Assembly: GCA_002104905.1 (NCBI GenBank)
Contig: MCFE01000656.1
Coordinates: 1 to 49,312 of the forward strand
Direction of reading: 5' to 3'
Length of the DNA: 49,312 nucleotides
Origin: Basidiobolus meristosporus CBS 931.73
Lineage: Eukaryota > Fungi > Basidiobolomycota
Positions 1-49,312 of the stretch are shown here, piece by piece; positions within the stretch are counted from its first letter, which is position 1; the number at the start of each line of letters is the position of its first letter. Below the pieces are notes generated by a model. It was not told where the DNA came from and did no database searches. It saw only the letters and a list, made by a program, of their open reading frames with translations. The translations under genes and the position numbers were made by a program.

Positions 1-734
1 TGATAGATCAGTGGCTCTGCCTCGGTCTCGCATTTGAACACATCCTCGATCAGGATTCTTGGGGTGGACTTGTCATTCCCCGCTCCTGTCACATCTCCAT
101 CGGCGACCACGAACAGCAACTTCGACTCATCATCGTATTCACTCTGGACCACCGAGTTCACGGTCTTCAGGATGACCTCTTTGCTCTCACTGTAGCATGG
201 GATGTGCAAGGCCAGGAGCTTCTTGGACTTATTGCTTGGGTCCGGATCCGGTTTACAGTTCTTCGCCTTACGTTGAACGAATATAGCAGCGATAATGTTG
301 AGAAATGTTACCATCCCGGCACATGCCAAGAAAACTATATACACGATATCCAAAAATATACAGTATGGCAGATTAACTGTCAGTATACCTCTCCCTTCAT
401 TTGCATCGCTACATATTAGCGAAGGCAAAACAAACAAGAGCATGATCATAGATATCACCAGTATTATTATCGCACGAAAATACCGAAACTTTTCCCGCCA
501 GGCTTCTCTCTTTTCTTTGGTATTCAGCCCAAATGGTATTAGCAGGGTCTTGATGAACAAGAAATCGACTACGCTATTGAGACTTATCCAGAGCTTTTGA
601 GCCTCTGGAGATGTGATAGGCTTTTCTGTTGGTGGAAGTTGATACTTTTCGTCCCATTCTACGTAGTCTTCGAAGGAGAACTTGGGTACATCGGAGAAGA
701 TGCGCTTATGTGGCGAGATGTACACTTTGCTCAT
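1..734 (-). CDS. Chitin synthase-like gene, copy 1 (5' part only; runs off the left edge)
   Basis: Open frame from ATG at 734 reads MSKVYISPHKRIFSDVPKFSFEDYVEWDEKYQLPP...KREAWREK...KKLLALHIPCYSESKEVILKTVNSVVQSEY...VADGDVTGAGNDKSTPRIL. It is colinear with copies 2 and 3 and has no intron. Bases 1-226 are identical to 2818-3043. Confidence 0.9.
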   Translation of the reverse strand, partial: MSKVYISPHKRIFSDVPKFSFEDYVEWDEKYQLPPTEKPITSPEAQKLWISLNSVVDFLFIKTLLIPFGLNTKEKREAWREKFRYFRAIIILVISMIMLLFVLPSLICSDANEGRGILTVNLPYCIFLDIVYIVFLACAGMVTFLNIIAAIFVQRKAKNCKPDPDPSNKSKKLLALHIPCYSESKEVILKTVNSVVQSEYDDESKLLFVVADGDVTGAGNDKSTPRILIEDVFKCETEAEPLIY

Positions 735-1275
735 GCTTATGATAGGAGATTTAAGTTTCGGTGAAAGATACACGTTGCTCGAAAATGATTTGCGCGGTTT
801 CTCTTCCGAACTTTCACCGGAACTGCCAACTGTTGAAGAATCCAGCATGGCACCCTAAAGCAAAGGTTTGGGGATGAGTAGAGGACTGGAGCTACAATGC
901 TACTCGCGACATTCATCACGAGAGTAGACAGGTTTTTAAGACGACAGGATCGATTATTCCGGTGGGTTGGTATTGTTGATTACTTGGACATGAAATTAAT
1001 GTACCGCATTGTATTCCTATATGGTTTAGTTATATCGTACATTTGCGATCTAGCACAGGCCAATATTAATGAAATCTCATCACATTTGTGATCCGCTACA
1101 ATCAACCTAGATTGAATTAACCAGTTGGGTTTTATCTTATTTACTGAAGATTGATCGAAAAATTATTTCTGCTTGAATCCGAAATCCTTGACACTGACCA
1201 TTATCCAGGTGGGATATAACAATCCAATATTATGCTCAGAAATTAATAAAATATATTGATTGCACAATATTTACA

Positions 1276-3548
1276 TTATGACACAATAATATGATGTGGG
1301 GTATATGTGGCTGTGCGATCAGCAATACAAACTGGATCTGGAATTTGGATCCTTATTGTGTCCTTCTCTGATGTTAGACGGGTACTGCCCCAACTAAAAT
1401 CATCCATCTTCCATAAGCTGTACAATGGGATCACTACAGCCCACAATGGAAGCCCGAAGATGAACATGAACCACCAGCAGGCTTGCGTCTTCCTTCCGGC
1501 CATCAGTGCAATGAGTCCAGGCAGACAAAACAAGACTATAGGTGAAACCAAGTGATAACCAGGTAAGGTGTGTCCACAGGCCCCAAATCGCTATGCAGCA
1601 TCCGAGTGGCAAGAAGAACGGGATAGCCGATGCCGACCATAGTTCCGACACCATCACCAGCTTCATGCTCCACCTCATCCGCCAGGTTGGAAAGGCCGGT
1701 GGGTTCACAAACAGGTCGAAGTGGTTGTGGATCAGGGAGTTGGTCCACCTTCTGCGCTGGCACAGCAACACGCTCAGCTGATCCGGAACCGTGGTGGTGC
1801 ACACCGCAGATGGGATGTACCGTGTTCTCATGTCTGTCAAATAGCGGATCACCAGGGTGCAAAGATACCGATCCTCTCCGATGGTGAGCAGATTGTGTTC
1901 CCGCATCAGCTTAGGCTCGGCCATGTAGTCTCGCATGATCCGAGGATCCAGCACCGCTGGGCGGACCTCCTTCTTCCCGGTGTCTGGGTTGACACTGTGC
2001 CTCTTGAGTCGATAGATCGTAAAGCATCCCGACAGCACCAGCACATTCGCGTAGAACGACTCGAACGACTTGAGCAGGCAGTGGGTGAGGAAGTACTCAA
2101 ACACTTGGATCATGGTGATGTAGCTCTGCGTCCGATTCTCCACCTTCGTCTCGCCACAAACCCCCGAGAGCTTCGGATCTTTCTCCAGCGCCTGGACCAG
2201 TATATCGAGCCCATCTGGCCGGATGAAAGTGTCTGCATCTGCCACCAGCACATACTCTACGTCCTTCGCATTGCATCCGACTCGCTTGAGTGAGTTGTAC
2301 ATCTCGGCAAACATCGGGCAACTGAATCGAATTTTCCTCCTTCTTAGGTATCCAGAGAGCCGGTTGATGTCCACTGTTGATGCTTTCTAAGGGTGTACTA
2401 GGCATCGAGTCATTTCCGGAGTAGTATGAAGCAACACTGTACCCGTTTCCTGGCCCAGCTCCCCAGAGTGACAACCCTTGGATATGAGCACTTGTCTGCG
2501 CAATCTCAGTGTTGCAACTACTTCCGCTATGGCTGTACTCGAAACTTCCATCTGCAAATGAATCACCATCCTCCATTGCAATCTCCTCAAGCATCTCGTC
2601 CAAGAAGAACCCATTTGCCTCGCGGAAGAAGTTGTACACCACCAACTGCGAGTCTCGCTTGGACCTGTTCCCTGGCTTCGCTGCCTCTCTCTCACTCTCC
2701 AAGCCGACCTTCACCACTAGCAGGTACTTGATCTTGCGGTCTGGCTCACCCTCGGGCGAGTAGTACCCAGTGTACACACAGGCCTTGTTTAGTCTTTGGT
2801 CGCCATGGCCCACTGACTGATAGATCAGTGGCTCTGCCTCGGTCTCGCATTTGAACACATCCTCGATCAGGATTCTTGGGGTGGACTTGTCATTCCCCGC
2901 TCCTGTCACATCTCCATCGGCGACCACGAACAGCAACTTCGACTCATCATCGTATTCACTCTGGACCACCGAGTTCACGGTCTTCAGGATGACCTCTTTG
3001 CTCTCACTGTAGCATGGGATGTGCAAGGCCAGGAGCTTCTTGGGCTTCTCTGCCGGATCCGCTGGTAGCTTATACTTTCCCACCGTTCGCTGGACAACAA
3101 TGGCGGCGATGATGTTCATCAGCATCACCCCGACCGCACAGGCCATAAAGATGATGTACACCACGTCCAAGAACATGCAATATGGCAGCTTCACAGTGAG
3201 GATTCCTGTCGGGGCATCACTTCCGCTACATATAACAAACGGCAAGACAAACAGCAGCACTATCATCACCAGCACCAAAAAGATCATGGCTCGGAAGTAC
3301 CGGATCTTCTCACGCCACGCCTCCCGCTTCTCCTTGGTGTCCAGTCCGAATGGCTTTAGTAGAGACTTGATGAACAAGATGTCAATCACACTGTTGATGG
3401 CGACCCAGACTTTTTGGGCTTTCGGTGAGGTGATCGGCTTGTCAAGTGGTGGAAGCTGATACTTCTCGTCCCATTCTACGTATTCATCAATTTGGCCTTC
3501 GCCCAGTGCATCAGATAATTTCTCGGCAAGACCCTTGGTTGTTGACAT
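1276..3548 (-). pseudogene. Chitin synthase-like gene, copy 2, split by two +1 insertions (pseudogene or sequence error)
   Basis: ORFs 2097-3548, 1400-2374 and 1276-1551 together tile the copy 3 protein. Alignment to copy 3 shows an extra T at 2381 and an extra A at 1540. The GEDRYL and QRRRW motifs are intact. Confidence 0.85.
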
Positions 3549-4171
3549 AGAAATCGCTTGGGATTAGTATAAAGATACCGGCTTCGTGAGCTCCATTTAT
3601 CATTTCTAGCGTTGCGCACTGCACATCAAAATCGAACTCATATGTTGGCCAAGATATGTCTCGGTTGAACCAAGTAAAACCTCAATCTCAAGGTTTTTCC
3701 TGGTCCTTAACTTGACAAAAACTGATTCAGTGAAAAAGCTCTGATCCCTCTTACATAATCATCGATTTTTGGCGCCACTTTTTATGATTGCCCTTATCTT
3801 GTTAACACGGTGACTAGATGGCTCCAAGGCTGAGAGTAATGCAAGTCCCTACTTGCCAATTACGTATTGAATGTCGACTCAGGCACGGTCTGACGAGGCG
3901 GATATTGTGAATGAGACTGTTTCTGAGGCATACGATGTTGGGTATGCGCTAACGCCGCCATTTCAAACAACAGATTGGTGTCAGCTACTCAAAGACAAAC
4001 GGAGTCTGAAGTATTCAGAGTTATGACTATGATTTCTTTATTGAATGCTTGCAATGCGCTATGATAATGACTTACATGAATTTTATGTGGTTGATGGATA
4101 GTTTCATATGAATTGCTTCTCTACCTAGATTAAGGTTAAGGGATGGATGACTTGTCAAGGCGATATGGGGC

Positions 4172-6466
4172 TCATTCTGGAATATTGATGGCTGTGGCTT
4201 GTGGCTCCGAGTGAGGGTCTACTTCCCTAGGCTTTATCTCTTGAACCGATTCCAGAATGGTTTTGGAATAAGTTGGACGGGTACTGCCCCAACTAAAGTC
4301 ATCCATCTTCCATAAGCTGTACAATGGGATCACTACAGCCCACAATGGAAGCCCGAAGATGAACATGAACCACCAGCAGGCTTGCGTTTTCCTTCCGGCC
4401 ATCAGTGCAATGAGTCCAGGCAGACAAAACAAGACTATGGTGAAACCAAGTGATAACCAGGTAAGGTGTGTCCACAGGCCCCAAATCGCTATGCAGCATC
4501 CGAGTGGCAAGAAGAACGGGATAGCTGATGCCGACCATAGTTCCGACACCATCACCAACTTCATGCTCCACCTCATCCGCCAGGTTGGAAAGGCCGGCGG
4601 GTTCACAAACAGGTCGAAGTGGTTGTGGATCAGGGAGTTGGTCCACCTTCTGCGCTGGCACAGCAACACGCTCAGCTGATCCGGAACCGTGGTGGTGCAC
4701 ACCGCGGATGGGATGTACCGTGTTCTCATGTCTGTCAAATAGCGGATCACCAGGGTGCAAAGATACCGATCCTCTCCGATGGTGAGCAGATTGTGTTCCC
4801 GCATCAGCTTAGGCTCGGCCATGTAGTCTCGCATGATCCGAGGATCCAGCACCGCTGGGCGGACCTCCTTCTTCCCGGTGTCTGGGTTGACACTGTGCCT
4901 CTTGAGTCGATAGATCGTAAAGCATCCCGACAGCACCAGCACATTCGCGTAGAACGACTCGAACGACTTGAGCAGGCAGTGGGTGAGGAAGTACTCAAAC
5001 ACTTGGATCATGGTGATGTAGCTCTGCGTCCGATTCTCCACCTTCGTCTCGCCACAAACCCCCGAGAGTTTCGGATCTTTCTCCAGCGCCTGGACCAGTA
5101 TATCGAGCCCATTTGGCCGGATGAAAGTGTCTGCATCTGCTACCAGCACATACTCTACGTCCTTCGCATTGCATCCGACTCGCTTGAGTGAGTTGTACAT
5201 CTCGGCAAACATCGGACAACTGAATCGAATTTTCCTCCTTCTTAGGTATCCAGAGAGCCGGTTGATGTCCACTGTTGAGCTTTCTAAGGGTGTACTAGGC
5301 ATAGAGTCATTTCCGGAGTAGTATGAAGCAACACTGTACCCGTTTCCTGGCCCAGCTCCCCAGAGTGACAACCCTTGGATATGAGCACTTGTCTGCGCAA
5401 TCTCAGTGTTGCAACTACTTCCGCTATGGCTGTACTCGAAACTTCCATCTGCAAATGAATCACCATCCTCCATTGCAATCTCCTCAAGCATCTCGTCCAA
5501 GAAGAACCCATTTGCCTCGCGGAAGAAGTTGTACACCACCAACTGCGAGTCTCGCTTGGACCTGTTCCCTGGCTTCGCTGCCTCTCTCTCACTCTCCAAG
5601 CCGACCTTCACCACTAGCAGGTACTTGATCTTGCGGTCTGGCTCGCCCTCGGGCGAGTAGTACCCGGTGTACACACAGGCCTTGTTTAGTCTTTGGTCGC
5701 CATGGCCCACTGACTGATAGATCAGTGGCTCTGCCTCGGTCTCGCATTTGAACACATCCTCGATCAGGATTCTTGGGGTGGACTTGTCATTCCCCGCTCC
5801 TGTCACATCCCCATCGGCGACCACGAACAGCAACTTCGACTCATCATCGTATTCACTCTGGACCACCGAGTTCACGGTCTTCAGGATGACCTCTTTGCTC
5901 TCACTGTAGCATGGGATGTGCAAGGCCAGGAGCTTCTTGGGCTTCTCTGCCGGATCCGCTGGCAGCTTATACTTTCCCACCGTTCGCTGGACAACAATGG
6001 CGGCGATGATGTTCATCAGCATCACCCCGACCGCACAGGCCATAAAGATGATGTACACCACGTCCAAGAACATGCAATATGGCAGCTTCACAGTGAGGAT
6101 TCCTGTCGGGGCATCACTTCCGCTACATATAACAAACGGCAAGACAAACAGCAGCACTATCATCACCAGCACCAAAAAGATCATGGCTCGGAAGTACCGG
6201 ATCTTCTCACGCCACGCCTCCCGCTTCTCCTTGGTGTCCAGTCCGAATGGCTTTAGTAGAGACTTGATGAACAAGATGTCAATCACACTGTTGATGGCGA
6301 CCCAGACTTTTTGGGCTTTCGGTGAGGTGATCGGCTTGTCAAGTGGTGGAAGCTGATACTTTTCGTCCCACTCCACGTAGTCGTCCTCCCAAATTAGATT
6401 CTCTTGGCTCGGCGACGGGTAGCTATTGTGGGTTAAATAGCTGTCGGAGATATCCATCCCGGTCAT
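4172..6466 (-). CDS. Chitin synthase-like protein, copy 3 (764 aa, intronless, GT2 / Chitin_synth_2 type, division-2-like)
   Basis: Motifs REAWREK, VADGDVTGAGNDKSTP, KPGNRSKRDSQ, ADADT, CGET, IQVFEY, GEDRYL, QRRRW and WKMDDFSWGSTR. Hydrophobic segments lie N- and C-terminal to the catalytic region. Confidence 0.95.
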   Translation of the reverse strand: MTGMDISDSYLTHNSYPSPSQENLIWEDDYVEWDEKYQLPPLDKPITSPKAQKVWVAINSVIDILFIKSLLKPFGLDTKEKREAWREKIRYFRAMIFLVLVMIVLLFVLPFVICSGSDAPTGILTVKLPYCMFLDVVYIIFMACAVGVMLMNIIAAIVVQRTVGKYKLPADPAEKPKKLLALHIPCYSESKEVILKTVNSVVQSEYDDESKLLFVVADGDVTGAGNDKSTPRILIEDVFKCETEAEPLIYQSVGHGDQRLNKACVYTGYYSPEGEPDRKIKYLLVVKVGLESEREAAKPGNRSKRDSQLVVYNFFREANGFFLDEMLEEIAMEDGDSFADGSFEYSHSGSSCNTEIAQTSAHIQGLSLWGAGPGNGYSVASYYSGNDSMPSTPLESSTVDINRLSGYLRRRKIRFSCPMFAEMYNSLKRVGCNAKDVEYVLVADADTFIRPNGLDILVQALEKDPKLSGVCGETKVENRTQSYITMIQVFEYFLTHCLLKSFESFYANVLVLSGCFTIYRLKRHSVNPDTGKKEVRPAVLDPRIMRDYMAEPKLMREHNLLTIGEDRYLCTLVIRYLTDMRTRYIPSAVCTTTVPDQLSVLLCQRRRWTNSLIHNHFDLFVNPPAFPTWRMRWSMKLVMVSELWSASAIPFFLPLGCCIAIWGLWTHLTWLSLGFTIVLFCLPGLIALMAGRKTQACWWFMFIFGLPLWAVVIPLYSLWKMDDFSWGSTRPTYSKTILESVQEIKPREVDPHSEPQATAINIPE

Positions 6467-6578
6467 TATAGAAATGTGAGTTTGCCCGGAAGAAATCGGT
6501 TGCTTGGTAGTAAGCGGCGAAGTATGTTCTGGTTGAAAGAAGACGGCCAGGCTGTCTTTTATATGTTGCTAAGCACTC

Positions 6579-7233
6579 ATGACGAAGATCACCGAGAGGC
6601 TAACGTACTGGGATACCGGTGTTCGTCTCTGTAGATAATTGATTCATTTCACAATAGCGAAACCAGGAGTAGTACTTGACACATCGAAGAACCTATTCAA
6701 TTTCTGGAAGCCATCGTCGATCATCATCACACAATACGAGCTGAGGGTTAGGGTTATCCTGAAATAATCGAGGTCTAGAATCAGATAAAAACGAAATGAT
6801 TATTAATCTATCTTGCAGAAGAATATTTATCCAGGAAAGGGGAGAACTTGGATGGTATATATATATGGTATATAAATACTCGAAGCCTAGCAGTTCAGGG
6901 TCATAAATGATGGAATGCAATCTCTCACAGGACTCACCGCTTCGCGACCCCAAGGTTCGTGAACAACATCAATATAGAAAAAGCCGACTTTCGGAGCAGA
7001 TGCTTCACATGGAATCGGTCGAGGATAACTACGCCACCTCGCTGCAGCGCCTTTCCCAAACCAATATGTCCGAGTCTAAATACCAACCCTCGTTAAAAAC
7101 CTGCCCACTTTCCATCCCTGAGATTAGACAGGAACACACCCGTAGAAAGAGTGAATTGGAGAAACGACGTCTAGCTATGGACGGTATTGAAGCAGCCTAC
7201 GCTGCAATGCTTTCCCACTCTTTCTCGAACTAA
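6579..7233 (+). CDS. Hypothetical ~155 aa protein (proposed exons 6579-6618, 6658-6746, 6819-6854, 6931-7233)
   Basis: Three GT-AG introns (39, 72 and 76 nt) join in phase into one ORF ending in the 6907-7233 frame. No family recognised. Confidence 0.4.
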
Positions 7234-7326
7234 AGAACCAAATGTTTGAAATATACACATGGTCAATTGTAGTATGTATATATAGGATTATATCAATATA
7301 GAACTTGGTTGGCATATTTATTGAGT

Positions 7327-8755
7327 TCACAATTTACTTCTGGGTTGGCGAGAGAGTAATACTTCGTCGCGTAACTTCTCATCCAAAAAGAAATCCTCCA
7401 ACAATTGATCTTGGGGAATGCCTGGAGTAACAGAGTATTGATCGAAGTCGGTCATCCCATTTTCTCTCAACACCAACTCGTCAATACAGAATTTGCCCCT
7501 AATGAGCATCGGAATCAGTAACAATATACCGTCGAAAAAAGCTGTGGACTTACGTAAATTCGGATGATTTCTTGGTAAGAATGGCGTAAGCCGCATCGGC
7601 CATGATTTCCGGCTTCCTGTGAAATATGGTTTTGAGTACCCTGAACTTCTCTCAACCAATGGGAGAATTACCTAGTTTGATCAAGAGCGCCCTGGAAGCT
7701 CCCTGTATCAATGAGTTACTACCACCGCCTATCACCGCCTACCACCATCTCAACCCATCCACTTACCTATCACTTGGAGGGCAGCAGTTTTGATGGCTGT
7801 AAATGGCCACAATGCATTGACACCAATGCCATATTGGCGAAGCTCTTCGGACATCCCTGCAAATATCCAGGTCAGCACAAACCTACTGCACCTAGCTGCC
7901 ACCCTAGCTGCCGAATACTCAGCTCAGCTTACCAAGTACACACAATGACATTCCATATCTAAAACAATGACAAATAGGTCAATTACAGGCCAATAACCGA
8001 TGAGGCTGAAAATACAAAGCACATACTTGGCCATCGTATATGCAACATGTGGGGCAAACCAATTCGGATCAAGTGAGAGTGGGGGAGAAATGTTCAAAAT
8101 ATGAGGGTTCTCACTTTTCTTCAAGTAGCGGGATGGCATACTATGGCGTAGTATACGCATTGTCAATAATCGTGCCATATGAATGAACTTTGTGGCGTAC
8201 CTTCGAAACTAGCCAAGTGCCACGAGCATTGATTTGATTCATGAGGTCATATTTTTTAAGCGTGGTACTCTCTGTATTGGTCAGACTGATGGCGGAGGCT
8301 ATTCCATTATGAGTGAGTGTCCATGATGGATGGTGCTTGGTCACAGAGATCTAACCGTTATTTACAACAATATCAACTGCGCCGAATCGCTTGACGGTAT
8401 CCTCGAAGGCTTTGATGACTTGGGATTCGTCTCGAATATCACATTGAATCGGGATAGCTGCACCACCGGCTTGCTCGATTTCTTTGGATACAGTGAATAT
8501 GGTTCCTGGAAGCTGCTGAGTGGTTAGACTTCGTGTCAAGAGATTTTCTCTCAGCAATCTGCTTCACCTTGGGATGCGGTTCCACAGTCTTGGCGACGAC
8601 CGCAATGTTTGCACCATCCTTGGCGGCTTTTAACGCGATCGAGCGGCCAATACCTCTAGATACCCTCATCAATACCGTCATCTGAACCATTCTGGATAAA
8701 ACGAAAACAACCTGGAGGCGCCGGTGATGAACAGCGTTTTTCCGCGAAGTGACAT
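7327..8755 (-). CDS. HSDL2: Hydroxysteroid dehydrogenase-like protein 2 (HSDL2-type SDR), peroxisomal
   Basis: Spliced product MSLRGKTLFITGASRGIGRSIALKAAKDGANIAVVAKT...NNASAI...NARGT...HVAYTMAKYGMS...KPEIMADAAY...FCIDELVLRENGMTDFDQY. It ends in SKL (PTS1 signal). Confidence 0.9.
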
Positions 8756-9139
8756 TGTTATTTGAGAAAGGAGTGTGATTCCCTTTCTTCCCCTTCCTTT
8801 CCCCACCAATTTATAGTAGAAGGGCAGTCACGGAGACTCAGCGAATAAGCGCACAAGATTTGTCATCATATTCACATGGTTTCATGCAATGAATCTAGCA
8901 ACATAAAGAGCGGAGTAGGTCATGTGATGGAGTGGTGTTCAATGCTCTCAACTGTCAGGTGATTTGAGTTCAGAGGTCATCCACCACTGCCGAATTAAAC
9001 TAGTAAACATCACTTAACCATCAATTACAGTCACTGCTTAGCTTATTACTTCTTAGCATCCAAAAGGGATAGAGGAAGCTACGATAGAAACGTGTCCTGG
9101 TCGATCCTTTTCTCTAGTGTTGTTAGCAAACAAATCGAT

Positions 9140-10486
9140 ATGTCTGATTTAAGCGATTCGAATCCAGCCCTGCTTGAAGCAAACCAGGTTCGCCACAGAA
9201 CCCCTAGCCCCAAACCTTCGCGTTTGGACCTTGGTGCCAGCTCTAGTGAGGATGTCTCTGAGGCAAGCGCTCAAGACACTTCTTATCCTGTATCTATGGA
9301 TTCGGCGACCCCTCCGTTACCTGGTACTTTTAAAGTAGGCGTCTCTCACGATCGTAATAGGCGTTTCCGTAGAACAATGGAGGTAAAGAAAGATCCTATT
9401 TTGATTACTCGTGTACTTTCCCTTAAATACCCGCTGCTGTAGGATGCACATGCGTACATTCATGATTTTGGGGGCGTGGAGGGACAGGGGTACTTCGCGA
9501 TTTTCGATGGACATGCTGGTAAAAAAGCGGCAGAATGGTGTGGAGAACATCTCCATGAGGTTAGCAACGTTCTTTCACCCCAATGATATATAATGTATCT
9601 ACCGGCATGGTTTATTCAACACGGCCCTAGATATTTTTAGACACCATGAAAGCCAATCCGTCCGCACCTATCCCTGAAATATTTCACAAAACGTTCTTGG
9701 AAACAGACAAGCAGCTGGAGAGCAACGAGAATCATTCTGGCTGTACGGCCATCACAACTTTTCTACGTGTTGATCAACAGCCATCGGACGCGGACGAGAA
9801 GTCCCAAAGCCCCACGGTAAGCCTATTCACTTCATGAGCTCTCGCCATATCAGGCTAAACATACCAAAACCAAAGCGTATTCTGTGCGCTGCAAATGTCG
9901 GCGATGCCAGAGCGGTGTTGTGGTAAGCATTTACCTATGCAAAATACGCCACCAACTCTATTAATCATTTGAACCAGCCGCAATGGAAAGGCGATTCGTC
10001 TCTCCTACGATCACAAAGGCTCAGACCCCCAAGAGGTTAAGCGTATTGTAAGTGCAGGTGGCTTTATTATCAATAACCGCGTAAACGGTAAGCTTCATAA
10101 TGAGAGTCGATCTATGCCTGCACGTGTCTGAGATGAGCGGTATATGTATCTAGGGGTTATTGCCGTTACCAGATCTCTAGGAGACGGAACTATGAAAGAG
10201 TTTATCGTTGGAAGCCCATACACAACGGAAACTACCCTCAGTAGCCAGGACCCCTTTTTTATTTTGGCCTGCGATGGGGTAAGCAAGTCACACTTACCTT
10301 CGACTCATTTAGCTGCACACGACTGACATTTCTTAGCTGTGGGATGTTTGCAGTGACCAGGAAGCTGTGGATCTGGTTGCCGACATTGAAGACCCTCAAG
10401 AGGCGAGCGACAAGCTGCTCGATTACGCACTTCGCAATTTCAGTACCGACAATCTCAGCGTGATGGTTGTCCGTCTTTACCACTAG
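9140..10486 (+). CDS. PTC1: PP2C protein phosphatase (Ptc1-like)
   Basis: Exons encode [59 protein letters not shown] and [10 protein letters not shown]. Confidence 0.92.
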
Positions 10487-10808
10487 CACTGGTAGCATTC
10501 CCAAGTGATTGTTATTCGTCTTTGCCATTAGAATTGGTAGCATCCCCAGATGCGATAGAATCACATCTTCGCTTCCACATCCCTAGAGGCAGCTGATCTC
10601 AGTAAATTTGAATATTTCCTAGTATTTATATGATTTCCTTTCAATAAAACATTTGGTGTACAGCATTTTTATTACCAAAGATGTGGTAACAAGGGTTGTT
10701 TGGGATAGATAATGCGTAGTGTGTTTGATGAGATGGGGTCTAATCAAAATGCTTGCAGGTTTGCTGGGTGATGGGAGCGATGAATACAGAAGAGATAGCA
10801 AATGTCTC

Positions 10809-12477
10809 TTAAAGCTCATGAACCTTCTCCCCCTCGGGTAGCACTCCACCTTTCTGAGCCCTAATCAAGAGTCGCTGGGCCCATCTGACCACTGGCATAT
10901 CAATCCTATCAAAAATTCGCCTTGTTTAGCAGGAGGATAGAGGGTTGGTCTTAAGAAGCCACTTACATCTTTCCTTCTAATGAGAAAGCGCCCACTCCCT
11001 TCTCCTTGAATTCCACATATCCTATAAATAGAGCCGGTTGGTGACCTTTGCTAGGAGATTCCGGTGTTTGCATGCATCCTACCTTTCATCACCTTCAAAG
11101 CCCTCTCGATCTCTGCATTTTATATGTATTGAGGTTAGCATCTGGGTATGAACGAAGAACAATCGCCGGTGACTGACCATTGTGAGAGGGAAGGAAGACT
11201 CTTTGAATAGTTTCAACTTGCTTGGGATGAACTGCTTGCTATGCAGGGATTAAGTGTGGTGAACGGGAAGTGTGGCGAAAATAAATATTTACCTTGCCAG
11301 TAAAGCCCATCTCACGCCCCTCGTCACACTCTTCCTGAAGGATCTTTTCATTCTCGTAATCGACACACACCTGAACATGAAGATGGTTACATTCGCAGGT
11401 TAAAAGCCCTTGCTGGGTTGCTCACTCACCAGGTCGATTGCCTGTAGATTGTATGCCTTGGCTGTGGTCACGACTGCAGATCTGGCGTAAAGCATCTCCA
11501 ATCTGGAAGGGGTGCGGATCATTTGCAAGTCAGCGCAGAAATCCTCAGCAGCAAACTACACGACAACGAGAACGATTTAAACGAAGGCCGACATTCTACA
11601 ACTGAATGGCTGTACTCACGACCAGAGCGTCAACTCTTGGGTCGCACGTAGCGATTTCCTTCATATTCATGATTCCAAGGGCGCTCTCGATAGAGGCTAG
11701 AATACGAATATCCTTACGGCTGCACGTCATCGAATTAAGCCTAGCTCCGTTGTAAACTTGATGGCAAGGACGAAACTTACGTGATTTCTGGAGCCACGGT
11801 ATCGATCATCTGGCTGACAAATTGAATGTCTTTGGCCGACTGCACCTTAGGGATAACGATAGCCTCTAGTCTTTTCGAACGAAGCTGAGCAAAAGTTAGT
11901 AATCTTTCTATCACATTCGCAAAAATGCCACTTACAACTACGTTAAGATCATCCAACTCGAGTCCTAAAATTCTCTATCGATTATGCTCTGTCTGAAGTA
12001 CTCCAATGAAATGTTTACCCGGTATTACCTGAACCAATCGCATTGATTCGGACCGCCTTCTCAGCTTTCCTGTGTTCTGAAGCCTGGAGGTACAGTTAAC
12101 AAAGCCCTCCACCTAAGGGCAAGAGCATAGGCTTACCTCCAACGTATCTAGCACCAGCTCGCGTGCGGTTCCCTTTCTATTCAGTGATACACTATCCTCC
12201 AAATCATATACGAGACAATCTGCAGCAAGGCCGAGCGATTTTTTAAGCTTGCGCTCATCACTACCAGGCACTAAACCACGCTTAGAAAGATCAATCTGCC
12301 AAACAGGGCTTTAAGAAAGGGGAGTAAATACCATAGAAGATGCTCCTTCTTAGTCTTTCCTTTGCTTCAATAGAATCAGTGGTGGTCGCTGGGGTCGAGA
12401 AATATCTGGCGCCGCTTCCATAAATGCAGTTCCTGGACAAAACGCTGCACTAGTGGGAGGTTTCTTTGCAACAACAT
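10809..12477 (-). CDS. Citrate lyase beta-like / HpcH-HpaI aldolase family protein (CLYBL-like), mitochondrial; apparent +1 frameshift near the start
   Basis: Multi-exon product with RRSIFYVPGSDERK, DCLVYDLEDSV, VRINAIGS, IVIPKVQS, IESALG, FAAEDFCAD, GFTGKQAIHPKQV and IDMPVVRWA. The N-terminus joins only if one A of 12439-12442 is removed. Confidence 0.85.
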
Positions 12478-12676
12478 GACGTACTCGGAATAAACGCTTT
12501 TCAAGAGGCTTGGTTACGTCGAGTCGACTTTTGACTACCGATGGGAATTCAATTCCTTGTGACCGTATCCATGAACGTGATGGGCCAATAAGCTCATATG
12601 GAATTGGAGTTCTGGATGCACCTCAAGACCCCACTTGTTTGATCCAATGATCCTCCAATGATCCCATGCCCATGGA

Positions 12677-12687
12677 TGAAAAATTTC
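12677..12687 (+). promoter_or_regulatory. RRPE-like motif (TGAAAAATTTC) upstream of RPS13
   Basis: Matches the yeast RRPE consensus about 100 bp before the RPS13 ATG. Function in this organism is inferred only. Confidence 0.35.
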
Positions 12688-12788
12688 TTTTACAGCGACT
12701 GACTTAAAACGTAGATGGCTACCTAAGCAACCATCCTTTCTGCTCCTTTGCACGGATTTTCTTCTTCCCGTTGAGCTAATCTATCAAA

Positions 12789-13308
12789 ATGGGTCGCATG
12801 CACACACCTGGGTACGTCTATCTATTGACGAAGTATACATCCATTCCAACACACTAACGTTCTCGTGTATTATAGTAAGGGCATTGCCTCTTCTGCCCTC
12901 CCCTATCGTCGTACTCCTCCTTCCTGGGTCAAGTCCACCCCTGAGGAAGTTTGCGAACACATCTGCAAACTCGCCAAGAAGGGTATGACTCCTTCCCAAA
13001 TCGGTGTTCTTCTCAGAGATTCCCACGGTATCCCCCAAGTTAGAAGCGTTACCGGTAACAAGGTTCTTCGTATCTTGAAGAGCAACGGTTTGGCTCCTGA
13101 GATCCCCGAGGATCTTTACCACCTCATCAAGAAGGCTGTTGCCGTTCGTAAGCATTTGGAACGTAACAGAAAGGATGCTGACTCCAAGTACCGTTTGATT
13201 CTTATCGAATCCAGAATTCACAGATTGGCTCGTTACTACAAGACTGCCGGTCAATTGGCTCCTAACTGGAAGTATGAATCTTCCACTGCTTCTGCCTTGG
13301 TCGCTTAA
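12789..13308 (+). CDS. RPS13: 40S ribosomal protein S13 (uS15)
   Basis: MGRMHTPG, an intron, then [17 protein letters not shown]...[21 protein letters not shown]. Confidence 0.98.
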
Positions 13309-13726
13309 TTTTTCTTGATCGGGATCTTATATCGAAGTAATAAAAGCATGAGACAATAACATCCGCTTTGATTCGTATTTATTCATCTGGAGTGCATATA
13401 TGTTTTGTGGTTGTATGCGTTTGTAATAGGCATTCGCCGTGTCATCGTGTGGACGGAGGTGCCCATAGATACACGGGCACCAGTGTTGTGTATTAATACT
13501 CAGCATTGTGTTGGGATATTCCTTACTGATCCATAAACAAAATCATCCTGGTTGATGATCAAGCCGGGATCAGAATAGACAATCAACCTCGTATTGATCA
13601 TTACACAAACAAAAAAAAAAGGTGCAAACGCGATTCTGAGTTGAGAACTTAGAGAAGCGATTAGGCGGTAACCAATTTCACGACTGTAAACAACCCCATC
13701 AACACTAGGTGAATCTACACATCACC

Positions 13727-16700
13727 ATGGTTTCTTTCCAAGACGTCATAGAGATCGCTCCTTATCCACACAAGTTCGACTATACCGAATCCTACTGTGG
13801 CGGCGGTTTCTCGAAAGCCTCGGACGCACAATGGTTTTATAGATACGACACCAATTTACTCGAGGTCAGAGACGTAGATTCGTGTCACAGCGAGGTTTTT
13901 GCTTCGTTAGATGTTAAAAGATTGGCAGAGGATGAGTTGGAGGAGGTGAGAAAGCGCGTAACTTCATTCTCTACTCGTTCGATTTCTAACTGCTCCTATC
14001 GCCCCGTTGCTAGCTGGACATTGCCTGCGTAACTGATGCTCTAATTAACGAGGAGCAATACTTGATCGTGGGAACCAAGGATGTCTTGTCTTCTACCTGC
14101 AAGATGCATCTTTTCAATCCACTCACCTTAGAGATTACCACGCTTCCTTTCTCATTCACAGGAAATATTTCAGCGATGGCGATCTCAAAAGATTTCGCAT
14201 ACGAGGTAAATAGCCAGAATTCCTCGTTAACTATCGGCGATCTAATCTTGATGTTCACTTGTAGTCCTCGGTTTATGGGACCTGCGTCTGCAACCTTTTA
14301 GTGATCGGGCTAACGGACTCCAAGGTTCTACTTTACCAGTTCTTCTCTTATCCTAACGGTGGTCAATGCATAGACTTTGAGGTGATTATACCTTGTTACA
14401 GAATGAGGGGAAATGCAAACAGTTATCTAATTTTTATTTCTTGCAGACCACATATCGCGAGTGCTCAATTCCGAAGATAGGGATGGTAAAGAGTTTGTTG
14501 AAGAATTGTTTCTGCGGCATTTCATTGACTCTAGTCATGTTAGATTACCGCCCTAGCTGTATATACCCCTAGCCAGTTTGAAGATACTGAGAGCTACTCG
14601 CCAGTAATTATCGTTGGTAGCGGTACAGGGAAGATCGAAGCCTTCCGGTACACCGGCGAACGGAAGAGCGAAATCAAACCTATTATCAAGATATCCGGCC
14701 AAGATCACCCAGGTAAGCCAACGGCTTATCCACGCGGCCATATCTGAATTATCTAACCTCTCAGCAAACAAAGGGGCCGTGACTAGTTTGGTTATCAAAT
14801 CGATTGACGGAGGACAGTTCAAACATGGCTCTACCATATTTCTCTTTGCTGGATATGGCACGTTAGGCAAAGCCACCAAGAGGTAATCTCTTTTCGAGAA
14901 ATCACATTCACAGTTACTTACATTCGGCTCACTGATAGCCCCTCGAGACCAGTCGTGGACATATATCAGATTAGGCTGTCTACTTGCGAATACAGGCAGC
15001 TAGGAAAGGTCAAGAGCAACATCAAAGCCTTGGACCAGTTTTCAGGCGGTATCCCACAGGCGGTCTCCTGCGTAGAAGGTAGTGTATAGTAGATTTGTAT
15101 GCACATATGGTTGCGGTCATTCACCCCTTGCTGTCTCAGAAAATGACTGCTATTATCTCATCTCCTCGTTCCTCAATCGAATGAGCAATAAGCAGATCAG
15201 ATCGGAATTGGTGGTGTCCCGCATCCACGGAAGTAGAATAGAGGAAGTACTGAGAGAAGATATCGGCTCAAGCTACGCCGAACTTTTATTGGTAAGAGGC
15301 AAGATGGTGCGCCTCCATATTTACGACAGCATTTAACCAATGTTTTCCAGGATATCTTCCCGCAAAAAGGCTCGTTGGAATGTTCAATGCTCTTTTTGAA
15401 CAAGATTGGCATCTATGTAGGCCTTTCGGACATTAAGGGCGAAAACATGCTCATATCTGACATGGTGGACTACCCAGAGTTCGACAGATGGTTCGATCTT
15501 CATCCCGATAGCTTCCCCTACTCTGCAAAGGCCATCAGTCAGATCTGCTCCATCCGCGACAGAGAAGATGGCATTTTGTTTGTTGACCACCTGCTGGAAT
15601 TCGCTGGCCTCCAGGTGGGCTCCTTGTACCCACCCCAAAATGCCACCCAGTTGAAGGAGCTTGTGTCAGCTGTCCTTGATTGTGAGCTAGATATCTTAAA
15701 GAAGCACTGCATTCTGTACTACTTCCTCAAGGATTACCAAGACGCTACGCTTTCCGAGCGCTATGCCAGTCATTATCTTATACCCTCTCACTTCCAAAGT
15801 CTATTGAATGGGTATTGGTGCCTTGACCACGATGACCATAGAGCTGCTCTAACCTACCTTGCCGATCCTTCAGTCGAGGCTGACTGGGCCAGCAAGATCG
15901 TCAAATCTTTCTACAAAAACGGGTATTCAAGCGAGGCGTTGGAATTCATTCAAATGACACATCCCCTACTGGAGGAAGAGGAGGACGTTTTGCTTCAGAT
16001 GAACATTCTACTCAAGTGTGACCTTGCTCAGGCCTTTGCATTCCAACGTTCTGTGGAGGAAGCTGATCTTCAGGGAGATCTACTACATTTATTATTCGAG
16101 TTTTGCTTCTCGGAAGAAGCATATCAGCAAGCCTTGGGCCGACTCCTGCATATTCCTCTCCTCCCAAGAGAGGAGGCCTACATGATCGAGGTGTGCTCGA
16201 GTGCAAAGAACCACATTGCTCAAGACTACTTGGTCATGTACTACATTCACCATGGAAGGTACGTAGAGGCTATCAAAGCTCACACTAGAGCCAAGTACGA
16301 GGAATCTTATGCTGGTGGCTCTGTTCGAAAATCGGTAGTCGATCGCGAGGTCATCATTGACAATCTAAAGCTTGTGCTGCCCGAGATCCAAAGGAATATC
16401 TTGGCCCTTGAACTTGCCCAGATTGTCCCTGGATATCAGGCCGACTCTCTCGAAGATGATGATATTGAAATGGTTGATATCAACGAGAGAGGAAGCACCA
16501 TTCTCTCAAAGCCCCAGGTGGTGGAGTCTATTTCAACTCAAATTAGCAGCCAAGTTGCACCACTCTCTGCCGCCAAGTCGATCAGACAAACCCTTCCTCA
16601 GTTGAATAGTGAGGACGGTGTGGCCAGCCCACAAACCGTGCTTATCAAAGCACTGATGAAGCAAATGATACGTAAGAAAGCCACCATCCCAGCCTCGCCT

Positions 16701-17654
16701 TTGAAATCGTCCTCCGTGCACGCCAGCTCTCCATTTGCCAAGTCCGTCTCATCAGCCACTCCAAAGAAAGAAAAGCAGGTGCCACGCTCTGTCCAGGCCT
16801 CCAGCCCGTTTTCCGGGCCTCCCTCTACCCCTCAACCGGAAGTCATTCAAAGAATTCGCGAGTCAACCTCCCCTCAACTCGCCGGCAATGAATCCACCGG
16901 TATGGACACCCCGTCCAACTTCAAGAACAGCTCTCGCCAAGTCAGATTTTCGAATATCGCTCTTATTGACACCGACGATGAGGACAGCCCCTACCAAATC
17001 GCTCTTTCACCTGAGGCTATAGGCAGCAGCTCTCCCGCCCGCAAGCCAATGAGAAAGACACCAGCCCGCTCCAAGCGGTATTCTATCGGAAGCCGCGGGA
17101 TCGAGTTCACACCTCAAAAGCCACCCATTGCTCCAGACAGTGTTATTCGATCGGCACGAAGCACCACTAGAACCAGCCGCAGCAAGCTCTCCCTGAACCC
17201 TCAAGAGTCTACCCCCTCCACTGATCACTCACGCGTAAGAAAGGTGCAGCAGTCCCCACAAAGCAGTGAGACTAGAAGCGAGGTGAGCGATGATGAGCCT
17301 GATAACCTGCCCCTTCCCCGTGAAAAGAGAAGCAAGCCATCAGTGAGAACAGGCACTGCTGGATCCATTCTTCGCAAAAGCGGTAGACGTAATTCCGTAG
17401 ATGCCTCAGACACTCCTGGTGGCTATCCGAGACCAGATTTCTCCAAGGAGTCGGAAGACGACTCGGTCATGAGCGAAAATGCCAACGACGAGGTGTCTCT
17501 GGTTGAGGAAACGCGCGAGGTGGTAGAAATAAGTCAGACCATTGAAACCGAAGTGAAATCTCCCAGACCCGGCCGTAAATTGCGTGCGCAACTACCTGGT
17601 ATGCCTAGAAGATCACCCAGACACAATCGCATGGATATGAACGAGGATGATTGA
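13727..17654 (+). CDS. ELYS-like nucleoporin with a beta-strand-rich N-terminus and a long disordered C-terminus
   Basis: The last exon contains the ELYS helical signature (LYPP...KHCILYYFLKDY...FQSLLNGYWCLDH). Eight upstream exons can be joined in phase from ATG 13727. Confidence 0.8.
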
Positions 17655-18154
17655 ACATAGATCAGTTTTTTATTGCATCTTGTATATTGCTTATATTTCC
17701 TTTACCCGAGCAAAAGTCGTCTTCTCCCCCGTGCTTGGACTTTTTCGTGGGATAATGTGTACGGGGCTCCACTTATTTCTGTCATGTATCAACCACCCTT
17801 TCAAATGAATGAAATCCAAACCACGTGCTCGGTTTATATTCACGCAACATTGTGGTGTGCGCTATGTGCTTCTGTGGTGTGGTTTAGAATCCATCCAAAA
17901 ATTTGGACCAAATAAATGAAATCCAATCCAAACAAACCACCGCCAATGATCCATTATCCACATTACCTGAAATTACCCGCACTTTGACTTGAATTTCGTT
18001 AAAAAAAATTCATGTTTTTGTGATTCCGAGTCGATTGGATTTGTGGAAATTTGAAAACATTCACTTGGAATATTGCTCATATCATTGTGGAAGCCAGTGC
18101 TAGATTTCCGCTGGCCATACGCATCCTTAGTTCACAGATACTGAATACCGTCTT

Positions 18155-20836
18155 ATGGCCACGACTACGCCCCAGCAAGATCCTCACAAGCGGATCGCAT
18201 TCTTCGAATCGCTAAACATGCATTCTCCCCTTGCTTCCGCTCAAAGGCCCCAAAGATCCTTACCAGAGGAAAAAGCTGATGCACCTCCTTCGACCCCTCT
18301 AAGCTCCCTCTCTCATACTCTATCTAGCACAAGCTTGCGCTCTCCAGCTTCTTTCACCCCAAATAATTTAGCGCGTCAACGTGTACCTGCAACCCCCGAG
18401 GGCCGTCGGGAGGAGCCGTCTGCTTTTCCTAGCAACTTGGACTACAATCGCGAACCAGCAAAAGAGATCCCATTTACCCCTACCGCACAAACCACTGGTT
18501 ATAGCCAGAGTGTATCCACCCCAAGGGCAATTCAGCAAAGTCCAAACAGCCCTACGCCTCCTGGAAACTGGGAACATCCTGCTTTAGCATCCCTGGAAAA
18601 GGCCCGGAGAAAAAAAGGAATCACCAGTGAAACACCCGCCCGAGTTCGCAACAACTTCTTTGCTCTGGTGTGTTTGTATTTGCTTTCCAGCTCCAAGGCG
18701 CATATAGACACAATTCAAGCCATTAGGGACTTTTGGTCGAAAAGGGGCGGACATGGTTGTTGGATTAGAGTATCTGTTGTTCCTGGTCTTTTTGTGGAAC
18801 TTCCTGGAAGCTTTGTGGAAATACTTCAAACCAGCGGAGGCCTACGCTGATTTGCCCCTTACACCAGGGCAGCGAAAGCTCCTTGGGCTTGATCCCAAGG
18901 TGCAGTCCACAGCTTCAGAGAAGGTTATCAAGGCAGTTACTCCACCTACGTGCAAGAAATCCCCGTCCATAGCCAAGCCTAACAAATCAGGAACCCCAGG
19001 GAAATCATATATCGAGACTTACATGGAGAGAAGATACTCTGGCACCCCAACCCCCTCAAGGTCGTCACTTCGCTTCGGTAACAGCGTGCTTGGCTCTCCT
19101 CTAAGCCCCTCACGCAACGCCAGAGCCCACCCCAGCGCCTCAATAATGGGTGACCAACTTGGTGCGTCTACCTCAGGTAAGCATGGATTACATCACAGAA
19201 CAAGTGAAAGACATTGCTAATTCTAGCTGTTAGTTGGTTTGGAATACGAGGCCATCAGGTCAACCTCCGAAGTCGAGCAAATGCTTGAGCTAGATTCCGA
19301 CGAAAGCAAAAGTAATTTTCCTGCCCGGATGGGTGCGCCATGTCGGATATTAACTTGTTGTTTTCGTAGATAGCGACTTTCGTGCAGACACCAACCCAGT
19401 CGGACTCAGCAATCTCTTCTCTTCGACGATACCTTTACAGAAGTACTATACTGCTGTCCAGGACTCTCCCTCGACGAAAGAGACCGCCAAGATTGAACAC
19501 ATGATCGACGGGTTTATTTATCAAGATCCACAAACAGTAAGCTAGGCCCATCTAGTGGTGTGACGAGCCAGGTTATTGACCGTAAGATATAGGTTCTCGA
19601 CGATCTTGGTATCGACGATAAGATCGATGCTTGGGGTGAAAACATGCGCAGGGTAAGCGGAGTACGATAAACCAGGTGGACTCGACTAACCAATTGTTCA
19701 GTGGATAGCTACCAAGGTTTTGCACCCTCTGGTTGACGGTATGCACCAGATCGATCGAATCCTCCACGAAAACGGTTTGGAGCACCTGGATTGCAAATCA
19801 GCCTCTTACTTGAAGAGTAGCGCATTGGCCGTCTCTAACGCCGTGGCCAACTCCACCACAGCCCCAAGCAGCGGAGCCCCAGGTAGACTAAGCTGCCTTA
19901 TCACCATACTCACCCGATGCTGACTGCAGACCTTTGTAGGCTCCATGTTTGGCTCCACAGGCAACAACATGAGTCTTTTTGGCAACAGCAGCCTCGCCAG
20001 CAGCCAGTCGCAAAAGCCACAGAACTTGTTTGACCTCAGCCAGAAGTTCTCGCACGTTCGTATCTCCTGAGCACATCCCACACCGACACCAGTTGGCTGA
20101 CTATTCTGCAGATTCCCATCACTCAGGAACGCCTCAAAATAGAAAAATATCTCACCATCCCTGGCTTCGATGCGCGGGAATATATTGTCGAACGCATTGA
20201 AACTCTCGCCCGTGGGCATGCCATGGCTGCATATCGCTGGGAAACCGGGGCCACTCATTGGGGGGCCAATAAGACTTGGAATACGGACCTCCCTACCGAC
20301 GCCCAGGTGAGCTTTTTTGGTGGATTTTCGTGATCCGCGGGGGGATTCTAACGCACCGTCTATCCTAGATCGTGATCCATCTCTTCTGTGCCTTCATGGA
20401 TCTGGCCATGCCTGCAGAGACCATCACCGCTTTCGGCGGAAGCCCATTCACCTTCCGCCACTTCGTCCCTGTGGATGGCAAACCAGGTAAGCATGCGCGT
20501 GCGATGTAGAGATGATGATGTTGACTGCTCACCCTTCCTAGACGCCAAGGACTCCATCGTGCAAATCAAGCAATTGACAAGGAACCCCCCGCATTTCTGC
20601 ATATTGGTTGGCAACAAATGCTGTGATGTCTATCCCGTAAGTCCCAGCATGATCCATTGTAGTGGTGGTGGTGGTCTAATCAGATTTCCCCCCAATAGCA
20701 ACGTAGCAATCTATTCCAAACCCTAGCCCTGTTTGTCCATTACATCAAGACTGAGAGTGCCGGTTATCTGGGCGTGCTCAACATCAATGGGAAAGCCCTG
20801 GACCTTGAGTCGGTTCTTGAGAAGGACTATGACTAA
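18155..20836 (+). CDS. TMEM209 / Pom34-related nuclear envelope protein; apparent frameshift or short intron near 18700
   Basis: WEHPAL...RVRNN, then LWNFLEALWKYF...LPLTPGQRKLLGLDP, then C-terminal LPTDAQIVIHLFCAFMD and NLFQTLALFVHYIKTESAGYLGVLNI. These are typical of the TMEM209 family as I recall it. Confidence 0.75.
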
Positions 20837-21167
20837 TCGCCGAGGATCCTGAGAATGCAGCCGATTCAACGTGATCACCATAGATAACAATAAATACAAT
20901 AAACAAACCCCGATTTTCATATGAAGAATCATGTGCGTGTCAGATGTGAGGGTTTAGGTCGATTTACATGTCTCGTTATACAGGATGACTAAGTGACTAT
21001 GCCATTCCACCAAAATATCTCCCCCTAACTTTCACACACCTCCTTTTCTCAATATAAAGGAGTATTCTTGTGAGCTCGGCGAAGTTGTTGATATACAGAG
21101 GGAAAGACGACTTTGTTTGTTTAAGTGCCTGACATTTTCTTCTACTTGAGACTACCGGTTACTATAA

Positions 21168-21901
21168 ATGGCGATTATCAGCACACTCCAAGAGTTCGTT
21201 CTTGATCCTCAGAACCATGAGTTTCTCTCGATCGTCAAAGGCTTTCGAAACGGTCTTGTGTACGGTACCAAGATCCGCTTTCCCCATGCCTTGGTAATGA
21301 CCTTCCTGTTCCGCTCCGGAAGGTAAATTTGTTCGTTCTCTCAAACGGTTTATGAGTCGGTTGAGTGACGCCGTTTTGTTGCGACTAGTTTGCAGGATAA
21401 GGCGAAGGCGATCTTCAAAGCAACCAAGGCACACGCTCGCAACCTTGCCTTCTTCGTGACAATCTACAAAACCATCATGTTCCTGCAGCAGCGCCTCCAA
21501 GGAAAAGAACACAACCACCACTCGTTCGTTGCCGGCCTAATCGGAGGGTACTTTGTATTCGGGGATAATAACAATGTCAACAACCAAGTACGAAAACCAC
21601 TTCCTTTCCTTCCAAGGGAACCCCCAGTTTGATTAACCATCCTTTGTCCTCGTAGATCGTTCTATATCTGTTCTCTCGTATCCTTATTGGCCTCGCCAAA
21701 CTCATGGTGAAACGGCAAGTGGTAGAGGAGCCACAGCACACCTTCCCAGTGTTCGCCGCTGTGGTATGGGGCATTGTTATGTGGCTATTCCGACACGATA
21801 GAGACACTCTACAGCCATCTCTACAAGCCTCCATGCAATATCTGTATCTAGACTCCAACAAGTGGAACTCATTGAAGAATTTCCTCTGGCACAACAAATA
21901 A
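21168..21901 (+). CDS. PXMP4: Peroxisomal membrane protein 4 (PXMP4/PMP24, Tim17/22 family)
   Basis: KGFRNGLVYGTKIRFPHALVMTFLF...HARNLAFFV...YLFSRILIGL...LQPSLQASMQYLY. Two introns. Confidence 0.93.
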
Positions 21902-22045
21902 TCCCTCTCTCATCCTTTCTTCACTCTCACACCTCATCTCACTTCCCCAAAATTAGCTGATAATAAATGGTACCCATACGCGCGCAGAAGTGCCATTTAA
22001 TGATTACATAAGAGTATTTGAAACACAAAAGTCATCCCGTATTGC

Positions 22046-23153
22046 TTACACAATACGTTCTAATTCACGAGCGTAATTCAAACTCTGGGCAATGATCTTG
22101 TTTGTTGGGATATCGACCACCTCTTCGTGCTTGGTGGTGAAGTAGATCTTCTTGTCGGTTGGGTTGATCGTCCAACCACGCTACGAACACGGCGGTGATT
22201 CGTTTAGTGGAAATCCAGTGAATTACGATCATGAGTCATTCCCCTTACCTCGTGAGCAAAAGTCAAGACGTCCTCTAGCTTCTTAAAGAATAACAAAGTG
22301 GCAGCGTCTCCCAATGGCAAGCTCTCGTAGGCCTTCTCGCTGCAGCTAGCGATTTCGTTTCTATTGTCGCATGTTTAATTACTGCTGGTGGAACCACCGA
22401 ACCACCCATATCACCTACCTAATGGTCTCCATAAGAATATCGATGAAGAATGAGTACTCCTCAGCCGGAACTTCTGAGCGAGAGTTCCACACCTTGTTGT
22501 AACTTCCCTCCATTAGGGATTGCTCCAATTCCACTGGGTGCTTGATGTAAGGGTTGTTGTGAAGTTGGTCAGGCTCAATGGATTCCAAAGAGGTGTGAAA
22601 TTCTGAAATCTTGTTCTGGGCCAGAAGGCGCAACAGGTTCAATCCAATCAAGGGGTACATCTTCTCCGAAACGGGAAGCTGAGAGCTTTGGAACGGAAGT
22701 TAGGGTTGGGGAAGCGTAACAAACTTGAGAAACAGCGTATAACAAACCTATAGTCGCTGTAGTAGGTTCTAAGCTGGGCGATGTAGCGCTCGAAAGAGGG
22801 AACATCCTTGGCACGGATGCTCCACTGAGCACCAATCTCAAGAATCTCGCCTGTGTTGGATAGGCACAGTTTAGGAGGTTACGCCAACAATAACAGCCAT
22901 TGGACAAAAGGACTTACGGGAAAGCAAAAGAGTCTCTTGAGTGGCCTTTTCATCGCCATGGACGAGGAAGGACAATTCGGTCAAGGCAATCTATACAAAC
23001 GGATGTCAGTATCCTTCCAAGTACACACCATAGAGAGGGGAAGTGTACTTTGAGTTTACTCAGGAGCTCACCGCATTTGTCGATGTTGCAGCTGGGGGAG
23101 TTGAACTCCACTTTGAGGCTCTCGTACAATGCCTTGGTCTCGTTTAAACTCAT
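22046..23153 (-). CDS. RPN12: 26S proteasome lid subunit Rpn12
   Basis: [12 protein letters not shown]...[51 protein letters not shown], and C-terminal [10 protein letters not shown]. Confidence 0.95.
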
Positions 23154-23442
23154 TTCGCTGCTATGTTATGTTCTCCGTTCACGGTACAAATCCGATATGG
23201 ATTTGTAGGAAAACCACCCTCAGAAAATTGATTACGTAGCTAAGACTCTGCGTAATATTCCCTATTCCACCATCATCACCAATCCCTATATCCAAGCGTG
23301 GTTGATACGAAGAAAAAAGGATCTGAGATTGCAGCCCGGATGATTGGTGGAGAGCAGGAGGGGGAGAAAAAATTTACCTAGTATAACAGGTGGTGGTAGC
23401 TGTCTTTCATCCTTCTCTTTTCCATCCACTGGACTTGTAGAC

Positions 23443-23654
23443 ATGGTAAGATAATGGATGGTTGATAGACTTACGTACGATGGCCCGACGCTAACCCCCT
23501 GCCTCTTTAGCCTACCAGACTTCACCACAATAGAAAGAAGCGCGGACACGTTTCCGCCGGTCACGGTCGTGTTGGTAAACACAGAAAACATCCAGGAGGT
23601 CGTGGTCTTGCCGGTGGTCAACACCACCACCGTATCAACATGGACAAATACCAT

Positions 23655-23688
<34 letters not shown>

Positions 23689-23951
23689 TCCACTTGACCC
23701 GCAACAAGTACTACCGCCCCGTCGTCAACGTTGACAAATTGTGGACCTTGGTCTCTGACCAAACCCGTGTCAAGTATGGTCAAAACAAGGAGGTCGTCCC
23801 TGTTATTGACGCCGTTCGTGCTGGCTTCGGCAAGGTCCTTGGTAAGGGACGTCTTCCCGAGCAACCCGTCATCGTCAAGACTCGCTACATCTCTCGTCGT
23901 GCCGAACAAAAGATCAAGGAAACTGGTGGTTGTGTTGTGCTCACCGCCTAA
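23443..23951 (+). CDS. RPL27A: 60S ribosomal protein uL15 (L27a; yeast L28)
   Basis: First coding exon is ATG only, intron 23446-23510, then [32 protein letters not shown]...[17 protein letters not shown]. Confidence 0.98.
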
Positions 23952-24354
23952 ATTTCCCTATGTATACTTAATAAATAAGGCATTGTCAAACATATCTATT
24001 ATATTGGTTAGACTGAATCTGATGGAATGTTCCATCCTTGCCATGGTGCATGTAGCCGAATAATCGCCTCATAATCGGTGTATTGTTCGATAGGCGGTTT
24101 CAGTTCTATTAATAAATATTCCACACCTTAATCTGGGAAGTGTGATTGGCTAGACGAGATAGGATCTGGCTATCGAACAATCCGAGTTTAGGGCTTCCCT
24201 AGTTTGGATGTTGTCACAATGAGTTAATTATCTCTATTTCTGCCTGGCTCTTTTTTTCTTATCCTACTCCACTAACCCATCCGCATTTTCTGTTTACCCA
24301 CTCGTTACATTCATTCCATTAAAGCATTACCCACCATCCTTACTTGAAAGTTAC

Positions 24355-26647
24355 ATGAATTCTGTGGAGAAGCCCAGGAATTTCTCTCTGCCATTAGGTG
24401 AGCCGAAAAACTTTGCTCTTCGCAAAATCTCTGTCGGTGAGGAGGATAAACAATTGGATTCCACCATGTCGAGCCCACAGCAAGCTGCCTCCCCCGTCGT
24501 TGATGTGCAACCAGACCCCCAGACTGAAGCCCTCACCTCATCTACAAACGGCTCAGAGTCGCAGAGTGATGAGCCTACCACACCCATCCCTTCCAGATCA
24601 CCCACCATAAACTCAACCCACAGATCGAAGAAGTCTCTGTCTAGCCCAACAGAGGCTCCTTTCATGAAAAATGAGGAACTCGTGAAACACTTGGAGAAGG
24701 TGCAGAGCTTATCTCTAAATGATGATCCTGTCGAGGCCTCAAAGCAGGATATCTCCTCCATCTCCTCCTCAGCACCACATGAAGACACAACACCCTCTGT
24801 CGCACATCAAAATACCACCGAAGCATCCTTGCCACTCCCGCAATCCCCCGTCGCTCCAGATGTACCTATACCCAATGGTATTCTCCGACGCAAATCTCAG
24901 TCGAGTCAGCATTCTATTCGTTCGGTGGAAATCGAAGTCAACCCAGAAGGGGCACCCTATACCATCACCCACATGCCACCCCTTCCCAAAATAAATACCA
25001 ACCACTCGGACATTCTAAGCGACATACCCTCGCCCAAAGAGCACATTAGCAAGCGGATATCGCGCAGACTATCGATCAGACGAACTCTGCGTCGGAAGAA
25101 CACTGACGACGATGACTACGTTGCAATAGGTACTCGGGTGGACAAAAACCACAAGAACTACGTGCTTATGTACAACATGCTGACTGGGATCCGTGTTGCT
25201 GTCTCACGGTACACGGCGAAGGTGTGGCATGAGCTGACTCCGGAGGACTTCAGTGCTGCACATAAGCTGGCCTTTGATGTTGTCGGCAATGAAATGACTC
25301 CATCCTCACAATACGACTTCAAATTCAAGGACTACGCCCCCTGGGTGTTTCGACATCTGCGAACTCTGTTTGGAGTGGATTCGGCCGAGTATCTCATCTC
25401 GCTCACCAGTAAATACATCGTATCCGAGTTGGGATCTCCCGGCAAGAGCGGGAGCTTCTTCTACTACTCTCGCGACTATCGGTTCATCATCAAGACGATC
25501 CACCACGCGGAGCACAAGTTCTTGCGGAAAATCCTACCTCAGTACTACCAGCACGTCAAGGACAATCCGAACACACTTTTATGTCGGTTCTATGGGCTCC
25601 ACCGTGTCAAGCTTCCGCGCAGTCGCAAGATCCATTTCATTGTGATGGCCAACAACCTTCCCCCCAACAAGGATATCCACGAAACCTATGACTTGAAGGG
25701 GTCTTCCATCGGCCGTGAGCTCAGTGAAGACGCCCTGGCCAAGAACCCACACGGAGTCATGAAAGACATCAACTGGGAGAAGCGTGGGCGTAAGCTCGAG
25801 TTGGGACCCAACCGCAGGCAGTTGTTTGTTGATCAAATGATCAAAGACGTTGAGGTACAGTCACGACTTTGAGTGAACCGGGGGTTCTTCGAACTAACTC
25901 ATACTTGCTGTTCTTAGCTCTTGAAGAGACTGAACATCATGGACTACAGTCTCTTGGTTGGCTTGCATGATCGGATGCGTGGCAACCGAGACAACATACG
26001 GGACAACACGTTGTCTGTGTTCAAGGTAAGGTTTCCGCCTACAGCAAGCGCCGTTCCAGTCACTAATTAACCGCGTATCCAGCCAAACACAGTCAGACTG
26101 GAGAAGCAGCCCACCAACAAGCGAAAAACCGACCAGGCTGCCGTGGTCAGGAAGATGATTGTTGAGGCCGATCCGGTAGCACTTGGGCCTTCGTCCTCGG
26201 AGCTACCGGAAAACAGCTTCGAAGAGTAAGTAGAGTTTCCTTGGGCCGTATGCGGGATGCAAGTTGTCTCACACAAAGCTTATGTTCAGCCGACGCAACT
26301 GTATATTTTACCAGAACGATGGAGGGTTCGTTGGTCAGGATGAGGAGTCCAACCTGACCAACACCATTTTCTACGTTGGAATCATCGATATTCTTACGCC
26401 ATACAACTTGGTCAAGAGGATCGAGCATTATTGGAAAGCCCTAAGCTACGATGGGGTAGGTTATCACTGCATCCGAAGCCGTCGAACGAAACAACTCACG
26501 TCGTTTTTTTAGCGCGAGATCTCCGCAATCAAGGCGTCCAAATACGCTGAGCGATTCCTCAAATTCATGATCGGGGCAATCAAGCATAACGAGGACATTC
26601 ACATCCCACCCGAGCTTTTCTCCAGCCGCGAGAAGAAGGAGCAGTAA
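24355..26647 (+). CDS. MSS4: Phosphatidylinositol-4-phosphate 5-kinase (Mss4-like)
   Basis: [64 protein letters not shown] and GIIDILTPY. Confidence 0.95.
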
Positions 26648-26981
26648 TTGTATCTTTCCTGTAGCTCCACCCCGACCTAACCTAATCCACCCATATCAGC
26701 ATGTTACCCAAGATGCATTCCATTCCACCTTACCTTATCTCCTAACCCACCTACTGCTGTATATTTCCTCTAATCTTTACCTCATCTTTTCCCCGAGCTT
26801 CCCCCGAACCTGTACCATGGATGTTTATGAGCCATTAAAGCACCCCGATTTTGTCACCATTGATCCAACCCCAAAATTTAGTCCCAAGAAGGTGGGGTAG
26901 GTGTGGACGAGGGATAAGGATGCGGCAAAAAAAAGTGGTCTATATCGCGTCCTTCACATCGTTGTTTCCGACTAGACTAAG

Positions 26982-27512
26982 ATGTTCAGAGTATCCAAGG
27001 CTCTCTATAGCGTTGGCGTTCGCCACGCCAGTACCCTCAATACCGCTGCCGCCACCGAGAAGCTTGGTGTTGCTGCCAAGGCCGCCCAAGAGGTCGCAGC
27101 CAAGGGCTTCAAGAGCCTCCAGAGCACATCCTCCCGTTTCATCAGTACGTACCAGCCTTGGACTTTTCTTTAGCAGCTCCTCACCAGCACTGGTTACCGG
27201 TGTACGAGATATCGCACTATATTGACCACTTTTTCGGCTTTTCTAGACATGACTGGCCCCGTCGGCTACAATCTGCAAGTTGCCAAGGAGATTGCCAAGC
27301 AGGTCTACGTCAAGGAAGGGCTTGCTCCCCCAACCTCTGCACAACTCCACCAAGCCAAGGAACAGTTCCAGCGCTCCTTGGATTGGACCATCATTCGTGA
27401 GATGTCCCTCAAGGAGGTGGCCCAAAAGGCCGTGGTCGGTGTCGAGATAGCTGGATTCTTTTTCATTGGAGAGGTGATTGGCAGAAGAAGCCTTATCGGC
27501 TACGATGTCTAA
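26982..27512 (+). CDS. ATP20: Mitochondrial ATP synthase subunit g
   Basis: Presequence-like N-terminus, then YNLQVAKEIAKQVYVKEGLAPPT...GVEIAGFFFIGEVIGRRSLIGY. Two introns. Confidence 0.93.
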
Positions 27513-27730
27513 CCATCTCGCCAGTTCTTGTTCGGAGACCGTCAATAGAATAGGTCGTCCTCCGCCTAGCCACCCAACGTTCATCCCCTTGAACCTCGCT
27601 AATTGCAGCATTTCATTAGATACCAACCGTAAGCTCTGAACCCCCAACACCCAACCCCCAACCCTCAATCCCATATAGCATTTCCACAATAAAATCAACC
27701 AAAGCAATGTCAGCGGGTAATCAAAATTTA

Positions 27731-30700
27731 TTATGAACTGGACTTGCCAGAAAATCCCGATATTAACTGGGCCACGCTCAGCTCGGCTGCAGAAGGTAAT
27801 GGTGAGCTGGTGATGATCTGGGGTGGTAAATGACACGAACATACCTTGAGAGATGGTTAGCTCCGCCTCTAGTTCGGCGATCCTTTCGGTACTGGCGTTT
27901 TGCTCATCTAGACGGAGCTTCCGCTCCTTCTCCAGCTGTTGCTCCAATTCCTTGATCCTAGCACTCTCCGAGGTGGTCCGACCCTTGGCCACCTCCTCGC
28001 TCGATCCCACGTGGAGGCCGTTTCCCTTGCCGGAGGCTGAGCTGACCTCGGCCTTTTCGAACAAGCTTAATTCCATCTTGCGAATGACGTTCCTTAGCTC
28101 GGCGATCAGGTTCTTGTTGTCCTTAACCTCCTCCTCCAGCTCCGTGATCACCTGGCGCTGCTCCTCCAGCTCTCGGCTCATCTCCTGGTACTCCTCGGTC
28201 GTGGTGAATTCCAGCTCCGCGTTCTCCTTGAGGCTCTTGAGTTGCTCCTCCAATGAGGTGATCTTCGTCTCCTGCTGGTCCGTGACCTTCTCGAACTCCT
28301 GGACCAGTTTCTGGAGCCTCAAGACCTCCTGACCTTCCTCTTCCTGGCCCTCCTTGGCCGCCGAGCGGACTCCCTGATCGTCGGGCTTGGGGAGGGCCTG
28401 GAATTTCTCCACGATCTCCATGGTGCCGAGGCTTTTGATGAGGGTTTCGACCTCAGTGATGTAGTCATCCTTGCACGAGATGGAGGCTATCAGGGTTTTG
28501 ATTGTGTTGTTCTTCTGTCCGAGCTCCTGCTCCAACTGTGCCGATTTCTGGTGATGAAAATCCCTGGTTAAATAGATACCGCGCCGACTTATTTTCCACC
28601 TACCTTATCGACTTCGTTGACCGCCATGTTGCTTAGACCGAAGTTGACCGAGGTTGGGCGATAATGCTAGCGACAAGGTGTGAGTGCGATTACGCGACAT
28701 CGATGAGCAATGGGAAAGAACTTACGCGTTTGGTACGGTCCAGCAACACCTTCGGTGAGATGGAATTCGAGGTTAGGATAAGCTTGGTAAGGTGATCGAT
28801 TCTCTCCTTGAGCGAGGTACGGGCAAGCTGGGCCTCCATAAGGTCCTCCTCATACTAAATTCACACCGATGGGGTTAGCACGCACGGCTCTTCTGTGATG
28901 CCAACCGCCGGTTTACCTTTCTCTTCTCTTCTTTCAGCTGGGACAGCTCCGCTTCCTTGTCCTTGATGAACGCCTCGTTAGTATGCATCAGCTTGGCCTT
29001 CAACTCCATGATCTCCATTTTGTACTTCTGCAGCAGCGCTTTGTCGTCCATGACCTGTGGTTGATGAATCCAGTTAGTCGGAAAGTGGACCCCGGAGCTC
29101 CCCGTCACTTGCCAACCTACCTGGGTGGTTTCGGCGCGGGTGACCACTTTTTTGACCTTCGCGGCGAACTTCAGAGTGTTGTTGCTCTCCTCGAGGTTGA
29201 TTCCGGAGGGGCTGATGGTGCAGGTGACGGCGACGCGGGAGTTGCCGCTCAAGGCGGACTGTAGTATCCGAGTGAGCTTGGAGTCTCGATAGGGGATGTG
29301 GCCACTAATAACTCTCTTAGTCGGAGCTGAGCGATTCGACGCTGGAGACAACATTACCTCTTGTCTTCGGTGAGCTTCGAGATGACGTTTCCTAAGGTTA
29401 GCAGACTGTCTTTGGTTAGTACGTAAGCGGCCTCGCAGGAAGTCGGTGGACCCGCTACCTCTTATTGATGTATGCGCTTTCCTTGCGTCGATCCACTGAA
29501 CTCGATGCCTTCTCAGAACCAGCCAGGTCGATCAAGTTCTATTCAAGATGATCAGCTTGGGTGCCAATGGTACGGCTCGCGTGTATCACCTACCAGGAGA
29601 GATATCTTCACCCCACCTCCAAGTGAGCTTTTGCCAGAGGCGAACCTTCGAGAGACAGGGGTCATCCGGCCTGCGGCAGAGCGGGGGTCACGGCTTTCTA
29701 TCACCTTTCGGACGGAAACGGAGGTCGGATTCAGGCTTGGGTTTGTTCAACGACGAGGGCTCCAAATCACTTACCATTTGAAAGATCGTGTGGGATCGAC
29801 TACTGTGCTCGTTGTAGTCCGTCGCGCTGATGTGTCGATTGGCTGGACAATGGATGTAAGCAGGGGCATCTCAATGGCGAGCGGTTTGGGCTACGAACCT
29901 TCGCCTCGCTGGATGACCTTCATGACTTGCTTGGGTGAGGTGACGATCTCCTCCCGCAACGGACTGACATACACCCCTCGCTTGGAAACGTTAGCTACTT
30001 GACGCCGCTCCAAGCAAAGAAACATACCCGCTTGTCCTCATGGATCCGGAGATCCGTGACCTCGGGCGACAGAAGGTCCCGGATCGTCTCGTTGTAGATC
30101 TCCATGTAGGAGACTCGCAAAAGAAACTCTCGATTGCCCGCAGTCTAGATGAACCGTGTGAACGGGGCTGGCTGCTAGCCTTGCTGGAGATGGGGGGCCA
30201 CCTACCTCTTTGATATAATGAAACACATCCTCCACTGCTTGGGGGATCACACCTGGCTGCGAATCGACACCTAACAAACGCCCGAAATTAGAACTCCCCG
30301 ACGCAACGTCCAGGCCAACAAACTCCCCACAAACCTGTCTGAAGAAAGAAAGTTCAGGGTCAGTGAGAGGAACCAGTGGTCCCAAACGAATACACAACCG
30401 CCTACCATTGTCTAAAGCCCCGCCGAGAAGGTCCTCTGTTGGTTAGTATCGTTGAAGGAATCACAATCAAGTGACTTGAAGGCTCACGTATGTTTTTCCA
30501 GAGGCGGTTTGACCGTATGCAAACACCGTGCCGTTGTACCCCTCCATGGTGGATCTTTGGCGGGGTTGGGTTCAGTGGTGGTGAGCGGGGGTTAAAGGGG
30601 GGGGTGAAGAGTAACACTGACCTGACTACTTCTCTAACGCATCGTTCGTACAGCAAGCGATTGTCGCTTCCGATCAACACCGCATCTACAGTGAGGACGA

Positions 30701-31033
30701 GGGTGAGGGTTAGGGTTTGCGGTGGTTGGTTGGAAATGGGCGCTCCGCCGACTGACCGTATGTATACTCGGGTGTTTGCTTCTTCTGTTTGGCCGCATAC
30801 TCGGCGTTCAACGAAAGTTTCCCAAGGACTGTATCGGTCTCCCAGATATCCGAGCCAGGCTTACTCAGCTCTGAGGCGCTTGGCGGGCGAACCCTCACCG
30901 CAACATGAACGTTCTCGCTCCTGGAGCCAGGGGCGCTGCTCACGCCGGTGCTGGTGGAGGTGGAGGTGATGGAGGAGGCGTACGAGCTTGACGAGCTCGA
31001 GCGGGTGCGTGGGCTGTTGGGGGGTAGGGACAT
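27731..31033 (-). CDS. Kinesin-7 (Kip2/CENP-E-like) motor protein with C-terminal coiled coils
   Basis: ENVHVAVRVRP, FAYGQTASGKT, RVSYMEIYNETIRDLL, LIDLAGSE and HIPYRDSKLTRILQSALSGN. Many introns, including two micro-exons (see findings). The subfamily call is by resemblance. Confidence 0.9.
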
Positions 31034-31644
31034 TTCCAGCAGAGGTAAGTAAGGAAGAGGGTCTGGACGCAAGAATTCCCTGGGGAAAGTGGTGGTTTGG
31101 TTGGTTTATTGGGCCTCGGAAAAGGTTGGTTGGCTCCCACTGGAGAGGAACTTGGTTTTGGGAGAATTCCCTGACTATTCTACTCATCATCAATTTCGAC
31201 TTAAGCCAAAATAGGGGATTTCTTCCATGAATGGTGGTAGTTGGTGGGTTAGGTGGTTGGTATCTCGCATTTGTTTATCTCCTGGATGCTGACCGCCCAC
31301 CGCTTACATCATTCACGGAATCAAAAAATTTCCGCTTCATTATGGGATTGTGGTAATATGGGGATTGTGGCCGTGGTGGGAGCGGAGGTGGAGGTGGAAG
31401 CGGCGACGGTGGTGGTGTGATGTGGTATGGAAAGTCAACCTCTGGGAACCAGATTTTTCAACTACGGAAAAAGATGCTGAAGGAAAAAAGAATATACATC
31501 GATTGAAAGTGGTGACTGGGGCGTCTTAAAGATAATAGGAAACGTCTAAACAACTGGGAAAGGTTGGGTTGGGTTGGGTTGAAAGGGGTGGGGTGGGGGA
31601 GGGAGGAGGTAGTCTAGAAAGAAACGGCCTGCCAACGGACAGGT

Positions 31645-32147
31645 TCAATGCTTCAACGGACCGATGGGTTCTGCTCGGATATTGTCGTAATCAATCTCCT
31701 CGTCCTGGGCTTCATCCAGCTCGCCAATGAAGATACTAAATAGAGTGTGGGTCAGTCAGGTTCCTTCGGGTTAACGTATGCTGGTGGGGTAAATTACATG
31801 CTATCTCCTCGCAACAGGTACAGCCCCAAGGGAATCTTCTCGACACCGCTATCGGAAGAGAATACACGCTCGTGACAGCTCTTCATGATGACATTGGTCG
31901 TTTGATCGAAGCCTGCGAAGGTGCCCTACAAATGGAAAGATGGCCGGTCAGCCCCGGTACAGGGTTTGCTTGTTGCCAGGCGTAGGTAGAGCGCCACCTA
32001 CCACAATGATCCGTCCATCGGTAGTTAACACAGTGACTGTTTCTAAGAGGTGGAGTCAAGGGATAGATACAATCTTTAGCAGGCTCAGTTCTGGTCTATG
32101 GATTCAAAGAAAAGGATACGATTGACGTATGATTGAAGCTCCGACAT
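31645..32147 (-). CDS. LSM8: U6 snRNA-associated Sm-like protein Lsm8
   Basis: MSELQSYVN...VTVLTTDGRIIV-GTFAGFDQTTNVIMKSCHERVFS...PLGLYLLRGD...IGELDE. Confidence 0.93.
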
Positions 32148-32470
32148 GTTCAACGGTGGTTGCTGCTCTCCTGTGGGGTCAAGTCGATTATATTCAGAAA
32201 ATGCAACAAAAAAAATTAAGTATTGTTTGTCTTCATACACCATCCAGAAATGCCGCCCACTTCAATCAATAGGTCGTGAATCGATCAATGATTGATCGTT
32301 CTCGAAGTTGGGTGATGTTAATCGTTGTTGAACAGAAAACCACAATGCTACTGTTGAGTGGCAATTCAATTGTCAAGTAGTAATTTGAATAGAAAATCCC
32401 AATCAATCCATGGATCCGTAGATTTTATTAACATCACGACGATTACAAGCGGTCTAAACTACACGAGAGA

Positions 32471-33076
32471 TTAATAGAAAGTAGAGGGACGCTTGGCAAT
32501 GAAGAGGCTACGGTTGGCCTTGTCGGCGGGGCGAGCAACGCGATGGGGAAGAGGGAAGCGAAGCTTGGGCACCATAAGTTGCTTAATGTATGGACGACGA
32601 ACGTCGGCGTTGGCGACCTCAGCAACACGAATGATTTGGATGGATCTGAAGCGAGCGCGGTGACGAGCGGCCATATCTTGGTAGCAAGCCTCAACGGCAT
32701 CGTTACGGGTCAACTCACGGTATTCCTTGTACATGTTGTGGGTACCGGAGCGAGAGTCGTAACGAAGCCAGATACCGAAGGTCTTGATCTTCAAGGGGTT
32801 CTTCTCGAAGATCTCGTTGAGGGAAACGATCTCACCGGCAGCCTTCTTGACCTTCTTGAGCTTGGTCAAGAAATACCAGAAACGGCTCTTGGCAACGACT
32901 TCGTTGGGGGCGAAGATTCTCATTCTGAAGAGTCTGGGGACGGGCTCCTTCTCGGAGGGGAGCTTACGGCCGATGATCTGATATTCGTGCAACTAGAGAG
33001 GCAAAACTAAAGGTGAGAATGGCATTCGAGATAGATGGCCGCTCGCTTCCTATGGATGAATACTTACTCTACCCAT
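32471..33076 (-). CDS. RPL20: 60S ribosomal protein eL20 (L18a; yeast L20)
   Basis: MGR, an intron, then [12 protein letters not shown]...AKSRFWYFL...[18 protein letters not shown]...FPLPHR. Confidence 0.98.
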
Positions 33077-33216
33077 GGTTGGCTTCAATAAATCAAACAA
33101 TGCGCCTGAAAGAGGAAGAGAAGTGTGCCCGGTGAAAATTCTAATTTATTTGAGGGTTTTCCACTGGATCTTTTCCGCACAAATCATGAATGATCTTGGC
33201 CCGATCGAATATGCAC

Positions 33217-33227
33217 GAAAATTTTTC
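33217..33227 (+). promoter_or_regulatory. RRPE-like motif (GAAAATTTTTC) in the RPL20/TIM9 divergent promoter
   Basis: Sequence match within a 230-bp head-to-head intergenic region. Function is inferred. Confidence 0.3.
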
Positions 33228-33306
33228 TAGCTTGATAGCTGAGCAAAGTTCCCGTTGAGGCCTATCGATAGTGAAGACTTTCCTCTTCTCAGCCCGCACA
33301 GCAACC

Positions 33307-33712
33307 ATGGATTTCAGTCAATTCTCGCCCGCTGAACGCTCCCACATGGAGCAGCTTATCCAGCAAAAGCAAGTAAGTGAACTTCTATGCAGCGCTTGGC
33401 CCCCCCAGCGAGACTGACTTGATTGCGGTAGATGAAAGATTTCATGCGCTTGTACACTGGCTTGGTTCAAAGATGCTTCGAGAACTGCGCACACAACATG
33501 AAGGCTACTTCCATCAACGCCGAAGAGGTATTGTTTAGAGAGGGTGGCGGCTGCTAAGGCCACGGGTACTTATCTTCTATATTTGGATATGTTAGGAAAC
33601 CTGCGTCAACCGTTGCATCGACAAATTCATGAAGCACTCGGAGCGTGTTGGCCAACGCTTTGCTGAACAAAACGCTTTGTTGACACAACAGCTCAGCGAA
33701 CAGCAAAAGTAA
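33307..33712 (+). CDS. TIM9: Mitochondrial small Tim chaperone Tim9
   Basis: Three exons give [41 protein letters not shown]...[27 protein letters not shown], with a twin CX3C motif. Confidence 0.95.
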
Positions 33713-34063
33713 ACCAACCCCCCTCATTTCTATATATGCATTCAATCTTTCTTCTGTAGCTTCTCATCATTATCAAGCGAAGATTTAGCAATTGTCGTTT
33801 GTTAGACTCATTCCATGTATCTTTATTTCTTCATTGAGTTAATCGTTTGGAATTAAAAGTCGTCTTCATTCACCCCAGATATTTGGTTGGAAGATACCCA
33901 GTGACTTGAGAATTCTATGGACACCCTGTTGGCGGAAGAAGAACAACGAAAGATTGACAGTAGGAACCTTGCTTTATGGGGTTTCGAAAAGGGAGCTGAT
34001 TCGTGTGATGTGATAAGAGTCTTCATACTGCATCATGGGTAGAAGGGCGATTTCAAGGTGGAT

Positions 34064-35615
34064 TTATTCCCAATCACTCCAGTCATCTTCCTCGGCTCCA
34101 TCCTCGTTCTACATACCACAACAAGATCAGTTTGGTCTGGTTCAACTGGGGTCTCTGCTTGTAGATATTCGCTTACCTGCTTGGGCTTCTCCTTTTTCGC
34201 TTTAGGGGCGTCGCTCTTTGACTTGCCCTCTTGGACCAATTCAAAGCTTTCTTCGGATTTTCTAGGGTTTGGCCCTGTGCTGAGCTGAGGTGACTTGCTC
34301 TCTTCAGGCACCACCCCGTCCTCATCGTTAGCCGCTGTGATCTCCTCTTTGTCTGATGTATGAGGAGTATCATCTTGCTTCTGCTCAGTATCTTCTGATT
34401 TCTCCTGGCTTTCCTGTGCCTCGGATTTGGCTTGGTCGGCATCATCATTATCGTTCTCGTTCTCGTTCTCATCATCGTCGTCGTCCCAGTTGAAAAGCTC
34501 CTCTTCCTCGTTGTTGACGGCTGCGTCTGAATGGAAAGTTGAGCAATTGTAACATGAAAATCTGCTGAGAAACAGAAATACCGTTAACTAGCTGCTTTCT
34601 CTTTTCCTCTTTCTCGTCAATCTCGAACACTCGGAAATAATAACGAAGCCAAAACTTCTCATAAGGCACATGGGTGGGGACTTGATGAATCCAGCATTAG
34701 ATGGGCATGATGCATTTAGAGCTCGAAGAGTCTCTGCTTCTATCCAAATTGTACATACCGATTTGCTGCATCAACTCTTGGAGCTCAGGGTTGGCCTTTA
34801 ATAGCTCGGAAATCTCGTCCGTATAGTCTGTAACCTCAAACGTCTCGGAGAATTGCTTGAACTTCTCCACATCCTCAGCATCGGCATTCTCTTCGGTTGT
34901 AGGATCAGATAGATAAGTCTCTTCTTTTAGTCGAATCAGAGAGAGTTGAACCTCTTTACGATCCATGCTACACAATCGTGTTAAAGAGTTGACTACTAAG
35001 GGGGCATGGAATCCTGGCTTACATTATGATTTTCTTGGACGAATCTTCTTCCTCCTCCTCCAGATGCTCTTCTTCAGTTGGGGTTATGACGATTGCATCT
35101 GAAATGAATTTGCTTAATCCGCTGCCCCACCTGCTTACAAATTGTTCGGCCGTCTTGGTTGAAGCACCAATCAACCTGGAGGTCGTTTTCAATGCCGGTG
35201 GTAGGTTCTGGCTGGTCTCCTCATCTTGTAAAGTGGTCTTGAGATCGGAGATCTTCTTGGTCAGAGAGCCAAAAGTTTGGGTGGTGTCCGCGGCAACCAC
35301 TGAGGCGAATTCGCTGATGTCTTTCTTGTAAACGTTCACAACATCTTCGGACTGATAGAAACTGCGGTTAAAATCTCCCAGAATAATTTTCTCTCACGCT
35401 GCGTGGGATTCAAGCTAATCTATCCTTACTTGTTTTTTGGCCTTTTCAATGGCCTTGGTTAAGGTTCCTCCCCAACCGAAGGAACTGAAAGAAGGGAGAC
35501 TGAGTCCAGAATCTTCTGCTTCCCCCTCTTTTTGTTTTCCCTTTGACTCCCCTGGATCGGTTCCACTCTCTTCATTTGCCTCACGCAAGACGTAGAAAAA
35601 TGAATCATCCATCAT
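34064..35615 (-). CDS. BSD-domain protein (Dos2/SYAP1-like)
   Basis: TYLSDP...YTDEISELLKANPELQELMQQI...YEKFWLRYYFRVFEI, followed by an acidic tail ending DDWSDWE. Confidence 0.85.
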
Positions 35616-35911
35616 CTTTTCTGTTTGCAACTTGACGTTCACAGTTTAATCGATTCCAAGATGAATTCATTGATAACCTCAAAACATCACGTGCTCACAG
35701 CTGAGTAAATGCACCGCACCAATTATTGGGAAACAAATTAAACTTCATAGAATGATGGATGAATTTCGATTTACGATGAGTTCTGGGAAAAGCCACCATC
35801 GTCTATGGGAAGATTTTTCCTGAATCCAACTGACAAATTTTGAGGTGAAGTGAATCCGGCAATTTCACTCTGGCGAGGACAGCCTTCCATTCGGATATAC
35901 ATCTTCGCAAT

Positions 35912-38447
35912 ATGCTGGGCCAGGTACGCTTGTTCGGTCGACAGACGCCATTTTTGGTCCGAACCCTCCCCTTCCACAGACACGGAAACCATGGGAATTC
36001 CCGGATTTTCGCTCGTTGGTTTACTGTAAAAACTGACGGTAAGTTGTACGTTCAAACCACACCATTCACCGGGTCCGAAATGCTCACATTATCTTCTCCC
36101 CTTTGTCAAGACCCGCAACTAGCCAAGATCAGGAACATTGGGATTATCGCACATATTGATGCAGGTATGTCGTGTGTGCTAATAGTGAAGGTACCCTTTC
36201 TCACCAGCATTGGACGTAGGCAAAACAACCTCTACTGAACGCATGCTACATTATGCCGGCATGACCAGAAAAATCGGAGGTACTTGACTGCTCTCTTCCT
36301 CAGCAACACACTCTAGCCTTCCTAACATCTCTTTCAAAGATGTCGATGACGGCGATACAGTTATGGACTACATGAAGCAAGAAAAGGAGCGAGGAATCAC
36401 GATTACTTCGGCAGCGATCACGTTTGGCTGGAACGATCATCGTATCAACCTCATCGATACTCCAGGCCACGTCGATTTTACTATGGAGGTGGAACGGAGT
36501 ATTCGAGTCTTGGACGGCGCGGTTACCATCATCGATGGGGTGGCCGGGGTTGAAGCACAGACGGAGACAGTTTGGGCCCAAGCCGATCGGTACAAGGTGC
36601 CCAGAATCGTGTTCATCAACAAGCTGGATAGAATCGGCGCCGGAATCAGCAAAACGCTACGTGACATTGACAGGAAGCTGAATGGGAAGCCCCTGCTATG
36701 CCAATTCCCAGCAATGGGTGATGATGGTCTGGGTGGTGGCTCGGATGCCAACGGAGTTAGCGGCATCGTAGATCTGCTGACGATGGAATATCTGACTTGG
36801 GAGAAGGAAACCATGGGAGCATCGATCAAGAAAACCCCGTTGAGCGAGTCCACAATCAACCCCAGATTCTATGAAGCGGCGTGTCAAGCGCGTGTCAACC
36901 TCGTGGAGGGTTTGTCTGAGATTGACGATGACATCGTGGAGATCTTCCTGGAAAACGAGGACCACATGGCCGTCTCTGAAGCTGATCTGAAGAAGGCCTT
37001 ACGAAAGGCCACCCTCAGTGGTTCCGGAATACCAGTCCTGTGCGGGGCCTCCTTCAAGAATATCGGGGTTCAGCCATTGATGGACGCAGTCATTGACTAC
37101 CTCCCATCGCCTATCGATCGCCCACTTCCGCAAGCCGTCCTGGCCAACGGAGAAATGATCGAAATCCCATTGAAAACCAAGGGAAAGCTGTGCGCCTTGG
37201 CTTTCAAGGTGATTGCTGATCCCAAGAGGGGGCCCATGGTGTTTGTTCGGGTTTACTCGGGAACCCTGCAGAATCGCTCCACTCTGTACAATAGCACAAG
37301 GAAAAGTAAGGAGCGGGTCAACAGACTCTTGCAGATGTACGCCAATGACGTGGAGGAGATTCCAAGTGTTTCCGCAGGAAACATTGGAGTTATCATCGGC
37401 ATGAAAGAGACCCGCACCGGGGACACGATTCTCCTATACAACGACCGCCAAGATGGCATAAGGCTTAAAGGAGTGGAGGTACCGCCTCCGGTCTTCTTCT
37501 GTGCTGTCGAGCCGTACTCCTCTTCGGATGAAAAGTCGGTGGATGAAGCGCTCAAGAGCATCCTTCTGGAAGACCCCTCTCTGCACGTCCATGTTGACGA
37601 GGAGACGGGACAAAACCTGATTAGCGGCATGGGTGAGCTCCATCTTGAAATTGTCAAGGATAGACTGCTCAACGATTTCAAGGTCAACGCGGAGATGGGT
37701 AAAATGAGAATCTCGTACCGTGAAACTGTGACCAGTGAATCCGAGGAGGAGACGCTTTACGATCGGGAAATATTAGGTAAACGCGCGTTGGCTCAGATGA
37801 AGGTGACGGTGAGCCCGCTTTCGGAAGACGACAAAGGAAACGATGAATCAGGCAATCGCATAGAGATTGACCTGAGCGAGGATTCGCTTACTCAGGATGC
37901 TCAACACGAAAGCGCTGACAAAACCATCATTTCCAAGGAGGAGATCTCCGAAGCTATCCGTGAAGGCATCCTCTCCGGGGTTTCCAGGGGACATATCTTG
38001 GGATTCCCCATGACCCGTCTTCAAATCAAAGTCCAAGATATCCGCATGTTTGGCGGTGACACCACCCCCGCTGCCCTACGTGCCTGCGTCAACCAGTGCC
38101 TCTCCAGCGCCGTCGCCAAATCGAACCCTGCTCTGCTTGAGCCTATGATGAAAGTGATCGTCGAGGTTGGAGAGGATCAGGTAGGCAATGTGTTGGGCGA
38201 TTTGACCGGCGTACGCCGTGGTCGGGTAACTGGATTAGATGAGGAGGGCGCGGAAGATAGTAGCGTGACTTCTTACAATAAGAGATCGATCCATGCTGAG
38301 GTCCCACTCTCTTCTATGGTTGGCTACTCTTCAGCATTAAGATCGCTGACTGCTGGTACGGCCACATTCTCAATGCAGCTCGTGGGCTATGGATTGATGA
38401 CTGCTCAGCAGCAAAAGAATGTTGAGTTTGAAATCCGTGGCTACTAG
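35912..38447 (+). CDS. MEF2: Mitochondrial ribosome-recycling EF-G2 (Mef2/GFM2)
   Basis: Presequence, then IRNIGIIAHIDAGKTT, ERGITITSA, NLIDTPGHVDF, NKLDR, GASFKNIGVQPLMDAV, GMGELHLEI and LLEPMM. Confidence 0.93.
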
Positions 38448-38760
38448 TCTATTGCATATTAAATTCTCCACACCTCGCCACCCAGATGAACCACCACACC
38501 AGCCTCATAGAATACATCTCAACAATAAACAATCGGCAGAGTCCAAGCATTACTGAAGCATTCCACTGATTGACCCTGAATTTCCTTTTTGGAATTTAAG
38601 CTAAAGCTGAACTAGCATCGCTGCAACTCACATGCAACCCTAACCCTTACCTCGTTACCATGGCTCCTCAGAATCTAACAGAGATCTTAAGCAATATAGA
38701 TCTCGAGATAGGGGTCGCCTTTCTGGAAGTGGATTGGCTGCCGTGGAGATGTATCAACTG

Positions 38761-38802
38761 TGAGTCAGTTGAACAGAGGACTAGAGCGGTAATCGTGAGT
38801 CA
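38761..38802. promoter_or_regulatory. Two perfect TGAGTCA (Gcn4/CpcA AP-1-type) sites upstream of ARO2
   Basis: TGAGTCA at 38761-38767 and at 38796-38802, 253 and 218 bp before the ARO2 ATG. Confidence 0.6.
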
Positions 38803-39013
38803 CATGAATTCGCCCAGTTTACCATAGCGATCGTCTAGCAGAGGTTTGTTAGGCATGAAAATTCTGAAACTGTAATGCACACTATTGGTTAGAGGATTTT
38901 GTTGAATTCTGCACCTATATAATATTTCTCTATAATTGGAGACATCATCGCTTTTCCTTCCAGGGGCCTCACACACACACGTACATCCACCACACCACAC
39001 CAACAAACCTCAT

Positions 39014-40520
39014 ATGAGTACCTTTGGCTCCATATACCGTGTAACCACCTACGGTGAATCCCACTGCAAAAGCGTAGGCTGTATCATCGATGGCTGCCCT
39101 CCCGGCCTTGCCCTGAACGAAGGCGATATCCAGGCCCAGCTGAGCAGAAGAAGACCCGGTCAAAGCAATCTCACTACTCCGGTATGGCTTGGTTGGCACG
39201 AGGGGGTTTTTCTTTTCGGTGACTTACCTTTTCTATGCTTAGCGTGACGAGAAGGATCGTGTGGAGATCCAGTCCGGAACCGAGTTCGGGGTTACCCTCG
39301 GAACCCCTATTGGCTTGATAGTCCGTAACGAGGACCAACGTCCCCACGACTATTCCGAAACCGACTTGTTCCCAAGACCAAGTCATGCTGACTGGACCTA
39401 CCTCGAGAAGTACGGTCTCAAGGCCAGCAGCGGTGGAGGTAGAGCTTCTGCTCGCGAGACAATCGGTATGGTTATCTTTTGCGTTGTTTCCTTCTCGTTT
39501 GACAGTGCGAGACTGATGTCGAGTGTTCAGGTCGTGTTGCTGCCGGCGCCATTGCTGAGAAGTATCTCAAGCAGGCCTACGGTGTAGAGATCGTTGCCTT
39601 TGTCAGCTCTACCGGACCTATTGGCATGCCTTTCATCCAAGAACAGGCCACCACGGGAGTCTCTGCTGAATACATCCAATTGTTGAACACTTTGACTCGT
39701 GAGCAGGTGGATGCGGATCCTATCCGTTGTCCAGACGCTGCTACTGCCGAGCTGATGAAGCAGGTAAGCGCGTGCCAACCATCCAATTCAATGGCAAACA
39801 ACCCATCTAAACAGCAACAATCTCTAGGAAATCCTAAGAGCCAAGGAGGAGAACGATTCTATCGGTGGTACGGTCACTTGTGTGATCCGTAACGTCCCCA
39901 CTGGTCTGGGTGAGCCCTGCTTCGACAAGTTGGAGGCTAAGCTTGCTCATGCCATGCTCTCCATCCCAGCCACTAAAGGATTCGAGATTGGGTCAGGCTT
40001 CGGCGGTGCTTCCCAGAGAGGCCATATCCACAACGATCCATTCGTGAAGAAGGAAGTCAACGGGAAGTCAACCCTCGGTACCTCCACTAACAACTCTGGT
40101 GGTATTCAAGTAAGTGAGATGTGTCATCACGTGTGTGGGTGTTGCGGGGTGCTAACCACTCTACCCAGGGCGGTATTTCCAACGGGGAAAATATCTATTT
40201 CCGAGTTGCCTTCAAACCTCCGGCCACCATCAGCCAAGAGCAAAGCACCACCAGCTACGGCGGAGTCTCGGGGGTTCTGGCGACCCGCGGTAGACACGAC
40301 CCTTGCGTGGTCCCCAGAGCCGTCCCTATCGTTGAAGCAATGGCCTCATTGGTGATCATGGAGTAAGTTCGCTTGGAGGGGTAGTTCCACATCGATTCAC
40401 CGCTAACCGAGTTTTTCTAGTGCTGTTATGATTCAGAACTCCAGAAAGGCCGCTGCCTCTCTTCTTCCTACCATCCCCATCCATCCCTCTCTTAGGGGAG
40501 TTGATCCCAGCCAACAATAG
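39014..40520 (+). CDS. ARO2: Chorismate synthase
   Basis: [69 protein letters not shown] and [19 protein letters not shown]. Confidence 0.98.
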
Positions 40521-40879
40521 TGAAGCTGATTAACTCGCCGCACAAACCTAGTTATCTTGTACAAACATTGACATTTTTAAACCCACAACCCACAACCCAC
40601 ATCCCATAGCCAATAAAAGATGATGCCAAGATGGAAATTTCCAGTGGGCCGAATGGTCATGCTTTTGGATGATCGTGGACCACGACCACCATTCTCACCC
40701 TCTCGGGTCTTTATCATTCTATATTCAGCGTCAATGTACTCGACCCACCTACCTAATCAATGTGACATATCCCCATCACAACGACGCACTGGGTCTCGAA
40801 AAAATTCATCCGACGCCGACGCTCCTTTTTTAACCGAGATCGTGCATCGCCCGCCTCCCGCCTGTCCTCTTCTCCCAAC

Positions 40880-41390
40880 ATGAGGTCTTGTCAGTTGGCA
40901 TTTCTGCTTTGCTTGTGTATCCTTCTCCACCGTACACTTGCCCAGTCCCCCTCACCAACAACCCGACCATCGGCACGCACAAGCTATGAATACGTGACGG
41001 TTACCGGGCCCGGAACCACTCACACCTCGTTCGTCACCATCACTGATTCCAACACCCCTACCACCAGCACCTCCTCGCAGACTGAGAGCCCGTCCTCGGA
41101 AAGCAGCGAACATTCACACACCAATACCACGGCCATCGCCGCCGGTGTCTCCGTAGGGGGAGGGGTGGTTCTGCTTTGCTGTGGCTTTTTCCTCTTCAGA
41201 CGTTGGAGAAAAAAGGTGATTTCCCTCTCATCTAGTTGTTGAGCTTCTAACCCCCGACTAACAACCGTTTCCCCCACAGTCGAATGGTGATTCCAAGGTC
41301 AATCAACCCATGTCGGACGCCGGGTACTTGCCAGCGGCTCCAGCGCCAAGAGATGGCACCGGGTTCCTGCGAGAGTTGAACGAACTGTAG
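40880..41390 (+). CDS. Small type I membrane protein with an S/T-rich ectodomain
   Basis: Signal-peptide-like start, S/T-rich stretch, TM segment AIAAGVSVGGGVVLLCCGFFLF followed by RRWRKK, one intron, and a short tail ending FLRELNEL. Confidence 0.75.
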
Positions 41391-41846
41391 CCACAGCCCA
41401 GACATACCCAACCCTACTTTCCTCGGGTTTGTTCCTATTTCCGTAACCGTTTATATGCCCTGTGCTGCGCTGCCCCGCCCCGCGAATGGACCAGATGAAG
41501 TGGCCCACTTTCAACTCACCTTGTGTAGCCTGCGCATTTGTTCATATAGTACATATTCCTTTCTCGAGAATGAGGATCGATTCCTCGTTTCCCTCACGCA
41601 GTGCTCGTGAGCATCTAATGGAGAGTAGTGTGAAATAAAGCTCGAGCCGACATACATCGTTTCAATAGAAATATACACTTGGTTTATTCGTTCGGTAGTA
41701 TATGAAGTACATGTGAATCCGTCGTTCGCTGGGCATTCGAGGGAGGGTGTCCTGCCATCGCTTGACGGATCGGAGCCGCTCTCCGCCCCTTATAGGCCGG
41801 TGGCGATGATGGGAGGGAGGGGAGGTCGATTGCGTGTGTCTGTAGA

Positions 41847-43959
41847 CTAGACATCCACTCCGAAATCCCATATCCGGATCTCGTTGTCGTCGCTGCCGGT
41901 GACGATCCGGGTGTCGCTCAGGCCCACGCAACTCACCGGCCCACTGTGCCCGGTCAGCGTGTGCATGCACAGCCCGCTCGACATATCCCACACCTTCACT
42001 GTGCAGTCGTGGGCCCCGCTGACGATGCGCAGCGTGTCGAAGGCTAGACTCCAGACCCCCTCCACGTGGCCAAACATCGTGCGGATGCAGTTTCCGGTGT
42101 TGATCGACCAGGTCCGAATGGTGTTGTCGAGCGCCCCGCTGATCAGGATCGGGCTGTTGTGGGTGTCTTCCGGATGGGTCTGGGACGCAGCGGCCGAGGG
42201 TGCTCCGGTGGGGCGCGCCGGCGATGACGACGAGTTGTCCGAGCTCAGGGAGAAGGCGAAGTTCGCGTGGGAGGCCACCTGGAGACATTGCACCTGCCCG
42301 ATGTGGCCCTTGAAGGTTCGCAGACACGTCTGGGTGGCCAAGTCCCAGTGCTTGATGGTCGTGTCATCCGAGCACGAGAACAGCTGCGTCTTCTGGAAGA
42401 TCGCCACCTTGGTGACCCAGTCGGTGTGGCCGGCCAGCGTCGAGCACTTCCCGGTGCTGAAGTTCCAGATCTTGATGGTGCCGTCGACCGACCCGCTGGC
42501 CAGGGTGGAGCAATCGAAGTGAAGGCACACGATGCCGTTGGTGTGCCCCTCGAGCGTGCGAATGCACTCTCCGGTTCGGTAGTTCCAGATCTTCATCGTG
42601 GCGTCCATCGAGCCGGTGATCAGTTTGCAGGTGTCGAACTGGAGCGCTCGCACGCACCGGCTATGTCCGTCCAACGTTCGGAGCAGCTCTCCGGTCTCGA
42701 TGTCCCAGATCTTGACCGTGTGGTCATACGAGCCGGTGATCAGGTGGGTGTTGTCGAACTGCAGACACATCACCCCGTCCGTGTGGCCCTTCAGGACCTT
42801 GGTGGTGTATATTCCGCGCCGCCAGTTTCTTTCCACTTTGAGTCGCTCGCAGAAGATATCCTTCCAAGGTCGTCGCTGCGGGGGCGGGGGCGGGAGTGGA
42901 GGTCTTGTGGCGCTGCACGGGTCAAGTTTCGAGGGGGGCTCGCCTACGGACTCTGGGCCACTGCCGGGGTCGAACTTATGCTCGCTCTTGACTCGTTCTA
43001 GGAGAAGGTGGGTTATTCGAGATGGTCGAGAGGCGAACAACATGCTGTGGGCAACTTACTTTGGACGATGGGTTCCTCCGACTCCCTCCAACGTTTCTTC
43101 ATGTTCTCCGCCGACTCGGTGATTCGGCTGGGCTCCTTCCATCTCTTTCTGGACTTGCTATCTAACAGCGGGAGTCCCCAGCCGCATTTCCGACATTTCT
43201 TGTCGATGTGCTGAATGCACATGCGGTACCACACGTAGTCATCGTCCGCCAGCTTCTTCCATACCTTCGACACCTGGGCAGCGTGGCATATGGACTTGGC
43301 GTCCAGGAAGGAGAAGATCTTGAGGGAGATCTCCTTGGGTGCCACTGAGATGAAGTCGATTCGGAGGAGCGGGTTGAGGGCAGTCGATAGGTAAGAAAGT
43401 TGTGGGAAGCAGCATTGGGTAAGAAGGCCGCCAAGTATCATTGAGCGGATAGATTGTGGCGCAGAGCCAAAGGTGGACCACACCTGGCTCACTATGGTTT
43501 GCAACTCTTTCGGGAGTTGGTCGAGTTGCTAGATGGGACCAGGTTTAGTGGAGTCCTCGGGAACAAAAGACATACAAGGACGGTTACCATTTGCAAAGCA
43601 TTTAGGGAAGGGCCATCAACTGCCCGCCGTAGATCCGGACGATGCCGATAGCAAGTGTAGGATTCCTTTTCCCGGTGAGGATTCAAGGGGTGTGCGGGAT
43701 GCTGTTTGTGAAAAGCGGTCATGGCCAGTTCTTCGGAGTCCAGGGGCGTTTCCGTCTCATCGAAATTGAAAGGCTTCTGCTTCCCTGGGTGCTCGTCCAA
43801 CTCTTTCGACATGGTCTGACGGGTTTGGGAGAGAAAATAGGTAGATACGAAGGGGTTTGGCTCAGCAAGAATTCTGGCCATGAAGGTAACTTGATCATGG
43901 TATACTCTGCTCATTGGATGGACAGCGAATCCATCCTCGTGTGACAAGAATAGGGACAA
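41847..43959 (-). CDS. MET30: F-box/WD40 sulfur controller (Met30/SconB/Scon-2); start codon uncertain
   Basis: CYRHRPDL, LTQCCFPQLSYL, F-box IDFISVAPKEISLKIFSFLD, MCIQHIDKKCRKCGWGLPLL, RPWKDIFCERLKVERNWRRG, then WD40 repeats. Confidence 0.92.
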
Positions 43960-44974
43960 ATCACGCCATTCATCAACCTAATTCTTGAATTCCCGGCCAT
44001 TTTTGGTAGATTTACGGATTATGGAAGCCGAGAAATTAACGAGCCACCCTCCACATTTTCCCGCCAAAGCCTCTCTTTGCTGTTTGTATCACCACTGGGT
44101 GCTGAATACTGGGTGTTGGCAGATGCTCCCATAGCCCGCATGCTGTGTCAACCAAGATTCCATCTTGATTGTTGCTAAATTTTCTGCTCTTCATATAGCA
44201 CGATTCCCTTTCAATCTATTAGTTTAATATTTGATACTCTTGAAAGATCGCGATGCTGCTCTTAGGCCATCAACTGCAGCTGCGGGTGAAGCAAATTTGA
44301 TTAAGCCCACAATTTTAGTTCCAAATGGTGGTGTGAATATTGGGTTGAGTGAGAGCATTGCCAATGACTTGTATATGATTCTGTACTCGCTTCAACCCCG
44401 TAAATCCCAGCCAAATAGCCAATTTCAAGATCGTCCTATTCACCCAAAAGCTCTTGGCTGCTTATCTGCCTAACCTCGGGACTTTTCGGGGTGGCTAGCT
44501 CTCAAGCACGGGAAGGCGTCTCAAGTTAAATGGGTGATTGCAAGGCTTAGGAAATCTGGCCTCACAATTGATCATGTAAGGTTATGGAAATAGGTGTGCC
44601 AAGTTAGGACCTAAGTAATGCTCCATATTCTTTGCGCAAAATCTTAAGCCATTAGGTGCTACACAATGCTTCTACCATTCTGACAATTAGTCAATGCATC
44701 TAATCCTCAACTATTTCAAGTCTCTTGCTGAGTTCTTTGGTGAAATGAACTTATGATAGTGGTGATTTATGTTAAATGTATCTGAATGAAGAGAACCCAC
44801 TCTTAGCCTTAAACTTCTCTGCTATATTTCTGCTCAATGTTGATAGGCATATACTGCACTAAGATACATGGCTGAGTAATATCACCTTCAGCTGAGATAT
44901 ACCAAGATGAATGAGTGGTATCTTGTTAAATGCAAAATGCAGACTGGTGATCTTGCTCAGGGTTAGGGCTGCCT

Positions 44975-45085
44975 TGTTGGAAAACTTGTAATTACTCCTA
45001 AATATTCACCTAGCTTAGTCATTTAGATCATAACCTACAAATCTAAGATAGTACTGACTAAATTTCTTGTTGGGTTTTACTTAAT
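44975..45085 (+). repeat. 5' fragment of a copia-family LTR
   Basis: TGTTGGAAAACTTGTAATT...AAATATTCACCTAGCTTAGTCATTTAGATCA matches the start of the LTR at 46142. Confidence 0.75.
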
Positions 45086-45119
45086 CACTTCAGCACTACT
45101 AGGTGGGAGGTCCAAGCAG

Positions 45120-45300
45120 ATTATAAATAGCCCCAATTACTATATCATTGAGGGTACAAACTTGGACTATGCCTATTCAGTCCTTATTGATGATCCTCAG
45201 ATTGTAAATAAGACTGTAAATAGCCCTAAGACAGAGCTTTGGAGATCTGCAATGACCAAGGAGTATTGGGCACTGATGAAAAATCAAACTTGGGACTTGG
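45120..45300 (+). mobile_element. Degenerate internal fragment of the same copia family (region just upstream of RT)
   Basis: Similar to the reverse complement of about 48600-48780 (ATAGCCC..AATTACTATATC...TGGAGATCTGCAA...AAAATCAAACTTGGGACTT). Confidence 0.8.
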
Positions 45301-45318
45301 GCCACTTAACAATCAGCC

Positions 45319-45881
45319 TGTTGTAAGAGTCTGGGAGATATTGGAAGTGATTTGGAGTACAAGTAGATTATGTGGTTTCCACTTAATGATTTATTGATAG
45401 TATATACAAGCATAAAGAGTAGGTCTAGAAAGGTCTCAAGAGCATGTATGCAAAGTTTGGGGCTGTTTGGACAGCGTATTGAACTTTCATGTTCTGGGTA
45501 CCCATTGTTTTGATGAGAATATTCTAAGTAAATCCCAACAAGGAACTTGGTCAGCTATTTTCTAAGATTTGTAGGTAAAGATCCAAGTGCCTAAGTTGGG
45601 TGAATATTTAGGTAGAATTACAAACTTTTACAGCAATCCCACTCAACTTAATGTTCATACTGACTAGTCCAAATTTTGACCTAAAATACTCACATTTGTC
45701 TTCAGCTAATGGTTTGGTAAATATGTTTGCAATCATTTCATCTGTAGAGCACTTAACTAAGTCAACCAAGTTATTCCCTATAGCTTCACATATGAAATGA
45801 GGTCTAATATCTATGTGCTTAGTTCTAGTATGAGAAGTTGGATTTATACATAAATGTAGACATCCTTGATTATCTTGAAAT
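45319..45881 (-). mobile_element. Truncated copia 3' end: RNase H remnant, PPT and 3' LTR (45319-45635)
   Basis: Colinear, diverged copy of about 46775-47370, with PPT GAGTGGGAT abutting the LTR. Confidence 0.85.
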
Positions 45882-46141
45882 TAACACCAAGAAAAATAAT
45901 TTGGCCCTGCAGGTGGAGCCAATCTAGATCAGCCATCAGGATCTCATCAGGAGACTGTTGTTATACCAGCAGCTTGGAATTAATGACCCTTTGCACAATC
46001 TTATGATGGGATCACAATGGCATTTGGGTAATTTTACCACCAGATGGAGTTAAAAATATTGGGGTGTTTGGATGGTGTTTTGCCAAGGGTGGCATGCCAT
46101 TGTTGCAGCCTTTGTGTGCTCTACAACTATTTGGGTGGATC

Positions 46142-46499
46142 TCTTGTAAAATTTGAATTTCCACCTAAATATTCACCTAGCTTAGTCACTTAGATCAATA
46201 CCTTCAAGTCCTAGAGAATACTGACCAAATTCCTTGTCGGGATTTACTTAGAATATTTTCACCAATATACCAGGTATCCAGAACATGGAAATTCTCAAAG
46301 TTGTCCAAGCAGCCCCAAACTTTACACACATGTTCTTGGGACCTTCCTTAACCTATTCCACATGTTTGCTATGCCAAGACCATGTAAAAGTATGCATACT
46401 ACTTACATTCAATAAATCATTAAGTGAAAACCACATATTCTACTTGTTCTCCCAATCACTTCCAATATCTCCAAAACTCTTACAACAGGTTATGAGCCC
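46142..46499 (+). mobile_element. Copia 5' LTR (46142-46487) with primer-binding site GGTTATGAGCCC (46488-46499)
   Basis: A 346-bp LTR ending TTACAACA, highly similar to the reverse complement of 46775-47123. The PBS follows immediately. Confidence 0.88.
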
Positions 46500-46575
46500 C
46501 AAGCTGTCACTCTCTGCAATGTCTACTACTGCTATTACTGGAATTTTTCCCTCTGCTGAAAAGTTGGATGGATCT

Positions 46576-46774
46576 TGTTGTAATTATTAGGTTGTCACCA
46601 AAATATTCATGCTAATTTAGTCACATAGACCTTACTCTTTGATTAGCATTTTGTCCAGATCAAACTTCTTGTTGGGATTTACTTAGAAAATTTTCACCAA
46701 ATTATCAGGTACCCAGATTATGATCTTTCTCAAAGTTATCCAAAAGCCCCCAAACTTTGCACACATGTTCTTGG
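46576..46774 (+). repeat. 5' portion of a more divergent related LTR, interrupted by the minus-strand element
   Basis: Starts TGTTGTAA and shares CTTGTTGGGATTTACTTAGAA and CCCCAAACTTTGCACACATGTTCTTGG with the other LTRs. Confidence 0.75.
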
Positions 46775-49312
46775 TGCTGTAAGAGTCTTGGAGATATTTG
46801 AAGTAATTGGGAGAACAAGTAGATTATGTGGTTTTCACTTAATGATTTGTTGAATGTAAAAGTAGTATTCATACTTTTACATGATCTTAGCATGACAAAC
46901 ATGTAGAATAGGTTAAGGAAGATCCCAAAAGCATGCATGCAAAGTTTGGGGCTGTTTGGACAACTTTGAGAATTTTCATGTTCTGGGTACCTGGTATTTT
47001 AATGAAAATATTCTAAGTAAATCCCAACAAGGAATTTGGTCAGTATTCTCTAGGACTTGAAGGTGATGATCTAAGTGACTAAGTTAGGTGAATATTTAGG
47101 TGGAATTACAAATTTTTACAACACTCCCACTCAGCTAAATGTTCATTCTGACTAGTCCTAATTTTGACCTAAGATATTCAAACTTGTCTCTAGCTAATGG
47201 TTTGGTAAATATGTCTGCAATCATTTCATCTGTAGGACAGTAAACTAAGCTAACTAAGTTATTCTCTATAGCTTCACGTACAAAATGATGTCTAATATCT
47301 ATGTGCTGGGTTCTAGCATGAAAAGTTGGATTTCTACCTAATTGTATACATCCTTGATTATCTTGAAATAAAGTAATAGGAGTTTTTTGACATAGGCCTA
47401 AATCTGTAAAAAGTTTTCTTAACCACATTGCTTCTTTTGTAGCTTCACAGGCTGCCATATACTCTGCCTCTGTGGTGGAAAGTGTTACAGTTGGTTGCCT
47501 TCTTGAATTCCATGAAATTGCTCCTTTACAGTAAAGAAAGGTGTATCCTGTTGTGGATCTTCTGTCTTCTGAATTTTGTCTCCAATCAGCATCAGAGTAT
47601 CCCATAAGATCCTGTTCTGAATCCTTATAAGTGTATCTTGAGCAGATATCAGCAGTTCCTTTTAGGTATCTAAAATTCTGCTCAACTGCTGCAATATGAT
47701 CAGATCCATAGTTCTGATTATGTTGGCTGACAACTCCCACTGAATATGAGATATCTGGACATGTTCTAAGCATGATATACATCAGACTGCCAACCATAGA
47801 TTGATAAGGAAAATCAGGGCTTTCAGATGGCACCAAGCTCTCATGATTTGGTTGAGTTTGGACCAAGTTAAGGTTTGTCTCCATTGGGGTAGCTGCCGGT
47901 TTACAGTCTTCCATTTGATACTTCTTTAGTATATCTTGAATATACTAGGATTGGCTTAGGGTGATAGTCTGGGTACTTCTGTCTATGGAGAACTTAATCC
48001 CCAAGTAGTAACTGAGTTCTCCTAGATCAGACATCTTGTACTCTTTAGATAGGCTGCACTTAGTCTCTTCCAATGTTGCTAGGTTATTGGTGGCTATAAT
48101 AAGATCATCCACATATAGAGCTAATAGAACTGGATTTGCTCTATCTGGCTTGTAGTATATACTATAGTCAGCATTACTCCTTTTGAAACTCAAGGATTCC
48201 AAATATGATTATTTTTTGCAATTCCAGGCTCTTGATGATTGTTTGAGACCATAAAGTGACTTTTTAAGCTTGCAGACCAAATGGGGGTTATCTTGGTCAA
48301 CAAACCCATCAGGCTGGTCCATATACATGTCCTCATCAAGTTCTCCATTCAAAAATGCGGTTTTTACATCCATTTGATGAATACAAAACTTATATTTTGC
48401 TGCAATAGCCAATATTAATCTGATGGAATTAAACTTGGCCACCGGTGCAAAGGTCTCAGTATAGTCAAGTCCTTTTGTTTGAGAGTATCCTTTGGCTACA
48501 AGTCTTGCTTTGTATCTTTCAATTGTACCATCAGCCTTGTATTTTGTCTTGAAGACCCATCTGCATCCAATTGATTTTTGGTTGATTGGTAATTTGACTA
48601 AGTCCCAAGTTTGATTTTCCATCAGGGCCTGATATTCCTCAGTCCTTGCAGATCTCCAAAACTTTGTCTGAGGGCTATTTAGGGCCTCTTTTACAGTCTG
48701 GGGTTCATCAATATGGACTGAATAGGTATAGGCTAAGTTTGTATCCTCATTGATATAGTAATTTGGGCTATTTCTTGTCTGATTGGATCTCTGGGCATTT
48801 GATACTGGAATGATCACTTCTGGGATATTCCTGGGCACTGTTTCTGGCTGAACCATGGTTGTAGAGTCCTCTGGAGTGAAAAAATCTTCATTGTTTTGCT
48901 CTGATTCAATCCTGACCATTGGTGGACTTGAGATCAAATTTTTGTCATCATCTGATGTCATTATTTGTGAAAATTTTGAATTTTCATCAAACAACACATC
49001 CCTGGACTTGATAAGCTTCTTTGCTTTAGTATTGTAGAGTCTGTATGCCTTACTCTCATTGCAGTAGCCCAAAAATATGCATTTTACACTTTTTGGCTCA
49101 AATTTTGACTGATTTCCAGCCAGTTTTTTGGCATATGCTGTACACCCAAATATTCTTAGATGTTCTGCACTTGGTCTGTATCCATACCATGCTTCAAATG
49201 GAGTAGAATCACAAAGCATTCTGTTATAACTCCTATTTTTAAGGTATACAGCAGTGGCAACTGATTCCACCCAAAAATCATAGGATAATTTTGATCATGG
49301 ATCATAGATGTT
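46775..49312 (-). mobile_element. Ty1/copia LTR retrotransposon, decayed (3' LTR 46775-47123, PPT 47124-47132, pol: integrase-RT-RNase H; continues past the window)
   Basis: INT-RT-RH order with FEAWYG, CIFLGY, YKARLVAKGYSQ, HQMDVKTAFLNG, LYVDD, GYSDADW, STTEAEYMA and HIDIRHHF. In-frame stops at 48209-48211 and 47945-47947, and a frameshift near 49295. Confidence 0.96.

What the first reader, a model, noticed from the sequence alone, without database searches (positions are those of the whole stretch)
1..6466. Tandem array of intronless, minimal chitin synthase-like genes with no cytochrome-b5-like or myosin domain
Seen: at least three head-to-tail copies at about 2.8-2.9 kb spacing. All are intronless, whereas every recognisable housekeeping gene in the window has introns. 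After REAWREK and the first TM, only a ~20-residue loop (ICSGSDAPTGILTVKLPYC) precedes the next TM and the GT2 domain. Established: REAWREK, GKRDSQ and WKMDDFSWG-type motifs mark division-2 fungal CHS (classes IV/V/VII), which normally carry a long cytochrome-b5-like-containing region at that position. Compact CHS-like genes are also reported from bacteria and large DNA viruses. Inference: this may be a distinct, lineage-expanded short CHS clade derived by retroposition, horizontal transfer or domain deletion, possibly specialised for a particular cell type or polymer.
Basis: partly seen in the sequence, partly recalled or inferred. Interest (0 to 1): 0.85.

Follow-up and report, generated by a model that had tools for sequence, protein, structure and literature searches.

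The report
Minimal chitin synthase gene array, Basidiobolus
The fungus Basidiobolus carries a tandem array of intron-free genes for a stripped-down chitin synthase that belongs to a rare, old and unstudied branch of the family shared with a few water moulds and chytrids; it is a modestly interesting variant rather than a new kind of enzyme.

Summary
Window 1-6466 carries three head-to-tail copies on the minus strand, spaced 2817 and about 2898 bp, of a chitin synthase gene without introns. Copy 3 is an intact 764-aa ORF. Copy 2 is broken by two 1-nt insertions in this assembly. Copy 1 is cut by the window edge. The protein has no CHS4/cytochrome-b5-like, myosin or DEK_C domain: a ~24-residue loop joins TM1 to TM2, and the GT2 domain follows directly.

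The organism is a Basidiobolus species. The protein falls in a strongly supported clade outside superclasses IV and V. That clade is not specific to Basidiobolus: Allomyces, Spizellomycetales and a few uncultured eukaryotes share the same minimal architecture. The short form is therefore old, not a recent deletion, retroposition or transfer.

All catalytic motifs are intact and selection is purifying. The cores of the three copies are near-identical while their ends are unrelated, which points to gene conversion.

Short-read contigs do not show copy 2's frameshifts, so they may be assembly errors.

I could not test whether the clade equals the described chlorovirus-like class (CV/VIb).

The scan had already noted the mosaic copies on this same stretch (s1-212483).

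The parts
1..734 (-). Copy 1, N-terminal 244 codons (MSKVYISPH...); the rest lies left of the window
   Evidence: Open frame from the ATG at 734. Positions 1 to about 215 are about 100% identical to copies 2 and 3. Positions from about 215 to 630 are only about 65% identical.
1276..3548 (-). Copy 2, full length but read in three frames in this assembly
   Evidence: ORFs 2097-3548 and 1400-2374 plus a third frame to the stop at 1276. Compared with copy 3 there are 18 synonymous and 3 non-synonymous changes.
2381..2381 (-). Extra base in copy 2 (codon 396 of the copy 3 numbering); first frameshift
   Evidence: not in a homopolymer. The short-read contig X2 record 10 (2334-2607) matches every copy 2 base, including the copy-2 allele at 2406, but lacks this base.
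1540..1540 (-). Extra base in copy 2 (codon 676); second frameshift
   Evidence: It is absent from the only contig that covers it, but that contig mixes alleles of copies 2 and 3, so this is ambiguous.
4172..6466 (-). Copy 3, intact single-exon gene, 764 aa
   Evidence: It is colinear with the single-exon orthologues P0001 (810 aa in 2433 nt) and P0002 (798 aa in 2397 nt).
4272..6385 (-). Homogenised core of copy 3, equal to copy 2 at 1373-3488 (codons 28-731); the flanks are unrelated
   Evidence: 99.0% identity over 2110 nt with abrupt ends.
6125..6214 (-). REAWREK juxtamembrane helix and TM1 (residues 85-114)
5969..6124 (-). Short extracytosolic loop with the conserved Cys114 and Cys131, then TM2 (residues 115-166). 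In classes IV and V this loop holds the CHS4/b5-like domain.
5222..5455 (-). Basidiobolus-specific low-complexity insert within the GT2 domain (residues 338-415), predicted disordered
   Evidence: Absent from all non-Basidiobolus clade members. pLDDT is below 50. It is conserved as protein among species, with omega about 0.1 where measurable. The stored gene call P0004 wrongly splices it out.
4286..5137 (-). Second half of the catalytic domain with D444xD446, E565-D566-R567, Q604RRRW608 and S725-W726-G727
   Evidence: These columns are invariant or nearly invariant (at least 90%) in the 86-sequence alignment A3. pLDDT is above 90.

Best explanation
The region is the right-hand end of a tandem array in a Basidiobolus species. 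The array has at least three members and is cut by the window edge. Its genes are single-exon and encode a minimal chitin synthase.

Architecture (shown): a cytosolic N-terminus of about 85 residues, the division-2 'AWREK' helix running into TM1, a 24-residue outside loop with two conserved cysteines, TM2, a GT-A catalytic domain that follows directly, and a C-terminal bundle of membrane helices.

Function (inferred): it most likely works as a processive membrane glycosyltransferase. It would bind UDP-GlcNAc in the cytosol through D218 and D444xD446, use D566 of the EDR motif as base, hold the acceptor with W608 of QRRRW, and push the growing beta-1,4-GlcNAc chain through its own channel.

Evolution (shown): the protein belongs to an old, rare clade that stands outside superclasses IV and V and never carries the b5-like domain. 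The clade is shared with Allomyces, Spizellomycetales and a few uncultured eukaryotes. Within Basidiobolus the clade split into two branches before the sampled species diverged: a single-copy locus (P0001/P0002) and the array type seen here. The array copies keep near-identical catalytic cores but have unrelated N-terminal tails, C-terminal tails and flanks.

Inferred from that pattern: gene conversion homogenises the cores, and the differing ends may give the copies different regulation or targeting. Enzyme activity, product and expression are also inferred, not shown.
For: Identity and motifs:
- Pfam Chitin_synth_2 at 402 bits.
- All catalytic columns are invariant in an 86-sequence alignment.
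- AlphaFold model with pTM 0.79 and GT domain pLDDT above 90. Foldseek matches solved hyaluronan and chitin synthases.
- The best shape match is a 534-aa giant-virus CHS cluster: TM 0.93 by target, 525 residues at 2.5 A, covering residues 82-735.

Organism and orthologues.

Clade:
- Exhaustive HMMER search, names, domains, shared architecture.
- ML tree 100/100, 419-sequence FastTree 1.0, AU test.

Selection:
- dN is 0.08-0.2 while dS is saturated between species.
- 18 synonymous to 3 non-synonymous changes between copies 2 and 3.

Conversion mosaic.

The duplication is real in independent short-read data. Contigs bridge the core-to-flank junctions, and core contigs have about 1.5-2 times the depth of flank contigs.
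Against: - No RNA data were available, so expression is unknown.
- Activity and product are untested.
- The Chitin_synth_2 score is half that of canonical class IV enzymes (402 against 775-920 bits).
- Signature residues near the active site differ from the IV/V consensus (LSGCF for LPGCF, RRRWTNSL for RRRWINST), so altered specificity is possible.
- Copy 2 is out of frame in the assembly.
- The tree is unrooted and long branches are involved; the tool flagged the Spizellomyces branch.
Confidence: 0.7

Rival explanations
1. The clade is simply the early-fungal part of the already described chlorovirus-like class (CV of Goncalves et al. 2016 = class VIb of Li et al. 2016 = FgChs8). In that case the finding is a new member of a known short class.
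For: - Goncalves et al. list exactly one CV member in Spizellomyces punctatus and say CV genes sit beside a polysaccharide deacetylase (PMC5122149).
- The Spizellomyces clade member P0124 lies head-to-head with a Chitin_bind_1 + Polysacc_deac_1 gene.
- By language-model features, the nearest clusters to both copy 3 and P0124 are CS2-only Ascomycota clusters; for copy 3 the third-nearest is a Nucleocytoviricota cluster.
- The best shape match is that viral cluster.
Against: - Apart from the clade's own members, all of the 150 best hits in the exhaustive search fell outside the clade in the 419-sequence tree; where annotated they are class IV, V or diatom type, but most carry no name or domain annotation.
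- Foldseek identity to ESV-1-84 and a viral 551-aa protein that I take to be a chlorovirus CHS is only 15-16%.
- Three IMG/VR scans found no viral relative.
- No UNGD or deacetylase lies next to the Basidiobolus genes.
- I could not confirm which Spizellomyces gene the paper calls CV.
Confidence: 0.3
2. Copy 2 is a true pseudogene: the array is decaying and only some copies work.
For: There are two independent 1-nt insertions, neither in a homopolymer.
Against: - 18 of the 21 substitutions against copy 3 are synonymous, and no stop lies inside any in-frame segment.
- Short-read contigs from the probable source sample show neither insertion.
- One of those contigs carries the copy-2-specific allele 24 nt from the 2381 site yet lacks the insertion.
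Confidence: 0.3
3. The enzyme makes something other than chitin, for example chito-oligosaccharides, a hyaluronan-like polymer or a mixed polymer.
For: - The minimal architecture is that of class I hyaluronan synthases, which are the top solved-structure matches.
- The catalytic domain is divergent, with clade-specific substitutions beside conserved motifs.
Against: - Sequence similarity to hyaluronan synthase is marginal (E=5e-4) against 2e-12 for chitin synthases.
- QRRRW and (S)WGxTR are of the chitin synthase type.
- No sugar-nucleotide dehydrogenase gene lies nearby.
Confidence: 0.15
4. The short form arose recently in Basidiobolus, either by retroposition of a class IV/V mRNA with loss of the loop domain or by transfer from a virus or bacterium.
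For: - The genes are intronless in an intron-rich genome.
- Basidiobolus is known for acquiring foreign genes (my own knowledge, not checked here).
Against: - The AU test rejects a class IV origin.
- The same architecture occurs in Allomyces, chytrids and marine eukaryotes.
- No poly(A) relic is present.
- No viral relative was found.
- The only two 'bacterial' hits carry a b5-like region and group with diatom-type CHS.
Confidence: 0.05

Closest known systems
Fungal division-2 chitin synthases, superclass IV (ScChs3 / A. nidulans ChsD type)
   Same: It shares the AWREK-TM1-Cys motif, PCYSE, GNRxKRDSQ, DADT, GEDRYL, QRRRW and DDFSWG. It has a Chitin_synth_2 catalytic domain with 35-39% identity over the C-terminal 315 residues.
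   Different: It has no CHS4/b5-like domain: the TM1-TM2 loop is 24 aa instead of about 220 aa, and TM2 to GT is about 20 aa instead of about 125 aa. It has half the Pfam score, is intronless, and lies outside the class in trees.
Chlorovirus-like / phaeovirus-like CHS classes (CV = VIb, FgChs8; ESV = VIc)
   Same: It has the same CS2-only minimal architecture. The best shape match is a Nucleocytoviricota CHS cluster (TM 0.93 by target). A clade member in Spizellomyces is paired with a polysaccharide deacetylase, as reported for CV genes (PMC5122149).
   Different: Sequence identity to viral representatives is low. No UNGD or deacetylase neighbour is present in Basidiobolus. No viral relative was retrieved. 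Membership could not be tested by phylogeny.
Class I hyaluronan synthases (Chlorella virus HAS, Xenopus HAS1)
   Same: It has the same topology: two N-terminal TM helices, a GT-A domain and a C-terminal TM bundle. These are the top Foldseek hits among solved structures.
   Different: Sequence similarity is marginal, and the motifs are of the chitin synthase type.
recCHS / classical class VI (division 3; AfChsD, BcChs6)
   Same: It is also short and carries only the CS2 domain.
   Different: Reported distribution is Pezizomycotina plus single Mortierella, Batrachochytrium and Plasmodiophora genes (PMC5122149). No such sequence came near the top of the exhaustive search. This was not tested by tree.

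Membership tests
Chitin synthase (GT2, Pfam PF03142 Chitin_synth_2) | Profile match above the curated cut-off | tested here: met
   402 bits against a cut-off of 27.
Chitin synthase (GT2, Pfam PF03142 Chitin_synth_2) | Catalytic motifs: D (DG), DxD, EDR, QxxRW, SWG | tested here: met
   D218, D444/D446, E565-D566-R567, Q604-W608 and W726 are invariant and G727 is nearly invariant (at least 90%) in 86 aligned sequences.
Chitin synthase (GT2, Pfam PF03142 Chitin_synth_2) | GT-A fold with a membrane channel bundle | tested here: met
   AlphaFold pTM 0.79. Foldseek probability 1.0 to solved CHS and HAS structures.
Chitin synthase (GT2, Pfam PF03142 Chitin_synth_2) | Incorporates UDP-GlcNAc into chitin | not testable with these tools
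   Needs a bench assay.
Division 2 superclass IV | CHS4 / cytochrome-b5-like domain in the TM1-TM2 loop | tested here: not met
   No PF22997 or PF00173 hit at E<=1. The loop is 24 aa. Class IV controls do hit.
Division 2 superclass IV | Groups with class IV in phylogeny | tested here: not met
   It is separate at 100/100. The AU test rejects the grouping, p 2e-73.
Division 2 superclass V (classes V/VII) | Myosin head, Cyt-b5 and DEK_C domains; groups with class V | tested here: not met
   No such domains. Class V is a separate clade at 99/99.
CV class (= VIb, chlorovirus-like, FgChs8) | CS2-only minimal architecture | tested here: met
CV class (= VIb, chlorovirus-like, FgChs8) | Gene clustered with UDP-GlcNAc 6-dehydrogenase and a polysaccharide deacetylase | tested here: not met
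   Neither is in the window nor at the B. meristosporus and B. ranarum loci. A deacetylase is present only beside the Spizellomyces relative.
CV class (= VIb, chlorovirus-like, FgChs8) | Groups with chlorovirus CHS and FGSG_06550 in phylogeny | tested here: inconclusive
   Reference sequences could not be fetched. Indirect signals conflict.
recCHS / class VI (division 3) | Groups with AfChsD-type proteins; 'recombined' catalytic region | not tested
   No reference sequences were in reach. No extra member joined the clade in the 419-sequence tree.
Class I hyaluronan synthase | Sequence membership in the HAS family | tested here: not met
   Only E=4.8e-4 over 80 residues to Xenopus HAS1, against 2e-12 to chitin synthases.

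The most novel reading that the evidence does not exclude
The clade is the surviving pre-b5 form of fungal division-2 chitin synthase. On this reading it is sister to all b5-bearing classes (IV, V/VII and the diatom type), keeps the hyaluronan-synthase-like minimal layout from before the b5-like domain was inserted into the TM1-TM2 loop, and may be the cellular stock from which giant-virus chitin synthases were taken. The midpoint root falls on exactly this branch, but no outgroup could be added.
Probability: 0.25. Interest if true: 0.6.

Novelty: new variant of a known kind. Interest (0 to 1): 0.4.

Why it matters
Published schemes leave many early-fungal CS2-only chitin synthases as 'others' or 'unclassified' (PMC4734345, PMC5353729). 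This result defines one such group by architecture, signature motifs and a well-supported tree. The group has only about eight 50%-identity clusters among 1.84 billion representatives.

If the group roots as sister to classes IV and V, it shows what division-2 enzymes looked like before they gained the b5-like domain. It would also offer a small, intron-free enzyme of about 670 ordered residues for structural and biochemical work on division 2, for which my sequence search of the PDB found no solved structure.

The array also shows concerted evolution of catalytic cores beside free-running regulatory ends.

It does not reveal a new enzyme type.

Tried and rejected
- Viral origin. Three IMG/VR scans found no relative: one with the clade alignment, one with a general catalytic alignment and one with the Spizellomyces protein.
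- Bacterial origin. The GTDB scan gave two MAG contigs, but their proteins carry a b5-like region and group with diatom-type CHS.
- Placing CV, ESV and recCHS references in the tree.
  - The second and third homologue searches returned only class IV/V-type proteins, because of the word index.
  - The stored copy of the CHS databank supplement of PMC5122149 is cut before those classes and holds none of the clade motifs.
- Rooting. No division 1, metazoan or HAS sequence was available by reference.
- Expression. No RNA run holds the stretch. The runs found are DNA contigs, because the intergenic DNA is covered.
- Synteny. The window is not syntenic with the P0001/P0002 locus.
- Retroposition hallmarks. 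There is no poly(A) tract 3' of the copies.
- Genome-wide paralogue count. The findings index gave nothing by sequence.
Full report
**What is there**

The first 6.5 kb of the window hold three direct repeats on the minus strand, with start-to-start spacings of 2817 and 2897-2899 bp.

- Copy 3 (4172-6466) is a single 764-aa ORF.
- Copy 2 (1276-3548) aligns with copy 3 at 99.0% over 2110 nt. It has two extra single bases, at window 2381 and 1540, that shift the frame twice.
- Copy 1 (1-734) is cut by the window edge. Its first 244 codons are open.

Copy 3 hits Pfam Chitin_synth_2 at 402 bits. It hits no Cyt-b5, CHS4, Myosin_head or DEK_C model, even at E<=1.

**Organism and orthologues**

The closest proteins are from Basidiobolus:
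- B. meristosporus P0001, 810 aa, 77% identity.
- B. ranarum P0002, 798 aa, 75%; P0003, 83%; and P0006, 85%.

The window therefore comes from another Basidiobolus species or strain.

P0001 and P0002 are single-exon genes: 2433 nt and 2397 nt, which is protein length plus the stop. Each is single-copy at one syntenic locus, RPL22e - PPR - kexin-like S8 - CHS - sulfate permease. The window shares nothing with that locus except the CHS.

The two closer B. ranarum sequences lie on contigs of 6.4 kb and 2.0 kb. The second contig is one open frame from end to end. That is what a near-identical array looks like in a short-read assembly.

The ML tree splits the Basidiobolus proteins into a single-copy branch (P0001+P0002, 99/88) and an array branch (window, P0003, L004; 98/92). 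The duplication therefore predates these species.

**Architecture**

The AlphaFold model was built from an 86-sequence alignment (mean pLDDT 78.9, pTM 0.79). It shows the following:
- a disordered N-terminus;
- a long helix at residues 79-114 (AWREK plus TM1);
- a short loop;
- a helix at 129-166 (TM2);
- the first strand of the GT-A fold at residue 179;
- a disordered stretch at 340-410;
- the second half of the catalytic domain at pLDDT above 90;
- four C-terminal membrane helices.

There is no room for, and no sign of, a b5-like domain.

In class IV proteins the same AWREK-TM1-Cys element is followed by a loop of about 220 residues that contains the CHS4 domain. Then come the second TM and about 125 more residues before the catalytic domain.

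The disordered stretch is an insert found only in Basidiobolus. It is conserved at the protein level among species, with omega about 0.1 where dS is measurable. The stored gene model P0004 wrongly removes it as an intron.

**Is it a working enzyme gene?**

All catalytic columns are invariant or nearly invariant (at least 90%) across 86 aligned division-2 sequences: D218, D444xD446, E565-D566-R567, Q604RRRW608 and W726-G727.

Between species dN is 0.08-0.2 while synonymous sites are saturated.

Between copies 2 and 3 there are 18 synonymous changes and 3 replacements.

This is strong purifying selection. Activity, product and expression remain inferred, and no RNA run was available.

**Relatives beyond Basidiobolus**

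I ran an exhaustive HMMER search of 1.84 billion cluster representatives. After the Basidiobolus sequences, only five stood above a flat plateau:
- Allomyces P0121, 461 bits;
- three metagenomic proteins, P0122, P0123 and P0125;
- Spizellomyces punctatus SPPG_08656, P0124.

P0125's cluster includes a protein on a 347-kb TARA marine scaffold with eukaryote-like neighbours.

The plateau, at about 290-330 bits, mixes class IV-length proteins with proteins of 1700-2400 aa, the length of class V/VII myosin-CHS. The query is therefore about equally far from both superclasses.

All five proteins above the plateau are CS2-only, with similarly low Pfam scores. They share the same AWREK-TM1-Cys...Cys-TM2-LHIPCYSE layout and clade-specific wording: KPGNRxKRDSQL, VLVLSGCF, HEHNLLTIGEDRYLS, QRRRWTNSLIH. 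The Allomyces and TARA genes are single-exon too.

**Phylogeny**

- A quick IQ-TREE run on 85 catalytic regions put all 14 short proteins on one side of a branch with SH-aLRT 100.
- A FastTree of all 419 collected sequences gave a 22-member clade at 1.0 and added one more metagenomic member, P0215.
- A careful run (48 sequences, 548 columns, LG+C20 PMSF) gave four clean groups:
  - short clade, 100/100;
  - class IV, 100/99;
  - class V type, 99/99;
  - a non-fungal b5-bearing group, 100/96.
- In that tree Spizellomycetales branch first within the short clade. Basidiobolus is sister to Allomyces plus the environmental sequences (93/82).
- Forcing Basidiobolus together with class IV costs 140 log-likelihood units (AU p 2e-73).

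Two caveats apply. The tree is unrooted, and the tool flags the long Spizellomyces branch. The shared architecture and motifs are independent support for the grouping.

**Is the clade already named?**

- Goncalves et al. (PMC5122149) divide division 2 into superclasses IV and V plus two fast-evolving virus-like classes, CV and ESV. They treat classical class VI as 'recCHS'.
- Li et al. (PMC4734345) call the CV class VIb (FGSG_06550 is their class VIb gene and is listed as class CV in PMC5122149) and describe a further short class VIc. They leave some early-fungal genes as 'others'.
- Liu et al. (PMC5353729) mention unclassified CS2-only enzymes in early fungi.

For a link to CV:
- Goncalves et al. 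count one CV gene in S. punctatus and say CV genes sit beside a polysaccharide deacetylase.
- P0124 is head-to-head with a chitin-binding deacetylase gene.
- By language-model features, copy 3 and P0124 are both nearest to CS2-only Ascomycota clusters; for copy 3 the third-nearest is a giant-virus cluster.
- That viral cluster is the best shape match (TM 0.93 by target).

Against a link to CV:
- Apart from the clade's own members, all of the best 150 HMMER hits fell outside the clade in the 419-sequence tree. Where annotated they are class IV, V or diatom type, but most carry no name or domain annotation.
- Foldseek identity to ESV-1-84 and to a viral 551-aa protein that I take to be a chlorovirus CHS is 15-16%.
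- No viral relative was retrieved from IMG/VR.
- No UNGD or deacetylase lies near the Basidiobolus genes.

I could not obtain CV, ESV or recCHS sequences by reference, so this stays open. I put it at about 0.3.

**The array itself**

Copies 2 and 3 are 99% identical from codon 28 to codon 731, and unrelated outside that, including the first 27 codons, the C-terminal tails and the spacers.

Copy 1 is identical to both from the start of the catalytic domain leftwards (window 1 to about 215). It is only about 65% identical across the N-terminal tail and both TM helices.

Sharp identity boundaries at different places in different pairs are the signature of gene conversion, not of one recent duplication.

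Short-read contigs from the probable source sample support this:
- They bridge the core-flank junctions.
- They give core contigs about 1.5-2 times the depth of flank contigs.
- They include one contig in which the core continues into a third, different 3' tail.

The array is therefore real and has at least three distinct ends.

The same contigs show neither of copy 2's extra bases. One of them carries copy 2's own allele at 2406, 24 nt from the 2381 site, and still lacks the insertion. The contigs mix alleles of the copies and may drop variants. I therefore treat copy 2 as 'possibly intact', with about 0.3 that it is a true pseudogene.

- Recent domain deletion and recent retroposition are disfavoured. 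The clade's wide though patchy distribution, the stable syntenic orthologues and the missing poly(A) relics all argue against them.
- A canonical class IV CHS gene of B. meristosporus does contain introns. Intronlessness is therefore a trait of the clade, shared with Allomyces and the TARA gene.
- Bacterial origin found no support. The only two hits among 185,579 species genomes are MAG contigs whose 824-843-aa proteins carry AWREK plus a b5-like region and group with diatom-type CHS.

**Verdict**

The genes encode a minimal chitin synthase of the division-2 lineage, from a rare old clade, arranged as a gene-converting tandem array.

It is a new variant of a known kind. It is worth a proper rooted phylogeny and one biochemical test, but it is not a new class of system. 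Interest 0.4.

Noticed in passing
L007:7662-12673: The Spizellomyces punctatus short-clade CHS (SPPG_08656) lies head-to-head with a gene carrying Chitin_bind_1 + Polysacc_deac_1. This looks like a chitin synthase / chitin deacetylase pair.
   Followed up: partly
L006:8001-11619: On a 347-kb TARA marine scaffold, the single-exon short-clade CHS sits 600 bp upstream of a GH20 hexosaminidase gene. The organism is unknown; its neighbours look eukaryotic.
   Followed up: no
L010:348-2879 and L011:516-2990: Two MAG contigs labelled Planctomycetaceae and Candidatus Colwellbacteria encode 843-aa and 824-aa eukaryote-type chitin synthases with QAWREK/QAFREK, a TM and a cytochrome-b5-like region. They group with diatom-type CHS (FastTree 0.995-1.0). 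They are probably mis-binned eukaryotic or giant-virus DNA, or a transfer.
   Followed up: partly
window:48209-49270: A Ty1/copia-type fragment (RVT_2 plus retroviral SH3-like domain) lies on the minus strand, at the end of a low-GC stretch (37-39% GC at 44-48 kb).
   Followed up: no
window:1382 and 3619, 4270, 6392, 6421: A short-read contig matches the shared core and then runs for 255 nt into a 3' tail unlike copy 2's. This indicates a further copy. Two runs of one sample disagree at four unique-flank positions, which suggests alleles or additional near-identical copies.
   Followed up: partly
window:1276-6466: The stored gene models for this array are wrong. P0004 starts at an internal Met and splices out the in-frame low-complexity insert. 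P0005 bridges copy 2's frameshifts with invented introns.
   Followed up: yes
window:6467-15400: The upstream neighbours are ordinary intron-split genes: short-chain dehydrogenase fragments at about 8350-8690, a PP2C-like fragment at about 10144-10326, ribosomal protein S13 at 12865-13308 and ELYS at 15375-17654. These identifications rest on reading the ORF translations (only ELYS has a Pfam hit). There is no cell-wall gene cluster around the array.
   Followed up: partly

Follow-up and report, generated by a model that had tools for sequence, protein, structure and literature searches.

Interlocus gene conversion and the concerted evolution of tandem duplicates have been described for globin, histone and rDNA genes and for many fungal and animal multigene families. 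The chitin synthase array analysed here resembles these systems in several respects: it consists of old paralogues with sharply bounded, near-identical tracts, copies 2 and 3 have kept their own flanks on both sides of the tract, adjacent segments give conflicting trees, and the tracts end at the limits of sufficient identity. Nothing in it differs in kind from known interlocus conversion; what is new is the family, chitin synthase, and the host, Basidiobolus. A literature search found no paper describing conversion among these Basidiobolus chitin synthases, and we regard the array as a new example of an ordinary process that calls for no new mechanism.

The window, the whole stretch of 49,312 nucleotides that was analysed, is the entire PacBio contig MCFE01000656.1 (GCA_002104905.1) of Basidiobolus meristosporus CBS 931.73, whose assembly is PacBio-based (PMC7466969). 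Its left end falls inside the chitin synthase array, and its opposite end lies inside a copia-type element. Three division-2 chitin synthase genes, all on the minus strand and arranged head-to-tail, make up the visible part of the array, which has at least three members and is cut by the contig end (Table 1). Since position 1 is that contig end, copy 1 is truncated by the assembly and not by biology. An Rfam search of the window returned no match.

The translation of copy 3 matches the Pfam Chitin_synth_2 profile (PF03142, GT2) with 401.8 bits against a cutoff of 27, and it contains the DADT, GEDRYL and QRRRW motifs, which are conserved in all paralogues. The array genes are predicted to be division-2 chitin synthases, a family assignment that is not in doubt. 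The strong profile match of copy 3 and the QRRRW, EDR and QxFEY-type motifs of the translation are features shared with fungal division-2 enzymes, the nearest being class IV or Chs3-like. The best matches outside the genus are class IV-like enzymes, with 35-40% identity across the catalytic half. Compared with these fungal division-2 enzymes, the protein encoded here is short (764 aa), carries no cytochrome b5, myosin, ankyrin or PF22997 domain, and has its catalytic domain split by a linker of ~90 residues. Close relatives of the array genes were detected in Basidiobolus only, and the lineage appears, from these comparisons, to be a Basidiobolus-specific, intronless division-2 chitin synthase.

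Table 1. Features of the chitin synthase array at the left end of the window.
Feature	Position	Strand	Description
Copy 1, 5' part	1..734	-	244 codons from the ATG at 732-734; open frame; PF03142 match of 57.3 bits
Copy 1, putative converted tract	1..226	-	No base differs from copy 2 at 2818-3043; reaches from the contig end as far as the KKLLALHIP codons
Copy 1, putative unconverted old part (N-terminal membrane region)	227..665	-	67% identity to copies 2 and 3
Spacer 1	735..1275	.	Copy 1 start to copy 2 stop; unrelated to the other spacers
Copy 2	1276..3548	-	Full length, in three frames; own 22-residue N-terminus and 33-residue tail
Copy 2, putative homogenised tract	1373..3482	-	YVEWD to WGSTR; 99.0% identity to copy 3
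Spacer 2	3549..4171	.	Copy 2 start to copy 3 stop; unrelated to the other spacers
Copy 3	4172..6466	-	Intact intronless ORF, 764 aa; ends orthologous to B. ranarum L003
Copy 3, putative homogenised tract	4272..6379	-	Counterpart of the copy 2 tract 1373..3482

A preliminary description of this DNA, made from the letters alone, had reported that copies 2 and 3 are nearly identical between YVEWD and WGSTR. This is borne out by BLASTN, which aligned the two tracts with 99.005% identity over 2110 columns, including 19 mismatches and 2 gaps. In a global alignment, identity beyond the tract drops to ~50%, the random level, within ~20 bp on both sides; the shared tract is thus internal, and its limits coincide with those of alignable homology. 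The same description had placed the homogenisation over the catalytic core. The homogenisation itself stands, but the tract of copies 2 and 3 spans ~92% of the protein and not the core alone. The substitutions are clustered at the tract edges, with three in the last 18 bp (P = 6e-4) and two in the first 27 bp at the opposite edge (P = 0.025), and 17 of the 19 are synonymous (~1e-6 against neutral transitions). In a codon alignment kept in register by omitting the two extra bases in copy 2, Nei-Gojobori estimates gave a dS of 0.02-0.04 and a dN of ~0.001 in all three segments. RIP is known by C-to-T transitions that strongly favour one dinucleotide context (CpA in Neurospora) and by damage to both copies of a repeat. 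It was rejected here: although 18 of the 19 substitutions are transitions, their contexts are mixed (CpT 7, CpG 5, CpA 4, CpC 2), and the preponderance of synonymous differences likewise carries no mutagenic signature.

Copy 1 shows an abrupt switch. Its first 226 bases, which reach the contig end, are identical to copy 2, including position 96, where copies 1 and 2 have T and copy 3 has C; this identity had been noted before, as had the sharp divergence that begins at KKLLALHIP. In an ungapped 665-bp alignment with copy 2, all 145 differences fall at 227-665 (145/145, hypergeometric P = 1e-30), where identity is 67% and synonymous sites are saturated. By the Nei-Gojobori method, 74 codons without a single difference are followed by 147 codons with a pS of 0.81 and a pN of 0.19. 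The interspecies orthologues P0001 and P0002, two relatives outside the array, are likewise saturated (pS 0.77). In a tree of the membrane segment, copy 1 forms a long branch outside copies 2 and 3, whereas no difference separates it from copy 2 in the segment that follows, a phylogenetic conflict between adjacent segments. The variation of dS along the genes that had been proposed as a check is therefore found in one place and not in the other: it is stepped along copy 1, from 0 to the pS given above, but uniform inside the tract of copies 2 and 3, which has no internal mosaic. Taken alone, that uniformity is also compatible with a young duplication. One-to-one orthologues of copies 1 and 2 were not found in a sister species, so that the array is dated as old by the saturation seen within this one genome. 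When the C-terminal 347 residues were used in a word search of this genome, no additional near-identical protein emerged.

Outside the tracts, the copies have little in common. Their N-termini upstream of YVEWD have no similarity to one another, and the spacers (672-1372, 3489-4271 and 6392-7200) score no better than shuffles against each other, in agreement with the preliminary description. Its claim that the C-terminal tails are also unrelated has to be corrected. No relatives were detected for the N-terminus of copy 2, but its tail carries a diverged form of the family motif IxIP[DE]P and resembles the tails of L006, P0001 and P0002 (p = 0.001-0.03); it is an old, diverged homologue. The N-terminus and tail of copy 3 match those of B. 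ranarum L003 (p = 0.001), and these ends are the ancestral ones, orthologous to the B. ranarum gene. P0001, on another contig of this genome, and P0002, from B. ranarum, were considered as the orthologous locus and rejected on synteny. Both are single-copy relatives, each with a kexin-like peptidase gene on one side and sulfate transporter genes on the other, neighbours that are absent from the window, and they represent a different, older paralogue.

We consider it highly probable, from the sequence comparisons, that the array consists of old paralogues modified by ectopic gene conversion, with the private ends retained. This was the central proposal of the preliminary description, and it is supported by the jump of dS from 0-0.04 inside the tracts to saturation beside them, by the tree conflict, by the clustering of substitutions at the tract edges, by the copy 2 tail and by the short-read junctions described below. 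The duplications themselves are old: divergence has reached saturation, to the same extent as between species, in the spacers, in the N-termini and in copy 1's membrane region. Parts of genes would subsequently have been overwritten by non-reciprocal recombination among misaligned array members, in its simplest form by break repair with the adjacent copy as template, a mechanism that we infer. One tract would take in everything that can be aligned between copies 2 and 3, 2.1 kb from YVEWD to WGSTR with a dS of ~0.04. The second would have made copies 1 and 2 identical, beginning with the glycosyltransferase domain (KKLLALHIP) and continuing downstream at least as far as the contig end. The ends would have stayed private because the tracts stop where pre-existing identity runs out. 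As the tract endpoints differ, at least two conversion events are implied. The direction was likely from the copy 3 lineage to copy 2 and copy 1, because the shared sequence groups with the B. ranarum genes on a short branch and the ancestral ends are those of copy 3.

For copy 1, a crossover hybrid may take the place of conversion, because the contig begins inside this copy and its 3' flank lies beyond. In a more general form, the mosaics would all be hybrid genes, left by reciprocal exchanges among misaligned copies that also altered the copy number. Same-strand tandem repeats favour such unequal crossing-over, copy 1 has a single switch point before the contig end, and the short reads hold both a core variant without 226 bp and an extra 3' flank, so that the structure of the array may vary. 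However, the tract shared by copies 2 and 3 has differing flanks on either side, which demands a non-crossover or a double exchange, and the identical segment of copy 1 would also be internal if the extra 3' flank belongs to it. We judge it quite unlikely that unequal crossing-over accounts for the array.

Copy 2 (or copy 3) could instead be a recent duplicate of the YVEWD-to-WGSTR segment only, inserted beside its source, with the apparently private ends being no more than flanking DNA, through which the frame continues as far as the next start and stop codons. The uniform dS along the tract, the lack of relatives for the copy 2 N-terminus and the frameshifts in copy 2 all fit such a young partial duplication. 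A tandem duplication would have carried the spacer along, yet the spacers are unrelated; moreover, the copy 2 tail retains the diverged family motif and substitutions are clustered at both tract edges. Copy 1 also has the same 5' homology limit as copies 2 and 3 and a similar array spacing (2817 vs 2899 bp), but a saturated membrane region, which means that the array already held diverged members. A young partial duplication is thus very unlikely.

The junctions were checked against Logan short-read contigs, in which bubbles are popped. Contigs from the source sample agree with the assembly at 99% or more and span junction 1373 (X1, 201-1411), junction 3482 (X1, 3444-3786; X2, 3018-3793) and junction 4272 (a contig covering 3821-4328), and the 5' flank of copy 3 is present as a loose end matching 6380-6409 with one mismatch. 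A contig from a different library (X3, 104-499) crosses 226/227 with 123 + 273 matching bases and 0 differences. Some short-read combinations do not occur in the assembly: absence of an insertion together with C at 2406, C at 3066, and a skip of 226 bp. In X2, the flank private to copy 2 is linked to C at 3066, a position with T in the assembly, so that the attribution of some copy 2/copy 3 differences to one gene or the other may be in error. A canonical intron was rejected for the 226-bp skip, which has gene-strand ends GT..AA and no slack. As the skip equals 75 codons in the register of copy 3, a deletion variant of another copy or allele is the more likely reading. The extra 3' flank matches neither the window nor any locus retrieved for comparison. 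Core contigs have 1.3-1.9x the depth of the unique parts, nearer two copies than three, but the scatter is large and such depth is unsuited to copy counts. That the pattern stems from a collapsed or chimeric PacBio assembly, or from polishing of one copy with the reads of another, is given some room by the contig's start inside the repeat, its end in the copia-type element and the combinations missing from the assembly, but with three of the four junctions of copies 2 and 3 bridged, the 5' flank of copy 3 present as a loose end and the copy 1 switch reproduced in another library, we regard it as very improbable.

Compared with copy 3, copy 2 carries single-base insertions at 1540 and 2381, neither of them in a homopolymer, which break its reading frame into three pieces. 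The preliminary description had not remarked on these frameshifts. If both insertions are real, copy 2 was probably disabled very recently. The public gene models at the array are wrong: P0004 begins at an internal Met and leaves out 91 residues that lie in frame and that all paralogues conserve, and P0005 spans the two frameshifts by invented introns. Because assemblies break in the repeat, gene counts for this chitin synthase lineage in Basidiobolus are probably too low.

The suggestion that the array provides one enzyme core with interchangeable targeting or regulatory ends found no support. The tract limits lie where conversion would be expected to stop on mechanical grounds alone, copies 1 and 2 have private ends of 22-33 residues without detectable relatives (save for the diverged motif in the copy 2 tail), and copy 2 is frameshifted in the assembly. 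It is conceivable, though we think it unlikely, that within a pervasive conversion regime of a duplicate-rich genome selection keeps distinct N-terminal membrane or terminal modules on a homogenised catalytic body, giving differently placed or regulated enzymes. If so, these modules would correspond to the membrane region of copy 1, which evolves fast but has stayed open, and to the three different N-termini, and the array would be more than a by-product of repair. As an instance of conversion among old paralogues, the array would offer a clean and datable example of concerted evolution in an early-diverging fungus, and chitin synthase trees that include these genes would be misleading unless the converted tracts are masked.

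The three division-2 chitin synthase genes lie in tandem at the left end of the window, with repeat offsets of 2817 and 2897–2899 bp. Copy 3 gives a strong profile match to Chitin_synth_2 (401.8 bits) and contains the DADT, GEDRYL and QRRRW motifs. Relative to it, copy 2 carries a single extra base at 1540 and at 2381, both outside homopolymers. These frameshifts, which the preliminary description had missed together with the contig end, either arose very recently or are assembly errors, and copy 2 is either a pseudogene or a carrier of consensus errors. The deposited models look wrong: that of copy 2 (P0005) spans both frameshifts with introns and has its last part out of frame, and that of copy 3 (P0004) begins at an internal methionine and omits 91 in-frame residues kept in all paralogues. 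Close relatives were found in Basidiobolus only, comprising P0001, from a different contig of this genome (77% identical), and P0002, P0003, P0006 and P0121 of B. ranarum. The next-best matches are class IV-like chitin synthases, with 35–40% identity in the catalytic half only.

Features of the window, with positions in bp
Feature	Position	Strand	Description
Copy 1	1-734	minus	first 244 codons of third gene, cut off by contig end
Copy 2	1276-3548	minus	full length, split over three reading frames
Near-identical tract in copy 2	1373-3482	minus	YVEWD to WGSTR
Copy 3	4172-6466	minus	intact intronless ORF, 764 aa
Near-identical tract in copy 3	4272-6379	minus	YVEWD to WGSTR
WD40 beta-propeller ORF	41847-43043	minus	398 aa, 62% G+C
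AT-rich block	44000-49312		~37% G+C
Copia-type retroelement fragment	48209-49270, up to contig end	minus	domain matches RVT_2, SH3_retrovirus

The B. meristosporus CBS 931.73 genome was PacBio-sequenced (PMC7466969). As the window is a complete contig, position 1 is a contig end, and both ends lie within repeats. The composition peak is due to the G+C-rich WD40 ORF.

The coordinates and mosaic pattern first described for the array were borne out. The near-identical tract of copies 2 and 3 (99.0% over 2110 bp, with 19 substitutions and 2 single-base gaps) makes up ~92% of the protein, and outside it identity falls to random level within ~20 bp at either end. The three spacers, when compared, score no better than shuffled sequence. 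Copy 1 equals copy 2 over 1–226, including site 96 where copy 3 differs, and then drops to 67% identity up to 665; all 145 differences between the two avoid the first 226 of the 665 sites (chance 1e-30). The sites at which copies 2 and 3 differ are evenly spread except for a cluster at each tract edge: the final 18 bp hold 3 substitutions (P = 6e-4) and the opening 27 bp hold 2 (P = 0.025). Edges of greater age than the interior would be expected to give such a pattern. Synonymous changes account for 17 of the 19 core differences (about 1e-6 against neutral transitions), so that these arose in sequences under purifying selection. Transitions make up 18 of the 19 substitutions, without RIP-like dinucleotide bias, and constraint on synonymous sites explains part of this excess. 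RIP does not fit, the substitution contexts being mixed and the changes synonymous.

Nei-Gojobori estimates separate the segments by age. Between copies 2 and 3, dS is 0.02–0.04 and dN about 0.001 in all three segments. Copies 1 and 2 show zero differences over the 74 codons from KKLLALHIP, against a pS of 0.81 and a pN of 0.19 over the preceding 147 codons. With pS at 0.74–0.79 in every segment of the interspecies orthologues P0001 and P0002, copy 1 is saturated to an interspecies degree in its unconverted part. In maximum-likelihood trees the membrane segment of copy 1 falls outside copies 2 and 3 on a long branch; in the adjoining segment, copies 1 and 2 are identical.

Copy 3 aligns to the B. 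ranarum gene at locus L003 over residues 3–764 (82.9% identity), and both its N-terminus and its tail show significant similarity to their L003 counterparts (p = 0.001), indicating that copy 3 holds the ancestral ends. Copies 1 and 2 lose homology to L003 at the same places where the 99% tract ends, so the tract limits are the limits of alignable sequence. The private ends of copies 2 and 3 had been described as unrelated, which for the tails was overstated. The N-termini of copies 1 (23 residues) and 2 (22 residues) have no match. The 33-residue tail of copy 2 has no similarity to that of copy 3, but resembles the tails of L006, P0001 and P0002 (p = 0.001–0.03) through a diverged family motif, IxIP[DE]P. 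Judged from sequence, it is an old homologous tail and not random flanking DNA.

The simplest account is that the tandem array is old and that non-reciprocal copying from misaligned neighbours later replaced parts of its members. Copies 2 and 3 have the entire alignable block in common, and copy 1 shares it only from the beginning of the glycosyltransferase domain onward; this difference in endpoints implies at least two events. The placement of the shared sequence, on a short branch beside the B. ranarum genes, and the ancestral ends of copy 3 together make the copy 3 lineage the likely donor. Unequal crossing-over is possible for copy 1, but the pattern of copies 2 and 3 would need a double exchange. 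A young partial duplication is contradicted by the unrelated spacers, the old tail of copy 2, the clustering of substitutions at the edges and copy 1, a diverged member whose homology stops at the same limit.

An assembly artefact is contradicted by short-read contigs (Logan contigs of public runs) that bridge the junctions, making a chimeric assembly unlikely. Runs X1 and X2 come from one sample and match the window at 99% or more; X3 is a different library of the same study. One contig (201–1411) spans the copy 2 3' junction at 1373; its start, 26 nt to the left of the switch in copy 1, is where a k = 31 graph would be expected to begin a contig next to a branch in a repeat. Contigs 3444–3786 (X1) and 3018–3793 (X2) span the junction at 3482, where a loose end matches 6380–6409 with one mismatch, and contig 3821–4328 spans that at 4272. 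An X3 contig (104–499) passes 226/227 with zero mismatches. About 30 bp of spacer 2 (3787–3820), not low-complexity, is covered by no X1 or X2 contig.

Because Logan contigs pop bubbles, they neither phase substitutions nor confirm the two copy 2 insertions. At 1540 and 2382 they show the insertion-free form only, for which copy 3 or copy 1 is a possible source. In X2, copy 2's own flank is linked to a C at 3066, a site given as T in the assembly. In both X1 and X2 the core is also connected, near 1382, to a 3' flank that occurs neither in the window nor in any of the other loci compared, pointing to at least one further core copy or haplotype that has a separate tail. Contigs of both runs join 2340 to 2567 or 5464, skipping 2341–2566 (226 bp; equivalent 5239–5463), or 225 bp and 75 codons in the copy 3 register. 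A canonical intron is ruled out by the GT..AA ends on the gene strand, and the skip probably reflects a deletion within the variable linker in another copy or allele. The reads also hold the insertion-free form combined with a C at 2406, absent from the contig. The three extra read forms probably belong to the unassembled rest of copy 1, a further copy or a second haplotype. X1 and X2 letters differ at the unique sites 606, 1145, 3619, 4270 and 6392, each at full contig depth, which suggests allelic variation, with two alleles (a non-haploid or mixed-nuclei culture) of which bubble popping dropped one.

The proposal of one core with interchangeable targeting ends found nothing in its support: the shared tract takes up nearly the whole protein, the private ends are short and without relatives, copy 2 as assembled is broken, and homology alone accounts for the tract limits.

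A B. ranarum contig, L004 (JASJQH010010742.1, 2045 bp), covers residues 41–721 only, and these limits nearly coincide with those of the homogenised block. The contig has the appearance of a repeat collapsed during short-read assembly, and hints that several near-identical cores with different ends may exist there, the same process acting in that species too. No publication describing conversion in Basidiobolus chitin synthases was found. The mosaic is real, and the homogenisation of old paralogues by ectopic gene conversion, as originally put forward, is the right evolutionary reading, given the dS contrast, the tree shift, the random-level spacers and the bridged junctions. The process is an ordinary one, of which this chitin synthase array is a new example.
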